A stretch of 64,000 nt of DNA, from positions 10,552 through 74,551 of the forward strand of contig JBBCAX010000253.1 of the NCBI GenBank assembly GCA_051382335.1, in the 5' to 3' direction. The translations under genes and the position numbers were made by a program. Positions 1-64,000 of the stretch are shown here, piece after piece. Source of the DNA: Deltaproteobacteria bacterium TL4 (lineage in GTDB: Bacteria > SAR324 > NAC60-12). How positions within the stretch are numbered: the stretch's first letter is position 1; each line of letters opens with the position of its first letter. The notes under the pieces were generated by a model, which saw only the letters and a program-made list of their open reading frames with translations, had not been told where the DNA came from and ran no database searches.

Positions 1-1
1 T

Positions 2-688
2 GAGGCGCTGGTTGAGGAAGTCTTGAAAGATCGCGCGTATTTCGAAAAATCAGGAGGTGGTGTAACGCTCTCAGGCGGAGAACCCACCATGCAAGTACGG
101 TTTGCGAAGGAGTTTTTGAAAAGATTAAAGGCGGAACACATTCATACCGCCTTGGATACCTGTGGAATGTGCTCTGAAAAAGCGCTGGAGCAGCTCTTGC
201 CTCATGCGGATATGATCCTTTATGACCTTAAAGAAATTGACTCAGAACAACATCAAAAATTCACAGGAGTGTCGAATGACAAAATTCTCAGTAATTTGAT
301 TTTTATTGCGAATTATATCAAAAGGACACAACCGTTGACTCAGCTTTGGATCCGAACGCCTATCATTCCCAAGGCCACAGCAACCAAAAAAAATATTGAA
401 GGTATTGGAAAATTCATCTCAGCGAATTTGCGAAACACGGTAAATCGCTGGGAACTGTGTGCGTTCAATAATCTGTGTAAGGACAAATACGAACGGCTTG
501 GTCATCATTGGGATTTTGATGGGTGTAGCCTTTTAAAAGAGGAGTTGATGGAATCCCTCGCGCAAACAGCCAGATCCTCTGGCGTTGAGGCCCGGATTGT
601 TCATTGGAGTGGCTCTACTCAAATTGAAGACCACAACGTGAAAACCATCAACCGTGCTGAACATTCAATGGAGGTGTGTCATGAATAA
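2..688 (+). CDS. Glycyl-radical enzyme activating protein (radical SAM, PflA/PflC-like), 5'-truncated by the window edge
   Basis: Frame is open from base 2 (EALVEEVLKDRAYFEKSGGGVTLSGGEP). Motifs GGVTLSGGEP, HTALDTCG, YDLK and IRTPIIP are typical of GRE activases. Confidence 0.88.
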   Translation, partial: EALVEEVLKDRAYFEKSGGGVTLSGGEPTMQVRFAKEFLKRLKAEHIHTALDTCGMCSEKALEQLLPHADMILYDLKEIDSEQHQKFTGVSNDKILSNLIFIANYIKRTQPLTQLWIRTPIIPKATATKKNIEGIGKFISANLRNTVNRWELCAFNNLCKDKYERLGHHWDFDGCSLLKEELMESLAQTARSSGVEARIVHWSGSTQIEDHNVKTINRAEHSMEVCHE

Positions 689-1625
689 GCAATTTTCGTT
701 TAAAACAGAAGACCTGAAGTCTTTTGAACCTGATGCCAAGGTTGGACTTTTGGCAACGGTCAGCCCTGATGAACTTCCTCATATCACCCTGATCACAAGC
801 CTTCAGGCCAAAACACCGTCTCAACTCATGTTTGCTCAATTTATTGAAGGGGTTAGCAAAGAGTACGTACAGCATAATCCCAAAACCGGCTTTCTGATCA
901 TGTCTTTAGACCGAAAATTATGGCGTGGGAAAGCACGCTGGACGCATCTTAAAAAAGAAGGTGAGGATTATCAACTTTTCAATAACAAACCCATGTTCCG
1001 CTACAATACCTATTTTGGGATTCACACGGTTCACTACCTGGACTTAGTCGAAACCTATGGAAAAGAAGACCTGCCCCTGCTGAAAATTCTTTCCTCCGCG
1101 TTAGTTACCAAGTCGAACAAAGCTTATGCCATGACAACCCTTGATCTTCCGCGTCCCCTGCAACAGCCGCTCAACGCTTTAAACTCACTCCTGGATTCCT
1201 TTCCTTTAAGTCCTGTAACACGGCTCACCCAGTCGCTTTTTAAAGAATCGATTTTGAAACCCTGGGCACAAGGCTTATTTAATAAACTTACTGCGCTTAA
1301 ATTTATATCTTTCCTGGACCATGAAGGGTTCCCTGTGCTTGTTCCCCTTTTTCAATGTCAGGCCGCGGATAGTCGACGCCTGGTTTTCTCACCCTTTGCT
1401 TATGAAAACGAACTTCGGCTCTTGAAAAAAGAGACTCCGGTGGCGGTGTTTGGCTTAACGATGAATATGGAAAGTATTCTTGTTCGAGGGATATTTCAGG
1501 GCTTTAAATCCTATGCCGCGACAAATCTGGGCGCGATTGACATCGATTGGGTTTATAACTCGATGCCTCCCAAACAAGGGCAAGTCTATCCTTCTGTCCC
1601 TATAAAAGCGGTTGTGGATTTTTAG
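681..1625 (+). CDS. Pyridoxamine 5'-phosphate oxidase-like (FMN split-barrel) protein, probably two tandem domains
   Basis: ATG at 681 with GGAGG RBS, overlapping the upstream stop. KVGLLATVSPDELPHITLI and KFISFLDHEGFPVLVP look like two PNPOx-like domain starts. Confidence 0.6.
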   Translation: MNKQFSFKTEDLKSFEPDAKVGLLATVSPDELPHITLITSLQAKTPSQLMFAQFIEGVSKEYVQHNPKTGFLIMSLDRKLWRGKARWTHLKKEGEDYQLFNNKPMFRYNTYFGIHTVHYLDLVETYGKEDLPLLKILSSALVTKSNKAYAMTTLDLPRPLQQPLNALNSLLDSFPLSPVTRLTQSLFKESILKPWAQGLFNKLTALKFISFLDHEGFPVLVPLFQCQAADSRRLVFSPFAYENELRLLKKETPVAVFGLTMNMESILVRGIFQGFKSYAATNLGAIDIDWVYNSMPPKQGQVYPSVPIKAVVDF

Positions 1626-1862
1626 GAGCCGTAGTTGTTGGCTTGAATTTGATAGAGCGAAACCCCCTGGCGGTGCCATCCCGGAAAAAAGCTGGGTTCT
1701 TTAAGCCGTGGAAGGTGTCAGAGGTAAAAATGAAATGAATTGACATTTTTTAGAAATATATTAAATACTTACGGCTTTATTGCCCTCATTGCGTTTTTTC
1801 TGATCTTTCAATAAGCAGATTACAACCTTTTTGATAGCACCTTTAACAATAGGGATCTTGTT

Positions 1863-2831
1863 ATGACCGCACCTTGGATTACTTATCGACCCGAATTAAA
1901 AATCCTCGATTGCACCATTCGTGATGGTGGATTGATCAACGACCACATGTTTGAAGATGGCTTGGTGAAAGCTGTTTATGATACTTGCTGTGAGGCGGGA
2001 GTAGACTACATGGAGTTAGGCTACAAAGCTTCAAAGAAAATTTTTGCTCTGGACAAATCTGGCGTATGGAAATTTTGTGATGAGGATCAAATTCGCCGGG
2101 TTATTGGTGATCATCAAGGGCCTCTCAAATTGGCTGTAATGGCAGATGCGGAAAAAACAGATTATAAAACCGACATCCTTCCCAAGAGTGAGAGCATCCT
2201 GGATGTGATTCGCGTCGCGACTTATGTGCATCAAATACCTACAGCCGTCAATATGATTAAAGACGCTTATGACAAAGGCTATGAGGTTTGCTGCAACATC
2301 ATGGCGGTTTCCAATGTTCAAGATGCGGAATTGCAACAAGCTTTGGAAATTCTCGCTGGCACCCCTGCCAGTACGATTGTGGTGGTCGATAGTTTTGGCT
2401 CTCTTTATACGGAACAGATCGAAATATTGGTCAAAATGTACCAAAAAGCGTTGGAAGGAACCAACAAAGAAGTGGGCATTCACGCACACAATAATCAACA
2501 ATTAGCCTTCGCAAATACCATTGAAGCCATCATTCATGGCGCAAACCGGTTAGATGCGACGGTTGCTGGAATCGGTCGAGGTGCGGGTAACTGCCCCATG
2601 GAACTGTTGATTGGATTTTTACGCAATCCCAAATATAATATCCGACCTTACTTGAGGTTACTGGAAGAATATTTTGTCCCCTTGAGAGAAACCATTGAGT
2701 GGGGTCCCTTAGTTCCCTACAATATCACAGGACAACTCAATCAACACCCCAGAGCGGCAATTGAGATGCGAATGGGTAAGGACAAGGATAAATACGTTGA
2801 GTTTTACGATAAATTAGTCTCCGACTTATAA
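1863..2831 (+). CDS. DRE-TIM (HMGL-like) aldolase, 4-hydroxy-2-oxovalerate aldolase-related
   Basis: Motifs LDCTIRDGG, DSFGS, HAHNN and GIGRGAGN. Confidence 0.85.
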   Translation: MTAPWITYRPELKILDCTIRDGGLINDHMFEDGLVKAVYDTCCEAGVDYMELGYKASKKIFALDKSGVWKFCDEDQIRRVIGDHQGPLKLAVMADAEKTDYKTDILPKSESILDVIRVATYVHQIPTAVNMIKDAYDKGYEVCCNIMAVSNVQDAELQQALEILAGTPASTIVVVDSFGSLYTEQIEILVKMYQKALEGTNKEVGIHAHNNQQLAFANTIEAIIHGANRLDATVAGIGRGAGNCPMELLIGFLRNPKYNIRPYLRLLEEYFVPLRETIEWGPLVPYNITGQLNQHPRAAIEMRMGKDKDKYVEFYDKLVSDL

Positions 2832-2850
2832 GCAAAGGCAGAAAGCGGCT

Positions 2851-3480
2851 ATGGATGTAGGACAGTTTAGAAAACTCCCCCTCGTGGGGATTTTGAGGGG
2901 AATTGAAAAAGAGATGGTCGAACCTCTGGTTGAAACCGCTGTTTCTTCAGGTTTGAAAACGATCGAAATCACGATGAACACTCCCAAGGCCCCCGAATTA
3001 ATAAAACTGATGCGAAACCTTTCCGCAGGTCGTTTGTTCGTAGGGGCCGGCACTGTTTTATCCATGAGCGACCTGCATTCAGCCTTAGAGGCGGGAGCCT
3101 CCTTCATCGTTATGCCAACGCTGGTCGCTGAAGTCGTTGAATACTGTGCCGAAAATTTAATTCCGGTTTTTCCCGGAGCCTTAACCCCTCAAGAAATTTT
3201 CAACGCCTGGAATGCCGGTGCCACCATGGTCAAGGTTTTCCCTGCCAAATTTTTTGGGGCGGAATATTTCAAAGAGCTTAAGGGCCCTTTTCAAAACATT
3301 GAATTATTAGCCTGTGGAGGAGTGACCCCCGAAAATATCGCCTCATTTTTCGATGCGGGGGTCTCCGCTATCGCTTTTGGCGGGAGTGTTTTCGCACCCA
3401 AGTTGCTTGCGGCACAAGACTTTTCTCAAATCGGAAAAAATATAAAAGCCTTTGTTGATCAATATACGCTCACCTGCTGA
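2851..3480 (+). CDS. eda: KDPG/KHG aldolase
   Basis: Motifs GILRG, IEIT, GAGTV, GALTPQE, VKVFPA and GGV. Confidence 0.85.
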   Translation: MDVGQFRKLPLVGILRGIEKEMVEPLVETAVSSGLKTIEITMNTPKAPELIKLMRNLSAGRLFVGAGTVLSMSDLHSALEAGASFIVMPTLVAEVVEYCAENLIPVFPGALTPQEIFNAWNAGATMVKVFPAKFFGAEYFKELKGPFQNIELLACGGVTPENIASFFDAGVSAIAFGGSVFAPKLLAAQDFSQIGKNIKAFVDQYTLTC

Positions 3481-3516
3481 ACCCCCCTGAAGCAACGCAG
3501 AATCAAATGAAAAAAC

Positions 3517-4230
3517 TCAGCGTTGAGGACTTGCGGTTTTTAAATTTTTTGCTAGTTGTCGGCCTTCATTGTATTGCTGTCTGAAGTAATTTTTTGCTTT
3601 GTCAGGGTCAAAATCGAGTAATGTCCCTCCAAGTTCAAAATGATGGGTAAACACCCTCCCCACCGCATAGGTACAGGCAACAGCGCTGGTAGGCATGATT
3701 GCCGCGCCTATTACTGAGCCAAAACCAGGTATGGTTTTCAGAAAACTTCCCAAACTTTGGGAAAATGACAGAGGAACAACGGCCCCTAATAAGGATGCCA
3801 TGTAGGTAGGGCTTTTATGCGCAGAATAAGGAACCTCATAAAGCGTTGAAATCGATTTCAACATTTTCAACTGGAGCACACCTAAGGCGGCAGTGTCAAC
3901 GAAAGGTAGAGGGAAAACCCCAACGCCCATAGCCAAAATCATATAATTCTGAATAATTCCTTCCACCTCCCGCTTTCGAACAAGCTGTTGTCGGGTATCG
4001 GAAATGTCCGGTTCCTCAATTTTCAACGGAGACGTCTCAAGCTCAGCCTTCTTATTTCTGGTTTCAGTCTTGGGTGTTGGCGTCTTCTGGTTGATACTTT
4101 GAGCGGATTCATCAACTATGGGTTCGTATAACCGCCTTCTTGCGCGTTGAAATTTTTCAGACTCTTCAGTAGGTGATTGGGCTTGGGGGATTTCGTTTTC
4201 GGGTGGAGTTGAGGGGGTTTGATTGCTCAT
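3517..4230 (-). CDS. DUF697/YcjF-family protein with a disordered N-terminus
   Basis: GVGVFPLPFVD...QLKM...IPGFG...TYAVGRVFTHHFELGGTL; paralogous to 4301..4831. Confidence 0.75.
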   Translation of the reverse strand: MSNQTPSTPPENEIPQAQSPTEESEKFQRARRRLYEPIVDESAQSINQKTPTPKTETRNKKAELETSPLKIEEPDISDTRQQLVRKREVEGIIQNYMILAMGVGVFPLPFVDTAALGVLQLKMLKSISTLYEVPYSAHKSPTYMASLLGAVVPLSFSQSLGSFLKTIPGFGSVIGAAIMPTSAVACTYAVGRVFTHHFELGGTLLDFDPDKAKNYFRQQYNEGRQLAKNLKTASPQR

Positions 4231-4300
4231 GATTTATCACTAAAATAAAGATTCTCAAACTTTTGGTGCCTCTATTGACTGAGGCACCCCATGAAAATAT

Positions 4301-4831
4301 TTAAGCGGCTTTTTTATTAGTAGCTTCAGCTTTCATTTTTGAAGCAACCAGTTTGCCTTCTTCATAAAGTTCGGCAAAATGGCCTCTAACCTTTTCCGGA
4401 TCAAAAGTCAGGAACGTTCCTCCTGAAGCAAAATGTTGCAGGAAAATCTTTCCAACAGCATAAGTGGAAGCTCCTGCGGAAAGTGGCGTCACGACAACAC
4501 CAATCATGGGACCTACAAAGGGAATAAATTTAGTTAAACTTCCACCCACTCTTGATAATCCACCAACACCAACACCTCCTAACAAGGAACCAATCGTCGA
4601 TTTACCCCAGTTGCTTTTAAATTCCAGATCATAGAGTTTGCCAAGCTGATTTAAAAGTCTGAGCTGGAACGCGGTAACGCCCAAGATGTCAACAAGAGGA
4701 ATGGGGATCAATCCAACACCCATTGACCATAACACATTTGTTTTGATATAGCCCAATCCCTCAAGTTCTTTTTCTCTATCAGAAACCTGAGCCTCAGGGG
4801 TTACTTTTTCTTTTTTTTCATTACTACTCAT
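4301..4831 (-). CDS. DUF697/YcjF-family protein
   Basis: ATG at 4831 with AGGAG RBS; GVGLIPIPLVD...IPFVG...TYAVGKIFLQHFASGGT. Confidence 0.78.
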   Translation of the reverse strand: MSSNEKKEKVTPEAQVSDREKELEGLGYIKTNVLWSMGVGLIPIPLVDILGVTAFQLRLLNQLGKLYDLEFKSNWGKSTIGSLLGGVGVGGLSRVGGSLTKFIPFVGPMIGVVVTPLSAGASTYAVGKIFLQHFASGGTFLTFDPEKVRGHFAELYEEGKLVASKMKAEATNKKAA

Positions 4832-5273
4832 AGTACTCCTTATGGTTTGATTTTGAAGCAAATTAACCGCTGTTGCTTAACAGAAGTCCGTCTTAATCCA
4901 TTAAAATTGCAAGCTACCTCATAACTCCGTCGAAGGATGCGTCACTACATCACATCTAATTCGTATGATACCGGACCCCGGCCTAAGAGATACCTTAACT
5001 TCAAGGTATTCCGCAAGATTTTTAAAGCATTTTACCTAATTTTTTATAATGATTCATTCCACAAAACACACAATCCCGTACCTTATAGGCGAAAGGTACG
5101 TATCAATTTCTTATGAGGCACTCTCCACCTTCAGAAATTAAGTGTGTTATTCAGGAATATATTGGACCCAAGGGCGTGAATGAAACCGGGATGGTAAACA
5201 ACCCAAGGAAGTTTTCTCAGACAACCTCTTGGGATGGGCCACCCAAAGAGAAGAGAAGTGGCCCCCCCTTTTT

Positions 5274-5534
5274 CTATTTTTTTTCAACCTTGTCTAAAAG
5301 TTTTGAAGCTAATTCACCCACTTTTTGATTCACGCTCCGAATGGTGTCGTAAACACTGCCAATTGAGGAATCCTGGACTTTTTTAATGGATTTTGCTTTT
5401 GCTTCAAAGCCACTAATTTTTTCCAAAGTGTCCAACGGCATATTGGCAATTTGCTTATGAACTTCTTCGACTGTAGTTGCGCCCTTGTCAATTGCATTTT
5501 GTACCAAGTCTTTCAAACTTTTTAAATTCGCCAT
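5274..5534 (-). CDS. Small helical hypothetical protein (86 aa)
   Basis: GGAG RBS upstream; amphipathic helical pattern; hairpin downstream at about 5225-5250. Confidence 0.7.
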   Translation of the reverse strand: MANLKSLKDLVQNAIDKGATTVEEVHKQIANMPLDTLEKISGFEAKAKSIKKVQDSSIGSVYDTIRSVNQKVGELASKLLDKVEKK

Positions 5535-5841
5535 GATCGTTTCTCCAAATAAGAATGATGTTTCGTTTCGTCTTTCCTTTGTAAGTGCCCAGTCAAAAGT
5601 GATTTAACAAGGTGACTGGAGACAGGTATACGCGTGAGGACGGCTTCAAATTCGACAAGAAGGAGCTTGAACCTTTCAAGACCCACAGTTTTCACCTATA
5701 GTAACAATCCGATAAGAGCAAGAAATTTTTATAAGCTTTTATCAGTTCATGTGAATTTTAAAAAAGGCTAGCGCTTCCTTAAAGAGCGAGTCTTCCCCGA
5801 CTGGGAGGTGGCGGAGAAAAACCGCTACCTAACCGATTCGC

Positions 5842-6195
5842 TCACATATTTTCCAGTCTTGTCAGATCGGAAACTGAAGAAACACAGGCGTCCATGTCCG
5901 TCAACAGCCCATCCGAGCTTGCATAAATCCAACTGTGGATGGTCACACTCTGGCCTCTCTGCCAGGCTTCTTGAACAATCGTCGTGTTTCCAACATTCTT
6001 TACTTGCTCGATCACATTCAGTTCGCAGAGTCGGTTTATCCTTTCTTGCACTGTGGAAAACCGAGATAGTTTGGCAGACCGTCTTTGAGAAATATCGCGA
6101 ATGTGACGAAGCCAGTTGTCGATCAAACCGTGAGGTTGACTTTCTATTGCCGCTCTCACGCCGCTGTATCCGTAATGACCGCAGACGATGATATA
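5842..6195 (-). pseudogene. Beta-class carbonic anhydrase, C-terminal remnant
   Basis: YIIVCGHYGYSGVRAA...NWLRHIRD...RLCELNVIEQV...AWQRGQ. The N-terminal half is absent and the Zn-ligand Cys of GHxxCGG is Tyr. Confidence 0.8.
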
Positions 6196-6278
6196 GACGC
6201 CCTGATTTAGATACTCAAACTCGTATTCATATTGCTATGTTTGCTTGGTTGCATCAAGGGGTTTACGGGAAAATGACT

Positions 6279-6469
6279 GGTAGCACCACACTTAACCGTG
6301 GTTGAGCATTTTCAGGGTGAATTTCTCGTTGCGAGGCTCCAGCCTCGTAACGCAAAGAGTGAGGCTCCAGCCTCCATTTAGTCAAGGCTAGAGCCTTGTC
6401 TTATGGGTAACGAGGCTGGAGCCTCGTTACCAGTAAAGTTAACCGACCACGGTTAACTGGAGTGCTACC
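6279..6469. mobile_element. MITE-like element with ~26-bp imperfect terminal inverted repeats, carrying GAGGCTCCAGCCTC palindromes
   Basis: Left end GGTAGCACCACACTTAACCGTGGTTG; right end (rc) GGTAGCACTCCAGTTAACCGTGGTCG. Internal CTCGTTGCGAGGCTCCAGCCTCGTAAC ... GTAACGAGGCTGGAGCCTCGTTAC. No target duplication found. Confidence 0.65.
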
Positions 6470-6590
6470 TCTGCTAAATCGTCCAGTATTGTTTTAAAAG
6501 ATTTGTACTTTGGCTTAATCTGGCAAGCTTCGCATCCTTGACGGTTCCGAATCACAGAGCCTCGTCATCCGATAAGGTTTGAATTGGAAA

Positions 6591-7130
6591 TCAGAAGGTT
6601 TTTGGCGTAAAGTTCGCCGGAGTTGCGAGAGAAAAGACTTCATCATGGACGGATGCCAGATACAGACCCGAGTGAAGGACCTCCTCTCTCACGGAAGACT
6701 CGGTGTCCACATAGACCACCATCCCCCGGATCGTTTTGTCAGAATATTCCGGAAAAAACATACGGAAGTTTTTCAGTATCTCCAGCGTTTGATCCAGATC
6801 CCGTTGTTCCAGACGACTTTTCACTTCAATCACATACAACTCATTCACTGTACCATTCGTATAAGCCACTGCATCCACTTCCATGTTCTTTCCCTCTTTT
6901 CTCTTGCGGAGACGAGTCAGAAAGGTATCCATTCCAAAGCGCTCCGTCATGATTTTCGAGATGGAGGGAAATGCCATCGCTTCGGTGAAGGTGCCAAACT
7001 TGTTATTCAACCCTCCGATATTTTTTGACAATTCTTTGACAATACTGCTGGTTTCCTTGATTTCACGGTCCGTTTCCGCTGTTTTTTCCTTCATCTCATG
7101 GCTCGTTTCCTTGAGTTGACGGTCCGTTGA
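6591..7130 (-). pseudogene. DUF3782-like coiled-coil / PD-(D/E)XK nuclease-fold protein, N-terminally truncated
   Basis: ETDREIKET coiled-coil, GGLNNKFGTFTE, EVDAVA and IEVKS motifs. The 5' end joins directly onto a DUF1566 fragment. Confidence 0.65.
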
Positions 7131-7312
7131 TCGCTGGACTAAAGCTATCATAATTCGCGATACTCATCAATTCCCGTGGAGTTGGCAAACGCCACCCCGA
7201 GGAATAGCCGCCCAGATTGAGTCCCGAACAATAGGTTCCCGCATCTGCCCAAGTGCGAGTTGTGGCATCATCCTGCTTTTGCCACAACAATCCCGTCACA
7301 TTATCCGTTTTA
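7125..7312 (-). pseudogene. DUF1566 (Lcl, C-type lectin-like) domain fragment
   Basis: TDNVTGLLWQK...TWADA..YC..L.LGGYSSGWRLPTPRELMSI; both ends missing. Confidence 0.7.
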
Positions 7313-7455
7313 TTAAAAAAACAAAAAAATCTGGCATATTTCACAGGCTACCAACTTATGCCGATACCCTTTGTAAATTCAATTAGTTAGTCGCTGGCGC
7401 TTAATTACTTTTCTGGTTGCACCGCTTCGCGTTGCAGGGTGCAGGAGCACCCAAT

Positions 7456-7691
7456 CGGCATGTTTCACCCATGCCTAACACTTTGTGGAGGCTATCCATT
7501 TAATCCGATATATCCTAATCTGTCTGAGAAATGGTAGGCGGGGATTGCATGCCCCGCCCTTGTGTCTAGCCGTGCATGCTATTCTGGCCTACTGTATCAT
7601 TTAAAACTGGTAGGTCAGCATTACATGCCCGACCAGGCGGGGCGTGCAATCCCCGCCTACCATAACTGTTAGTCATAAATGAAACATGCCG
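7456..7691. mobile_element. 236-bp MITE with 6-bp target duplication, carrying a GTAG-type REP doublet
   Basis: Ends CGGCATGTTTCAcccATGcCTAAC and (rc) CGGCATGTTTCAtttATGaCTAAC; CCCAAT duplicated at 7450-7455 and 7692-7697. Confidence 0.75.
7534..7660. repeat. GTAG-type REP inverted doublet plus a degenerate third unit
   Basis: GTAGGCGGGGATTGCATGCCCCGCC ... GGCGGGGCGTGCAATCCCCGCCTAC. Confidence 0.75.
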
Positions 7692-7779
7692 CCCAATCAG
7701 GCATTCCCACGCCGGAGCATGGGAACGAGTTTCCTGCTTTAAAGCAGTACCCAAAAAATCTACACCAATGACCAAACAT

Positions 7780-8128
7780 TCTTGAATCGTATTTTGATGC
7801 CTTTTCAAGTTTCTCTCTCCGACCTCTTTAATTTGATCATAACGGGATTGCGGCATCTCAATAATCTCAGGTTTCCAATATTCTTTTTTCCAGGTGGTCA
7901 TGACCTGTTGGGCATTTTTGAAACTCATGTCAATCGGATCGGTTACTTCGGTCTTACCTTGGAAATTAATTTTTGCGATGATCCCCTCCTGAATGGAAAT
8001 TGGGTCCCCTTCTAATTTTCTATATTCAAAAAAGTTGAGATGAATTTGCTGGCAATCGCAACCAGGATTTGGGCAATAAAGGTCCTCGACCCAATACTCT
8101 TTGTCCCTGTGTTTGAAATGGAAAGAAC
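7780..8128 (-). pseudogene. Central fragment of a SEC-C motif protein, truncated by the ISKra4 end
   Basis: YWVEDLYCPNPGCDC...[14 protein letters not shown]; the continuation lies on the + strand at 8925..9077. Confidence 0.65.
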
Positions 8129-8924
8129 GGGTGCAATTAAAAGTGTGAGGCAACAGTAAAGGCTTTGTATAATTTATTGAAATTGAGTATTCTGTCTTAC
8201 GATAAGAGCTCAGAAGAACAATTAAATAGATACAAAGCGAGGTAAAAATTGAAAACTATTAAACAATCTTTGATACGAGATGAGAGTTTGGAAGGCCGTT
8301 TAGGACGACATCCTCAGCTAAAAAAAAGAGTAGAGGCGATGCTGGATTTGATAGAAAATACAGATGGAAATATTGAGAAAGCCAACATATAGACGTTCAT
8401 TTAAATAAATTCATTGGAGTCTAACCCAGGCTGTGGAGTGCCAAAGCTTGCTTTGGCCAAAGCCAAAGAAAGGCTTTCGCCTTTCTGGCCAAAGCAAGCT
8501 TTGGCACTCCTGAAACAGCGTTGTTTAAACGGCTCTCGCAACAGGATGAGTTTTCTGAATTTATTTAAATGAACATCTATAGCGGAACAATATGTGATTG
8601 ATGAGATTCGAAAAATGGGTCATGACATTTTAGAAAATTGGTCTAAGCAGCAGATCAATAAAAAAACAATTAGAGCTGAGAGTGACTCTTCTATAGAAGG
8701 TGGCGGAAAAAAAAACTTCATTGGCATACAACGTTCGGTCAAATAGAAGAAAGTTCACATCGATATATTATTCAAGATCGAATGAAACTACCGGGAGCTT
8801 GGTGGGAAGTCAATAACGCAAAAAAAATGTTGGCCTTGAAACTTTTACAGGTAAACGGAAAATGGGAAAACTATTGGGAAAATCGGTGGGAAAATAATGT
8901 TGCCTCACACTCTTAATTGCACCC
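8129..8924 (+). mobile_element. Internally deleted ISKra4-family insertion sequence
   Basis: 27-bp TIRs GGGTGCAATTAA(A/G)AGTGTGAGGCAACA with one mismatch. Transposase remnants RHPQLKKRV..AEQYVI, an A9 slippery run at 8707-8715, and HWHTTFG joined to SHRYIIQDRMKLPGAWW. Confidence 0.8.
8390..8579. mobile_element. 190-bp MITE with TA target duplication (IS630-like ends), carrying a palindrome doublet
   Basis: TAGACGTTCATTTAAATAAATTCA ... TGAATTTATTTAAATGAACATCTA, flanked by TA. Removing it restores the transposase frame (ANI|AEQ). Internal GGAGTGCCAAAGCTTGCTTTGG ... CCAAAGCAAGCTTTGGCACTCC. Confidence 0.85.
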
Positions 8925-9077
8925 GTCGGAGAGAGAAACTTGAAAAGGCATCAAAATACGATTCAAGATACCTCTCAAATCCTACTTCCTGAGGTCGGAC
9001 ACAATGAGTTATGTCCTTGTGGAAGTGGGAAAAAATATAAGAAATGCTGTGGAAAAAAAGGGATGGCGGTTCTTTGA
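8925..9077 (+). pseudogene. C-terminal fragment of the SEC-C motif protein
   Basis: Reads [50 protein letters not shown]; no start codon. Confidence 0.75.
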
Positions 9078-9234
9078 ACTTCAATCTACCCTTCTTCACC
9101 GGAAGGTCACGCAAAGCTTTGAAGATAAGCTTCCTCAGGAGCTATCTTTATACCAAGAATATCATGCTTTAAATGAAAGAAAGACTCTTAGCGCAACATT
9201 TATTTTAGGAAACATGTCAATTTGTTAATGCCTT

Positions 9235-10458
9235 ATGGAAAAAATCAATCATTCCACCCCTATCATCGGGATCATCCTAACAATTATTACCTTCTCTCCA
9301 CAAAGATTACTGGCTTTTGATGGTGATTATATGATTCAGGAACCTGATTTTGTTGAAGATAATTTCATTGATATTAAAGCCTATCAGCCTAATCAATTAC
9401 GTCAACGGGAGTGGAATCAAACGCTTAATGGACTCCGTATCGTAGAAGGCACCTTAGATATGAATTTTACTTATCTCGAGCTGGAACTTCGTCTTCAACA
9501 AAATATCAATTCAATACTCACCCTTTCTTATCACATGAAACATCATGAATTTTATGGAATCAAACCACTTCGACAACAATTGGAATTCCAGTTACACCTC
9601 CAGCAATACGTTCATCTCTCGATTGTAGGTTTTCCCGCGTATGATAAAAGGACAGGTGATTTAGGAGGTGCAATCACGTTGGGAGTTCCTGATGAAACCA
9701 CCCTAAGATTTGAGCGTATCGCCCAAGATGTTTACTATAATGAAAAGAATTTTGAGACAGACCGATACATAACGCCCCCTATTGAAGATCGAATTAGCGT
9801 AACGGTAAATTTGAAGCCTGATTTGCGTTTTTGGGCGGATGTTCTTCTGGAACACCCTATGGAACAATTCTTTCCTGAGACTGACATGAACTTTAACGCT
9901 GAAGGCAAAACGGTTGAGTGGCGTTTGGAGCATTTTCTTTCAGATTATGAGGTTTGGGGGTTAAATCACAAAGAAGAGGTGAGTGAAAAATCCTGGAATG
10001 CCTCTAATAGTGAGGAAGCCTCACAAAAAATAAAATTCCTTTCAGCGGAGTTCTTTTGGATACAGCAAGCGCCGTTTTTTAATAATGTGCCTCTGATCGC
10101 AGGAACTCAGTTCGATCACTTTGAAAATAAAGTTAAACCTAAAAATCATGAATTGCCGGAATATAACTATTCCTTAACAACCTGGCAAATTTACAGTTTT
10201 TTTATACACCATTGGAATCCTGAATTGGACTGGGAGTACGCGTTTTTTTTCGGTGAAGTCAATGAAACGAAAGATTACGAATCAGACGTAACTGAAGATA
10301 TCAATAAATATGGCTTAGAACATGCGTTTAGGCTCAGTTGGGAATGGCATTCTTCAGATCATCACTCCTCCCTTACCTTTATCAGCAGTTGGAGCTTGGA
10401 TGAATTAAAAAACACAGCATGGGATGGTGGTGGCACAACCGTACAGATCAAATATTAG
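9235..10458 (+). CDS. Exported hypothetical protein, probable outer-membrane beta-barrel
   Basis: Signal-peptide-like N-terminus, alternating beta-strand patterns and a terminal aromatic residue (TTVQIKY). Confidence 0.55.
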   Translation: MEKINHSTPIIGIILTIITFSPQRLLAFDGDYMIQEPDFVEDNFIDIKAYQPNQLRQREWNQTLNGLRIVEGTLDMNFTYLELELRLQQNINSILTLSYHMKHHEFYGIKPLRQQLEFQLHLQQYVHLSIVGFPAYDKRTGDLGGAITLGVPDETTLRFERIAQDVYYNEKNFETDRYITPPIEDRISVTVNLKPDLRFWADVLLEHPMEQFFPETDMNFNAEGKTVEWRLEHFLSDYEVWGLNHKEEVSEKSWNASNSEEASQKIKFLSAEFFWIQQAPFFNNVPLIAGTQFDHFENKVKPKNHELPEYNYSLTTWQIYSFFIHHWNPELDWEYAFFFGEVNETKDYESDVTEDINKYGLEHAFRLSWEWHSSDHHSSLTFISSWSLDELKNTAWDGGGTTVQIKY

Positions 10459-10710
10459 CGCAAGCATCCCTTCTGAAGTAAGCCTAAAACATTAGAAGCC
10501 CAATACACCTAAAAATAGTAAAAATCGTATCAGATCCGTCCAATAAAAAGAAAAAAGTTTTTTATGGCAACGAGGGTGAGTTGGTATAACTGGTTGAATG
10601 GATCTTACTCCTAAAAAATAAAAATTGTCTAGACATTGGAGCCTATTTAATCGAAATTGATCCAACCACTCTCTCTGCGAAACTTATTAAAAATATAATG
10701 AGAACTCTGT

Positions 10711-12129
10711 ATGCCCTCTTCTCCCGAATCCTATCAAAATAAATGGCTGGTCATGTCCGCTGTGGCAATGGGACTTTTTTTAGCCACTATTGACGGAAGC
10801 ATTGTCAATATTGCGCTACCAACTATTGTCAAAGCCTTAAATACTGATTTTTCAGTGGTACAATGGGTGGTGTTGTCCTATTTATTGACAGTGACGACCT
10901 TGATGTTGAGCATTGGACGTCTAGCGGATATAATGGGTAAAAAATCACTTTATTTATCGGGGTTTATAATTTTCACCATAAGTTCTGTTTTGTGTGGTTT
11001 GGCTCATGGCGTCTATTGGCTCATCGTTTTGAGGATTGTGCAAGGTATTGGTTCCGCCCTGATTATGGCGTTGGGAGCTGCGATCATTACTGAGGCCTTT
11101 CCGCCTACTGAGCGAGGAAAAGCCATGGGGGTGGTTGGGACGATCGTCTCTTTGGGCATCATTACGGGGCCGACCCTGGGCGGGATTATCATTGAATTAC
11201 TTTCGTGGCGCTGGATATTTCTTGTCAATCTTCCCGTGGGGATCGTTGGTATTTACATGGTCATTCGTTTCATCCCTTCCCAAAAACCCAGAGGTGGACA
11301 AAAATTTGATTACTGGGGGGCGATTACGCTGTTTATTAGTTTGAGCTCTTTCCTTTTGGCTCTAACTTTTGGACAGCAAAAAGGCTTTTTAGAAAAATCA
11401 GTTATCGCTCTTTTTGTAAGTTGGTTCATCTCCCTGATTGTATTTTTAGTCATTGAAAAAAAGACGACGGAACCCGTCATTAAATTAAGTATTTTTAAAA
11501 ATAAAATGTTCAGTTACAGCGTGGGCTCAGGCTTTATGACCTTCGTGGCAGTTTCAGGCAGTTCTATTTTAATGCCTTTTTTTATGGAAAATGTCCTCAA
11601 CTATACAACCTTGCATATGGGGCTATTGATGGGCATCGTTCCGTTTATGATGGGGATTTCATCTCCCCTTGCGGGACATTTTTCCGATCGTTTTGGTTCC
11701 AGAAAAATATGCCTGACCGGTTTGATTTTAATACCTATTTCCTATTTTTTGATCAGTCGCATGAACGAAGCTTCTACCGCACTTGAATACATCCTGATAG
11801 CAACGCCCTTAGGAATTGGGATGGGCATTTTTCAGGCACCCAATAATAGTGTCATTATGGGCTCTGTGCCCCGTGAAAGTCTTGGCATTGCTTCCGGTCT
11901 TTTGTCCATAACCCGAACCCTGGGGCAGACGGTGGGCATCGCTATCTTTGGCGCCATTTGGGCTACTCGAACCAGATTCTATGCAGGAGTTGACTTTGCT
12001 GGAAAAACCACGAAAACTCCTCTTCTGGCCCAGGTTTCAGCCTTTCAAGATACTTTTTTAATAGCTTCCATAATGCTAACAGTCGCCTTGATAATTTTCT
12101 TCATAGGAACCAGAAAATCTGATTATTAA
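10711..12129 (+). CDS. MFS transporter, DHA2 (EmrB/QacA) family
   Basis: Motifs DGSIVNIALP, GRLADIMG, GPTLGG, WRWIFLVNLPVG and DYWG; many hydrophobic segments. Confidence 0.92.
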   Translation: MPSSPESYQNKWLVMSAVAMGLFLATIDGSIVNIALPTIVKALNTDFSVVQWVVLSYLLTVTTLMLSIGRLADIMGKKSLYLSGFIIFTISSVLCGLAHGVYWLIVLRIVQGIGSALIMALGAAIITEAFPPTERGKAMGVVGTIVSLGIITGPTLGGIIIELLSWRWIFLVNLPVGIVGIYMVIRFIPSQKPRGGQKFDYWGAITLFISLSSFLLALTFGQQKGFLEKSVIALFVSWFISLIVFLVIEKKTTEPVIKLSIFKNKMFSYSVGSGFMTFVAVSGSSILMPFFMENVLNYTTLHMGLLMGIVPFMMGISSPLAGHFSDRFGSRKICLTGLILIPISYFLISRMNEASTALEYILIATPLGIGMGIFQAPNNSVIMGSVPRESLGIASGLLSITRTLGQTVGIAIFGAIWATRTRFYAGVDFAGKTTKTPLLAQVSAFQDTFLIASIMLTVALIIFFIGTRKSDY

Positions 12130-12399
12130 AGGGATTCTCCCCAAAAATCAGGGTAACATCGAGTTTGGTTTTTTTCTGTCCTCCCTTGCCTGATTTTTGG
12201 CGTAGCTTCTCCATCCTGTTAAAAACAAGAATTCGTTGTATTTTAGCGGTTTCAGTGAGAGTCATAAAACGGTCATTAGCTTTGGTTCCTTATGGGGTTT
12301 GGTGTTAGCGATGCTCTGATCCAATTGCTCATAACCGGTTTCAATTGCTTATTTTTTTTATTGGGAAGTCTCCTGAACATATTCCAAGACCTAAGGTTT

Positions 12400-15300
12400 A
12401 TGAAAAAAAAGTTCAAATTACTGGCTCTCCTTTTGATAGGAGGGGGCATGATTTTTCCTGTGATTCTTACGGTTTTTGTAGATCCTAATATTTTTAAAGA
12501 ACAGATTGCGTCCGTCATCAGAATGAGCATTCACAGGGATGTCCAATTTGTTGATGATTTCAAACTGTCCTATTTTCCCCAAATGGGAATCAAAACAGGA
12601 AAAATCGTTATTGGGAATCCGGAAGGTTTTGGAACACTTCCTTTTGCAACGCTTGAAAGCGCAAAAATTGGCGTTAAGCTGATTCCTCTGCTTCAAAAAA
12701 AACTGTCGCTCAAAGGGATTAAAATCATTGGCTTCAAGCTTGCGTTGGTTCGCCAAGTCGAAGGGAAGTCGAACTGGGACGATTTTGTCGCAAAGGAAGA
12801 GGAAAAAGATCTAAAAGCCAAAGAAGAAACCACACCCGTAGATTTCAGTTTTTTAAAAGATTTGCATATCCAAAAAGTTCTCCTTTCAGAAACCGAAATT
12901 TCCTATTCGGATCACCTCAAACAGCAATTTTTTTCTTTATCCGCTATTGAATTTCAAGTGGATGAAATAAAATCAGGAACTCCTTTTACGATTCATTTCA
13001 GTGGGATCGCAAACAGTAAATCCTTAAACCTCCAATCCGAATTATTGCTTGACGCCAGTTCTGTTTTTGACGTGGAACAACAGACCTTGAAACTTTCTTC
13101 GCTGACATTTAAAGCGTTTGGCCTGGAACTTCAGAGTCAGTTTTTGGTAAGTAATTTATTCAGTACTCCAACCCTCAAGGGGACGATCGCTACCCCTGGT
13201 TTCAATTTATCGCATCTGCTTCAAGAATTACAAATACCGCTGCCGCCGTTTCGGGATCCTGGCGTATTAGCTTGGGTTGAACTGAATACTCACATCAACC
13301 TCACGGAAAAGGATGTCCGTTTTTCCGGGCTTCAAATAAAGATTGATGAGACCACCCTGACGGCAAATGCGGAGTTAAGAGATTGGGCTTCTTTGGAATC
13401 CCGCTTCCAAATTAAGGTGGATCAGTTGAATCTTGACCGATATTTACCGACAAAAACGCCAACGGCGATTCCCGCCACACCAGACCTCACGGTTGCCGAG
13501 CCTTTGCCCTTTCCGCTCAAACCCTATGAAGTAAAACTTCCGCTGGAATTGCTCCGGTTCTTGAATTTTGAAGGCGAAGTCCGTTTAGGTCACTTAAATG
13601 TTCAAGGCCTTTCTATAAGCAATCTTCAAGTCCACGCCCAGGCAAAAGAGGGGTTGATTCACATCACACCGCTTCAACTGAAGGTCTTTGACGGCACGAT
13701 TACCTCAAAAATCATATTGGATCTTCGCGATAAAATAGCTGAAGACAGTCTATTCTCCCTCACTATATCGGAAATGAACACCCAACTGCTATTGAAGCAA
13801 TTCCTCAACAAGGGTCAAGGCTATGGGCCCCTCAATCTTGAGGCTCAGGTTAAATTTCAGATCCTGGATGAAAAATTGCGAATGAGTAAGGTTTCGTTGA
13901 AGGTTTTGGATACAGACGTTCAATTAACGATTAATGAAGGAACGCAAATGCTGTCGAATCCTAAAATCAAGGGGGAGTTGACGCTGGTCAACAACAGTCT
14001 TCGCAAAACGCTTCAGGTTTTTAAACCGGAGGCCCTTCAAACCCAAGACGCCTCAGCCTTATCGTTGCTTGAGGCACGAATGGCTTTCGCGCTGGCACTA
14101 GACCATCTGGAAATTTCAACACTTCAGGTGAAGCTGGATGAAACCGGACTTGAGGCTCGTGGAAGTCTTGACTATAAGCAGTTATGGAGCACAACCGTCG
14201 CCTTGAATATTGATGACCTTGATCTTGACAAGTATTTACCGCCTCCTTCCGAAAACAAAGAACCCCTCACAACACCCCCCCTACCTGAGGGGAGCACCGT
14301 GCCCTCAACGCAAACTCCATTAGTTCTGGAATCCTTCTTTGTGCCTCTCCGTAAGCTTCAGGCGAAAGGGGTTGTGAAACTGGGAAAACTCAAAGTTAAT
14401 AATTTGAAACTTGAAGAGGTCCTCATACAAATGGAGATGGACAAAGGACTTCTTAACGTTAATCCCGCAAGCCTTAACCTTTATGAAGGGCAGGTTAAAA
14501 CGAGCCTCCAACTTGATGTACGGAAGCCCAGCAATCAAAAAAGTAAAATCACGGCAAAGATCTCCGGTGTAAAAACAAGCCCTTTATTTCAGGACTTAAA
14601 ACTGCCTTCCGCCTTCGGAACCATCAATTTCAATTCGGAAATTGAGGTTGATTTGATTCAAGAAAAAATGAACACCAACGTACTGACTTTATCAGCCTTG
14701 GGAACAACGGTTTCTATAGCTCCATTGATAGGAACTCAACTTTTCAGCAGCCCTCAGTTTGAAGGCCGTCTTCAGTTGAACTCCCTGGAATTTAAAAAAG
14801 CGCTTGCGGTGTTTATCCCGGATTTTCCGATTTTTAAGGATCCCGCCGTTTTAAAATCCTTGAACGCGACGCTTGATTTTAAGGTAACCTCTGATTCCGC
14901 GGAATTATCCCAAGTTCAGATCAAGACAGAGGGGAGCACGCTGAGTTCCCATATGATACTGAACCATTATTCCAATCCTGAAATCACGTTCAAAACCAAA
15001 TTAGACCGGATCGATCTGGATCGGTATTTGCTTCAGAAAAAAACGGAACAAAAATTCGATGCAGAAACTAAAGTTTCCGATAGTAAAGAGGCGTTGCCCC
15101 AAACAGTCCCCTCGTCACAGGGGTTTGACAAACAGGGACTCTTAGCCCTGCTTCAACCGCTGAACATTGACGCGCAAGTCCTGATCACGGATCTCCGTGT
15201 GCAAAAGATTCCGGTTAAGAATATTGAACTTCAGTTTTCCTCCCAAGATGGAAAAATCAACCTTTCTCCTTTTCGTTTTGATCTGTACACAGGAACCTTT

Positions 15301-18300
15301 TCCTCAGAGTTTTATTTGGACGCGAATCCTGGTCAGGAAGGTCAGGGGTCTCTGACTTTGAATCTGAAACAAGTTCCCGCCTCTGCTTTATTTCATGATC
15401 TTTTAAACAACAATCAGGCTTTTGGCGAAATCAATGTTAACACCGAAATTTTATTTTCCCTGCTGAAAGAACGCTTAACGATTGAAAAGCTTCAGGCTTC
15501 TGTCTTGAACACGAAATTGAGTCTGGAATCAGTTGTTGGACAAAAACTGCTGACTGCGCCACTTTTTCAGGGAACCCTTAAAATGGACTCACCCCTGTTA
15601 CAAAAAGACCTTTCGGTGGTGGTGCCCTCACTGCCTTTGTTTCAAGACCCTGACGTTCTAAAAATTTTTGCCGCCCAACTCGATTTTGAAATTACGCCGT
15701 CTTACTTAAAAGGGTCCAAGCTTCTCGTAAAATTGGATGAGACAACCCTGAACGCCAAAGCGGAAGTGAACTTGAACCATGTCTATCAAGCGTCGTTTTA
15801 TGGAGATATCGATACACTCAATCTTGACCGGTACCGGGTACGTCCTGTAGCAGGAACGCCAGCGCCAGCATCCCGGAAAAAAGAGCTACCTCCCGTCAAC
15901 ACTCCCTTTAAAATTCCTTTTGAACTTTTACGGCAATTGGATTTAGAGACGTCTCTTTCCTTAAAACATTTGGTGGTGAAGCGCTTGACCTTATCGAATC
16001 TTTTCTTAAAGGCAATCGCAAGAGAGGGTTTTATAAAACTGACACCAGCCAAGGTCGAACTTTATGAGGGTTCATTGGCGACACAAATCCTGCTTGACGT
16101 CAGAGAGAAACCCACCAGGAAAAGTCAGTTCATTCTCAACGCTCAAGATATCAGAGCAGGCGCCTTATTTAAGGATTTACTTCAACAAGATCATTTTGAG
16201 GGCACCCTCCAACTCAAAATCCTGGTCGATTTTGATCCTTTTGAGGAATCCCTGGAAAGCGAAGAGTTTCAAATTTCGGCATTGGGCGCGACACTAAGAT
16301 TGTCTGCCTTAAGAGGCAGAACGTTATTGAGTAATCCACAACTCGAAGGACATTTAGAACTTCTCCCCTTTAATTTGAAAGATTCATTGAAACCCTTTCC
16401 GGCTTTACTTCCAGAACGCCAGGATCCTGAAACCCTTTCAAAGGTTGCCTCAACGTTTGACTTTCTTGTAACCCCTGATAGTTTAACCGTTCAGGAGTTA
16501 AACCTGTCTTTGGATCAAACGCAACTTAAGGGGGAACTGTTTATAGACCATTTTGAGGATCCCAAGATACAATTTCAACTTCATGTGGACGCTCTGAATG
16601 TGGATCGTTATCTTCCGGTTCCTGCCGTAAAGGTGGAAGAATCAGTGCCTGCAAGCCCAGAGATGAAACAAAACGACCTTAACACTCCGCCTCCTGTGGC
16701 CTTGGTCTCGGCGCCTGTTCCCCAAGAATTTCAAAAGACTCTCGAGGAGATCTTTGAATCCCTGAGAGCGCTTCAACTAAAAGGCCTACTTGAGGTTAAA
16801 AACTTATCGGCCCAGAAAATCAAGGTTGAAGAGGTGTTACTCCATCTCAACGCGGATCAGGGAATCCTCCAGATTTCGCCGTTACAAGTGAACCTGTATC
16901 AGGGAAATATGACTTCTGAGGCCACGCTTGATTTACGCGCCTCAGGCTCACAACCCAGCACCTTTCAATTGTCGATAAAGGGGGTACAAACGGGGACTTT
17001 AATCAAAGATTTAACCGGAAATGATAAAATCACGCTGCCTCTTGATTTTGAAAGTCAAGCACAACTCAACTTACGTGAAGAAACCTTCAAGGTGGAGCGG
17101 TTGACTTTATCCGCGGCCAATCTGCGTCTGGTGTCAAAGGAGATACAAGGCAAAACCCTCTTTAAAAATCCTCAAATCACCGGTTCTTTCAACGTGGAAC
17201 CTTTTAATCTGAGAACTCTTTTAACCGCGTTAGGACAAGCCATCCCTGAAACCAGTGACAAGAAAGTTTTAACCTCAGTCAAGGGCGATCTGAATTTTAA
17301 GCTGTCACCCCAGGCCATCGATATTCGTTCGCTACACCTTAAATTGGATGACAGTACGTTGGAAGCCTATGGCGGAATTGCTAACGTGAAAGACCCGCTT
17401 TCAACCTTCCATCTAGAAATTGATCGCCTGGATTTGGATCGATACCTTCCTCCTGTGGAGGTAAAAGCCGTCAAGGCTCAGGACGCTGCGCTGGTTGAAG
17501 AGAAGGGAACATTTGCCCGTATTGGAGACAGTATCAAAGGAAGTTTTGGAATTATTGGGAAAGGGTTTCGTTTTTTTAAAGGCTTATTGGAATATCTTTT
17601 TCAAAAAAGGGTGGATGTTGAAGAAGTGGTCACGGCTATAGCGACAGAACCTGGTGTAGACACCATGCTGTTAGAAGTCGTTCGGACGTTGAAAATGAAA
17701 GGAGATTTAAAGATCAATCAGCTAAAAGTCAGTAATCTTAAAGTTTCTGAAGTATTCACAGGCGTTTCTTTATTCAATGGGGACATCTCCATTTCACCGC
17801 TCAGGATGCAACTGTATGGCGGAAACGTCTCAACCTTCGCAAAAATTGATCTGCAGAAAAGCAGTACCGCCAGTAATTTGTTCCGCATCGCGGTTTATAA
17901 CGTTCAAGCCGGTCCCCTGATCGAAGACTTAACAGGGGATACCTTATTGCAAGGCCTCATTAACACCAATGCGCGTATTGCTTTTGAAGGTCTTGAGAAA
18001 CTTACCATTAAAAAAACTTTAAATGGCCGTGCGTCTTTTGACATAAAAAAGTTATTGATCAAAGATTTTGATGTGGCCAAAATATTGAGAGAACACTTTG
18101 TTTTGTTTTCTGAAAAGATCCCTGAAAAAAATCGTAAAGCCAGTGATTATGCCGACGTTCGCGGAAGCCTCAAAATTAGTGATGGACGAATCAAAAATAA
18201 TGATCTAAAAGTTAGAATGCCTCTGTTTCGTGTCACAGGGAATGGGTATGCCAGTTTACTGTCAGAAACCATTGATTATTTAATCAAAGCGAAAGTGGTA

Positions 18301-18732
18301 ACCACGATGGAAGGTCAAGGAGGGGAAGAGGATCAATCCTTATTTGGCATTACGTTACCTATCCGCGTATCAGGCACGTTCGCCGCACCCTCATTTGAAA
18401 TAGAACTTTCCGAATATTTACCTGATTTGGGAATCAAAAAGGGGTATAACGCCGTCAAAGACACCTTAGGAGCTGGCGTCGAAACGGTTGGGCAAGGCCT
18501 GAAAGCGGTAGGCTCGGGAGTCACCACCGGTATGAAAGTTGTGGGCGAAGGTGTCACGACTGGCGTCAAGGCGGTGGGGAGTACGCTCGGGGCAGGAGCG
18601 CAAGCGGTCGGTGAGGGTGTCAAATCGGTGGGTACGATGCTTGGCAATATGTTCAGTAATGAAGAAAAAACTACGGAAAAAACAGATTCACCGAAGCCAG
18701 AAACTTCTAAAAAAGAGCCCATAAAAAATTAA
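12400..18732 (+). CDS. Giant AsmA-family protein (~2110 aa) with six tandem AsmA modules
   Basis: Start reassigned to ATG 12400. N-terminal TM plus VDPNIFKEQI AsmA start, SNWDD motif, six (L/I)x(L/V)D(R/K)Y motifs, and an AsmA C-terminus (IKNNDL...LPIRVSGTFAAP). Confidence 0.85.
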   Translation: MKKKFKLLALLLIGGGMIFPVILTVFVDPNIFKEQIASVIRMSIHRDVQFVDDFKLSYFPQMGIKTGKIVIGNPEGFGTLPFATLESAKIGVKLIPLLQKKLSLKGIKIIGFKLALVRQVEGKSNWDDFVAKEEEKDLKAKEETTPVDFSFLKDLHIQKVLLSETEISYSDHLKQQFFSLSAIEFQVDEIKSGTPFTIHFSGIANSKSLNLQSELLLDASSVFDVEQQTLKLSSLTFKAFGLELQSQFLVSNLFSTPTLKGTIATPGFNLSHLLQELQIPLPPFRDPGVLAWVELNTHINLTEKDVRFSGLQIKIDETTLTANAELRDWASLESRFQIKVDQLNLDRYLPTKTPTAIPATPDLTVAEPLPFPLKPYEVKLPLELLRFLNFEGEVRLGHLNVQGLSISNLQVHAQAKEGLIHITPLQLKVFDGTITSKIILDLRDKIAEDSLFSLTISEMNTQLLLKQFLNKGQGYGPLNLEAQVKFQILDEKLRMSKVSLKVLDTDVQLTINEGTQMLSNPKIKGELTLVNNSLRKTLQVFKPEALQTQDASALSLLEARMAFALALDHLEISTLQVKLDETGLEARGSLDYKQLWSTTVALNIDDLDLDKYLPPPSENKEPLTTPPLPEGSTVPSTQTPLVLESFFVPLRKLQAKGVVKLGKLKVNNLKLEEVLIQMEMDKGLLNVNPASLNLYEGQVKTSLQLDVRKPSNQKSKITAKISGVKTSPLFQDLKLPSAFGTINFNSEIEVDLIQEKMNTNVLTLSALGTTVSIAPLIGTQLFSSPQFEGRLQLNSLEFKKALAVFIPDFPIFKDPAVLKSLNATLDFKVTSDSAELSQVQIKTEGSTLSSHMILNHYSNPEITFKTKLDRIDLDRYLLQKKTEQKFDAETKVSDSKEALPQTVPSSQGFDKQGLLALLQPLNIDAQVLITDLRVQKIPVKNIELQFSSQDGKINLSPFRFDLYTGTFSSEFYLDANPGQEGQGSLTLNLKQVPASALFHDLLNNNQAFGEINVNTEILFSLLKERLTIEKLQASVLNTKLSLESVVGQKLLTAPLFQGTLKMDSPLLQKDLSVVVPSLPLFQDPDVLKIFAAQLDFEITPSYLKGSKLLVKLDETTLNAKAEVNLNHVYQASFYGDIDTLNLDRYRVRPVAGTPAPASRKKELPPVNTPFKIPFELLRQLDLETSLSLKHLVVKRLTLSNLFLKAIAREGFIKLTPAKVELYEGSLATQILLDVREKPTRKSQFILNAQDIRAGALFKDLLQQDHFEGTLQLKILVDFDPFEESLESEEFQISALGATLRLSALRGRTLLSNPQLEGHLELLPFNLKDSLKPFPALLPERQDPETLSKVASTFDFLVTPDSLTVQELNLSLDQTQLKGELFIDHFEDPKIQFQLHVDALNVDRYLPVPAVKVEESVPASPEMKQNDLNTPPPVALVSAPVPQEFQKTLEEIFESLRALQLKGLLEVKNLSAQKIKVEEVLLHLNADQGILQISPLQVNLYQGNMTSEATLDLRASGSQPSTFQLSIKGVQTGTLIKDLTGNDKITLPLDFESQAQLNLREETFKVERLTLSAANLRLVSKEIQGKTLFKNPQITGSFNVEPFNLRTLLTALGQAIPETSDKKVLTSVKGDLNFKLSPQAIDIRSLHLKLDDSTLEAYGGIANVKDPLSTFHLEIDRLDLDRYLPPVEVKAVKAQDAALVEEKGTFARIGDSIKGSFGIIGKGFRFFKGLLEYLFQKRVDVEEVVTAIATEPGVDTMLLEVVRTLKMKGDLKINQLKVSNLKVSEVFTGVSLFNGDISISPLRMQLYGGNVSTFAKIDLQKSSTASNLFRIAVYNVQAGPLIEDLTGDTLLQGLINTNARIAFEGLEKLTIKKTLNGRASFDIKKLLIKDFDVAKILREHFVLFSEKIPEKNRKASDYADVRGSLKISDGRIKNNDLKVRMPLFRVTGNGYASLLSETIDYLIKAKVVTTMEGQGGEEDQSLFGITLPIRVSGTFAAPSFEIELSEYLPDLGIKKGYNAVKDTLGAGVETVGQGLKAVGSGVTTGMKVVGEGVTTGVKAVGSTLGAGAQAVGEGVKSVGTMLGNMFSNEEKTTEKTDSPKPETSKKEPIKN

Positions 18733-18762
18733 TTTTCATCATCCAATGTTTTGAAGAGGGTC

Positions 18763-21700
18763 ATGCAAACTGTTGAGAACTATACACTCATCCGGGAAAT
18801 ATACCAATCGCCGAGTACACTCATCTTTCAAGCAAAACGTAAGCACGATGATTACCCGGTTGTCTTGAAAATGTTGAATAAAGATCGTCCCACACCTGAA
18901 GATCTTGCCCGCTTTATTCGGGAATTTGAGGTCAGTCACTCCCTCAAAATGGAAGGCGTGGTTAAAGCGCTTTCACTGGTACAAGATCAACATACTCCGG
19001 TTATTGTTTTTGATGACTCGGGCGAAGGACAGTCTTTGGATCGCTTGATAAAAAAGGGACCGCTTTCCCTTCCCACCTTTTTAACCATTGCCATACACAT
19101 CGTTGATGCCCTCGGAAGTCTTCATCAACGCAAGATCATTCATAAGGACCTCAAACCTCATAATATCCTTTATTACGAAGCCACTCACAGCATCAAACTG
19201 ATTGATTTTGGACTCTCAACCAAACTTCATATCGAAAAACCCGAAAAACTGGCCACTACCGCACTTGAGGGGTCGTTGGCCTATATTTCACCGGAACAAA
19301 CAGGTCGTATGAATCGTCCTCTTGATTATCGTACGGACTATTACTCTCTGGGGATCACTTTCTATGAAATGCTTCATGGCGTTCCCCCTTTTCAAAGCAA
19401 AGACCCGCTTTCGTTAATTCACAGCCACATTGCCAAACTGCCTCCGTTTCTGCATCTGATTCAACCGGAAATCCCTGAAGCCATTTCCCGGATTGTGATG
19501 AAATTAATTGAGAAAAATGCTGAAAACCGATATCAAAGCTGGTTTGGACTCAAAAGCGATTTAATGCGCTGCGCAGATGAGTTAAAAGCTAACGCCAATA
19601 TCGTACCTTTTCCCCTTGCCCAGCGGGATATCTCGGAGCAATTTCAATTTCCCGCCAGGCTGTATGGCCGCAGAGAAGAGGCCTTACTGCTTTTAGACTC
19701 CTTCGAAAGAGTAACCTTGGGAGGCGTTGAAATGGTTTGGATTAATGGGGCTTCAGGAGTTGGCAAATCCACCTTGATTCATGAACTGCATAAGCCCTTG
19801 ACCATGCGTAATGGCTACTTTCTTTCAGGAAAATTTGAACAACTCTATCAAAAGGAAGCCTACAGCGCGTTCATCCAGGCTTTTAAATCGGCGGTCTATG
19901 AGATCATGGGGGAAAGTAATGAGAGTCTCCGTTCCTGGCGAAAAAAGTTACACACCGCCTTGGAATCAAATGGGCAACTCATTATCGATTTAATTCCTGA
20001 GGTTGAATACCTCATCGGCCCACAACCTTTGGTGCAAGAGATGGGTCCCACCGAAAGCAAAAATCGCTTTCATCGGGTGTTGCTGCGCTTTATTAATACC
20101 TTTGCCAGTAAACATCACCCCCTGGTGTTGTTTTTGGATGATTTACAATGGGCCGACTCCGCCTCGTTGAATCTGATTGAAAAGCTGCTTACCGAACATA
20201 ACCAGGCCTACCTGTTACTCATCGGAGCCTATCGTGACAATGAAGTCAATCCCGCGCACTTGCTGGCTCTGACCTTGGATCGCTTAAAAAAACGTAATGC
20301 GGTTTTGCATACGCTCCATCTGGATCCCTTGAATGAAGCCACGCTGACCGAGTTGATTGCGGATACCCTTCATTCCACGGAAGCTCAAGTGAGTCATCTT
20401 TCACAAATTGTTTTTGCGAAAACGCATGGCAATCCTTTCTATGTTCAGGAGTTATTGAACAATCTGCATGATGAAGGGATTGTGAAATTTTCTCATGCTG
20501 AAGGGTGTTGGCAGTGGAATAAAGAAAAAATTGAGAGCATTCGAGTTCGTGAAAGTGTGGTGGAATTCATGATCACCCGCTTTAACAAACTTCCTGTTCA
20601 AACCAGGGAAATGCTTCAAACGGCCTCGTGTATCGGAAATGATTTCGAACTAAAAACCTTGGCCTTGATTCGTGATACCAACCCTTCTACCATCGCAAAG
20701 TCCCTCTGGCCGGCGATTGAAAAGGGAATCTTGACGCCTTTAGGGGACTACCAACTGCTGCATGTGGAAAATGGTCAGGATTTGAATATTTCATCAGATT
20801 TCGGGGTTCACTACAGATTCCGACACGATCGTTTGCGTCAGGTGGCTTATGACTTGATGGAGCCTTCCATCAGAAGTGCCCTGCATCTCCATATAGGTCG
20901 GCATTTGTTGGAACATGTCCCCAAAGGTGAGGACGATAGCTGGACTTTTCAAGTAGTGCGGCAACTCAATTCCGGAAGAACGCTGATCACAGATCCTCAA
21001 GAAAAAGAAAGCCTGGCGGAACTCAACCTTAAAGCCTCAATTAAAGCTAAACAGGCGACAGCTTATCAACCTGCGCTCGAATACATTGAAGTGGGGTTGA
21101 GCTTACTTCATCAAACAACCTGGGAAAGCCATTATGATTTACGTTATAGAATGGTCATGCAATATTCGGAGTGCGCCTACCTTTGTAAAGCCTTTGAATT
21201 GGCAGAAAAACAAAGTGAATTGTTATTGCAATACGCAAAAACCAATTTTCAAAAAGCTGAAATCTATGGGATGCGAAGTTTTCAATATCATGCCTTGGGT
21301 AAAAATTTAGAGGCCGTCAAAACAGGGTTGCAAGGCATTGAACAATTAGGGCTTAAAATACCGTTCCACCCGAACAAACTGCTGGTAATTCGTGAACTGT
21401 TGCTGGCCAAGTGGCTTTTGCGTAATAAAAGCATTGACGACTTGTTGAATTTACCCCAAATGACCAGTAAGGAAAACAGGTTGCTCATCAAACTTTGCCG
21501 TTTTATTGGCATTTTGGTTTATACCACTGAAAATCGGAATTTGCTGGGCCTGGGAATTATGAAGATTCTGACCTATTCCTTGCGTTTTGGCAATGCACCC
21601 GAATCTTCTATTGGATACAATGCGTATGGCATGATTTTAGGCTCAGTGTTTGGTAATTATAAAAAAGGCTACGCCTTTGGAAAACTGGCTCTTCGGTTGA

Positions 21701-24087
21701 ACGATTTCCATAATGATTTAAGTTTAAAAAGCTACAATGAGCTGATCTACTTGACGGGAATTCATCATTGGAATAATCACCTGAATACCTTAACACCGCT
21801 CTATAACCACGCGTTGCAAGCCTCCTTACAGTCCGGGGATTTGGCGAACTCTGCGGCGATTAGTGTCTTGATTTATTTTTTTGACACCAATCTTACGTTA
21901 AGGACTCTATTAAAAAAACAGGAACCTTATGTAGATATTTTAAAAAGTATCCAAAACCCCGAGTATCTTGAGATCATGCATCTCATCAGGCAATATCGAC
22001 TTTGCCTTTTGGGACTGACCCAAAGCCGCATCTCCATGAGTGATGCACACTTTGACGAAAAGGTCTGCCTTCAACGCTTGCAACAGTACGGCTCACAAAT
22101 TGGAATAGCCTTGGCCAAAGTCAGCCAATTCCTGTTGTACTGCATGTATGAAGATTATCAAAAAGCCTCACAATTAATGCCGGATCTGATTCAATTTGAA
22201 AATGCCTTTTCTGATATCGCACTCCTCGTTTCTGCGGCCCTGAGACGTTTCATTACACTGGCAACTCGTTTTCCTGAAATGAACTGGTGGGAAAAGTTAA
22301 AAGCCAAATGGCGCATGAACAAAGACTATCAAAGGATGAAACGTTGGACGCAGCATTTCCCAGATAATTGTCGCCATTGTACTTTTTTAATGGAGGCCGA
22401 GTTTCAAAGACTTTCAGACCATCCTTTCGAAGCCGGAAACCTTTATGATCGAGCGCTGGAAGAGGCCAAAAAGAATGAATTTTTAGAAGATCAAGCCCTC
22501 ATTAATCAACTTGCCGCAAAATTTTATTATCAACATCAACAAATGAAGGCCGCGCAACTCTATATGAAGGAAGCGGTTCGGCTTTATGAAGACTGGGGCG
22601 CTGTAGAAAAAGTCAAATATCTCCAGGAACGCTATCCTGAGTTAATCACGGTTTCGCCTGAAGTGGAACAGACACCCGTTGCTTCTTTACGTTCGATGGT
22701 GCTTGATCCTCGTACTATTTCTATGTCAACGAATACCACGGCCTCAGGTCATTCTCTGGATCTTTCTTCTGTTTTAAAAGCCTCACAAAGTATCTCACGG
22801 GAAATCAATTTGACTCGTCTGCTTAAAATATTAATTGAAAATATTATTGAGAATGCGGGTGCTGAACGAGGGTTTCTCATGCTGAAAGAAAATGTAGGTC
22901 AACGGATGTTGGTTCAAGCAGAAGGAAACGCCAATACCGGGGAAATTAAAATAATGAGTGGAGAAAGTGTTCGGGAGTTTGATCGAGTCGCTCGAAGTAT
23001 CACTCAATATGTAATTCGTACCCAGGGGAATGTGGTTCTGCATGACGCTTCAAATGAAGGAACTTTTACCAATGATCCTTATGTGATTAAAAATCAGCCT
23101 CGCTCTCTGCTCTGTTCTCCCATCATCAACCATGGCGCCTTGGTGGGATTGATCTACCTGGAAAACAACTTAAGCACAGGCGTCTTTACTGAAGAACGCC
23201 TGGAAATCCTCAATTTACTTTCAACGCAAGCGGCAATTTCCATAGAAAATGCTTACCATTATCGAGATTTAAAAGAACGGGAACGTTTAAAAATGGAGTT
23301 GGAAACGGCCCATACGGTGCAAGAATTTCTGATTCCAAAAGAAAATCCTCAGTTGGAGGCAATCGAAATTGCCAGCTTTTATCAGTTCGCTTCTGAAACA
23401 GGCGGGGATTGGTATGATTTTCGTTATACCCCTCATCTCAACACCTTGGATGTGATGATTGGAGACGTCACAGGACATGGGGTCCCTGCCGCCTTAATCA
23501 CTGCCGCGGCTAGTAGCGCAATGGAACAGTTATTACAATATAGACAACGCATTGTTGACGAAGGGACTCCCGATCCAAGGCTTTTTAACCCCGATTACCT
23601 GCTCACCCAACTCAATTATGTCCTGCATAAAAAAACAAGTGGACGTTATACCATGAGTTTTTTCTATTCCAGTATTGATCTGAACACCAAAGTCATGAGT
23701 TACTCCTGTGCGGCACATCCGCCCTGTTTCCTTTGGAGACCCAGTCAATTCACCACGGAACGCAATATGACCCAGGTCAAAAAACCAATTGCACGACTTA
23801 AAATGAGGTCCGCGTTAATGGGGTCTTATAAAGAAAGTCAGTATGTGACTCAAACCCAGCAACTACAGAAAGATGATGTTCTGGTATGGTATACGGATGG
23901 CTTGACTGAGAACCTGAACCCCCAACATCAAATGTTTGGCAGTCGGAAAATAATCAACATCTTGAGTGCTGCCGATGGAAAAACCGCGCAAGAAATCCAA
24001 AAAGAGATTTTGGATGCCGCTTATCTCCATTACGCCAATCAACCTGCTGAAGATGATATCACGCTCATTGTCGCGAGGATTCGATAG
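18763..24087 (+). CDS. Multidomain Ser/Thr kinase - AAA/STAND-like ATPase - GAF - SpoIIE/PP2C phosphatase
   Basis: Kinase HKDLKPHN/DFG/SPEQTGR; Walker A GASGVGKS; LDDLQWAD; GAF (YLENN); PP2C motifs GGDWYD, DVTGHG, YTDG and DDIT. Confidence 0.92.
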   Translation: MQTVENYTLIREIYQSPSTLIFQAKRKHDDYPVVLKMLNKDRPTPEDLARFIREFEVSHSLKMEGVVKALSLVQDQHTPVIVFDDSGEGQSLDRLIKKGPLSLPTFLTIAIHIVDALGSLHQRKIIHKDLKPHNILYYEATHSIKLIDFGLSTKLHIEKPEKLATTALEGSLAYISPEQTGRMNRPLDYRTDYYSLGITFYEMLHGVPPFQSKDPLSLIHSHIAKLPPFLHLIQPEIPEAISRIVMKLIEKNAENRYQSWFGLKSDLMRCADELKANANIVPFPLAQRDISEQFQFPARLYGRREEALLLLDSFERVTLGGVEMVWINGASGVGKSTLIHELHKPLTMRNGYFLSGKFEQLYQKEAYSAFIQAFKSAVYEIMGESNESLRSWRKKLHTALESNGQLIIDLIPEVEYLIGPQPLVQEMGPTESKNRFHRVLLRFINTFASKHHPLVLFLDDLQWADSASLNLIEKLLTEHNQAYLLLIGAYRDNEVNPAHLLALTLDRLKKRNAVLHTLHLDPLNEATLTELIADTLHSTEAQVSHLSQIVFAKTHGNPFYVQELLNNLHDEGIVKFSHAEGCWQWNKEKIESIRVRESVVEFMITRFNKLPVQTREMLQTASCIGNDFELKTLALIRDTNPSTIAKSLWPAIEKGILTPLGDYQLLHVENGQDLNISSDFGVHYRFRHDRLRQVAYDLMEPSIRSALHLHIGRHLLEHVPKGEDDSWTFQVVRQLNSGRTLITDPQEKESLAELNLKASIKAKQATAYQPALEYIEVGLSLLHQTTWESHYDLRYRMVMQYSECAYLCKAFELAEKQSELLLQYAKTNFQKAEIYGMRSFQYHALGKNLEAVKTGLQGIEQLGLKIPFHPNKLLVIRELLLAKWLLRNKSIDDLLNLPQMTSKENRLLIKLCRFIGILVYTTENRNLLGLGIMKILTYSLRFGNAPESSIGYNAYGMILGSVFGNYKKGYAFGKLALRLNDFHNDLSLKSYNELIYLTGIHHWNNHLNTLTPLYNHALQASLQSGDLANSAAISVLIYFFDTNLTLRTLLKKQEPYVDILKSIQNPEYLEIMHLIRQYRLCLLGLTQSRISMSDAHFDEKVCLQRLQQYGSQIGIALAKVSQFLLYCMYEDYQKASQLMPDLIQFENAFSDIALLVSAALRRFITLATRFPEMNWWEKLKAKWRMNKDYQRMKRWTQHFPDNCRHCTFLMEAEFQRLSDHPFEAGNLYDRALEEAKKNEFLEDQALINQLAAKFYYQHQQMKAAQLYMKEAVRLYEDWGAVEKVKYLQERYPELITVSPEVEQTPVASLRSMVLDPRTISMSTNTTASGHSLDLSSVLKASQSISREINLTRLLKILIENIIENAGAERGFLMLKENVGQRMLVQAEGNANTGEIKIMSGESVREFDRVARSITQYVIRTQGNVVLHDASNEGTFTNDPYVIKNQPRSLLCSPIINHGALVGLIYLENNLSTGVFTEERLEILNLLSTQAAISIENAYHYRDLKERERLKMELETAHTVQEFLIPKENPQLEAIEIASFYQFASETGGDWYDFRYTPHLNTLDVMIGDVTGHGVPAALITAAASSAMEQLLQYRQRIVDEGTPDPRLFNPDYLLTQLNYVLHKKTSGRYTMSFFYSSIDLNTKVMSYSCAAHPPCFLWRPSQFTTERNMTQVKKPIARLKMRSALMGSYKESQYVTQTQQLQKDDVLVWYTDGLTENLNPQHQMFGSRKIINILSAADGKTAQEIQKEILDAAYLHYANQPAEDDITLIVARIR

Positions 24088-24100
24088 TCTCTGCTGAATT

Positions 24101-24346
24101 TTAGGCACCTTTAAATGATTTAAAAATATTTATTGATACAATTTCGATTTTGCCCGAAGGATGAAAATTGTAACCAATTCTAAAAAGTTCGGTTGAAACA
24201 TAACGTCTTGTATTCCCTGCCCAGATTCCTCGATCTGGGTTGAGTTCAATCAAATGAATTGCTCGAAGAATTTCTTTTGTTAAACTTGGATTGCTTAATT
24301 CCATTTCTATGAGCATCTTAACAATTTCGGAATACCAATCAGCCAT
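24101..24346 (-). CDS. Probable RelE/ParE-like toxin
   Basis: 81 aa, overlaps the antitoxin stop; IxLxxNPxxG...R...FRIGY...IEIVSI pattern. Confidence 0.5.
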   Translation of the reverse strand: MADWYSEIVKMLIEMELSNPSLTKEILRAIHLIELNPDRGIWAGNTRRYVSTELFRIGYNFHPSGKIEIVSINIFKSFKGA

Positions 24347-24587
24347 TGTTATTTCTCACCGCTGCAAGCATTGCCTCCACTTGCTCCGTAGTGTACTTTG
24401 GTTTTCCTTGTTGTCTTAATTCTGCTAAATCCATTTCCGTATTGACCAACTTCATCTCCATCTCTAAATATCTTGATTTGGGGAGGACTACCACTTCTTC
24501 TTGTGGACTTTTAATTTCTATTGGATACCCAAGGGACATTATTTTGGAGAAATTTTTCCTGGCTTCACTGATTTTATAGACTTCCAT
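24339..24587 (-). CDS. Phd/YefM-family antitoxin
   Basis: ISEARKNFSKI...PIEI...VVVLPKSRY N-terminal Phd motif. Confidence 0.7.
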   Translation of the reverse strand: MEVYKISEARKNFSKIMSLGYPIEIKSPQEEVVVLPKSRYLEMEMKLVNTEMDLAELRQQGKPKYTTEQVEAMLAAVRNNNG

Positions 24588-24620
24588 AAGCAAATACAGC
24601 TAAGAGTTGATAAATTAATT

Positions 24621-24648
24621 ACTATAATTTGTAACAATAATGATACAA
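24621..24648 (-). promoter_or_regulatory. Putative sigma70 promoter of the TA operon
   Basis: Minus strand reads TTGTAT-16 bp-TATAGT, overlapping a near-palindrome TTGTTACAA that could be an operator. Confidence 0.35.
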
Positions 24649-24938
24649 CTTAACAAGTAATATTTTGTTTCAAAACGTCTGGATGGCTCCCCATTTAACG
24701 CGGGACAATAAATTTTTTTAATCGTAAGCTTAACTTAACTCCAGGCCTTCTTTTCCATTTATTAGACATCTTTCCAAAATAAAACCTGGATTTTGCGGGT
24801 TTGCTGGCATCCTCCTCCTTTACAGTTTTTCAGAATTTCAAATACATTGTAAAGAGGACAAATGAGCGGCTTTGATCAACTGAGAACCCAAAAACCTGAG
24901 AAATTGGCTACTCCCTTAAGCCGGGACAGCTATTCAAA

Positions 24939-25104
24939 GTAGGATGTGTACAACCTCTCCGGTTCCCGTGTGATGATAGCTAATCATCGCACCTTTTTGA
25001 AGCAACTTAAAGATACAAGGATGTGTTAGCCGGTAGGCGTAACGCCTCAATAAACCCGCCTCTGCCTGATGCGTTACGCTCGCAAGCTCGCTAACACATC
25101 CTAC
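24939..25104. repeat. GTAG-type REP doublet; its left unit is interrupted by a 71-bp TGT...ACA element (24947..25017)
   Basis: AGGATG is duplicated at 24941-24946 and 25018-25023. Removing the insert restores GTAGGATGTGTTAGC, complementary to GCTAACACATCCTAC at 25090-25104. Confidence 0.65.
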
Positions 25105-25109
25105 CCTGT

Positions 25110-25212
25110 GTCCCGGCTTTGTAAGAAAGTGGTAGAAGGGGACTACGTGCCCCTCACTTTGTCGGGCATGTAATCCCGGCCTACCAATTACTTTCATGCT
25201 TCGTTGTGAGAC
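25110..25212. mobile_element. Short MITE-like element with an internal degenerate GTAG REP doublet
   Basis: Ends GTCCCGGC...GAAAGT and ACTTTC...GTGAGAC resemble nearby IS-end-like sequences (24685-24707, 24906-24928, 25214-25240). Internal GTAGAAGGGG... and ...CCGGCCTAC. Confidence 0.45.
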
Positions 25213-25213
25213 T

Positions 25214-26445
25214 TGTCTCATGGGGGTTAAGTGAGTAGCCAAGAAATTTACACGAGAAACAGGGACCCCTTTGAAAAAATTCAAAAACCTGCGCAAAGCC
25301 GTCACCACTATTAATAAGTGAACAGGTCTTAAAAAAAGACGGGCTATAGTCATCGTTTCGCCAATCCAGCAATCAAACGATTTTCAGGGTATTGCTCCTT
25401 TGCTCCTTTTTTCTGGAAGCCGCCGGTCTGGATAAGGGAGGCATCCGTCGCAAGAGCCATTGAAATCTTCTTGCCGCTCAGGACTCAACTCCCGCCAGTC
25501 CACATCCCTCCACGCCAAAGTCTGTAACAATGGTTCAGACTTTTCCCTCAAGCGACGTTTCTCTTCAGGGTTTGAAGATTTACGGGCACATTCCTGAAAA
25601 TAAAGAGCAGGAAGCAGAAAGTGGAGCCTTTGATCTTCCCGCAGTTTGGAAAGCTCCCACCCCCGCATCATTTCCCCGATCATAAACCAGACAAAGACCA
25701 GAGTGGCCTGCCTTTGATCCACCAGGCGCAACACCCTCTTGATTTCTCTGGCTGATTTGTTCCAGAGCGTCTTTGACTTCGGTTTGTCGGTTTTGCGCTG
25801 TTTCCAGTTTTTCTTGGGCGAGTTTCTCAGCGCTCACGGCAGACTCGATCCGTTTTTCAAAATCAGGCGCCCGTCCAGGAGGTCTGTTTTGAAAGAACGC
25901 TTCCTGTTGCTCTCGCCGCGTTTGAGTCTGTTGGACAGCGTTTTGATACGGCTTTTCCGCTTCTACACTTTGGGCTTTCAAGGCCAGCAAGGTGGCCTGT
26001 GAAAGAGCCTGAAGCGGATGAAATAAATCGGGGGCATGATGTGCCGACAAGCCTTGGGTGATGTGGTTTAACAACCCTTTTCCTTCATCACTTCCCACCT
26101 GAATCACCTCCACCGGCATTCCCTTCATGGCCTTTGAGAGTTCCTCCGTCCCTGTTTTTCCTTCACGATGGGGCGCATAGGTTTCCAAAACGATATAATT
26201 CGAGACCGCTTCCAGTCCCACTAGACAGAGTTGATCTCCATGAAAGGTTTCATCCTCTAACATCGTAATCCGCTTGGGACTCATCCTCGCTGATAAGCGA
26301 GCCCCTTCTTCCTTCTGATAAGGACGAATCAACTCCGCCACTTCCTGCCCAAACGAGCTTTGACTCCCGTGAGAGGAACCCACAAAGGACGAACTTTGAC
26401 TTAACTCCAAAAAATGGCAGAGGACATTGATTCCATCGGAATTCC
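25214..26445 (-). mobile_element. Degraded transposase remnant (DUF6399/ISNCY-like), frameshifted and 5'-truncated
   Basis: Motifs EDETFH, LEAVSNYIVLE, SDEGKGL, HHAPDLFH and LLPALY spread over two frames; IS-end-like sequence at 25214. Confidence 0.7.
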
Positions 26446-26447
26446 TC

Positions 26448-26675
26448 ATAGAGCGAACCTGTGTGTTCGCCCTGATCCCGGGCAGACACACAGGTCTGCC
26501 CCTACGGAACAAAACCCAAACCAGGTGGTAAATCAAAGACCGTTTTTTGACACATGGCCGAAAATGTGACCAACCCCAATGAATTCCTCAGGGAAACCTT
26601 ATTTTGCAGGTTTTCTTTCGTGTTTTTAGTGTTTTTCGTGGTTTTAAAAAGGTACCTGCACAGCTCGAAATTTTT
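26448..26675. repeat. Partial copy of the composite REP/MITE repeat also found at 40245..40733
   Basis: Near-identical to 40356..40733 except that it lacks the 179-bp TA-flanked MITE; ends in ACCTGCACAGCTCGAAA. Confidence 0.8.
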
Positions 26676-26767
26676 TATTATAGACTTTGCCTTAGAGGAT
26701 GTTTATATATGAAGTTTTTATCCGCTCGAAATATAATACATACACCCGCTTGAAGAGAAATGAAGAT

Positions 26768-28051
26768 ATGACACAAGGTAGACCCCTGGAAAACCGACTC
26801 GCAGAATCTTTGAATAAGGATTGTCATTGTATCGCTGTGGATAAAGAGGTTCTGCACAGCAGCTTGGAAGCACATCTGAGTGATTTCGGTATGCCTGAGC
26901 AGCTCCTGGATGTTCATAGCCAGTTATTTGCGACCTCGCCTGTTTTTTTGTGGCAGGGACACATCAAAAAAATGGAACAACTGATTCTCGCTATAGAAAG
27001 TGTGATCCACAATGAGGGCTACCGTGAGAGAGTCCTGACCTCTGCTCCGGACACGGCCCAAAAAGACTTTGGACCCCGAGGTGTTTTTTTTGGCTACGAC
27101 TTCCATCTTGGAGTCGAAGGCCCTCAACTGATTGAGATCAACACCAATGCTGGCGGAGTGTTGCTGAATCTTTATCTGGCTACGGCTCAACGAGCATGTT
27201 GCCCTGAAATCGACGCCTTATTTGACGGGAAAGTTAATTTTGAGGACGTTGAAAACCAACTGATAACAATGTTCCGTGAAGAGTGGAAATTACAGTGTCC
27301 AAACCAAACCCTACGCACCATCGCCATCGTTGACAACGAACCGGAAACACAGTTTTTATATCCCGAATTTTTACTCTTTCGATCACTGTTCAAACGACAC
27401 GGCCTTGAGGCCATCATCGCCGATCCCAAAGCCTTCACCCTAGAGGATAACACTTTGTGGATAGGAGCGAAAAGGATCGATTTGGTCTATAATCGACTCA
27501 CGGACTTTTATCTCGAAACACCTGAGTGCACGTGTTTAAAAGAGTCCTATCAAAAAGGTTTGGCCGTTTTCACGCCCTCCCCCCATGTTTACGCACTCAG
27601 TGCGGACAAACGAAATCTGCCACTGTTATCAGATGTGAAGCTACTGAGACAATTCGGCATAGAGGAGCAAACAATCAATATATTGAGTCAATCGGTGCCC
27701 ATGACAGTGGCCGTGACGAACGAAAATGCCTCACAGCTCTGGGAAAACAGGAAACAGAATTTTTTCAAACCAGCCAATGGCTATGGCAGTCGTGGTGCGT
27801 ATCGTGGTGCCAAACTTACCCGCCGGGTCTGGGAAAACATCATCCACTCCAATTACATCGCCCAGTCCGTCATCCCTCCCAGTGAACGGGTTCTGATCAT
27901 CAATGGCGAAAAACAATCCCTCAAACTTGACCTGCGTTGTGTCACCTATAACGGCAGGATTCAACAGCTATCGGCACGACTCTATCAGGGCCAGACAACT
28001 AACCTGAGAACCAAAGGTGGAGGACTTGCCACAGTCTTCCCAACACCGTGA
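26768..28051 (+). CDS. ATP-grasp-fold protein (glutathionylspermidine synthase / circularly permuted ATP-grasp-like)
   Basis: Motifs GYDFH, LIEINTNAGG, DLVYNR, ADKRNL, FFKPANGYGSRG and DLR. Confidence 0.65.
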   Translation: MTQGRPLENRLAESLNKDCHCIAVDKEVLHSSLEAHLSDFGMPEQLLDVHSQLFATSPVFLWQGHIKKMEQLILAIESVIHNEGYRERVLTSAPDTAQKDFGPRGVFFGYDFHLGVEGPQLIEINTNAGGVLLNLYLATAQRACCPEIDALFDGKVNFEDVENQLITMFREEWKLQCPNQTLRTIAIVDNEPETQFLYPEFLLFRSLFKRHGLEAIIADPKAFTLEDNTLWIGAKRIDLVYNRLTDFYLETPECTCLKESYQKGLAVFTPSPHVYALSADKRNLPLLSDVKLLRQFGIEEQTINILSQSVPMTVAVTNENASQLWENRKQNFFKPANGYGSRGAYRGAKLTRRVWENIIHSNYIAQSVIPPSERVLIINGEKQSLKLDLRCVTYNGRIQQLSARLYQGQTTNLRTKGGGLATVFPTP

Positions 28052-28194
28052 GGATCCTGTTACGGATCACTTCATCCAACAGAGGAGAGGTTCCCCTTTC
28101 TGAGGAGTTTTCACCTGAATAGGGAGGGGAGGGGATCACGCGTTCTTAAAGAGTCAACACCTTGCCGCTAAAGCTATTTCACAACAGAAACTCG

Positions 28195-29550
28195 CTATAA
28201 AAGTTGTAGGACATCATTGAAACTAACCAGTAAGATGAGTCCCATCAGTAAGGAGAATCCTATAATTTGAGTGCGTTCTCTGGATTCCACACTTAAAGGG
28301 GCTCCTTTGATTTTTTCAAGAAGGAGGAAGAAAATGTGCCCACCATCCAAGACAGGAATAGGAAACAGATTGAAAATTCCCAACTGAAGACTGATTGCCG
28401 CAATCAAAAAAAAGAGCTCTGCAATACTGCTTCGAGCCGCCTCACCCAAGACTTTTCCTATACGGATGGGTCCCCCCAATTCGTCCATTGAGCCTTTTCC
28501 TTGAAAGGCTCTTCCTAAAAACTGAAAGGTGCTTCGGGTAATCGCGTAAATTTGCTTCGTCCCCTTTTCTACAGATTCGAAGACACCAGAGGATTCTCTG
28601 GCACTGGCGACTCTCATTCCCAGAAAATAACTCTGCTCTTTCTCTGAGAAATGAGGGGTAATTTCCATAACATGAATCACCCCACTTCGTTCAAACTCAA
28701 GCACCAGGGGCACCGAATTGACTGAAGGGAACTCTGGTTGTGAAAGCGTTGGAGCGTCAGGTGATGTTTGCACAGGGACCGGGGGTTGACTTTGTTGAAC
28801 TAAGGTGGAGATATTACTCCAGTCCTTCACAGGCTGTCCATTAATACTCAAAATCAGATCTCCCTGCTGCACACCAGCCTCCTTTACAGGAGATATTTCC
28901 GAAAATTCGCCAACAAGCGGCAAAATATGGGGCAGCCATCCAAATCCCTGATGTTCTTCCAGGCTCTTGATGTCTCCGTGTAACTCAACTTGTGCCCCCT
29001 GTCGCAAGACCGCAACGGAGAAGGCTTGTTCTTTCTTCAGTTTTGAAATCTCTTCATATAACGTTTTCCATGTGGCGATGTCTTTATCGTTGAACAAAAA
29101 GATTTCATCTCCGGCCTCAAACCCCATTTGAGCGGCATAGCCTTCAGGTTTTACTTCGTATAGTTGAGGTACCTGAGATAAATAAACAGGACCATTGACT
29201 CCAATCATATAAACCAGGGGCATGAATAAAAAGGCAAATAACAGATTCACACCAGGACCGGCGACCAGGATGAAAAATCGCTGTAAAATGGACTTGGAGG
29301 CATAATTAGCGGGATCCTCAGGGTCCTCATCTTTCATATTTTGCCCCCATAATCGCACATAGCCGCCCAAAGGAATCCAGGAGATAATATATTCCGTCTC
29401 TCCTATTTTTTTACCCCACAGCTTTGGAGGAAAACCAATCGAAAACTCCTCCACTTTCACGCCCACGTGACGAGCCGCAAGGTAATGTCCTGCCTCATGA
29501 ATAAATACGAGAAAGCTTAAAACTAAAATAAAGGTTAATATGGTAGTCAT
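28195..29550 (-). CDS. rseP: RIP metalloprotease RseP
   Basis: HEAGH zinc motif, AGP..N, two PDZ domains, NLFPIPVLDGGH. Confidence 0.95.
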   Translation of the reverse strand: MTTILTFILVLSFLVFIHEAGHYLAARHVGVKVEEFSIGFPPKLWGKKIGETEYIISWIPLGGYVRLWGQNMKDEDPEDPANYASKSILQRFFILVAGPGVNLLFAFLFMPLVYMIGVNGPVYLSQVPQLYEVKPEGYAAQMGFEAGDEIFLFNDKDIATWKTLYEEISKLKKEQAFSVAVLRQGAQVELHGDIKSLEEHQGFGWLPHILPLVGEFSEISPVKEAGVQQGDLILSINGQPVKDWSNISTLVQQSQPPVPVQTSPDAPTLSQPEFPSVNSVPLVLEFERSGVIHVMEITPHFSEKEQSYFLGMRVASARESSGVFESVEKGTKQIYAITRSTFQFLGRAFQGKGSMDELGGPIRIGKVLGEAARSSIAELFFLIAAISLQLGIFNLFPIPVLDGGHIFFLLLEKIKGAPLSVESRERTQIIGFSLLMGLILLVSFNDVLQLL

Positions 29551-29553
29551 CTT

Positions 29554-30747
29554 TTACTCTTTTTCAATACGCGTTTGCGCTCGATTACGCCCCCATTGAT
29601 CCGCATCCAGGGCATCTTTGATGGTCTTAATATGCTTTAAATATGCGGGTACTGATTCGGAACACCATTCTACTTTCAGTTCATTCAAAATCGCAGTCAG
29701 TATACCTGAAATTTCAAGAAAAGAAATCTTTCCCTTCAGAAAGGCTGAAACTACTTCTTCGTTGGCACCATTCAGGACGGCGGGGGCTCCCCCTCCCATA
29801 TGAACGGTCTCAATGGCTAATTGCAAACATGGAAATTTTTGCTGAGAAACTTCAGCGAAATGAAGCTTTTGGATTTGTGCTAAATTGAGTTTGGGAAGAT
29901 TCAAGGGCAACCGTTCAGGATAGGCTAAACAATAAGCAATCGGGACTCGCATATCAGGTAAACCTAATTGAGCAATCAAGGAACCATCCACATATTGGAC
30001 CATCGAATGGATGATACTTTCACGGTGAATCAATACCTCAATTTGATCCACAGGGACATCAAACAACCAATGAGCCTCGATCACTTCAAGACCTTTGTTC
30101 ATCATTGTCGCTGAGTCGATAGTGATTTTCGGACCCATCTCCCAATTGGGATGGTTCAAGGCTTCCTCTAAAGTAATTTGAGGAAAATTTTCAAAAGGTT
30201 TATCCCGAAAAGGACCGCCTGACGCGGTCAGGATCAGTTTTTCAACGCTTTGTTTCTGATGCCCCTTTAAAGATTGAAAAATGGCGTTGTGTTCACTGTC
30301 CATCGGTAAAATAGTGGCGTTTTTTTCTTTGGCCACACGCATCATGAGCTCTCCGGCCAACACCATGGTTTCTTTATTTGCCAACGCTAATGTTTTTCGC
30401 ATTTCAAGCGTGGCATAGCTTGAGGGCAAACCTGCGGCACCTACAATTCCCGCGATGACAGTCTCAACATCCTCTAGCTCCGCAATTTGGACCAAACCTT
30501 CCTGCCCCCATAACACTTGAAGTTGGTCTGTTTTCCATTGAGCTTGCAGCGCCTTAGCGGTTTCGGCGGATCCCACACAAACCACCCTTGGATGGAACTC
30601 TCGTATCTGTTCCATCAACTGAGCGACCTGACTGTTGCACGACAGGGCAATCACCTCAAAACACTCAGGATGTTGTCGGAGAATATCGAGGGTATTTGTC
30701 CCAATGGAACCGGTCGAACCCAGAATCGCAAGTCGCTTTTTTTCCAT
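29554..30747 (-). CDS. dxr: 1-deoxy-D-xylulose-5-phosphate reductoisomerase
   Basis: Motifs LGSTGSIG, LANKE, PMDSEH, LTASGGPF and HPNWEMGPKITIDSATMMNK. Confidence 0.96.
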   Translation of the reverse strand: MEKKRLAILGSTGSIGTNTLDILRQHPECFEVIALSCNSQVAQLMEQIREFHPRVVCVGSAETAKALQAQWKTDQLQVLWGQEGLVQIAELEDVETVIAGIVGAAGLPSSYATLEMRKTLALANKETMVLAGELMMRVAKEKNATILPMDSEHNAIFQSLKGHQKQSVEKLILTASGGPFRDKPFENFPQITLEEALNHPNWEMGPKITIDSATMMNKGLEVIEAHWLFDVPVDQIEVLIHRESIIHSMVQYVDGSLIAQLGLPDMRVPIAYCLAYPERLPLNLPKLNLAQIQKLHFAEVSQQKFPCLQLAIETVHMGGGAPAVLNGANEEVVSAFLKGKISFLEISGILTAILNELKVEWCSESVPAYLKHIKTIKDALDADQWGRNRAQTRIEKE

Positions 30748-30895
30748 GTTGGAACTCAGCTTAAGGTCTACTTGAAAGGGATGAAGCATTCATCGAATGA
30801 AATCCTGTTAAAGCCACTTTTTAGCGTTTGCGGTGTTCTTCAGTGCCAATTTTTAAAAACTCCCCACACCACGAACTGAGGCTAACGGTCAAGGC

Positions 30896-31747
30896 TTAAT
30901 GAGCATTGATAATCATCCAGACAATGTAGTAAAAGGCAGGAACCGTGGTGAGCAATCCATCCACACGATCCAGAACCCCTCCGTGTCCCGGAATGATGGT
31001 ACCCGAATCCTTTACGTCACAAAGACGCTTTAATTTGGATTCGATCAAATCGCCCATTTGTCCTATAAGCGCAATGAAGATTGAAATTAAGAAACCTTGC
31101 CACCAGGTTAGTGCCGAAATTGAGGTAAACGCGAAAATCCCGCCAATAACGCCACTACCTATCGCACCACACGCACTCCCTTCAATGGTTTTTTTAGGAC
31201 TGATACTGGGTGCCAAGGGAGTTTTTCCAAAGCGTTTACCTCCGAAATACGCAAAAGAATCACTAACCCATATCGTAATCAACAACAAAAAGACTAAGGC
31301 TGTTCCTTCGGGAAGATCTTTGATCAGAGCAAAATGGTTAAAACTCCATCCAATCCATAAGAGACCGAATAAGTCCAAGCCTAAGACCTGGAGCTCAGAA
31401 ATATCTTTCAACGGCATGAATAACAGTTGATAGAAAAATACAATCAACGCGCTGAATACCAAAGCGCTAGTTAATCCGGAAACTCCGGCGACTAAGGAAC
31501 CGATCCCCATCAACAAGGTACAGCCCATCAAAAGAAGAGGATTCAAATGAATATAGTTTTTGGCGAACATAGTGTTATACTCACTGATTCCCACCAAGGC
31601 AAAAATCAAAGCGGCCACGCCAACAACCGTGGTAGAACCATAGATCAACATTCCTACAACAACCACAGCTAAAGGCACCGCTGTAATGACTCTCGCTGAC
31701 AAATCGGATTTCTTGGGTTCGGGAGTGACTGTTTCATTTTCTGACAT
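30896..31747 (-). CDS. cdsA: Phosphatidate cytidylyltransferase
   Basis: Motifs SPKKTIEG and KDSGTIIPGHGGVLDRVD. Confidence 0.95.
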   Translation of the reverse strand: MSENETVTPEPKKSDLSARVITAVPLAVVVVGMLIYGSTTVVGVAALIFALVGISEYNTMFAKNYIHLNPLLLMGCTLLMGIGSLVAGVSGLTSALVFSALIVFFYQLLFMPLKDISELQVLGLDLFGLLWIGWSFNHFALIKDLPEGTALVFLLLITIWVSDSFAYFGGKRFGKTPLAPSISPKKTIEGSACGAIGSGVIGGIFAFTSISALTWWQGFLISIFIALIGQMGDLIESKLKRLCDVKDSGTIIPGHGGVLDRVDGLLTTVPAFYYIVWMIINAH

Positions 31748-31865
31748 GAGGATCCTTTGCTATTGAAAGATGAAAGTAAAATGAATGATTCAGAACGTTC
31801 ATTAAAGACTTACCTTTGATTTTACTCCTTGCAGGAAAAACCAAGAGTTGCAAATTTTTTCTGCG

Positions 31866-32600
31866 TTATGAAGACTCAATCTCGAGGCCTCCCATTCTTC
31901 GATGACGTTGTTGAAACGAAGACAGTGCCTTATAAAACTCTTCCTGGTTGAAGTCAGGCCATAAAACCTCTGTAAAATAATACTCGGCATAGGCAGACTG
32001 CCATAATAAAAAATTAGAAATTCGATATTCCCCACTGGTACGGATCACAAGATCGGGGTCTGGTAAATCGCCGGTATACATCATTTGTGAAATCAGCGTT
32101 TCATCAATCTGATCCACAGCCAAGTGTTCGTTCTGAACTTTGAGCATTATTTGTTGTACCGCTCTAATAATTTCTGCTCGCCCTCCATAGTTCACGGCAA
32201 GATTTAAAACCATGCCCGTGTTCAAGTGTGTTGATTGTAACGCACGGTCCAGTGGCTCATGGATGAAATCAGGCAGTTTTGTGCGATCTCCAATCAAACG
32301 CAGTTGAATATTATTCTTCAACATGGTTTCTAACTCTTTTTGCAAATATTCGGCGAGTAAATTCATCAAAACAGAAACTTCCTTTTTAGGACGTTTCCAA
32401 TTTTCTGTTGAAAAGGCATAAAGCGTTAAGGCGGTTAAATGAAGCTCCGCGGCCGTTTCCACCGTGATTCTGACGGCCTTAACCGCACTGCGATGACCAT
32501 GAAAGCGAGGCATCACCTGTTTTTGTGCCCAACGACCATTACCATCCATGATGATAGCGACGTGCTTTGGAAGACATGAAAGATCCAGTTGTGCCAACAT
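31866..32600 (-). CDS. uppS: Undecaprenyl diphosphate synthase
   Basis: Motifs HVAIIMDGNGRWA, YAFSTENWKRP and IRTSGEYRISNFLLWQ. Confidence 0.96.
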   Translation of the reverse strand: MLAQLDLSCLPKHVAIIMDGNGRWAQKQVMPRFHGHRSAVKAVRITVETAAELHLTALTLYAFSTENWKRPKKEVSVLMNLLAEYLQKELETMLKNNIQLRLIGDRTKLPDFIHEPLDRALQSTHLNTGMVLNLAVNYGGRAEIIRAVQQIMLKVQNEHLAVDQIDETLISQMMYTGDLPDPDLVIRTSGEYRISNFLLWQSAYAEYYFTEVLWPDFNQEEFYKALSSFQQRHRRMGGLEIESS

Positions 32601-32670
32601 TTTGTTTATTCCTTTTGAGGCTCTTTTGTGATCAAATCTCTGCAAATCCCTCAAAAATCCGAGTCAGATC

Positions 32671-33522
32671 CTAACTTTTGTAATCCAGACTGATGTCCAA
32701 CGAGGGGGAGGAGTGTGTCAGTGCACCAACGGAAATCACATCCACTCCTGTCGCAGCAATTTCGGCAACTCTGTCCAGCGTGACACCTCCCGAGGCTTCA
32801 ATGATGGCCCTTTTATCTATCAATTTTACCGCTTGACGAATCTCATCGCACGACATGTTGTCCAACAGGATCGAGTCAGCGCCAGCGTCAAGCACCTCTT
32901 GAATTTGAGAAAGTGAATCAACTTCAACTTCGATACTGAGGGTGTGAGGTAATCTTTGGCGCAATGTTTTTAAAGCTTCGCTGAGGGAAACACCGTGTTT
33001 TTTTAAAATCGAAAGATGGTTATCCTTCAACATCACCGCATCTGACAAATTATAACGATGATTGATTCCGCCTCCCATACGAACGGCATACTTTTCCAAT
33101 AACCTTAAGCCCGGTGTCGTTTTTCTTGTATCAACAATCCGCACCGTAGCTGAACCTTTTCGAGCTTCCTGAACGAAAAGATAAGTTTTTGTGGCAATAC
33201 CACTCAAACGTTGCAAGAAATTCAGAGCCACTCGTTCTGTTTGTAACAAAGATTGAGCACAGCCTTCAAAAGAGGCCAACACCGTCCCTTGAGTGAGCCA
33301 GGTTCCATCCTGTTGCAACGCCATCCATTTCAGATCGGGATCTAAATAGCGAAAAACCTGTTCAGCGACCGTAAGTCCTGCGACAACACCATCCTGCTTC
33401 AGGAGGATCTCCAACTGGACTTGCCATTTGGCGTTTATGACCGTTTCAGAGGTCACGTCTCCCCAAGCCAGGTCTTCTTCCAGGGAAGTTTTAATGAGTT
33501 GCTGGAGGTGGAAAGCATTCAT
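32671..33522 (-). CDS. nadC: Quinolinate phosphoribosyltransferase
   Basis: Motifs ERVALN, DTRKTTPG, KDNH, EVEVD, LLDNM and EASGG. Confidence 0.96.
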   Translation of the reverse strand: MNAFHLQQLIKTSLEEDLAWGDVTSETVINAKWQVQLEILLKQDGVVAGLTVAEQVFRYLDPDLKWMALQQDGTWLTQGTVLASFEGCAQSLLQTERVALNFLQRLSGIATKTYLFVQEARKGSATVRIVDTRKTTPGLRLLEKYAVRMGGGINHRYNLSDAVMLKDNHLSILKKHGVSLSEALKTLRQRLPHTLSIEVEVDSLSQIQEVLDAGADSILLDNMSCDEIRQAVKLIDKRAIIEASGGVTLDRVAEIAATGVDVISVGALTHSSPSLDISLDYKS

Positions 33523-33558
33523 AACTAGTCTATGGGGCCCTGAATTAAAAGTAATGGA

Positions 33559-35121
33559 TCAATTCGCCTGATCAAAAACGCTTTTGACAGTTGAGGACAT
33601 GAAGGGGTCTACGGCCTTCGGGAAATCTTCTCGAAAGTGAGCTCCCCGACTTTCCTGCCGTTCAAGTGCCGATTCGGCTATTAATCGACCCAGCAAATGC
33701 AAACATTCCAACTCGAATTGCTGTAAACTGGAAGGAGTGGAGGGAAGAGCTCTTCGTTTGGGAAGCCTACGACAAACTTTATTTAAAGAATCCGCATTTC
33801 TGATGATGCCCACATTGTCCCACATCAGTTTTTGAAGCTCTTCCAGTTTCAAACTTTCGGAAAAAGAGTCAGAAGCCGCCGCAGGAATCGGCTCAAAAGA
33901 GTGATCTTCCCGTTGAGGCCATTCAGGGAGTTGGGAAAAATCCTGTTGCAAAACACTGGCGGTTCTTATGGAAAAAACCGCAGCCTCCAGGAGTGAATTG
34001 CTGGCTAACCGGTTTGCACCATGAACGCCAGTTCGCGTTACCTCACCACAGGCATAAAGCCCGGGAACGGAGGTTCGCCCCCAGATGTCTGTTGCCACAC
34101 CTCCCATCATGTAATGGGCCACAGGCGTAATGGGAATCCAATCTTTCCGTATGTCGATATTGAATTGCAGGCACGTGTTGAAAATGGTTGGAAACCGCTT
34201 GGGAAGCATCTCCAAATTCAGTGAAGTGGCATCCAGATAAATGGAGTGCCCTACCTGCTTGGTAGATTCATAGGCAATCGCCCTTGCCACAATATCTCTA
34301 GGGGCCAGCTCTCTCAGAGGATGCGCCTTTTCCATAAAGCGCTCCCCTTTGACATTCCTTAAAATCGCGCCCTCTCCTCTCACTGCTTCAGAAATCAGGA
34401 AATTAGGAGCACCTTCCAAGTTAAGCGCGGTCGGATGGAACTGATAAAATTCCAAGTCCATCAGTTTTGCGCCTGCGCAATAAGCCAACACCATACCATC
34501 TCCGGTCGCGCCGTCAGGGTTGCTGGTGTATTGATAGATTTTCCCGGCACCCCCCGTTGCAATCACCACTTGAGAAGTGAATATCTCAGAAATTTTTTGG
34601 GAAGGCTCATGAAAAAATCGAATTCCTCGTATTTGCTGCTTGTCTCTGATTAACGAGGTAGCCAGACAATGCTCACGGAGCTCAATATTGGGATGATGTA
34701 TGACGCTTTCAACCAGACCTCTTTGGATTTCTGCTCCTGTCGCATCACCCCCCGCATGCAGGATCCGATGGACGCTATGAGAACCTTCCAAACCCAACAA
34801 AAAGCGATTATCATCGCCTTTGTCAAAGCAAACACCCAAGCTGATTAATTGTTCAATCGCATCGTGACTATTGCGAGATAAAACCTCTACCGCCTGAGGG
34901 TCACAAATACCACTGCCCGCGACAGCGGTATCCCTGATATGCAACTCTACAGAGTCGTTATCACCCCATACCGCAGCAATTCCGCCTTGAGACCAACGGG
35001 TGTTGCTATCGAATAGAGTGTTTTTCGTAATGAGTGTGACATGCTGTTTTTCCGCGGCAAGACGAGCTGTCAATAAACCCGCTAAACCGCTTCCGACAAC
35101 AACCAATGTTGGAGATCCCAT
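33559..35121 (-). CDS. nadB: L-aspartate oxidase
   Basis: Motifs GSGLAG, QGGIAA, QFHPT, SEAVRGEG, ELAPRD and GVHGANRLASNSLLE; nad context. Confidence 0.95.
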   Translation of the reverse strand: MGSPTLVVVGSGLAGLLTARLAAEKQHVTLITKNTLFDSNTRWSQGGIAAVWGDNDSVELHIRDTAVAGSGICDPQAVEVLSRNSHDAIEQLISLGVCFDKGDDNRFLLGLEGSHSVHRILHAGGDATGAEIQRGLVESVIHHPNIELREHCLATSLIRDKQQIRGIRFFHEPSQKISEIFTSQVVIATGGAGKIYQYTSNPDGATGDGMVLAYCAGAKLMDLEFYQFHPTALNLEGAPNFLISEAVRGEGAILRNVKGERFMEKAHPLRELAPRDIVARAIAYESTKQVGHSIYLDATSLNLEMLPKRFPTIFNTCLQFNIDIRKDWIPITPVAHYMMGGVATDIWGRTSVPGLYACGEVTRTGVHGANRLASNSLLEAAVFSIRTASVLQQDFSQLPEWPQREDHSFEPIPAAASDSFSESLKLEELQKLMWDNVGIIRNADSLNKVCRRLPKRRALPSTPSSLQQFELECLHLLGRLIAESALERQESRGAHFREDFPKAVDPFMSSTVKSVFDQAN

Positions 35122-35139
35122 ATCTGTTCTCTCAGAACC

Positions 35140-36303
35140 CTAACTGAGTTCAAGCATACGTTCCAAGGCAATCTTCGCAAACCTTGCGGTCTCCTCCGGA
35201 ACTTTAATTTGGTTAACCACACGTCCTTTGAGGAGATTATCTAATACCCAAAGAACATTAGCAGGATGTGTCCGATACATCGTCGAACAAGGACATACGT
35301 TTGTGTTCAAACATTCAATGTGCTTCCCCTCTTTGCGGAATAATTCACGGTGCAAGCGATTAACCAGATTTATTTCCGTTCCCACCACCCAGGAACTTCC
35401 AGGTTCTGAATCTCGGATGATTTGGATTATTTTATTGGTAGACCCATAATAATCAGCGGCGTCCACAACTTCCTCTGCACACTCAGGATGGACGATCACG
35501 TTGACATCGGGGTTACGTTCACGCGCGTTTTTAATTTGCTTTGCGGTGAACCGTGCATGAACAGAACAAAACCCGTTCCATAATAACACACGGGTATCAA
35601 GAAGCTGTCCTTCAGTGAGCCCGCCATCCATCAGGTGTCGATTCCAGAGTCTTATTTGATCCCGGGGCACGCCCATCGCTTTGGCGGTATTTCGGCCCAA
35701 GTGCTGATCGGGAAAAAACAGCACAGGTTTGTTTTGATCAAAGGCCCATTTAAGAATTTTTTCGGCATTGGAGGAAGTACAAACCACCCCCCCATGCTCT
35801 CCGCAAAAGGCTTTTAACTCTGCGGAAGAGTTAATGTACGTGATGGGAACAAAAACATCCTCTCCGCAAATTTCGGACAAAACATCCCAACATTCCGCCA
35901 CAGATTCCCTGTCAGCCATATCGGCCATAGAACAACCAGCGGTGATATTAGGGAGCATGACCTTCTGGCGTGAAGTGGTCAATATGTCGGCACTTTCCGC
36001 CATAAAATGCACACCAGAAAAAATAATGTAGGGAGCCGCTTGTTCAGCCGCGATCTGAGCCAAATTCAGAGAATCTCCGGAAGCATCACCGAAACGAAAA
36101 GTCTCGTCCCGCTGATAGTGATGCGCAAGGATAAAAACGGAGTCCCCTAATTTTGCTTTCGCGTCAAACCCCCGTTCCCAAAGCTCTTCCATAGACATCT
36201 GGTAGTAATGGGGAGGAATGTCATCACACAAAAAGATAGGGAATCCTTCATCTGGAGGACAAGTAGAAGAGAATTCTTTGAGACTGCTTATTTCTTGAAG
36301 CAT
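35140..36303 (-). CDS. nadA: Quinolinate synthase
   Basis: Motifs AHHYQ, GVHFMAE, GCSMAD, YINS, PDQHLG, CSVH and HPEC. Confidence 0.95.
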   Translation of the reverse strand: MLQEISSLKEFSSTCPPDEGFPIFLCDDIPPHYYQMSMEELWERGFDAKAKLGDSVFILAHHYQRDETFRFGDASGDSLNLAQIAAEQAAPYIIFSGVHFMAESADILTTSRQKVMLPNITAGCSMADMADRESVAECWDVLSEICGEDVFVPITYINSSAELKAFCGEHGGVVCTSSNAEKILKWAFDQNKPVLFFPDQHLGRNTAKAMGVPRDQIRLWNRHLMDGGLTEGQLLDTRVLLWNGFCSVHARFTAKQIKNARERNPDVNVIVHPECAEEVVDAADYYGSTNKIIQIIRDSEPGSSWVVGTEINLVNRLHRELFRKEGKHIECLNTNVCPCSTMYRTHPANVLWVLDNLLKGRVVNQIKVPEETARFAKIALERMLELS

Positions 36304-36762
36304 ATTCAAGCACTTGACAAATGGTAAACGCTCATGTGCGCTTTACAGTGATTCATTTAAATTTCGCCAATTAAATCAAAGACAAAAATCAAATATTCAT
36401 TTCGGGACGAATACGATCGATGGTAAAGGGCTTGCTCTTACATGAAAGATTTCAATGAATCCATACAGTATTGCTTCAATCAAAAGATTGGGGGATTTTA
36501 CTGTAGTGTTTGAAGGAATGCAAGATTTTTGTTTGTCTTTTGAAGCTTTCTTTTATTAAATTTTTCTAAACCGCTCAGAACCTTCGTCACAGCTACCGAG
36601 TCTTGGTTGAATTTCTCAATTTCGTGACAGCGACTAATTCTTTCCAAAGTGAAGGTTCTAATTGCCAATACTGAAAGATTATGATAATCGCATAAGATCA
36701 AGGACGTTATAGAGTTACCATGACGCAAAATAATCGATCACGTCTATTTAAGGAGTTGGGCT

Positions 36763-37737
36763 ATGACAGACTCACCTGTCCTCAAGAGTAAAGTTTTGTT
36801 CTATGAAGAAGAGGGAAAGTATATTGAGCAATTAAAAAGTTTTTTTGTTTCCAATAACCTGGTGGGTTTGAGGTTAAAACATTTTGACTCTCTGATTGAT
36901 GTGATTCAAACGAATATCAATCTGGGACTGGTCCTGCTATCGCTCCCGTCAACAGAGTCGAGTCATTTTTTTGAAGTGGTCATACAACTACATAACCTAC
37001 GCCCTGAGTTACCCATCATCATCCGAACGAATGATGCTGAGTTTTTAAAAGACTGCGATCGAAGAACACAAGACGCGATTTCCGCAATTTATCAAGGAGA
37101 AGACCTGGAAACGCTGAAAAAACATGTTGATACACACTTGTTCAACTTGCTCTTTCCTGAGACTTTGATCAAAGGGATTGAAGCCATGTCTGAAGAGACA
37201 CTGAGGATGGTTCTGCAGGGGGTCGAAATTTTTGCGTGTACGCCCTTTTTGATCAAAGACAGTGTTATCTATGGAGAGCTCTTTAGCATGATTCCCTTGG
37301 AAAGTAACTGGTGTCGAGGGTCCATGCTGCTTCAAGTAGAAAAAAAAGCATTTGCGAATTTGATTAAAAATGAAAGGACGCCCTTTTCACATGATGATAC
37401 CAGTTCGAACGCTTTGAATGGATTGCTAGGAGAAATTACCAACATGATTTGGGGTCGCTTTAAATCACAGTTCATCCTCAACGATGGTCAAGAATCCGGT
37501 AAAGTTCTTTCTCAGGTACCCATCATCATTGATCAGGATAACAAATACATTTCTTTTGGTTCAAAGAATCCGCAGCTTTGTTTTCGCTATGTGATCTATG
37601 ACAAAAAAGATATCTTTGAGCCTATTTCGCTTTATCAACGTTTTATTTTCCATCTTCACTGGGCCCCTGAAGATTTCAAAGAACCTGAAACGGTTGATAT
37701 TGATAAACTGATAGCAGGTGAAATAGAGTTTTTTTGA
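36763..37737 (+). CDS. CheX-like phosphatase-domain protein with a degenerate N-terminal receiver-like domain
   Basis: LGEITNMIWGRFK CheC/CheX motif; GGAG RBS. Confidence 0.6.
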   Translation: MTDSPVLKSKVLFYEEEGKYIEQLKSFFVSNNLVGLRLKHFDSLIDVIQTNINLGLVLLSLPSTESSHFFEVVIQLHNLRPELPIIIRTNDAEFLKDCDRRTQDAISAIYQGEDLETLKKHVDTHLFNLLFPETLIKGIEAMSEETLRMVLQGVEIFACTPFLIKDSVIYGELFSMIPLESNWCRGSMLLQVEKKAFANLIKNERTPFSHDDTSSNALNGLLGEITNMIWGRFKSQFILNDGQESGKVLSQVPIIIDQDNKYISFGSKNPQLCFRYVIYDKKDIFEPISLYQRFIFHLHWAPEDFKEPETVDIDKLIAGEIEFF

Positions 37738-37760
37738 TAGCAGGTGAAATAGATTTTTTT
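37709..37760 (+). repeat. 26-bp tandem duplication spanning the stop codon
   Basis: TGATAGCAGGTGAAATAGA(G/T)TTTTTT occurs twice. Confidence 0.85.
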
Positions 37761-37785
37761 TAACACTAATGTTTGAGGAGTTGGT

Positions 37786-39285
37786 ATGTCAGGATTTAAA
37801 GAATACGGAGATTATGATGGTTTGGGATTGGCCGAGTTGGTCAAATTAAAAGTCATCAGTCCTTTGGAATTGGTGGAAGAAGCGATTTCACGGATTGAAA
37901 GCGTCAACCCTAAATTGAACGCAGTCATTACGCCAATGTATGAAGAAGCAAAAAGAATTGCGGAAAGTCCTTTGCCGGAAGGCCCTTTTACAGGAGTTCC
38001 CTTTTTGTTGAAAGATCTTCTTGGTACTTATGCCGGAGTCCGTTTTACCAAAGGCTGCAAAGCCTATGAGCATTATATTCCCAATCACGATGCGGAAATT
38101 GTCAAACGCTTTAAGGCGGCAGGCTTGATTACTCTTGGTAAAACGAACACTCCTGAGTTTGGTTTGATGGGTGTCACCGAACCCAAGCTTTTTGGTCCCA
38201 CCTTAAACCCCTGGAATACCGCACATACGCCTGGAGGTTCAAGTGGCGGAAGTGCGGCGGCTGTGGCGTCAGGAATGGTCCCTATGGCCTCGGCAGGTGA
38301 TGGTGGCGGTTCCATTCGAATCCCTGCTTCATGTTGCGGTATTTTCGGGATCAAACCCAGTCGTGGAAGAACGCCCCTGGGACCGGATCATGGTGAAAGT
38401 TGGCAAGGCGCGGTAGTCGATCATGTCGTCTCAAGAACTGTAAGAGATAGCGCGGCGATGCTTGACGCTGTTTGTGGACCAAGTTCCGGCGATCCCTATT
38501 TAATCAAGCCACCCGCTCATAGTTATATGGCTGAAATTCTAAAACAGCCTGGAAAACTCAAGATTGCTTACTCCACCCAATCCCCTCTGGGCACCCTTGT
38601 GGATCGCGAGTGTGTCAATGCGGTTGAAAAGGCTGTAGATCTTTTAAGAAACTTAGGTCATCACGTTATAGAACAACAACCCGAGTATGATGGCATGGCT
38701 CTCGCGAAAGCCTACTTAATGATCTATTTTGGTGAAGTTGCTGCGGATATTGCTCAAATTGAAAGTGACATCGGAAGACCGGCACGATGTGAAGATGTTG
38801 AAGACGCGACTTGGACGATTGGGTTATTAGGGCGTGCCTATTCAGCAAGAGATTTTGTGATTTCGAAGAGAACCTGGAATGACTTTGCACGTGCCATGGG
38901 AACCTTCCACGAAAAATATGATTTATACTTGACACCTACCTTGGCGGCTCCGCCTGTAAAAACAGGGGAACTCCAACCCAACTTTTTAGAAGCGATGGGA
39001 GCAAAAGTCATTAATAAAATAGAGCTAGGTGGACATATTTTGAAACATACAGGGTTTATTGAACAATTAGCGCATAAAAGTTTTGAAAAACTGCCGTTTA
39101 CACAATTGGCCAACTTAACCGGACAACCGGCTATGTCGGTGCCACTGCATTGGAGTGAGAGCGGATTGCCCTGCGGAGTTCAGTTTATTGCGAAAATGGG
39201 AGATGAGGCGACCTTGTTCCGCTTGGCCGCGCAACTGGAAAAGGCGGCACCCTGGAAAGATCATCGACCGCCAATTCATGCTTAA
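37786..39285 (+). CDS. Amidase-signature family amidase
   Basis: Motifs PFLLKD, GKTNTPE, GGSSGGS and DGGGSIRIPA. Confidence 0.93.
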   Translation: MSGFKEYGDYDGLGLAELVKLKVISPLELVEEAISRIESVNPKLNAVITPMYEEAKRIAESPLPEGPFTGVPFLLKDLLGTYAGVRFTKGCKAYEHYIPNHDAEIVKRFKAAGLITLGKTNTPEFGLMGVTEPKLFGPTLNPWNTAHTPGGSSGGSAAAVASGMVPMASAGDGGGSIRIPASCCGIFGIKPSRGRTPLGPDHGESWQGAVVDHVVSRTVRDSAAMLDAVCGPSSGDPYLIKPPAHSYMAEILKQPGKLKIAYSTQSPLGTLVDRECVNAVEKAVDLLRNLGHHVIEQQPEYDGMALAKAYLMIYFGEVAADIAQIESDIGRPARCEDVEDATWTIGLLGRAYSARDFVISKRTWNDFARAMGTFHEKYDLYLTPTLAAPPVKTGELQPNFLEAMGAKVINKIELGGHILKHTGFIEQLAHKSFEKLPFTQLANLTGQPAMSVPLHWSESGLPCGVQFIAKMGDEATLFRLAAQLEKAAPWKDHRPPIHA

Positions 39286-39399
39286 CCAATCAGGGAAAAG
39301 GGGACAAACGTTCAAGACAAAGTAAGGGGAAATTCTTGAAACCGTTGAAGTTGAGTCCCTTGAATTTGGGAACGCGGCCAGTTCAACGCATAGAAAAAT

Positions 39400-40233
39400 T
39401 TAGGAATTGAGGCGCTTTGTCTCAAGTTCTCTTTTAGGGGGGGTATCAAAGAAGCTGGGATAATATTGTTGGATGATGTACTCAATCATCATCCTTTTGT
39501 GTTCTGCGTCAATCTCCAGATATAAGCGAAGAATCTCACTACCACAATCAACAAAGCGCTGCATCAGCATCTCTGAGCCTAAGGGACTTTGAGCAAACAT
39601 GGCGGTAATGTCCTCTTCATCCCAGACCATTTTTGTCTGGTTGAAGAGTTCCAGGAGTTCTGACCTGGACCCTACTTCTTTCGAGGGCTGTTTTCGGCTT
39701 CTCAATCCCACTTCAAAAAAATTCATTTGCTGTGCCTGCCTTTTTTCAGCAGACGGATGTCGCCGCAGTCCCAAAGGAGGGTTCCGGGTTTTTCCTCCAT
39801 TCAGACGTAAGGCTTTGACTCGAATATCCCGCATTTTTTTAAGATAATCCAGTTCATCAAAAATCAACACCTGCCGATAACCATTATGAAAGTAATCCTC
39901 GGATTCCCGTTCCGCTTTTACCTGACAGTAAAGACAGAGCGCCAGCAGATTTTCATCATTTTCATTCAGAGCGTTGCTATCAATATAATAAACTTTTAAC
40001 CTCGATCCTTTTCCCCTCGATAAATGGCCGACATTACAGATGGCGCACCTGTAGCGAAATTGGCTCAAAACCAAGTCTTCAAACGTTTTCATTCCCTGTC
40101 CTACTCCCTGTCTGACGTTTTGTTCGGAGGCCTTCTGAAAAACGTACATGAACCCACGTTTTTTATGTTTTCCTGACCGAATTACTTGAAGTAAACGGTC
40201 CCGATTATTAGCTAAAATACGAACAATATCCAC
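39400..40233 (-). CDS. Hypothetical protein with a degenerate HNH-like zinc-finger domain (start uncertain)
   Basis: YRCAIC...LKVYYIDSNALNENDENLLALCLYCQ. Confidence 0.55.
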   Translation of the reverse strand: MDIVRILANNRDRLLQVIRSGKHKKRGFMYVFQKASEQNVRQGVGQGMKTFEDLVLSQFRYRCAICNVGHLSRGKGSRLKVYYIDSNALNENDENLLALCLYCQVKAERESEDYFHNGYRQVLIFDELDYLKKMRDIRVKALRLNGGKTRNPPLGLRRHPSAEKRQAQQMNFFEVGLRSRKQPSKEVGSRSELLELFNQTKMVWDEEDITAMFAQSPLGSEMLMQRFVDCGSEILRLYLEIDAEHKRMMIEYIIQQYYPSFFDTPPKRELETKRLNS

Positions 40234-40323
40234 TAAAAAACGATAAAATTTTTCGAGCTGTGCAGGTGGTTTGAAAATTAATCACGAAAAACATGAAATA
40301 AATGATTTTTTAATAAATGAATT

Positions 40324-40664
40324 GGGGTTGGTCACATTTTCGGCCACAAATTGTAGGGGCGAACCTGTGTGTTCGCCCTGATCCCGGGCAGACACACAGG
40401 TCTGCCCCTACAGAACAAAACCCAACCTATAGATGTTCATTTAAATAAATTCAGAATGTATATTTCGGACGATCCCTTTAATCGACTCATTATTAGGAGT
40501 GTCAAAGCTTGCTTTGACCAGAAAAGCCAAAGCTTTTCTTTGAATTTTGCCAAAGCAAGTTTTGGTACTCCACATTGATTCCAATGAAATTATTTAAATG
40601 AACGTCTATAGGTGGTAAATCAAAGACCGTTTTTTCACACATGGCCGAAAATGTGACCAACCCC
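40324..40664. mobile_element. MITE with 23-bp perfect TIRs and 8-bp target duplication, containing a REP doublet and a nested MITE
   Basis: GGGGTTGGTCACATTTTCGGCCA ... TGGCCGAAAATGTGACCAACCCC; AATGAATT at 40316-40323 and 40665-40672. Internal GTAGGGGCGAACCTGTGTGTTCGCCC / GGGCAGACACACAGGTCTGCCCCTAC. Confidence 0.82.
40430..40608. mobile_element. 179-bp TA-flanked MITE, same family as 8390..8579 in the opposite orientation
   Basis: TAGATGTTCATTTAAATAAATTCA ... TTATTTAAATGAACGTCTA with TA duplication. An empty site is visible near 26520. Confidence 0.85.
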
Positions 40665-40761
40665 AATGAATTCCTCCGTAAAACCTTATTTTGCAGGTTT
40701 TCTTTCGTGTTTTTAGTGTTTTTCGTGGTTTTTCCACAAGATATGCTTTTCCAGTGATCGC

Positions 40762-41214
40762 CTAATACTTGAAACGATTGGGAGGAACAGGGTAGGTCCG
40801 GGCACAATTGGAGTCCCAATCATTTTCCGAGAGACAGGGATAGTGACCGTGCCAATTGCCGCAATAATACTCATTGCCAAGAGGCAAAGCGGTTTGTATG
40901 GGCATGACAAATTCCCGGCCTGAACTGAACTGTGCCAGAATCCCCTCAGAAATAATGGTGATTTTATTGACTCGGATTTGTCTATGTCCTTCGAGGATAC
41001 CCGCGTACTGAGGGGCATAGATTAACGTACATGTTTCTTGAACCTTAAGTGCTTCGTCTGTCGGATAATAGTAGGCCTTGGGACTTCCAGAAGTGCATCC
41101 TGAAACCAGAAAAAAAACAAGAAGAGCAGCAATAAATATTTGTTTTATGAAAACAATTTTTTGCAGAAGGATCCCCCAGAACGAGTGCGAACACAGCCAC
41201 TGATGGAACATCAA
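40762..41214 (-). CDS. Putative small lipoprotein (start uncertain)
   Basis: Hydrophobic stretch followed by a VSGC lipobox. Confidence 0.45.
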   Translation of the reverse strand: MMFHQWLCSHSFWGILLQKIVFIKQIFIAALLVFFLVSGCTSGSPKAYYYPTDEALKVQETCTLIYAPQYAGILEGHRQIRVNKITIISEGILAQFSSGREFVMPIQTALPLGNEYYCGNWHGHYPCLSENDWDSNCARTYPVPPNRFKY

Positions 41215-41540
41215 TCAATCCTGGAAGAAGTAAGAAAGGCGAGCAAAACTTTTTGAGATCTTTCCTCTTGGTCCACTATCGCAAAATGGCTTTCAGGTAT
41301 TAGCTTTTTTCAATAATGAGATTACTGGACTTTTTGACTAATACCTGAAACCTAACGGTTAATACCTATTTTGCAAAGGTGACTATTCATCCGACTTCGG
41401 AGAAAAGTAGTGTTTCACAAACAAAACGAAAAGGACCAGAAAACTGATCAAAAGGATGTACTCCAACCCTTTCATTTCAAAAATATTGACGTAAGTATAA
41501 CTTTCCAGCATGGTGTCACTCTAGGGCTTATTTGTGAATA

Positions 41541-42761
41541 TTAATCATGTGCTACTTCAAAAACCGGCATTCTGGTCACAATCCAACGAAATACCCAAAT
41601 CTCTATAAAAACAATCATAAAGGACACAACGATTTCCATCCACGTAGGGTAATACCGTGTAGAATACTGCCAATTGAAGGCAATAATGGAGGTATTCAGA
41701 CGATTGAGGATGATCCCGATCATGGTCATCCCAGCGGCTACACGAATGACACGAATGCTTCTGTATTTGACACCGTCCGCAAACAGAATGCAGGGAACCA
41801 GGACAAATCCGATCACTTCCAACAGATACCAAAAGCTCCAGAAACCAAATCCCGTAATCACTTCCAGTTGATGCTCATGAATGGCCACGATTCCTTTGAA
41901 CACAAAGTAGACAAACAAGGCGATCGAAGCTCCCTGGGCCAAGCCATAAATGATTTCATCAAAAGCGCGATGGTCTTCTTCACTCCCCGTATCTTTAAAG
42001 ATCTTATAACTGAGCGAGCCTTCAAAAATAACCATCGACAGTCCAGCAGGAATACTGGAAAGCAGAAAGAGGGTCGGAATAAATTCTGAATACCATAGTG
42101 GATGAATCTTTGACTTCGCCATCATGAACAAAGCGCCCAGTCCCGCTTGGTGTAACATTGAAAGCGTAATCCCAAAAATGACCGCTCCAACCGTCAAGCC
42201 CTTGAGTATTTTCTCTATTCGTTTCCATCCCAGCCATTCCGCGACAACAGGCGAAAATTCCAGAATTTGCGCGATGATGTAGAGGAGAAAGTGCCAAGAC
42301 ACCAAGAACAATACCGAGTTGAAGCCAAACGAATTTCCAATGATGGGATTGAAGATATTCCAAGGATTCCCCAACTCAAAGATCAAAGCCCCTGCATAAA
42401 AAACATAGGCCAGCAATCCGTTCAACACGGTCGCCCGGACAATGGGATGATACTTTTCGATCCCTAACACATAGACCACAAAAGTAAGGATATAGGCGCC
42501 AGCCGCAAAAGCCACCCCTGTCACTACATTAAGCCCCTTCCACACTCCCCATGGAAATTCCTGGGACAAATTCGTGACGGATCCCAGTCCTTGCGTAAAA
42601 CGAACCACAAGGATCCCCATCCCAAGGAGGATAACAGGAATGGAGATCACATTAAAGGGTGTCAACCACTTTCCTCGTGGTTTCATTTCCTTAAGAATAA
42701 ATTGTATCGTTCTTTTCATCTCACTTCCCTGACTTACTGGGACACCTGTTATTTCGCTCAT
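41541..42761 (-). CDS. NrfD/PsrC-family membrane subunit (HybB/HmcC-like)
   Basis: Motifs GLGSVTNLSQEFPWG, ELGNPW, LSMLHQAGLG, HPLWY and RLN..YYPTW.E. Confidence 0.9.
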   Translation of the reverse strand: MSEITGVPVSQGSEMKRTIQFILKEMKPRGKWLTPFNVISIPVILLGMGILVVRFTQGLGSVTNLSQEFPWGVWKGLNVVTGVAFAAGAYILTFVVYVLGIEKYHPIVRATVLNGLLAYVFYAGALIFELGNPWNIFNPIIGNSFGFNSVLFLVSWHFLLYIIAQILEFSPVVAEWLGWKRIEKILKGLTVGAVIFGITLSMLHQAGLGALFMMAKSKIHPLWYSEFIPTLFLLSSIPAGLSMVIFEGSLSYKIFKDTGSEEDHRAFDEIIYGLAQGASIALFVYFVFKGIVAIHEHQLEVITGFGFWSFWYLLEVIGFVLVPCILFADGVKYRSIRVIRVAAGMTMIGIILNRLNTSIIAFNWQYSTRYYPTWMEIVVSFMIVFIEIWVFRWIVTRMPVFEVAHD

Positions 42762-43621
42762 AATTTATCCCCTTCTTCTTCATGTTTTTTCTTTTGTCCA
42801 TCGGTTAAACGTTGAAGCCCGTAGAGCAGGGGCGGAACCATCAGAATGACACTGGGCACCGCATATAAAAATTCTTTGGTAAACTCTGGATAAGGCAGGG
42901 TCCCCAAATCTGTCCGAAATCCAAGCTGATCGAAAGGCACAGCGGCAAGGTAGAGCCACCCCGTTCCTCCAACCTCATATTCCCCATAAATGTGACGTAC
43001 ATACTTGGAGGGATGTCGGTAAATCTGAGTCCGAGCTGTTTCCAGCAGGTCTTTTTTCATTCCAAAGGTGAGGGCTCCGGTGGGACATACCTGAACACAT
43101 GCGGGTTTTTTCCCTTCTTCCAAACGTTCCCAGCACATGTTGCATTTCTGGATTTTGGGATTCCAGGTATTGTATTCGGCTTTGGGAATTTCAAAGGGGC
43201 AGGACACCATACAATAGCGGCACCCCATACACATACTTTTCCGCCAGATGATGGGACCTGCTTGGGTTTTATACATAGCGTTAGTGAGACATGCCGCCGT
43301 ACATGCCGGTTGCCAACAATGCATGCATTGCCGCTTCACAAAGACTTCCCCTTTGTCGGTCTTGTAACGATTCACCACCGTCCATTGGGTAGCACTGGTC
43401 TTTCTTTCTTTTTCCAAAGCTGAGTCGGTTTCTACATCCGGAACCGGAAGGTCATGGACTTGCGCACACGCCTGTTCACAGGACCGGCATCCAACACACC
43501 GGGTCGTATCGGTAAGAACGCCAACAAACTCTTGCTTGGGTGCCGCTTTGGCCTGGGCAGAATTTCCCAACAAAGCACCCCCCGTCGCCCCGAGAATCTT
43601 AAGAAAATTTCTTCGTCTCAT
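42758..43621 (-). CDS. Tat-exported multi-[4Fe-4S] protein (HybA/HmcB-like)
   Basis: MRRRNFLK twin-arginine signal; CVGCRSC, CMHC, CMGCRYC and CNMC cluster motifs; C-terminal TM. Confidence 0.92.
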   Translation of the reverse strand: MRRRNFLKILGATGGALLGNSAQAKAAPKQEFVGVLTDTTRCVGCRSCEQACAQVHDLPVPDVETDSALEKERKTSATQWTVVNRYKTDKGEVFVKRQCMHCWQPACTAACLTNAMYKTQAGPIIWRKSMCMGCRYCMVSCPFEIPKAEYNTWNPKIQKCNMCWERLEEGKKPACVQVCPTGALTFGMKKDLLETARTQIYRHPSKYVRHIYGEYEVGGTGWLYLAAVPFDQLGFRTDLGTLPYPEFTKEFLYAVPSVILMVPPLLYGLQRLTDGQKKKHEEEGDKL

Positions 43622-43663
43622 ATTTTTCCTCCTTTGCCATCAAATAAAATAGAAACCATCGAT

Positions 43664-44137
43664 TCAAAATTCAGCCTTAGGACCGGTGTGACATTCCTTG
43701 CACATTTCACTCGCTTTTGGTCCGGTTTCAATTTCATGGCACTCCCAACAGCTCTTGTGAACAACAACTTTGGGACTAAAGGCCTCATCGGCAAGCGCGG
43801 CCGGTTGTTGACGATGACATTCGGAACAGGACTGAGCCTCTTTTGCGTCCTGGGATTCATGATGGCAAGTCTTGCAATCAACCCAGAAATCCTCAAAATA
43901 GTATTTATGCTTGAATTCCAAGACACGGGCATTCGTCTCGTGATGACATTCTTCACACTTGATCTCCTGTTCTTCAATATGCGCTTTATGATTGAAAACC
44001 ACCTCACCCATCACAGACGGTGATTTAATGAGGTCTGGCACCTCCACCTCTTCTGTGTCCGCATCTTCAGCAAACACGGTGATCGCCACAGTCAAGCAGA
44101 GTAATAAATGGCAAAGAAACCCTAATTGTTTTTTCAT
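43664..44137 (-). CDS. Periplasmic multiheme cytochrome c (c3-like) with five CxxCH motifs
   Basis: Signal peptide; VVFNHKAH; CEECH, CKTCH, CSECH, CWECH and CKECH. Confidence 0.9.
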   Translation of the reverse strand: MKKQLGFLCHLLLCLTVAITVFAEDADTEEVEVPDLIKSPSVMGEVVFNHKAHIEEQEIKCEECHHETNARVLEFKHKYYFEDFWVDCKTCHHESQDAKEAQSCSECHRQQPAALADEAFSPKVVVHKSCWECHEIETGPKASEMCKECHTGPKAEF

Positions 44138-44166
44138 TTAACCCTCCATTCATTCACGTGATAATC

Positions 44167-45315
44167 TTATTTTTGAATATTGACAGGACGCAGAAATAAC
44201 CGGCAAAAAGTATTCCAGGCTTCATCACTCATCGCAACTGAAGCCTCATCTTGGGCGACTGTTGCTCGTAACTTGGCAACTTCCTTGTAACGCTCGATCT
44301 CTTCCTGATACCAGGCGATCGCCGCGGAGCCAATGCGTAATGACTGGAATTCTTCCGGGAGTTTGCTGGGTTCAATACTACAGAACCAGCCCAGCTCGTA
44401 AGGTTTCATTTGAACGTATTCCAAATGCTCTAACAATTCCTGATTGACCGCGGCCACCTGCCCACTGATGGGGGAAACAATCCCCACGGAATGACCTTGT
44501 TGATGGATTGTGAATAAGAGATCCCCTTTCTGAAGGGCCTTCCCCACTTCTGGCAAGTCCACATTATCCAACAGCCCCATATTTTTCTGGACAAAATCAT
44601 CAATCCCCACTCGAACCATGCCATTCATTTCCAGGTTGATCCATGTGTGTTTTGAAGACACAAAAACACCCGCAGGAATATTGAATTCATACCGTTCCTT
44701 GGAGGCTTTGACAGAAGACGTGACCAGCCGAACCGCAGGACGTATGTGTTTTTCAATCCGATCCTGCCTTCGAATAAGCGATTTGTTGACAAAATCCACC
44801 AGTTCGTCTTCAGTGAACGGTTTCTGAACATAATCCATCGCACCGTGTTTCATCGTATCGACGGCTGATTCTACGGAAGCGTATCCGGTGATCATGATCA
44901 CATCAATATCGGGACGCAGATACTTCACCGCTTTAGTGACCTCCAAACCGTTCACTTCTGGCATCTTCAGGTCTGTAAACACGAAGTCATAATTGTTCTT
45001 TTGAATTAATCCCAGTGCCTCTTTTCCGTTCTCAACGGTATCCACCGAATAACCGGCAAGAACCAATATTTTGCGAAAACTGTCCAGGACGATGGCTTCA
45101 TCATCAACCGCCAATATCCAGGCCTTGGGATTGCTAACTTCTACGTGTTTCAAACTTTTAGCATCGTCGGTGTAGTCGAGTTTCAGGTCGACCTTTAAAG
45201 CATTCTCTCTTTCTTTGTGAGCATTGGCCTCCTGAATTTTGCGAATAGCCATCCGGATTAAAATATCCAGTGCGACAAATGAGACAATGGTGAGAATAAC
45301 AACAATAATAACCAT
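44167..45315 (-). CDS. Membrane-anchored response regulator fused to a GcvH-like domain
   Basis: N-terminal TM; receiver (VDDE, TDLKMP, MITG, QKPF); HTW...RVGIDDF...SPISGQVAAVN...PY..GW. Confidence 0.85.
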   Translation of the reverse strand: MVIIVVILTIVSFVALDILIRMAIRKIQEANAHKERENALKVDLKLDYTDDAKSLKHVEVSNPKAWILAVDDEAIVLDSFRKILVLAGYSVDTVENGKEALGLIQKNNYDFVFTDLKMPEVNGLEVTKAVKYLRPDIDVIMITGYASVESAVDTMKHGAMDYVQKPFTEDELVDFVNKSLIRRQDRIEKHIRPAVRLVTSSVKASKERYEFNIPAGVFVSSKHTWINLEMNGMVRVGIDDFVQKNMGLLDNVDLPEVGKALQKGDLLFTIHQQGHSVGIVSPISGQVAAVNQELLEHLEYVQMKPYELGWFCSIEPSKLPEEFQSLRIGSAAIAWYQEEIERYKEVAKLRATVAQDEASVAMSDEAWNTFCRLFLRPVNIQK

Positions 45316-45339
45316 AATAACCTCGTTATGCTTGATTTC

Positions 45340-46860
45340 TTAAGTGACGTTCCCCTCTTTAATAAGAGAGTTCGTTTGTTTACTAAGAGGAAAGTGAAGG
45401 GTAAACGTCGTGCCTTCGCCCACAGTACTTTCCACGTCAATGTGTCCTTTATGCTTTTCCACAATGCCCCATACCATGGCTAATCCCAACCCCGTTCCCC
45501 GTTGCCCTTTCGTGGTATAAAAAGGCTCAAAAATTTTTGTCATACCCTCTGGCGAAATACCACAGCCTGAATCCGTAACTCGAACGGCGACAAAATCTTG
45601 GTCCTTACTTCGGCCAGAGGATGTCGTTACGGTGATCTCGCCCCCAGCTTCACCAAGGGCATCCGCAGCATTCACAAAAAGATTGATGAACACCTGGAAC
45701 AATTGATTTTCGTCAGCCCATACCAGCGGCAGATCTTGGGACAGATGCTTGACGATAACCACATTACTTTTCAATTGGTTACTGATAATATCAATCGTCT
45801 TCTGCAAGACCTCATTGATCGGCACCTGTTTTTTCTCTGAAGGGACCGGACGGGCGAAATCCAGCAATTCTTTGACAATCTGCCGACACCGTTTGGTTTC
45901 CCTGACAATCACCTCAAGATCGGCCTTATCTTCGTCCTTGTCAATTCGTTTGAGCAGATAGCTACTATACGTCAACACTCCGGTCAGCGGGTTATTCAAT
46001 TCGTGGGCAACCCCTGCGGCAAGACGACCAATTGATGCCAATTTATCGGATTGGTAGAGTTGTCGTTGCGCATCAGAAAGCTTCTCGGTCATGTCATTGA
46101 ACGATTTAGCCAGATTTCCAAGCTCATCATGTGAGTCAATTTCAATTTTGTGATTCAAGTCTCCAGCAGCCACCTCATTAATGGCTCGCACCAGCCTAGT
46201 CACTGGTGTCCCCACCAGACGTTGCACAAAAAAGAACAATAAGAGGCTCACAATCGCAATGGTCCCACTCCCGAAAATCAACGTTTTGATCTGACTCGCG
46301 CGAATTTGAGCATCCACTTCCGTCAAGGACATGGTAATATCCAGAATTCCCAGTACCTTTTGAGCTTCCGCATGGGCATGACAATCCGCCTGCCAACAGC
46401 CAGGTTCATTATAGATGGGGTTGATCATCCCCATCTTTCTATCTTTATCCGGAGTCACGAAAATCCGTGTTCTCTCAGGAATTGACAAGCGTACCAACGG
46501 TTGATCCGCAACGTGACATGCATAACAGGCTTCAGCGTTCATATCCACCAGAGTGTTCATCACAGATTTGTCCGAAGAGAAAATAATCTCTCCCTCTTTA
46601 TTAATGATCCGAACTTTTTCAATTCCGCTTTGACTCCCAATGGTGTCTATCGTCTGATGCACCCGTTCCCTGTCTTTTACCATCATGTCATGCTTCATAC
46701 TACTCTTGATGGTTTCACTGAGTTGGTGTGTACTTAATTCCACCTGGGCAATCAACTCCTCTTGCTGAGCGCTGATGACAGCATAGGAAAAAATACCGAT
46801 GGTCAGCATTATTACACAGCCCACTGCAAAAATAAGTTTAAAGCTAATTTTACTTCTCAT
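45340..46860 (-). CDS. NtrB-type sensor histidine kinase with a periplasmic heme-c sensor and HAMP domain
   Basis: Two TMs; periplasmic CYACH and CWQADCH; HAMP; AHELNNP H-box; N, G1, F and G2 boxes. Confidence 0.92.
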   Translation of the reverse strand: MRSKISFKLIFAVGCVIMLTIGIFSYAVISAQQEELIAQVELSTHQLSETIKSSMKHDMMVKDRERVHQTIDTIGSQSGIEKVRIINKEGEIIFSSDKSVMNTLVDMNAEACYACHVADQPLVRLSIPERTRIFVTPDKDRKMGMINPIYNEPGCWQADCHAHAEAQKVLGILDITMSLTEVDAQIRASQIKTLIFGSGTIAIVSLLLFFFVQRLVGTPVTRLVRAINEVAAGDLNHKIEIDSHDELGNLAKSFNDMTEKLSDAQRQLYQSDKLASIGRLAAGVAHELNNPLTGVLTYSSYLLKRIDKDEDKADLEVIVRETKRCRQIVKELLDFARPVPSEKKQVPINEVLQKTIDIISNQLKSNVVIVKHLSQDLPLVWADENQLFQVFINLFVNAADALGEAGGEITVTTSSGRSKDQDFVAVRVTDSGCGISPEGMTKIFEPFYTTKGQRGTGLGLAMVWGIVEKHKGHIDVESTVGEGTTFTLHFPLSKQTNSLIKEGNVT

Positions 46861-47349
46861 GTTCAACCATCCATAAAATGTCTTGGATACACTCTCAATT
46901 TAAGACCTAAGTTCCTTATGCAACTTTCTGAAGGTGAAATCAATCCATAATTTGATTAATTTTAACAATAAATTCGAATTCAGGACTTAGTGCCCTTTCC
47001 TGCAAACAAAGCCTGCAATGGATAAGAAACCACAACCGTCTAACCAATACTTTCTGCAGTTCGGACAATTACTCACAAAGGTTGAGCTGGATCCTCAGCA
47101 AAACTCACCAAATTAAAGGTAATCGTTCAAGTTCGGTTTAAGGCGATTCGTCGCAGTTTAATCAATAAGATCAAAGAGAAGGATACAAAATATACGCCAA
47201 AAATGGATATCACTAGAAAATTGTCAATAATTTGAACTTATGTTTTACACGAAAAATATGCTATAACTAACTCAGCGACGGAATGTATGCTTCAGCCGCT
47301 TTTTTCACTTGTAATAATTTTACACTCTCCTTCGACACAAACGTAAAAT

Positions 47350-48288
47350 ATGCCTTTAAAAACAGTTAATTTAAAACTAGGACTCATCCTGTCCATTCTT
47401 ATTTTGGGTGGGTGCATCAATGTCAAAGATAGTGAGCTTGAAAAAAGTTCTCCTGGCAATGATACCAGCAGTGATGTAGTGAGTCATAAAGACGCAAGCC
47501 TTGAGGCGTCCTCCGATGCTTCTGCAGACGATGTTAATAAGAAACCCTCTGACAAAAGCCTCCGCATACTCATCGCAATCAGTAACTCGATGGTCAAACT
47601 TTCGGGGGGAACGTTCATGAGGGGATACATTCAGGGTGCTGGCTATAGTAATGAATCCCCGATCCATCAAGTCACATTGAGTCAGGATTTTTATATTTCA
47701 GATCACGAAGTCACGGCAAATGAGTACAAAGCGTGTACGGAGGCAGGAGGTTGTACCTATAATGGAATAACCACAGGATCGAATGTGACCTACAACATCC
47801 CAGGAAAGGAAAACCATCCGATTAATTACGTCAGTTGGAATGATGCCCAAGATTATGTCAGTTGGTTGAATCAAAATTATCCGCGGAGTTTTCGACTTTG
47901 CACAGAGGCAGAGTGGGAATATGCGACAATCGCGGGCACCACTACCAAATGGTCGTGTGGCAATCATGAATCTTGTTTGAATGATGTGGCATGGTATCAT
48001 GACAATAATACGCACAATGGGACTAAGAAAGTAAAAACCAAAAAGCCAAATCCCTGGAAACTTTATGATATGTACGGGAATGTCTGGGAGTGGGTACAGG
48101 ACTGGTACGAAAATTATGCCAGTGGCGCGGTTACAGATCCGACGGGACCGGCTTCCGCCTCGCGTCGCGTTAGTCGTGGCGGCGCCTTTTCCAATTCCTC
48201 CAGCGACGTGCGTTCTACGGGTCGCCGCGGCAACTCGCCTGACCTCCGTAGTTCCAGCATTGGAATTCGGATCTGCAGCTCCAGGTAA
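47350..48288 (+). CDS. FGE-sulfatase (SUMF1/CLec-fold) lipoprotein
   Basis: LGGC lipobox; F.RG, HEVT, P..YVSWNDA, RLCTEAEWEYA, LYDMYGNVWEW and RGG motifs. Confidence 0.9.
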   Translation: MPLKTVNLKLGLILSILILGGCINVKDSELEKSSPGNDTSSDVVSHKDASLEASSDASADDVNKKPSDKSLRILIAISNSMVKLSGGTFMRGYIQGAGYSNESPIHQVTLSQDFYISDHEVTANEYKACTEAGGCTYNGITTGSNVTYNIPGKENHPINYVSWNDAQDYVSWLNQNYPRSFRLCTEAEWEYATIAGTTTKWSCGNHESCLNDVAWYHDNNTHNGTKKVKTKKPNPWKLYDMYGNVWEWVQDWYENYASGAVTDPTGPASASRRVSRGGAFSNSSSDVRSTGRRGNSPDLRSSSIGIRICSSR

Positions 48289-48502
48289 ACCTCCACAGCG
48301 TTTCCTCCTTGAGTCGACGCAAATGATTGTTCCATTGAGTCTGACGATGGAACAACCTCCCCGCTAATAATCAATGCTCTTATTTTCGATTCAATGCTGA
48401 AAATTTAATACAAAAAGACAGAACTGGAGATTTTTATTGTGATCTACTCGTAAATGGGGCAAATTGCCCCAAACCAACCCCCTGCGGTACAGGTTACCGT
48501 AA

Positions 48503-49153
48503 ATGGTTCAGGACATGGACACTATGGAAGGAGATAGTATGGAGGAAGTATTTTCTACTGATATTGGAACGTGGACATCCAGTGCGGGAGCCGCGTTTGT
48601 ATTAATTTTTCTTGCAGAACTAGGAGATAAAACACAACTGGTCTGCATGACGCTTGCCGCACGATACCGTGGGAGGCCGGTCTTGATCGGCGCTATTGCG
48701 GCATTTGTGGTTTTGAACACACTCGGCGTGCTTTTTGGCGCATCGCTGGCGGCATGGATTCCACGCTTGTATATTGACATAGCGGTTGCCCTGCTTTTCG
48801 GCGTCTTTGGTGTTCAGGCTTTGTCTATCAAGGAGGATGAGGACGAGAGCGATGAGGTCACAGAAACTCGAGGGAAAGCCCTCTGGTTAACCGCGTTTCT
48901 GATGATTTTTCTTGCGGAATTGGGAGATAAAACGCAGATTGCCGTCGTTGGACTTGCCGGCACCGCCCCTCCGATTCCGGTCTGGGTTGGCGCCACGCTC
49001 GCCTTGAGCGCCTCCTCCGCACTTGGAGTACTGGCAGGCAGAACCGTATTGCAACGTATCCCTGTTGTTCTTCTTCACCGGGTCAGCGGCGCTTTCTTTC
49101 TTCTTCTGACGGCCTTTGTGGTTGCTAGAATTGTCATGAATTTGCAAGCCTGA
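48503..49153 (+). CDS. TMEM165/GDT1 (UPF0016) cation transporter
   Basis: Two ELGDKTQ motifs. Confidence 0.92.
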   Translation: MVQDMDTMEGDSMEEVFSTDIGTWTSSAGAAFVLIFLAELGDKTQLVCMTLAARYRGRPVLIGAIAAFVVLNTLGVLFGASLAAWIPRLYIDIAVALLFGVFGVQALSIKEDEDESDEVTETRGKALWLTAFLMIFLAELGDKTQIAVVGLAGTAPPIPVWVGATLALSASSALGVLAGRTVLQRIPVVLLHRVSGAFFLLLTAFVVARIVMNLQA

Positions 49154-49335
49154 CCTCCAGTTTCCACACGATAATATCCGTAGGATCTGTTTAATCCGTG
49201 AGCCTTTATAGAGAATAACGCATTACGGATGAGGAAACTTTAAGGAATCGCACATAAATAACTTACCCATTTGCCTCCAGTCAGCCACAGCAATGTGCTG
49301 CAGAGGTTTACTAAAAAAGGGCATAGGGCATAGGG

Positions 49336-49518
49336 CAATACCCGTGAATGAAATCATGTTCGTAGTTCCGCCTTTAGGCGGTAAGCCTTGCAGAAAATCC
49401 GCCTAAAGGCGGAACTACGAACTTTTCACAAGGACTTCAGAAAAACTCGCTATAATTTTATAAGTGGCTGTAATTAAAATACTTATTATTATTTTCCCAA
49501 TTCCATTCACGGGTATTG
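49336..49518. mobile_element. 183-bp MITE with IS4-like ends and 10-bp target duplication, carrying a GTAG REP doublet
   Basis: CAATACCCGTGAATG ... CATTCACGGGTATTG; GGGCATAGGG at 49326-49335 and 49519-49528. Internal GTAGTTCCGCCTTTAGGCGG ... CCGCCTAAAGGCGGAACTAC. Confidence 0.85.
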
Positions 49519-49625
49519 GGGCATAGGGCAGCCAAGAGACTAATCCCCAATCCCTATTCCCTTGGAGTGGCAACCAATTAGATTGGGTATTGGGAATGTT
49601 ATTCATGAGCGATTCCTTAGGAAAC

Positions 49626-50363
49626 TCAAAACATTCCACCATTGACGTGTAATACTGTGCCGGAAATATAAGTGCTTTTACTTGAAACCAGAAATTCAAC
49701 CGCATTGGCGATATCTTCAACGGTTCCTATGCGTTTTAAGGGAATTTGCTTTAGCAATTCTTCATGTGTTTTTTCATTCAGCCCTTGAGTCATATCCGTT
49801 TCGATGTAACCTGGAGCAACGGCATTACAGGTAATATTTCTACTTCCCAGTTCTTTTGCGACAGATTTTGTAAAACCAATAATTCCCGCTTTGGTGGTAC
49901 TATAGTTTGCTTGTCCGGGGTTCCCTGTAAATCCAACGACTGAGGACAAGTTCACAATTCGACCGTAGCGTTGTTTGACCATTGTTTTTATGACAGCACG
50001 AGTCACATGATACATCCCATTGAGGTTAACTTCGATCACGGCATTCCATTCTTCAAGCTTCATCCTCATTAACAGATTATCCTGGGTGATGCCTGCATTA
50101 TTCACTAAAATGTCAATTCGCCCAAAGCGTTCCAACGCCTGAGAAATCATTTCATTAACAGCTACTGAGTTGGAGACATCGACACTAAAAGCTAAGGCTT
50201 TTCGCCCTAAAGATTCAATAGCTGCTACAACAGGAAGAGCGTCTCCTTGGGTTCTATTCGTAATAATAATATCCGCACCGGCTTCCGCTAACTTGAGAGC
50301 AATCGCCTTCCCGATTCCGCGACTGGCTCCCGTAACCAAGGCGACACGATCTTGTAAATCCAT
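49626..50363 (-). CDS. fabG: 3-oxoacyl-ACP reductase
   Basis: Motifs TGASRGIG, NNAGITQDNLLMRMK, GNPGQANY...K and VNGGM. Confidence 0.93.
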   Translation of the reverse strand: MDLQDRVALVTGASRGIGKAIALKLAEAGADIIITNRTQGDALPVVAAIESLGRKALAFSVDVSNSVAVNEMISQALERFGRIDILVNNAGITQDNLLMRMKLEEWNAVIEVNLNGMYHVTRAVIKTMVKQRYGRIVNLSSVVGFTGNPGQANYSTTKAGIIGFTKSVAKELGSRNITCNAVAPGYIETDMTQGLNEKTHEELLKQIPLKRIGTVEDIANAVEFLVSSKSTYISGTVLHVNGGMF

Positions 50364-50459
50364 AATAGTCCTCAACTCAATAAGCGGTATGTCCTTGCGG
50401 ATTGTAACGGGGTGCCCTCTGGCCAAGTGATATGGTTCAGCATGGTTGTGGTCGAATTG

Positions 50460-51716
50460 TTATCGAATTTTGAAGTAAACAATAACGGCAATCACAAACA
50501 ACCAGATCGACTTGAGATGGATATGCCAAATAACACGACTATTCACATCCACGGGATTCGACAACTTTTCTTCATCTTTTAAAGCACCAATCCCCAGTTT
50601 GCTCAATACGGACAACCAAATGGAGATGACTTCAGGCTTTTTTTCGGAATAAGTCCATAGTTTTTGTAAATGATGGTGATAAGGCGAGCGCAGAAAAAAA
50701 CGATATCGTTCCGCAACAGGGCGTCCTTTCGTCCATAAAATAATTTTAAACACACCTTGCTGAATCATGGTGGATAAGACGGAAATGACAAAAACCCCGC
50801 CAACAATTGGAAGAAACAATTCGGCTTTGACAAAAATAAACATGGTTGAAATCGTACTCCCCAAGGCTAAAGCGCCCAGGTCTCCCATATAAATGGACGC
50901 CGGAGGGGCATTGTATTTTAGAAAGGTAAATCCCGCACTTAAAATGGCCATGGCCAACACACTCAATTCTTTGGTATCATACGTCAATTCTGGAATTTTC
51001 AAACGGTTTGCCCAATCGACATCGCCACCGATATACGCGACCGCGGCAACAAACAACGCACAGGTCATCAACGGAACAGTCGCTAAAGAATCCATTCCAT
51101 CCGTCAAGTTAACAGCATTGGCGCCACCCACTATCACAATGACCATAAAAGGAATAAACAAATACTTGGGAAGGTAGGGGTACCAAGCTTTCAAGGGCAC
51201 AAAAGGAACAACAAGGTGTCCGTCAATATCGATATAAAGATACAGAACCAAAACCACGACAAGGGCGACACCCAATTCAGCGAGCAGTCGCATTCGACCA
51301 CTAATGCCATCCGCTTTATCACTATAGGATTTGCGCCTTTCCTGCCCGGACTCGATACACCGCTTATGATAAACTTTGGCAACATCGTCAACCGCACCAA
51401 TGACTCCAAAAGAAACCATGATCGTGAGTAAAGCCACCACATATTGATTCAGGTTGCACCAGAGTAGAGTCGCGATGAAAATCGCAATGATCAGAACACC
51501 ACCACCCATGATAGGTGTTGCGCCAGTATAGGGCTTGGAATCAGGAATTGCTGCGGTAAAATCGGAAGTAATGCCTTGACGTCGAAAGAGACTGATGACC
51601 TTGGGCATTAAGAAGAGGATGATCAGATAAGCGGTAAGGAAAGTCATCCCTCCACGGAACAAGACCGACTTAAATACCTGATAGTGCCAAATTGAATACA
51701 ACAGAGCCGCTAACAT
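50460..51716 (-). CDS. mraY: Phospho-N-acetylmuramoyl-pentapeptide transferase (MraY-like)
   Basis: Motifs TPIMGG, GAVDD, NAVNLTDGMD, YNAPPASIYMGD and PYHHH. Confidence 0.82.
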   Translation of the reverse strand: MLAALLYSIWHYQVFKSVLFRGGMTFLTAYLIILFLMPKVISLFRRQGITSDFTAAIPDSKPYTGATPIMGGGVLIIAIFIATLLWCNLNQYVVALLTIMVSFGVIGAVDDVAKVYHKRCIESGQERRKSYSDKADGISGRMRLLAELGVALVVVLVLYLYIDIDGHLVVPFVPLKAWYPYLPKYLFIPFMVIVIVGGANAVNLTDGMDSLATVPLMTCALFVAAVAYIGGDVDWANRLKIPELTYDTKELSVLAMAILSAGFTFLKYNAPPASIYMGDLGALALGSTISTMFIFVKAELFLPIVGGVFVISVLSTMIQQGVFKIILWTKGRPVAERYRFFLRSPYHHHLQKLWTYSEKKPEVISIWLSVLSKLGIGALKDEEKLSNPVDVNSRVIWHIHLKSIWLFVIAVIVYFKIR

Positions 51717-51839
51717 AATTTTTTTTTATGGAAGAATAGTAAAACTGATCGCTGACAGCCCTGTTTTCAGTCAAGTAATGGGAGATAAACCAAGGGAACA
51801 TCCCCAATGAAAAAGCCGGCATTCTCTGCCCGCCATTCA

Positions 51840-52409
51840 TCAGATTGTCATCATTTCATCTACTTTTTTGGAAATAATGCCATCAACAGACTCGATGTGC
51901 TTATCCGTAAGTTCCTGAATTTTCTGTAGTGCGATTTTTTCGTCATCCTTGGAAAGATGTTTATCTTTTTCCAGTTTTTTCAAACTTTCATTCCCCTCTC
52001 TCCGTGCATTCCGAATAGCAATCTTACAATCCTCCCCAATTTTTTTGATTTGCTTCACCATGTCTTTTCGGCGATCCTCAGTCAGTGGAGGCATCACGGC
52101 ACGGATCAGATTTCCGTCATTACTGACACTTAAGTCCAAGTTTGCTTTCAAAATCGCTCTTTCGATTTCTTTAAGCATACTTTTTTCCCAAGGATTGATC
52201 GCTATCATCTGAGGTTCAGGGGTTGAGAGCGTTCCGACCTGGGAAACAGGGGTCAGCTTTCCGTAATAATCCACCTTGATATGCTCCAAAATCGCGGGAG
52301 TCAAACGTCCAGCATGAATATTACTGAAATTTTTTCTCAAGACCTCTACCGATTGATCCATTTTGAGTTCAGTATCCAAATAAACATCGTCTATGCTTTC
52401 TTCATTCAT
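51840..52409 (-). CDS. frr: Ribosome recycling factor
   Basis: Motifs VDYYG, NDG.LIR..MPPLTEDRRK and IRNARR. Confidence 0.95.
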   Translation of the reverse strand: MNEESIDDVYLDTELKMDQSVEVLRKNFSNIHAGRLTPAILEHIKVDYYGKLTPVSQVGTLSTPEPQMIAINPWEKSMLKEIERAILKANLDLSVSNDGNLIRAVMPPLTEDRRKDMVKQIKKIGEDCKIAIRNARREGNESLKKLEKDKHLSKDDEKIALQKIQELTDKHIESVDGIISKKVDEMMTI

Positions 52410-52414
52410 ATGCT

Positions 52415-53134
52415 TCAATTGATTATAGTTCCAATAGTTTCACCACAAACGGCTTTCAAGATGGAATCCGTTTGATGTAAGTCCAAGACCAGAATGGGCA
52501 AATTATTATCTTTGCAAAAAGCAATCGCCGTCAAATCCATGACTTTCAATTCTCGTTCCAAAACTTCAGAATAAGAAAGTTTTGAATAACGAATCGCATC
52601 TGGATAGATCATGGGATCTTTATCATAAACCCCATCAGTTTTAGTTGCTTTGATCACAATCTCTGCGCCAATTTCTGAGGCACGCAACACGGCAGCCGTA
52701 TCGGTTGTGAAAAAAGGATTGCCTGTACCCGCGGCAAAGATAACGATTCGCTCCTTCTCCAAGTGCCGATCGGCACGTCGTTTGATGTAAGGTTCCGCAA
52801 TCGCGCTCAAGGCTAACGCCGTCATGACCCGAGTCACCATTCCTTTTTGTTCCAGCATTTCTTGAAGACAAATACTATTGATAACGGTGGCCAACATTCC
52901 CATGTAATCACCAGGAACACGACCTATATAGCCACCTGAAGAGCGTGCGCCCCTAAAAATATTACCACCACCCACAACAATGCCTACTTCAACCCCTAAT
53001 TGATGAACCGCAATCACGTTATCGGCAATGCCCTGAATCACTTCGTAATCAAACCCTACACCATTCACTCCCCCGAGAGTTTCACCACTTAACTTTAATA
53101 AGATGCGTTTATATTTTGGTTTCAAATTTTTCAA
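52415..53134 (-). CDS. pyrH: UMP kinase
   Basis: Motifs RILLKLSGE, GGGNIFRG, GTGNPFFTTD and DGVYDKDP. Confidence 0.96.
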   Translation of the reverse strand: MKNLKPKYKRILLKLSGETLGGVNGVGFDYEVIQGIADNVIAVHQLGVEVGIVVGGGNIFRGARSSGGYIGRVPGDYMGMLATVINSICLQEMLEQKGMVTRVMTALALSAIAEPYIKRRADRHLEKERIVIFAAGTGNPFFTTDTAAVLRASEIGAEIVIKATKTDGVYDKDPMIYPDAIRYSKLSYSEVLERELKVMDLTAIAFCKDNNLPILVLDLHQTDSILKAVCGETIGTIIN

Positions 53135-53982
53135 AACTGAAATTTTACAAATTGATCCAAGGAGACGTGTTGTCCTAAATCCTTGGAAATTGATTGTACG
53201 AGTTGCTCGATGGTTTGGTCAGGATTCTTCACAAAGGGTTGTGTGAGAACACAAACTTCTTTCAGGTATCGCTGAATTCTGCCTTCGGCCATTTTTTCAA
53301 TGATATTAGCAGGCTTCCCTGATTCCTGGGCTTGGGCCAAAATAATTTCCCGTTCTTTTTGAAGAACGCTCTGATCCATATCTTCCGGACCAATCGCTTG
53401 TACCGTAGATGCGGCAATATGCATTGCGATATCTTTTGCCAATTGCTCCAGTGTTTCCTTATTTTCTGACTTATCGGTTCCTAATTTCACAAGCACACCA
53501 ATTTTGCGATTTGTATGCACGTAACCCTGAATTACGCCAACAGAACATTCAACTCGCTGGGCGTCAAGAATTTGCATGTTTTCGCCTAATTCCGCAATGG
53601 TATTGTCCAGCAGATCTTTAATGGTACCACCCTCACTCAGCTGTTGTTCCAGAACGTTTTCTGCTCCAGCCTTGGCAACCTGCGCTCCAAGCCTTTGCAG
53701 CATGGCGACAAATTTATCGTTACGTGCGACGAAGTCCGTTTCACACGCAACTTTTACAATAGATGCGACTCGGCGATCAGCACTTATAAAAACGCCCACC
53801 GCCCCTTCTGACGTTTCACGAGCAGATTTTTTCAGAGCCTTCGCTTGGCCTTTTTTTCTCAATAGTTCTTTTGCGACCTCCATGTCTCCATCGGATTCAA
53901 CCAGGGCTTTTTTACATTCCATCATCGCAACCCCTGTGATTTCCCGTAGATCTTTGACCATGTTCGCTGTGATATTTGCCAT
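53131..53982 (-). CDS. tsf: Elongation factor Ts
   Basis: Motifs VKDLREITG.MMECKKAL and CETDFVA. Confidence 0.96.
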   Translation of the reverse strand: MANITANMVKDLREITGVAMMECKKALVESDGDMEVAKELLRKKGQAKALKKSARETSEGAVGVFISADRRVASIVKVACETDFVARNDKFVAMLQRLGAQVAKAGAENVLEQQLSEGGTIKDLLDNTIAELGENMQILDAQRVECSVGVIQGYVHTNRKIGVLVKLGTDKSENKETLEQLAKDIAMHIAASTVQAIGPEDMDQSVLQKEREIILAQAQESGKPANIIEKMAEGRIQRYLKEVCVLTQPFVKNPDQTIEQLVQSISKDLGQHVSLDQFVKFQF

Positions 53983-54129
53983 TTTAACCTTTTTTTATGA
54001 TAACATTTGGGAAAGAAATCAATCAACACAACCGAGCTGCTTCAAAAAAGGTTTCAGCATTGACGACTCAACCGCTATTTTACCGAAACCTTTCTGTAAC
54101 CCAAAGCATTAGGATTGTTCCATTGAAGC

Positions 54130-55167
54130 TTAAGCCTCAGTTTCTGCGCCCTCTTCTTCTGAATCCAGATTTTCTGAGGAGGCACTGCTGAACTCCGTTG
54201 GATCTTGATTTTCAGATGAAAGCTCAGATTCTTGAGGTTTTGAACTCGATGCTTTTCTTACGATGTTGTTTCTGGCCGGTTTTGCTTTTTTATCGAAATC
54301 GGCCTTTACTTCATCATCGGTAGAGGGTGTTTGATCCTCAGCGGAAACATCTTCCTCTGCATCAGGAGAAACACTCTTTCTGATCATTTTACGCTGAGGT
54401 TCTTTCCCCGGTCTACGTTTTTCTTTTCCTTGTGTTTTCTCCCCAGCGTCGTTAATCGCATCCTCTTTTCTTCTGGCGTCAAAAAGAGTACGTCCTTCAA
54501 GGACAGCGACAGCGATTACATTTGCGAAAAGCTCAACCGCCCGTGGCGAATCATCGTTTCCGGGAATAGTAAAAGTAATTCCACGAGGATCACAGTTCGT
54601 ATCCACAATTGAAATAATAGGAATATCCAACTTGTGAGCTTCCTGTATGGCAATACGTTCCTTCTTGCAGTCAACAATAAACAAAATATGAGGAAAACTT
54701 TTCATATTCTTCACACCACCTAAGGAACGCTCCAGCTTTATTCGAACATTTTCCAATCGGAGTGCTTCTTTTTTCAAAATCCCGGGGTATGAACCATCTT
54801 CGCCCATCAACTCCTCATAGGATTTGAGTCTGGCAATCGACTGTTTGATCGTAGAAAAATTGGTTAATAGCCCTCCAAGCCAACGAAAATTAATATAGGC
54901 ACTATTGCATCGCTGGGCTTCTGCTTTAATGACTTCTTGAATTTGGGGTTTTGTTCCAACAAACAAAACCTCTTTCCCTTCAGCGGCAGCATCACGAACG
55001 TACTCATAAACAATTTTCAACTCGTGCATCGTTTTGCGTAAGTCAATGATGTGTATTCCACTCTTCGAACCGTAAATATATTTTCCCATTTTGGGATGCC
55101 AACGACGAGTTTGATGTCCTAAGTGAACGCCAGCCTCAATCAGATGTTTCATCGAAACGACTGTCAT
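54130..55167 (-). CDS. rpsB: 30S ribosomal protein S2 with a long charged C-terminal extension
   Basis: Motifs AGVHLGH, RWLGGLLTN, VDTN and PGNDD. Confidence 0.96.
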   Translation of the reverse strand: MTVVSMKHLIEAGVHLGHQTRRWHPKMGKYIYGSKSGIHIIDLRKTMHELKIVYEYVRDAAAEGKEVLFVGTKPQIQEVIKAEAQRCNSAYINFRWLGGLLTNFSTIKQSIARLKSYEELMGEDGSYPGILKKEALRLENVRIKLERSLGGVKNMKSFPHILFIVDCKKERIAIQEAHKLDIPIISIVDTNCDPRGITFTIPGNDDSPRAVELFANVIAVAVLEGRTLFDARRKEDAINDAGEKTQGKEKRRPGKEPQRKMIRKSVSPDAEEDVSAEDQTPSTDDEVKADFDKKAKPARNNIVRKASSSKPQESELSSENQDPTEFSSASSENLDSEEEGAETEA

Positions 55168-55380
55168 GTATTACTCCAATTGGATAAAACTTCTCTTCCC
55201 TTTTCTTAAAGCATTTGCCATAATCAACACTTCAAGGGCACGCAAAATTCAGGCGAGTCTGAATTCAACAAGAAGTTTATTTAAATGTTAATATTAATAT
55301 TGAGTTTAAAACCCCATTTAGATAAAGGAATACTGTTTGTTTTGCAAGACTATTTTAACCCTCGTTTCTTTAATAAACCT

Positions 55381-58300
55381 ATGAAGCTTCATTTCATCAG
55401 CATAATTACGGGACTTTTGATTCTCAGTGCGTGTCAAGGACCAGAGCCGTTGATTCCACCCAAAGTCAAGGCAGGGGTCATGGATCTTTCTTCTTGGAAT
55501 CTTCAGAAAAATGGCACATTGAAACTTGAGGGGGAGTGGGAATTATATTGGCAGCAATTTTTAGAACCAACGGATTTTCAATTAACGCAAGTAAAACCTA
55601 CTCTTTATTTTCCTGTTCCCAAAATATGGAACCACTATGAGCAGGAAGGACTTCGTTTGTCAGGCAAAGGCTACGCAACCTATCGTTTGAAAGTCCTCAT
55701 TCCCTCCTCTTTACATGGCCAAATAATAGCCATCTACGTTACGGCACCTGCCTCTGCTTATCGTTTGTGGATCAACGGGGAAGAAAAGAAAGGGAATGGA
55801 AAAGTTGGCAAATCCGCTGAAGAGATGAACGGACTCTACCTTCCCCGTATCTTTCATTTTGTGGCACAGCAAGAAAATGAAATTGTCTTCCAGATTTCCA
55901 ATTTTATTCACAGAGAAGGCGGTATGTGGCAAGCGCCCAGCCTTGGGACGGTGGACTCAATTCAAAAAAATAGAGACACCCAATTACAATTTGAGCTTTT
56001 CCTGGTCGGAAGTCTGTTGATCATGGGATGCTACCATTTGGGACTCTTTGCCTTGCGCCAAAAGGATCTCTCTCCTTTATATTTTGGACTGTTTTGTGTT
56101 ATTTTCGCGTTCAGAGCTTCGGTAACAGGAGAGCGTTTTCTTGTGGTTTATTTAGCCGACTATTGGGAACTGAGCCATGCTATTGAATATTTAACGTTTT
56201 ATATGGCGCCTCCTATTTTCATCATGTTCCTTTATTCACTGTTTCCCAAAGAAAATATCAAAGCTATTGTGATTTTATTTCAGGTTGTCGGTTTGATTTT
56301 CAGCTTAATCGTCATTTCTGTCCGTGCTGTCATTTACACACATACCTTGATTCCGTATCAATGGATCACGATTGTTTCTTTCTTCTACGAAATATATGTC
56401 ATTTTCTTTGCGATTCGCAGGAAAAGAGAAGGCTCCCTTTTGTTGTTATGCGGGTTCATCGCTATAGTGACTACCGCAATCAATGATCTGTTATGTTCCA
56501 ATCAAATCATTTACACAGGATTTTTTGTTCCCTTTGGTTTATTTCTCTTCATCTTCTTCCAATCGTACATTCTCTCAATGAAGTTCTCGAGAGCCTTTAC
56601 CCTTTCAGAAGAATTAACGGACCACCTTGAAGAAAAAGTGGAACAACGCACTTATGAATTAAATCGGGCTTTACAGGAAACAACCCAAAAAGAACAAGAA
56701 ATCACACATATCAACAAAGTGATGCAAGCGGTTAATTCCACGTTAAGTTTGTCCAATGTAATGGCCAGCGTCACTGAAGCGTTAAAGAGTATTTCTACTT
56801 TTGATGTAATAGGCATTCTGCTCAAAAATGAGGAAGAACAATGGATCAAGATCCACAGGATCTATGGCAAAACCATCAACGATGACCTTCGTGAACGTTG
56901 TTATCAGATCGTCATTCCGTTTGATTCAAAAGAAAGTACGCAAACAGGGGTCATGCAGAGAAGGACACCGTTGTACGTTAAAGAAATCGACGAGGACGCC
57001 CTGTTACCCTCCGATCGAAAGTTATTTAAGCTCCTGAAGTTTAAGTCCATTATCAGTTTCCCCCTGAATGTCCAAAACACAACGATTGGAACCATCACGT
57101 TCATCAATCTGGATCAAGTCCTGGAATTATCAACAGTTGATATTGACAAAATCGAACGGTATGTGACACAAATCGCGACCTCGGTTCTCAATGCCAAGTT
57201 TTACGAACAAAGTCAGGAAACGCAAAAGAAGATTCAGGAAAAAAATGAACAACTCGAGGCAAATTATACGGAACTTCTGGCAAGTAACCGTAAGCTTGAG
57301 GACTTGAATACCACCAAAGAACAACTCCTGCACAAACTCAATTCTCTGCAGGAAAATGAAGTTCAGACCCTACAAAAATTGGTTAACAAGCTTTTAAAAG
57401 AACCTCAAAATAGCTCAAAAGAGGAACTCCGGAAAATTGCCCGTGAAGTCCATCAGATCGAAGAAACCCTTCGACCGGTCACCTCGCTGCATCTTTCAGA
57501 AAAGGCCATTCAAAGCAAGCGGGTATTGTTAGCGGAATCGGACAAAAAGCAACAAATTATCGCGAAAATGGCGTTAGGAGGAACTGGCGTGGAGCTTGAT
57601 ATTGTTTCCACTATCGAACAGGGACAGACCTTATTACAATCCCAACATTATGATATCATTTGCACCAATGTGGAATTGATCGAACTTTCAGCCTTTGCTC
57701 ATACCCACTTTCCCCAAATTCAATCTGTTTTTATGACCTCTGAAAATGTGTCCTCTTATATTCCAATACTCAAAAAATATCCTCATATTTCAAATATTGT
57801 TTCCCGGAATGATGAAGACCGTACCTTTACCCTCAAAAATATCATCACCACCATCAGCAAACTCCTCACGGAAGATTTATTTTCCCTGGAAAAGTACTTG
57901 AGTTGGGGCGTAGAAGTCCATCAACATGAGATTACACGGAGTGACTTACGTTCGAATCTGGTTGACACCATGAATCGTGATTTGGAAAATCTGGGAGTAA
58001 GACGTAGTATTCTGGCGAAATGTGCCATGGTTACCGAGGAGTTGCTGATGAATGCCATTTATGACGCGCCGGTAGATGCCAGCGGAAAATCTTTATACAA
58101 TCACCTTCCCAGAACAGATGTTGTGGTGTTACGCCAAGCAGAACGTGGGAAATTACGTTACGCCTGTGATGGTTTGTTATTGGCTATTTCCGTTGAAGAC
58201 CCCTTTGGAGCCTTTGGTAGAAAAACCATTCTTGATTATTTGGAAAGTTGTTACGAAGGTCGAGCCGGCTCGTTAAACACTCACAAAGGCGGAGCGGGCC

Positions 58301-58449
58301 GAGGCCTTTTTCATATTCTGGAAACGTCGGATCTCGTTGTTTTCAACGTCAAACCCCATGTTCGCACAGAAGTCATTGCCATTTTCAATATTGATCCCGG
58401 TAAACCCAAATCCGAAAAAAATACCTCCTTCCATTATTTCGCGAATTGA
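55381..58449 (+). CDS. 7TM-DISM receptor with extracellular sugar-binding-like domain, GAF, receiver-like and RsbW-like ATPase domains
   Basis: LxGEWxxYW and YATYRL extracellular motifs; seven TMs; LEEKVEQRT linker; GAF; EELLMNA ... GAGRGL. Confidence 0.75.
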   Translation: MKLHFISIITGLLILSACQGPEPLIPPKVKAGVMDLSSWNLQKNGTLKLEGEWELYWQQFLEPTDFQLTQVKPTLYFPVPKIWNHYEQEGLRLSGKGYATYRLKVLIPSSLHGQIIAIYVTAPASAYRLWINGEEKKGNGKVGKSAEEMNGLYLPRIFHFVAQQENEIVFQISNFIHREGGMWQAPSLGTVDSIQKNRDTQLQFELFLVGSLLIMGCYHLGLFALRQKDLSPLYFGLFCVIFAFRASVTGERFLVVYLADYWELSHAIEYLTFYMAPPIFIMFLYSLFPKENIKAIVILFQVVGLIFSLIVISVRAVIYTHTLIPYQWITIVSFFYEIYVIFFAIRRKREGSLLLLCGFIAIVTTAINDLLCSNQIIYTGFFVPFGLFLFIFFQSYILSMKFSRAFTLSEELTDHLEEKVEQRTYELNRALQETTQKEQEITHINKVMQAVNSTLSLSNVMASVTEALKSISTFDVIGILLKNEEEQWIKIHRIYGKTINDDLRERCYQIVIPFDSKESTQTGVMQRRTPLYVKEIDEDALLPSDRKLFKLLKFKSIISFPLNVQNTTIGTITFINLDQVLELSTVDIDKIERYVTQIATSVLNAKFYEQSQETQKKIQEKNEQLEANYTELLASNRKLEDLNTTKEQLLHKLNSLQENEVQTLQKLVNKLLKEPQNSSKEELRKIAREVHQIEETLRPVTSLHLSEKAIQSKRVLLAESDKKQQIIAKMALGGTGVELDIVSTIEQGQTLLQSQHYDIICTNVELIELSAFAHTHFPQIQSVFMTSENVSSYIPILKKYPHISNIVSRNDEDRTFTLKNIITTISKLLTEDLFSLEKYLSWGVEVHQHEITRSDLRSNLVDTMNRDLENLGVRRSILAKCAMVTEELLMNAIYDAPVDASGKSLYNHLPRTDVVVLRQAERGKLRYACDGLLLAISVEDPFGAFGRKTILDYLESCYEGRAGSLNTHKGGAGRGLFHILETSDLVVFNVKPHVRTEVIAIFNIDPGKPKSEKNTSFHYFAN

Positions 58450-58671
58450 GCCCAGCTTGTGAAAATGAGGCGTTTGGCAGGGCTCAGCCTCGCAGGCTGA
58501 GCGGAGTCGAAGCCGGATTTCAACGCTTACCGCCTTTTGGCGAAACGATGACGGTGGCCTGTCCCTAGGCTCTGAAAAAAATAATGAATCATGCCCCACT
58601 TTTCTATTGTAAAGACTCCTTTGCTTTTGTTACAAGTCAGTATCTACTCAAAACTCATTGGTTCGTAAGCA

Positions 58672-61600
58672 ATGCCCTATTGTAATAATTGTAATCATCC
58701 ACTAAATGAATCTGACTTCCGACAGGGGAAATGCCCTTTCTGCCATGCTGCTTCAGGAGTGTTAACAGACAAGGGTAAAGTGCGTTCTTCAGGTCAATTT
58801 GCTTTGCTCAAGCCTCGTCTCATTTCTTTCCCCAATGATCCTTACCATCCGGATGCCGCTTATGAACTGATTGAAAAAACGGAGGAAGATGAGTTCGTCG
58901 AGACCTATTTAGCGAGGCAGGTTAATGTCAATCGGAGGGTGACCGTACTGAAATTGCTCAAGGAACAATGGGTCAAGTCTAGGTCGTCCAAAACATGCCT
59001 TTTTGATGTGATTTTTTTGCCCACTTTTTGGCCCTCTGAAAAATTGGAGGAAACCCGTAGAAAATAAGGGTTCGTGAGCCATTCTTGCAGGTCCATTTTT
59101 TGAGCAGGCTATTTTGGCCGATTTAGACGACCTAGGTCAAGTCCGATCGCAAAGACACGTTTTTAACGGAATCCACCATTCTGATTAATCTCAACCATCC
59201 CAATATCCTTTCAGTTTATGATACAGGGCTGGATCAAAAGGAACGCCCTTTTTACACACTGGAAGCGGTTCCTGGTTCTTTGTGGAGCGATTCGATCCAG
59301 AAACTGCCTTGGCGGGAAAACCTGGGGTATCTGCGCCGGATTGCGGATGCTCTTCAGCACGCTCATTCTCGTGGAGTGGTTCACCGCGATGTCAATCCTC
59401 AACATTTGATCCTTGGAAAAGAAGGTCAGGTCATTCTCACCGGTTGGAAAAATGCCACTTGGACCACACAAGAAGGAATCATTGCGTCTGGTCGTGGTTC
59501 GGTGTTGACAGGAATCCTGGAATATATGCCTCCAGAGGTAGCCAAAGGGGAGGTGACCAAGATCGGGATTCAAAGCGATGTTTATCAGTTGGGAGGCCTC
59601 CTGTTCGAAATTCTCACCGGTAAAAAACCCCATCAGGGGACTACTCCGGTGGAAGGCCTCAATGCGGCTGCCGAAAACAGAATCCAAGCTACGGATTCTC
59701 AAAGTGGTCTGCTCGAAGTGGCAACCAAGGCCTTGGCGACGAACCTTGAAGATCGCTATACCTCGGTTCATGAATTTCTGAAGGATCTCAAGCAACACCT
59801 GGTGAATGATGAAAGTTTAAATCTGTCTGAAGAAGCCAAAGTAACATTACAGCAGGCTCAACAAACTCAGGACTATGACGATTTTTCTACAGCCTTGGTT
59901 GATTTCAGAAAAGCCTTGAAAATATGGCCGGAAAACCCAGAAGCCCTGGTCGGAGAACAGAAAACCTTACTAGCCTACGCTCAATGTGCCCTGGAAAAAC
60001 ACAATCCCGGCTTGGCGGCCTCACTTTTGGATGAAAACAATCCCAAGCATGAGGAAGTTTATCAAAAAATTCGGAAAGCTTTCAAAATGCGGGAAATCAA
60101 GGAACGACGGGGAATCTGGATCACCCGGTTTGCTGCGTTTTTTGGAATTCTGATGGCTCTGGTGGCGGGCTTGTCCTTTTTGGAGATCTCCGCTGAAAAA
60201 GACAAGGTGAATCAGGAACGGATCAAAGTCCTGACCATTCAAAAGCGGGAAGAGACGCAACGAAAAGAAGCAGAAAAATACGATTATTATACCCACATCA
60301 GCCTGGCAAATAATCAAATTCAGCAAGGGCAACTCAAAGCGGGACTGGAACAACTCCACCAGACGCCAACTGAATATCGGGGATGGGAATATGGACGAAC
60401 CCTTCAACTCACCCTGACTGATTTATTGACCTTGGAGGCTCATCCATCCGGAGTCTCCGCATTAGCCTTCAGTCCAGACGGTCAACTTCTGGTCTCTGCC
60501 TCCTCTGGAAGTCGAGAAATCAAACTTTGGAATGTTTCTACCGCGAAGCTGCGTTCCCAATTCACTCACCATTCCTCCGGAATCAGCAGTCTCGAATTTA
60601 GTCCTGCTGGAGATCGCCTTCTCACCGCGAGTTGGGATAAAACTTATGGAATCATTGATGTTCAAAGCGGTGAATTACTGCTTCAGATTAACGCTCAAAG
60701 CAACCCCCTGATCTCTGCGGCTTTCAGTCCCGACGGAAAACATATTCTTTCCGTCGGTCTGGATGGAGTGGTTAAAGTCTGGGATGCGATTTCAGAGATC
60801 GAAATTACTCAGTTTCTAATGCCCTCTGGAAAAATCAGCACGGCGGCCTGGTTAGAAGAACCTACGAAAATTTTTATGGGAAGCCAAACCGGGGAGCTGT
60901 TTGTATGGGATTTTGTTTCCAATCAACGATCGGATTTATCCCTCAAGGATGACTCGTCTACAGCCTTGGCCGTTGACTCAAAGAAAAGTTGGTTGGCACT
61001 GGGGAGAGAAGAGGGAAGCATTGAGGTGTATGATCTTCAAAGCAAAAAACAAGTTTTGAAACTGGATTCAAAGTTCAATGTTCCCTGGACGATGTTAAAG
61101 TTTTCTCAAGACGGTCAAGGCTTGCTTTCTGGGAATCCGAAGGGAGAAGTCGCCCTTTGGAATTTGAATTCAGGAACGTTGGAAAGCCTATTCAAGGGAC
61201 ACACCGAAGCGGTTCAATCCCTTGCCTTTCATCCTAAAGGAAGAATAGTCAGCACTGGAAGTTCCGATGGGAGCATTAAATTCTGGGATCGAACTCAAGA
61301 GGTTTCCGTCATAACACGAAAAGTTCATGAGCATGGGTTCTCTTCCTTGAAAGGGCGCAAAAACGACGTGGGGTCCTCCCGCCTTCTCCTGTCCTCAAGC
61401 TGGAAGGGCGCGATCAAACTGGTGAGGTTGAGAGGCCGGTTATACTCGAAAAGCAAAGTGTTGTTTCAGCGCGAAGGCGATGGCCTTCCAGTCGTTGATA
61501 TAGCGTTATCGGACGACGGAAAACTGATGCTGATCGCCAAACAAAACGGAGATCTTGAGTTCCTCAGTGGAACGGATTATGCCCAAAGTAGAACCCTGAC

Positions 61601-62624
61601 GACGGGACTGAGTAGTCTCAATCTCATGGCTCTGTCTCCTGACCAGCAGGAGGTGACGGTTGGTGATAAAGACGGTGGGGTTCTCATTCTGAATCTGCAA
61701 AGCGGCAGTCCCCAATTCCGATTAAACGGACACCGTGGCGCCATCAATGCCATCGCGTACAGTCCTGATGGAAAGCTGATTCTGACTGGGGGAACGCAGA
61801 ATTCTAAGCAACATTTGAGCAAAAGCGATTCCAGCAGCGTGCGAATTTGGGATGCTAAAACCGGTGCTGAAATCCAAAAAATTAACTATGACAAAGATGT
61901 TTCTTCACTGGTTTGGAGTCCCGATGGTAAAACTTTTCTCACCACCAGCTCCGAAGACAAAACCGCTCGACTTTGGAATTTAAAAAAGGGCCACCTCCTG
62001 CAAGTCTATCAAGGACATTCCGGCAGCGTTTTGTTCGCTGCGTTTCATCCCGACGGAAAACGAATCATAACCGCAGGAAGTGACAAGCATATCATTCTTT
62101 GGGATGTGACCACGGGGCATCAGATCCTGAGCATTGAGACTCCGGATGGCGTATCGGGAAACTTATGCTTCAGTTCCAACGGCTTGGAATTGTGGACCGC
62201 TGATTTTCAGGGAAAGGTGAAGATTTATCCTGCAGCGGACTGGAACAAGTCGATAAAAACCTTGAACGAAGAAAAGTTAACCCGTTGGCAGAAAGAGTCT
62301 TCTGCTATCCTTAAAGAACCTCAGCGAGTGGCAAAAGAGGAAATTCAACCTCTGCCAACCACGGAAAAATGGGTGCGGTATAAATCCGCAGCGCAAGAAC
62401 AGTCTTTAAAGTTCAGCGACCCTGTTCACGAAGGCGTAATGAAGAAGATCCTGAGTGTTCGTGCGGATTTCTGGCCTCCCTTTAACGGCGATCCGAAAGC
62501 CTCCCGTCCGGGTTATATGATTGAGGTGCTCAAAGCCATTTTTGAACCGCAAGGATATGTGGTGGATTATCAGATCCTCTCGTGGGACCAAGCTTTGGAA
62601 AGCGTTCGCAAAGGCGAGTTTGAT
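58672..62624 (+). pseudogene. Zn-ribbon / kinase-like / TM / WD40 / solute-binding-protein gene, interrupted by a MITE and truncated by an IS
   Basis: Removing 58979..59135 plus one 7-bp duplication restores QWVKS|DRKDTFLTESTIL..HPNIL in frame. WD40 repeats follow; the ADFWPPFN SBP family-3 start is cut at 62625. Confidence 0.85.
58979..59135. mobile_element. 157-bp MITE with 7-bp target duplication
   Basis: CTAGGTCGTCCAAA ... TTTAGACGACCTAG; GTCAAGT at 58972-58978 and 59136-59142. Confidence 0.88.
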
Positions 62625-64000
62625 CTAGGTCGTCCAAATCAGTTTGATTTTTTTCCCCACTTTTTGGAACTCTCACCAATGTAGAGAGACTCTATGCTGT
62701 GATAGGTCCAATAGTTTTCAGGGTTAGCCTGTTTTTTCACATTGAAGAACTCCCGTTTTAGAAGGCCCTATGTTATTCGAAAAAGTATCTGAAATGTTTA
62801 AGTTTATTACATTATTTGACCGGTTTCTGGACTTAGGGATAAGTTCAAAATATCCATTATTCGCATCTGGGTTATCCTGAATAGTTTCCAGCGATCCTGG
62901 GGAGGGCAGAATGTTTCGCCGTTGTTTGGTCAATGAAGGGATCATTTTTTCAATTTTTTGTTGTTCCATACACGAAATTTCCAAGAGGAGTTGTGCCTCC
63001 TTTTTATTAAATTCACCACTCATTGCGGGGATTCGTAAGGCAATACGATGGGCGTCTTGGATGGTTCCGGTTCCCCGCTGCTTAGCGAGACCAAATAAAG
63101 ATTCAATCATATCTGAGGTAATGGGCATGCCGATCGATTGGAGTTGTAGCTGTTTAGCAATGATGAGTTGTTGATCGAACCATTGAAGGATTCCAACTCG
63201 AACTGAGGATCTGTTGGGGATCTGTTGGATGTACGGAAGACAGGTTTGGTAACTCTCCAAGCTGAGGCCTTCGGTTTTGACAATCTTCTGACACTCTAAA
63301 AGGGCTGTCGCATCTCGCAAAAATCGCTGAATGAAGGTTTTACACTCTGGGAGTTTTCCCAGACTTTTTCGTAGTTTCTCTAGATTTGAGTGCTTGGCAG
63401 CACGTCCTTTGGGCGAATGTTTCAAGATTTGGTTGGCCCATTTAATAAGGCGATGTAAATTCATGAAGCGCGCTTTGGTCGATACTTTGGGAGGCGTCAA
63501 GAATGCCAATACAGTTTGTTTGAATCCTTTGGACGCTTGTCCACAGGCGGATAGGAAAGTTTGGAAGAGAGGATGATTTTGATATTCATGTTTCAGTAGC
63601 TTGGCAATAGCGTGAGAAATATCGCTAATCATCTCGCTGCCCATTCCTCTTTCGGTTAAAAGTCTCACAGCTTTAGATAAATCGCATCCACCATCTTTGA
63701 GATAGGCGAGGGGGCGACCATAAACAGCGATCACACGACTCAAAAATTCCGCGATTTTTTCGCCAGTCCACGAGACCGATACGGCTACGGCAAGACAGTT
63801 CACTTCGGAGAGAGTTGGGGCGCCCGGATGTAGAGCATGATGGTTTGCGTTGAGTCCGAGAATCGTCAGTATTTTACCGGCGCCTAAACCAATGCTGATA
63901 TCAATAATCCAGATCTGGCCGTTGGAAAAGGCCAAAGGGTGTGGTAACGATAAAGATGGTCGGACCTGGTTCTGAAGACGAAGGATAGATAGACGAGTAA
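62625..64000 (-). mobile_element. Insertion sequence (family not assigned), running off the window end
   Basis: Begins CTAGGTCGTCCAAA, the same end as the 58979 MITE; truncates the host gene; contains a transposase ORF. Confidence 0.8.
62724..63998 (-). CDS. Putative DDE transposase, 5' end outside the window
   Basis: WIIDISI, YLKDGG.DL, SDISH, RFMN and SDMIESLFG; the frame stays open to the window edge. Confidence 0.7.
   Translation of the reverse strand, partial: TRLSILRLQNQVRPSLSLPHPLAFSNGQIWIIDISIGLGAGKILTILGLNANHHALHPGAPTLSEVNCLAVAVSVSWTGEKIAEFLSRVIAVYGRPLAYLKDGGCDLSKAVRLLTERGMGSEMISDISHAIAKLLKHEYQNHPLFQTFLSACGQASKGFKQTVLAFLTPPKVSTKARFMNLHRLIKWANQILKHSPKGRAAKHSNLEKLRKSLGKLPECKTFIQRFLRDATALLECQKIVKTEGLSLESYQTCLPYIQQIPNRSSVRVGILQWFDQQLIIAKQLQLQSIGMPITSDMIESLFGLAKQRGTGTIQDAHRIALRIPAMSGEFNKKEAQLLLEISCMEQQKIEKMIPSLTKQRRNILPSPGSLETIQDNPDANNGYFELIPKSRNRSNNVINLNISDTFSNNIGPSKTGVLQCEKTG

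Follow-up and report, generated by a model that had tools for sequence, protein, structure and literature searches.

The stretch of DNA analysed here (the window; 64,000 nucleotides of Deltaproteobacteria bacterium TL4, contig JBBCAX010000253.1, positions 10,552 to 74,551) carries at 12400-18732 (+) an intact open reading frame of 2,110 codons without a stop, the product of which is a protein of 2,110 aa, P0001. Its assignment to the AsmA family, made in a first-pass annotation, was corroborated by profile searches. The score for PF05170 (AsmA) was above the curated cut-off of 29.8 bits, and NF008091, the equivalog profile for E. coli-type AsmA, matched below its cut-off, with the single-copy architecture absent. 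The YhdP profile PF13116 gave no match on P0001, the C-terminal domain of TamB (PF04357) was matched neither on P0001 nor anywhere in the host genome, and DUF748 (PF05359) reached 45.4 bits, which is under the 50-bit threshold, in the N-terminal portion only. No solved structure was matched in a PDB sequence search with P0001, and the ESM Atlas returned AsmA clusters only, with a recognition score under the Atlas's reliable range.

P0001 consists of one N-terminal membrane anchor, six modules of 259-301 aa and an AsmA C-terminal cap (Table 1); the topology of the family, a hydrophobic segment followed by a large soluble region, is present. The label Chorein-N for the N-terminal domain was borrowed from PMC10345924, its own basis being the N-terminal match of PF05170. 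Shifted by 11 or 22 residues, the Gly/Val-rich tail is 33% identical to itself; shifts of 10 and 12 give 7-9%. The helix in the module-6 loop was modelled as a helix at low pLDDT in both AlphaFold models, and a resembling segment is held by the last module of the orthologue in a relative genome, G007. An alternative in-frame ATG lies at 12292, and homologues begin at the equivalent of 12400. No conserved operon or partner gene was seen, the gene neighbourhood in the host genome (G000) being unlike that in the relatives G007 and G016, and a promoter and terminator scan at the locus gave a result close to chance.

Table 1. Features of the AsmA-family gene, with positions in the window.
Feature	Position	Strand	Basis
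AsmA-family protein gene (P0001)	12400..18732	+	PF05170, 335.5 bits in 7 stretches; NF008091, 263 bits in 7 stretches (cut-off 412)
Likely inner-membrane anchor, aa 7-25	12418..12474	+	Sole 19-residue window with KD >1.6 (2.51)
AsmA N-terminal (Chorein-N-like) domain, aa 26-212	12475..13035	+	PF05170 positions 1-197 match aa 1-225
Module 1, aa 213-476	13036..13827	+	Motif positions, module alignment
Module 2, aa 477-740	13828..14619	+	Motif positions, module alignment
Module 3, aa 741-1009	14620..15426	+	Motif positions, module alignment
Module 4, aa 1010-1268	15427..16203	+	Module alignment; in m4-to-C-terminus AlphaFold model
Module 5, aa 1269-1546, 13 predicted strands	16204..17037	+	Module alignment; both AlphaFold models
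Module 6, aa 1547-1847, 13 predicted strands, longer loop	17038..17940	+	Module alignment; both AlphaFold models
Hydrophobic amphipathic helix in module-6 loop, aa 1718-1735, which may contact the outer membrane	17551..17604	+	Moment 0.60, mean hydrophobicity 0.72
AsmA C-terminal cap, aa 1848-2001, 8 strands in the model	17941..18402	+	PF05170 positions 444-607; AlphaFold model
Gly/Val-rich tail, aa 2025-2090, candidate membrane-binding helix	18472..18669	+	11-residue periodicity; pLDDT <50

P0001 has exactly six copies of the motif [LI]x[LV]D[RK]Y, at aa 343, 607, 871, 1140, 1399 and 1677 (nucleotides 13426, 14218, 15010, 15817, 16594 and 17428), with successive spacings of 792, 792, 807, 777 and 834 bp. 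The sixfold recurrence and its spacing of 777-834 bp were thus as first described, with the positions given there one codon late. The motifs said to precede it proved less uniform: LD[EQD][TS]xL is strictly kept in four of the six modules, with IDETTL in module 1 and TEGSTL in module 3 deviating, and the D-P-x-x-L-like motif is present in variants (DPGVL, DASAL, DPAVL, DPDVL, DPETL, DKKVL) and is not constant. The loops after the [LI]x[LV]D[RK]Y motif are of low confidence in both AlphaFold models. Self-BLASTP and a single-sequence HMM self-search missed the repeats, and cutting at the motif exposed them: all 15 pairs of modules align over their full length at 23-31% identity and 69-131 bits (best of 30 shuffles, 18.9 bits), in the same register at all inter-module junctions and with no strand column lost. 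Self-similarity at the DNA level is negligible across the gene, the best match being 45 bp at 76%, which makes the repeats old rather than an artefact of assembly; together with the low identity between modules, this rules out a recent duplication as well.

AlphaFold models were available for modules 5 and 6 and for module 4 to the C-terminus, covering the junctions m4/m5, m5/m6 and m6/cap. The former reached a pLDDT of 85.9 and a pTM of 0.70 with junction blocks at 79-94; in the latter (pLDDT 75.3, pTM 0.51) all three junctions were folded as strands. About 13 strands (4+4+5) are predicted per module. The best Foldseek matches of the m5+m6 model were LPD-3 (E 7.6e-6) and TamB (3.5e-4, 8.9e-4). 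Both TamB (model residues 20-364, Z 8.8, rmsd 6.5, 213 aligned) and ATG2A (residues 17-381, Z 7.4, rmsd 5.5, 233 aligned) align across the m5/m6 junction near residue 279. These fold matches are modest, since the TM-scores against solved bridges are low (0.15-0.19) and the top structural match by Z is ApoB100 (9.7, rmsd 14.7). The strands of all six modules have a face that is 56-65% hydrophobic and an opposite one at 26-35%, a contrast inflated by picking the face per strand from the alignment; the hydrophobic face carries 4-11 charged residues per module. The continuity proposed for the modules is mirrored in the models, in which a single antiparallel beta-sheet is predicted to run along the chain through the modelled portion. 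On the scale given for YhdP, 60 strands in 250 Å (PMC10592960), some 96 strands would form a groove of about 40 nm if straight, or about 5.5 nm per module. TamB and YhdP are described as having equal residue counts and unequal span owing to superhelicity (PMC10345924), and coiling could likewise shorten the P0001 rod.

Module cores were counted in the best 150 of 8,479 profile matches: one was found in 84, two in 56, three in 6, four in 2, five in 1 and six in P0001 only. A second genome of the sister genus holds a modular AsmA with at least six modules. Of the 80 nearest GTDB loci, 79 carry one full module, and word-indexed homologue searches, crowded with matches, gave nothing beyond five modules among the matches listed. 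A six-module AsmA was not found described in the literature, on the novelty of which supplementary tables of AsmA-like lengths could bear. The comparison across relatives called for at the outset therefore yields a range of one to six modules and recurrent duplication. The presumed rarity stood for six modules, but AsmA proteins with two or three modules are not rare (62 of the best 150 of 8,479), so that amplification is a recurring theme and its extent alone extreme. Modules 1-4 keep the same positions in G007 and G016 (SH-aLRT 98-99 in a quick tree). The modular orthologue was found in only three genomes, any AsmA match is patchy in the phylum (22 of 79 genomes), and no AsmA match was found in 14 genomes of genus g11.

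The host is probably SAR324-like. The long secretin, in contrast to the modular AsmA, is a trait of its whole family. The host GspD, which scores above the cut-off of TIGR02517, has six Secretin_N matches in a 942-aa frame instead of three. At least five such matches are present in 29 of 32 genomes of the family; two other families have three, in 7 of 10 and in 13 of 16 genomes. As the six-ring PilQ of Thermus thermophilus is described to span a wide periplasm at 350 Å (PMC5745081), this GspD gives separate support for the wide periplasm suggested in the first-pass annotation. YhdP-like frames measure 1,416-2,730 aa in seven large-genome relatives (the host counted in) versus 1,125-1,277 aa in five small-genome ones, with internal duplications, and DUF748 paralogues are likewise lengthened in relatives. 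In this one family, greater length is thus shared by three paralogue families and the secretin. These data suggest an unusually wide periplasm in the lineage. Bridge lengths disagree within genomes: in the host, AsmA has 2,110 aa and the YhdP-like protein, encoded on contig C121, 1,474 aa, and in G007 the values are 1,690 and ~2,120 aa. Three further rulers gave no support: BamA, judged by POTRA count, is of ordinary length across the family, LptA has two jelly-roll matches in G000, G007 and G016 and likewise in most relatives, so that the count does not separate genomes with the modular AsmA from those lacking it, and as for MCE proteins, MlaD was unmatched in the host, with single-domain matches in three relatives.

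The predicted groove probably conveys lipids from one of the two cell membranes to the other. We lean, at slightly better than even chances, towards the six-module AsmA being a full-span lipid bridge across a wide periplasm. Tandem duplication would have converted a short AsmA, which at ~13 nm by the same strand arithmetic is insufficient alone, into a full-span bridge acting beside the YhdP-like protein in a genome where the TamB search found none. The N-terminal hydrophobic segment would anchor the protein in the inner membrane, docking to the outer membrane may be provided by the helix in the loop of module 6 together with the C-terminal tail, and lipid cargo would move along the groove. 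A YdbH-YhdP fusion is reported to function only if it is long and has C-terminal hydrophobic helices (PMC12447247), and the function of AsmA proper is given as undetermined (PMC11126948). More tentatively, at clearly less than even chances, a whole family within SAR324 may have a Thermus-like periplasm of 35-40 nm, with its envelope machines (six-ring GspD, two-domain LptA, and AsmA, YhdP-like and DUF748 bridges of 1,400-2,700 aa) stretched by domain duplication and P0001, the longest true AsmA found, as a self-sufficient 40-nm bridge.

Among the alternatives, the one that survives best, though unlikely, is that a continuous groove with strong superhelicity or tilt spans an ordinary periplasm of 21-25 nm, duplication having merely freed a short AsmA from its partner. 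The shortening of TamB by superhelicity (PMC10345924), the pTM of the longer model, the ordinary BamA and the numerous two-module AsmAs of 1,100-1,260 aa, about the size of YhdP, would fit. It leaves unexplained, however, the six-ring GspD and the YhdP-like proteins of 2,100-2,730 aa in relatives, and 25 nm is already reached by about three modules on the strand count. Ranking below it, and also unlikely, is a long groove with cargo other than bulk phospholipid, such as lipoproteins, LPS-related lipids or other acylated cargo, the role of AsmA proper being retained. E. coli AsmA is described as lacking genetic redundancy with YhdP, TamB or YdbH (PMC10345924, PMC11126948), help in lipoprotein transport is reported for the AsmA-like GspN, and the host has a YhdP-like gene; yet lipid bridges are the best fold matches, and AsmA is known to differ from its essential paralogues mainly in length (PMC12447247, PMC11126948). 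Near-neutral slippage of repeats, in a gene the cell could do without, is an improbable source of the expansion: the variable module number (one to six), patchy occurrence and differing neighbourhood could be read in this way, whereas the modules are all intact, their order is common to G007 and G016, and the lengthening extends to three paralogue families and the secretin. The idea that P0001 supplies magnetosome or other internal membranes is very improbable and was set aside as unsupported, since marker and modular AsmA do not co-occur consistently: six magnetochrome matches lie on a single contig of the host and G007 has the marker too, but G016 (88% complete) has a modular AsmA and no marker match, G003 and G009 have the marker with no modular AsmA found, the magnetochrome cluster and the P0001 gene are on different contigs, and the topology is directed into the periplasm. 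The unusual membrane target once suggested was hence not borne out, the inner-membrane anchor being the usual one.

Were the more tentative family-wide reading right, envelope width could be read from genomes alone, with the number of AsmA modules as the ruler. An unusual envelope is predicted for an uncultured lineage. For VPS13-type proteins the tuning of bridge length to the membrane gap is stated to be untested (PMC7613979); the natural series of one to six clean 13-strand modules would make length-tuning and the role of AsmA testable by module addition or removal, and would offer a modular part for designing bridges of chosen length.

P0001 shares with AsmA proper (E. coli, 617 aa; P. aeruginosa PA5146, 750 aa) the N-terminal anchor, N-domain, DxxxxDRYLP module and C-terminal cap in the same order, but has six modules instead of one, adds the last-loop helix and the 11-mer tail and falls under the NF008091 cut-off. 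The six stacked N-rings (350 Å) of T. thermophilus PilQ are a precedent for domain repetition fitting a wide periplasm, and the host GspD looks similar; PilQ is a secretin and not a lipid groove, and bears on context alone. With the bridges YhdP, TamB and YdbH-YnbE, P0001 has in common a predicted repeating beta-groove, over a module junction of which TamB aligns, and with YhdP candidate distal hydrophobic helices (PMC12447247), whereas it belongs to a different subfamily, with distinct 265-aa repeats and about 96 strands versus 60 in YhdP. The eukaryotic RBG/BLTP proteins (VPS13, ATG2, LPD-3/BLTP1) resemble it in the fold matches of LPD-3 and ATG2A and, as described in PMC7613979, in growth driven by central internal duplication and in amphipathic end helices; P0001, in contrast, is bacterial, and its modules have 13 strands (4+4+5) where RBG units have 5.

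The frame of P0001, a 2,110-aa AsmA-family protein, matched the Pfam AsmA model PF05170 with 335.5 bits over seven stretches and the NCBIfam AsmA model with 263 bits, under that model's 412 cut-off. A second PF05170 gene was not found in a search of the host genome. The first-pass annotation had proposed six tandem modules of ~265 aa, marked by the motif [LI]x[LV]D[RK]Y. Exactly six copies of this motif were counted (spacings 792, 792, 807, 777 and 834 bp), and after cutting at the motif the modules were aligned over their full length in 15 of 15 pairs, with 23-31% identity and 69-131 bits compared to at most 18.9 bits for shuffled controls (n=30). Self-similarity of the gene at the DNA level was negligible, and the repeats are therefore old.

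Features of P0001, its neighbourhood and other loci (window coordinates unless prefixed; G000, host genome; G003, G007, G008, G009 and G016, related genomes; C, contigs; L, fetched loci)
Feature	Location	Strand	Remarks
P0001 gene	12400-18732	+	uninterrupted frame, 2,110 codons
P0001 hydrophobic segment	aa 7-25		sole such segment; followed by AsmA N-domain
P0001 modules 1-6	aa 213-1847		between AsmA N-domain and C-terminal cap
P0001 module-6 amphipathic helix	aa 1718-1735		hydrophobic; within lengthened loop of module 6
P0001 tail	C-terminal to cap		Gly/Val-rich, 11-residue periodicity
407-aa protein	9235-10458	+	exported-looking, aromatic-rich, C-terminal Tyr
MFS transporter	10711-12129	+	upstream of P0001, same strand
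Kinase-AAA-GAF-SpoIIE signalling protein	18751-24087	+	1,778 aa; starts 18 bp past AsmA stop
Conserved exported protein (G007; G016)	L017:10399-11589; L018:4235-5305	-	directly before AsmA gene
GspD secretin (G000)	C285, L125:7088-9913	-	942-aa frame, six Secretin_N matches; TIGR02517 over cut-off
LptA (G000)	C123, L118:1538-3898	+	two jelly-roll domains
LptA (G009)	L119:2396-4690	-	two jelly-roll domains
YhdP-like (G007)	L021:6862-13293		2,144-aa frame, duplication-lengthened
YhdP-like (G016)	L122:2909-9295		2,129-aa frame, duplication-lengthened
YhdP-like (G003)	L121:4692-12881		2,730-aa frame, duplication-lengthened
DUF748 protein (G008)	L020:4775-11371		2,199-aa frame (longest); repeated modules, weak C-terminal OmpA-like match
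DUF748 protein (G016)	L022:2877-7106		1,410-aa frame; repeated modules, weak C-terminal OmpA-like match
Magnetochrome cluster (G000)	C333:11000-29000

Six-module AsmA proteins were found not to be common. Among the matches listed for the nearest 80 GTDB loci, 79 had a single full module and one had two. A module profile built including P0001 and its homologue P0003 gave 8,479 matches against 1.84 billion representatives. The best 150 of these, under which divergent multi-module AsmAs would rank (P0002 and P0026, each with three modules, score 24-46 bits per module), had one (84), two (56), three (6), four (2), five (1) or six (1) module cores; P0001 was the sole six-core case, the two four-core proteins had partial cores and at most 1,400 aa, and all except P0001 and P0003 had at most 1,477 aa. 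A second route of lengthening, by repeating a part-module of ~100-200 aa, was seen in the AsmAs P0004, P0006, P0012, P0075 and P0076. Orthologues were found in two of 41 related genomes, which belong to a single sister genus. The G007 protein has 1,690 aa and five modules, two of which are short; that of G016 has five modules and the beginning of a sixth where the contig ends. The G007 protein is labelled 'SAR324 cluster bacterium' by its source, and since G007 shares the host's family, the host is probably SAR324-like. A quick tree built from 48 modules paired modules 1-4 of G007 and G016 by position, with SH-aLRT 98-99. All ten modules of these two genomes clustered (92), as did modules 2-5 of the host (91), and the six host modules as one group received no support. 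Judged from these sequences, the host and the sister genus likely expanded the modules separately.

The AlphaFold model of modules 5 and 6 (43 sequences, ~8-12 rows deep over module 5; pLDDT 85.9, pTM 0.70) had 13 strands per module, grouped 4+4+5, with junction blocks at 79-94. In a second model, covering aa 1010-2110 (72 sequences, with just ~2 rows over module 4; pLDDT 75.3, pTM 0.51, loops and tail below 50), module 4 was folded like modules 5 and 6 and the cap comprised eight strands. The top Foldseek match was LPD-3 (E 7.6e-6); TamB took ranks two and four, and the TM-scores were low. Across the module junction, 213 residues of TamB were aligned to model positions 20-364 (Z 8.8, rmsd 6.5) and 233 of ATG2A to model positions 17-381 (Z 7.4, rmsd 5.5); ApoB100 was highest in the second structural comparison (Z 9.7, rmsd 14.7), with many beta-barrels at 6-8. 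In all modules one strand face, picked per strand from the alignment, was 56-65% hydrophobic, compared to 26-35% for the opposite face. The predicted strands sum to ~96 (78 + 8 + ~10, the last an estimate for the N-domain, outside the models), which at the scale excerpted for YhdP, 60 strands over 250 Å (PMC10592960), would give a span of about 40 nm; by the same arithmetic, an AsmA with one module would reach about 13 nm. Superhelicity, which is described as shortening TamB (PMC10345924, in part), could make P0001 shorter than this.

On balance, we lean slightly towards P0001 as a whole being a phospholipid bridge across a wide periplasm. It would form a groove anchored in the inner membrane and extended in ~5.5-nm steps, which would reach the outer membrane, dock there via the candidate module-6 helix and the tail, and let phospholipids pass along by diffusion. 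In G007, the final module of the orthologue contains a segment resembling this helix. For a Pseudomonas YdbH-YhdP fusion, length and C-terminal hydrophobic helices are described as needed for function (PMC12447247, in part).

Some envelope proteins speak for the wide periplasm guessed in the first-pass annotation, others against it. GspD has six Secretin_N matches also in G007, G016 and G010 and five in G003; at least five per genome were found in 29 of 32 genomes of the host's family and three in most genomes of two other families (7 of 10 in one, 13 of 16 in the other), counts that may take in a second secretin. Thermus PilQ, with six rings and 350 Å, is described as crossing a wide periplasm (PMC5745081, in part). 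The YhdP-like search matched 13 of 79 genomes, with frames of 1,498 (host), 1,509, 1,499, 1,416, 2,144, 2,129 and 2,730 aa in the large-genome set, 1,125-1,277 aa in five small-genome relatives, and internal duplications of ~680 and ~1,090 aa; long DUF748 proteins likewise favour a wide periplasm. Against it, BamA was ordinary in the 32 genomes searched, the lengths of the bridge proteins are discordant within genomes, the long secretin is family-wide whereas the modular AsmA was found in three genomes, and no AsmA at all was matched in 14 genomes of genus g11. Signs of a wide envelope across the family add to the interest of the six-module AsmA.

In G028, a related genome, GspD has eight N-ring matches in a 1,171-aa frame. 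LptA has two jelly-roll matches in many genomes of the phylum; in the host and G009 these domains are set apart by ~400 aa of helical-looking repeats of ~65 aa each, one copy of which precedes the first domain, in G007 likewise. With the queries used, neither AsmA nor YhdP was matched in g11 or in several further genera of the same phylum; TamB and MlaD had no match in the host genome (100% complete, 445 contigs).

A coiled bridge within an ordinary periplasm is unlikely. Marginally less probable is another cargo; the parts consulted of two sources give AsmA proper no established function (PMC11126948; PMC10900882). Neutral module expansion is improbable. A magnetosome target can nearly be dismissed: the magnetochrome marker (six matches on host contig C333) occurs in four of 79 genomes, G000, G007, G003 and G009, without tracking the modular AsmA. 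The ORFs of the host cluster presumably resemble mam genes.

Beside the gene, the 407-aa protein is possibly an outer-membrane barrel; it had no match in Pfam and NCBIfam, and no counterpart was seen beside the orthologues, where the preceding exported protein is, we presume, caspase-like. Giants similar to the downstream signalling protein are many in the host.

No paper on multi-module AsmA or SAR324 envelope width was found in full-text searches of mostly open-access main texts. The clan already includes very long TamB-type proteins, chloroplast TIC236 for instance, and length by itself is therefore not novel in it. VPS13 grew by central duplication, and the tie to gap width is termed unstudied in the excerpted text (PMC7613979). 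P0001 is a real, extreme variant of the known AsmA family: an ordinary AsmA has the same parts, but a single module.
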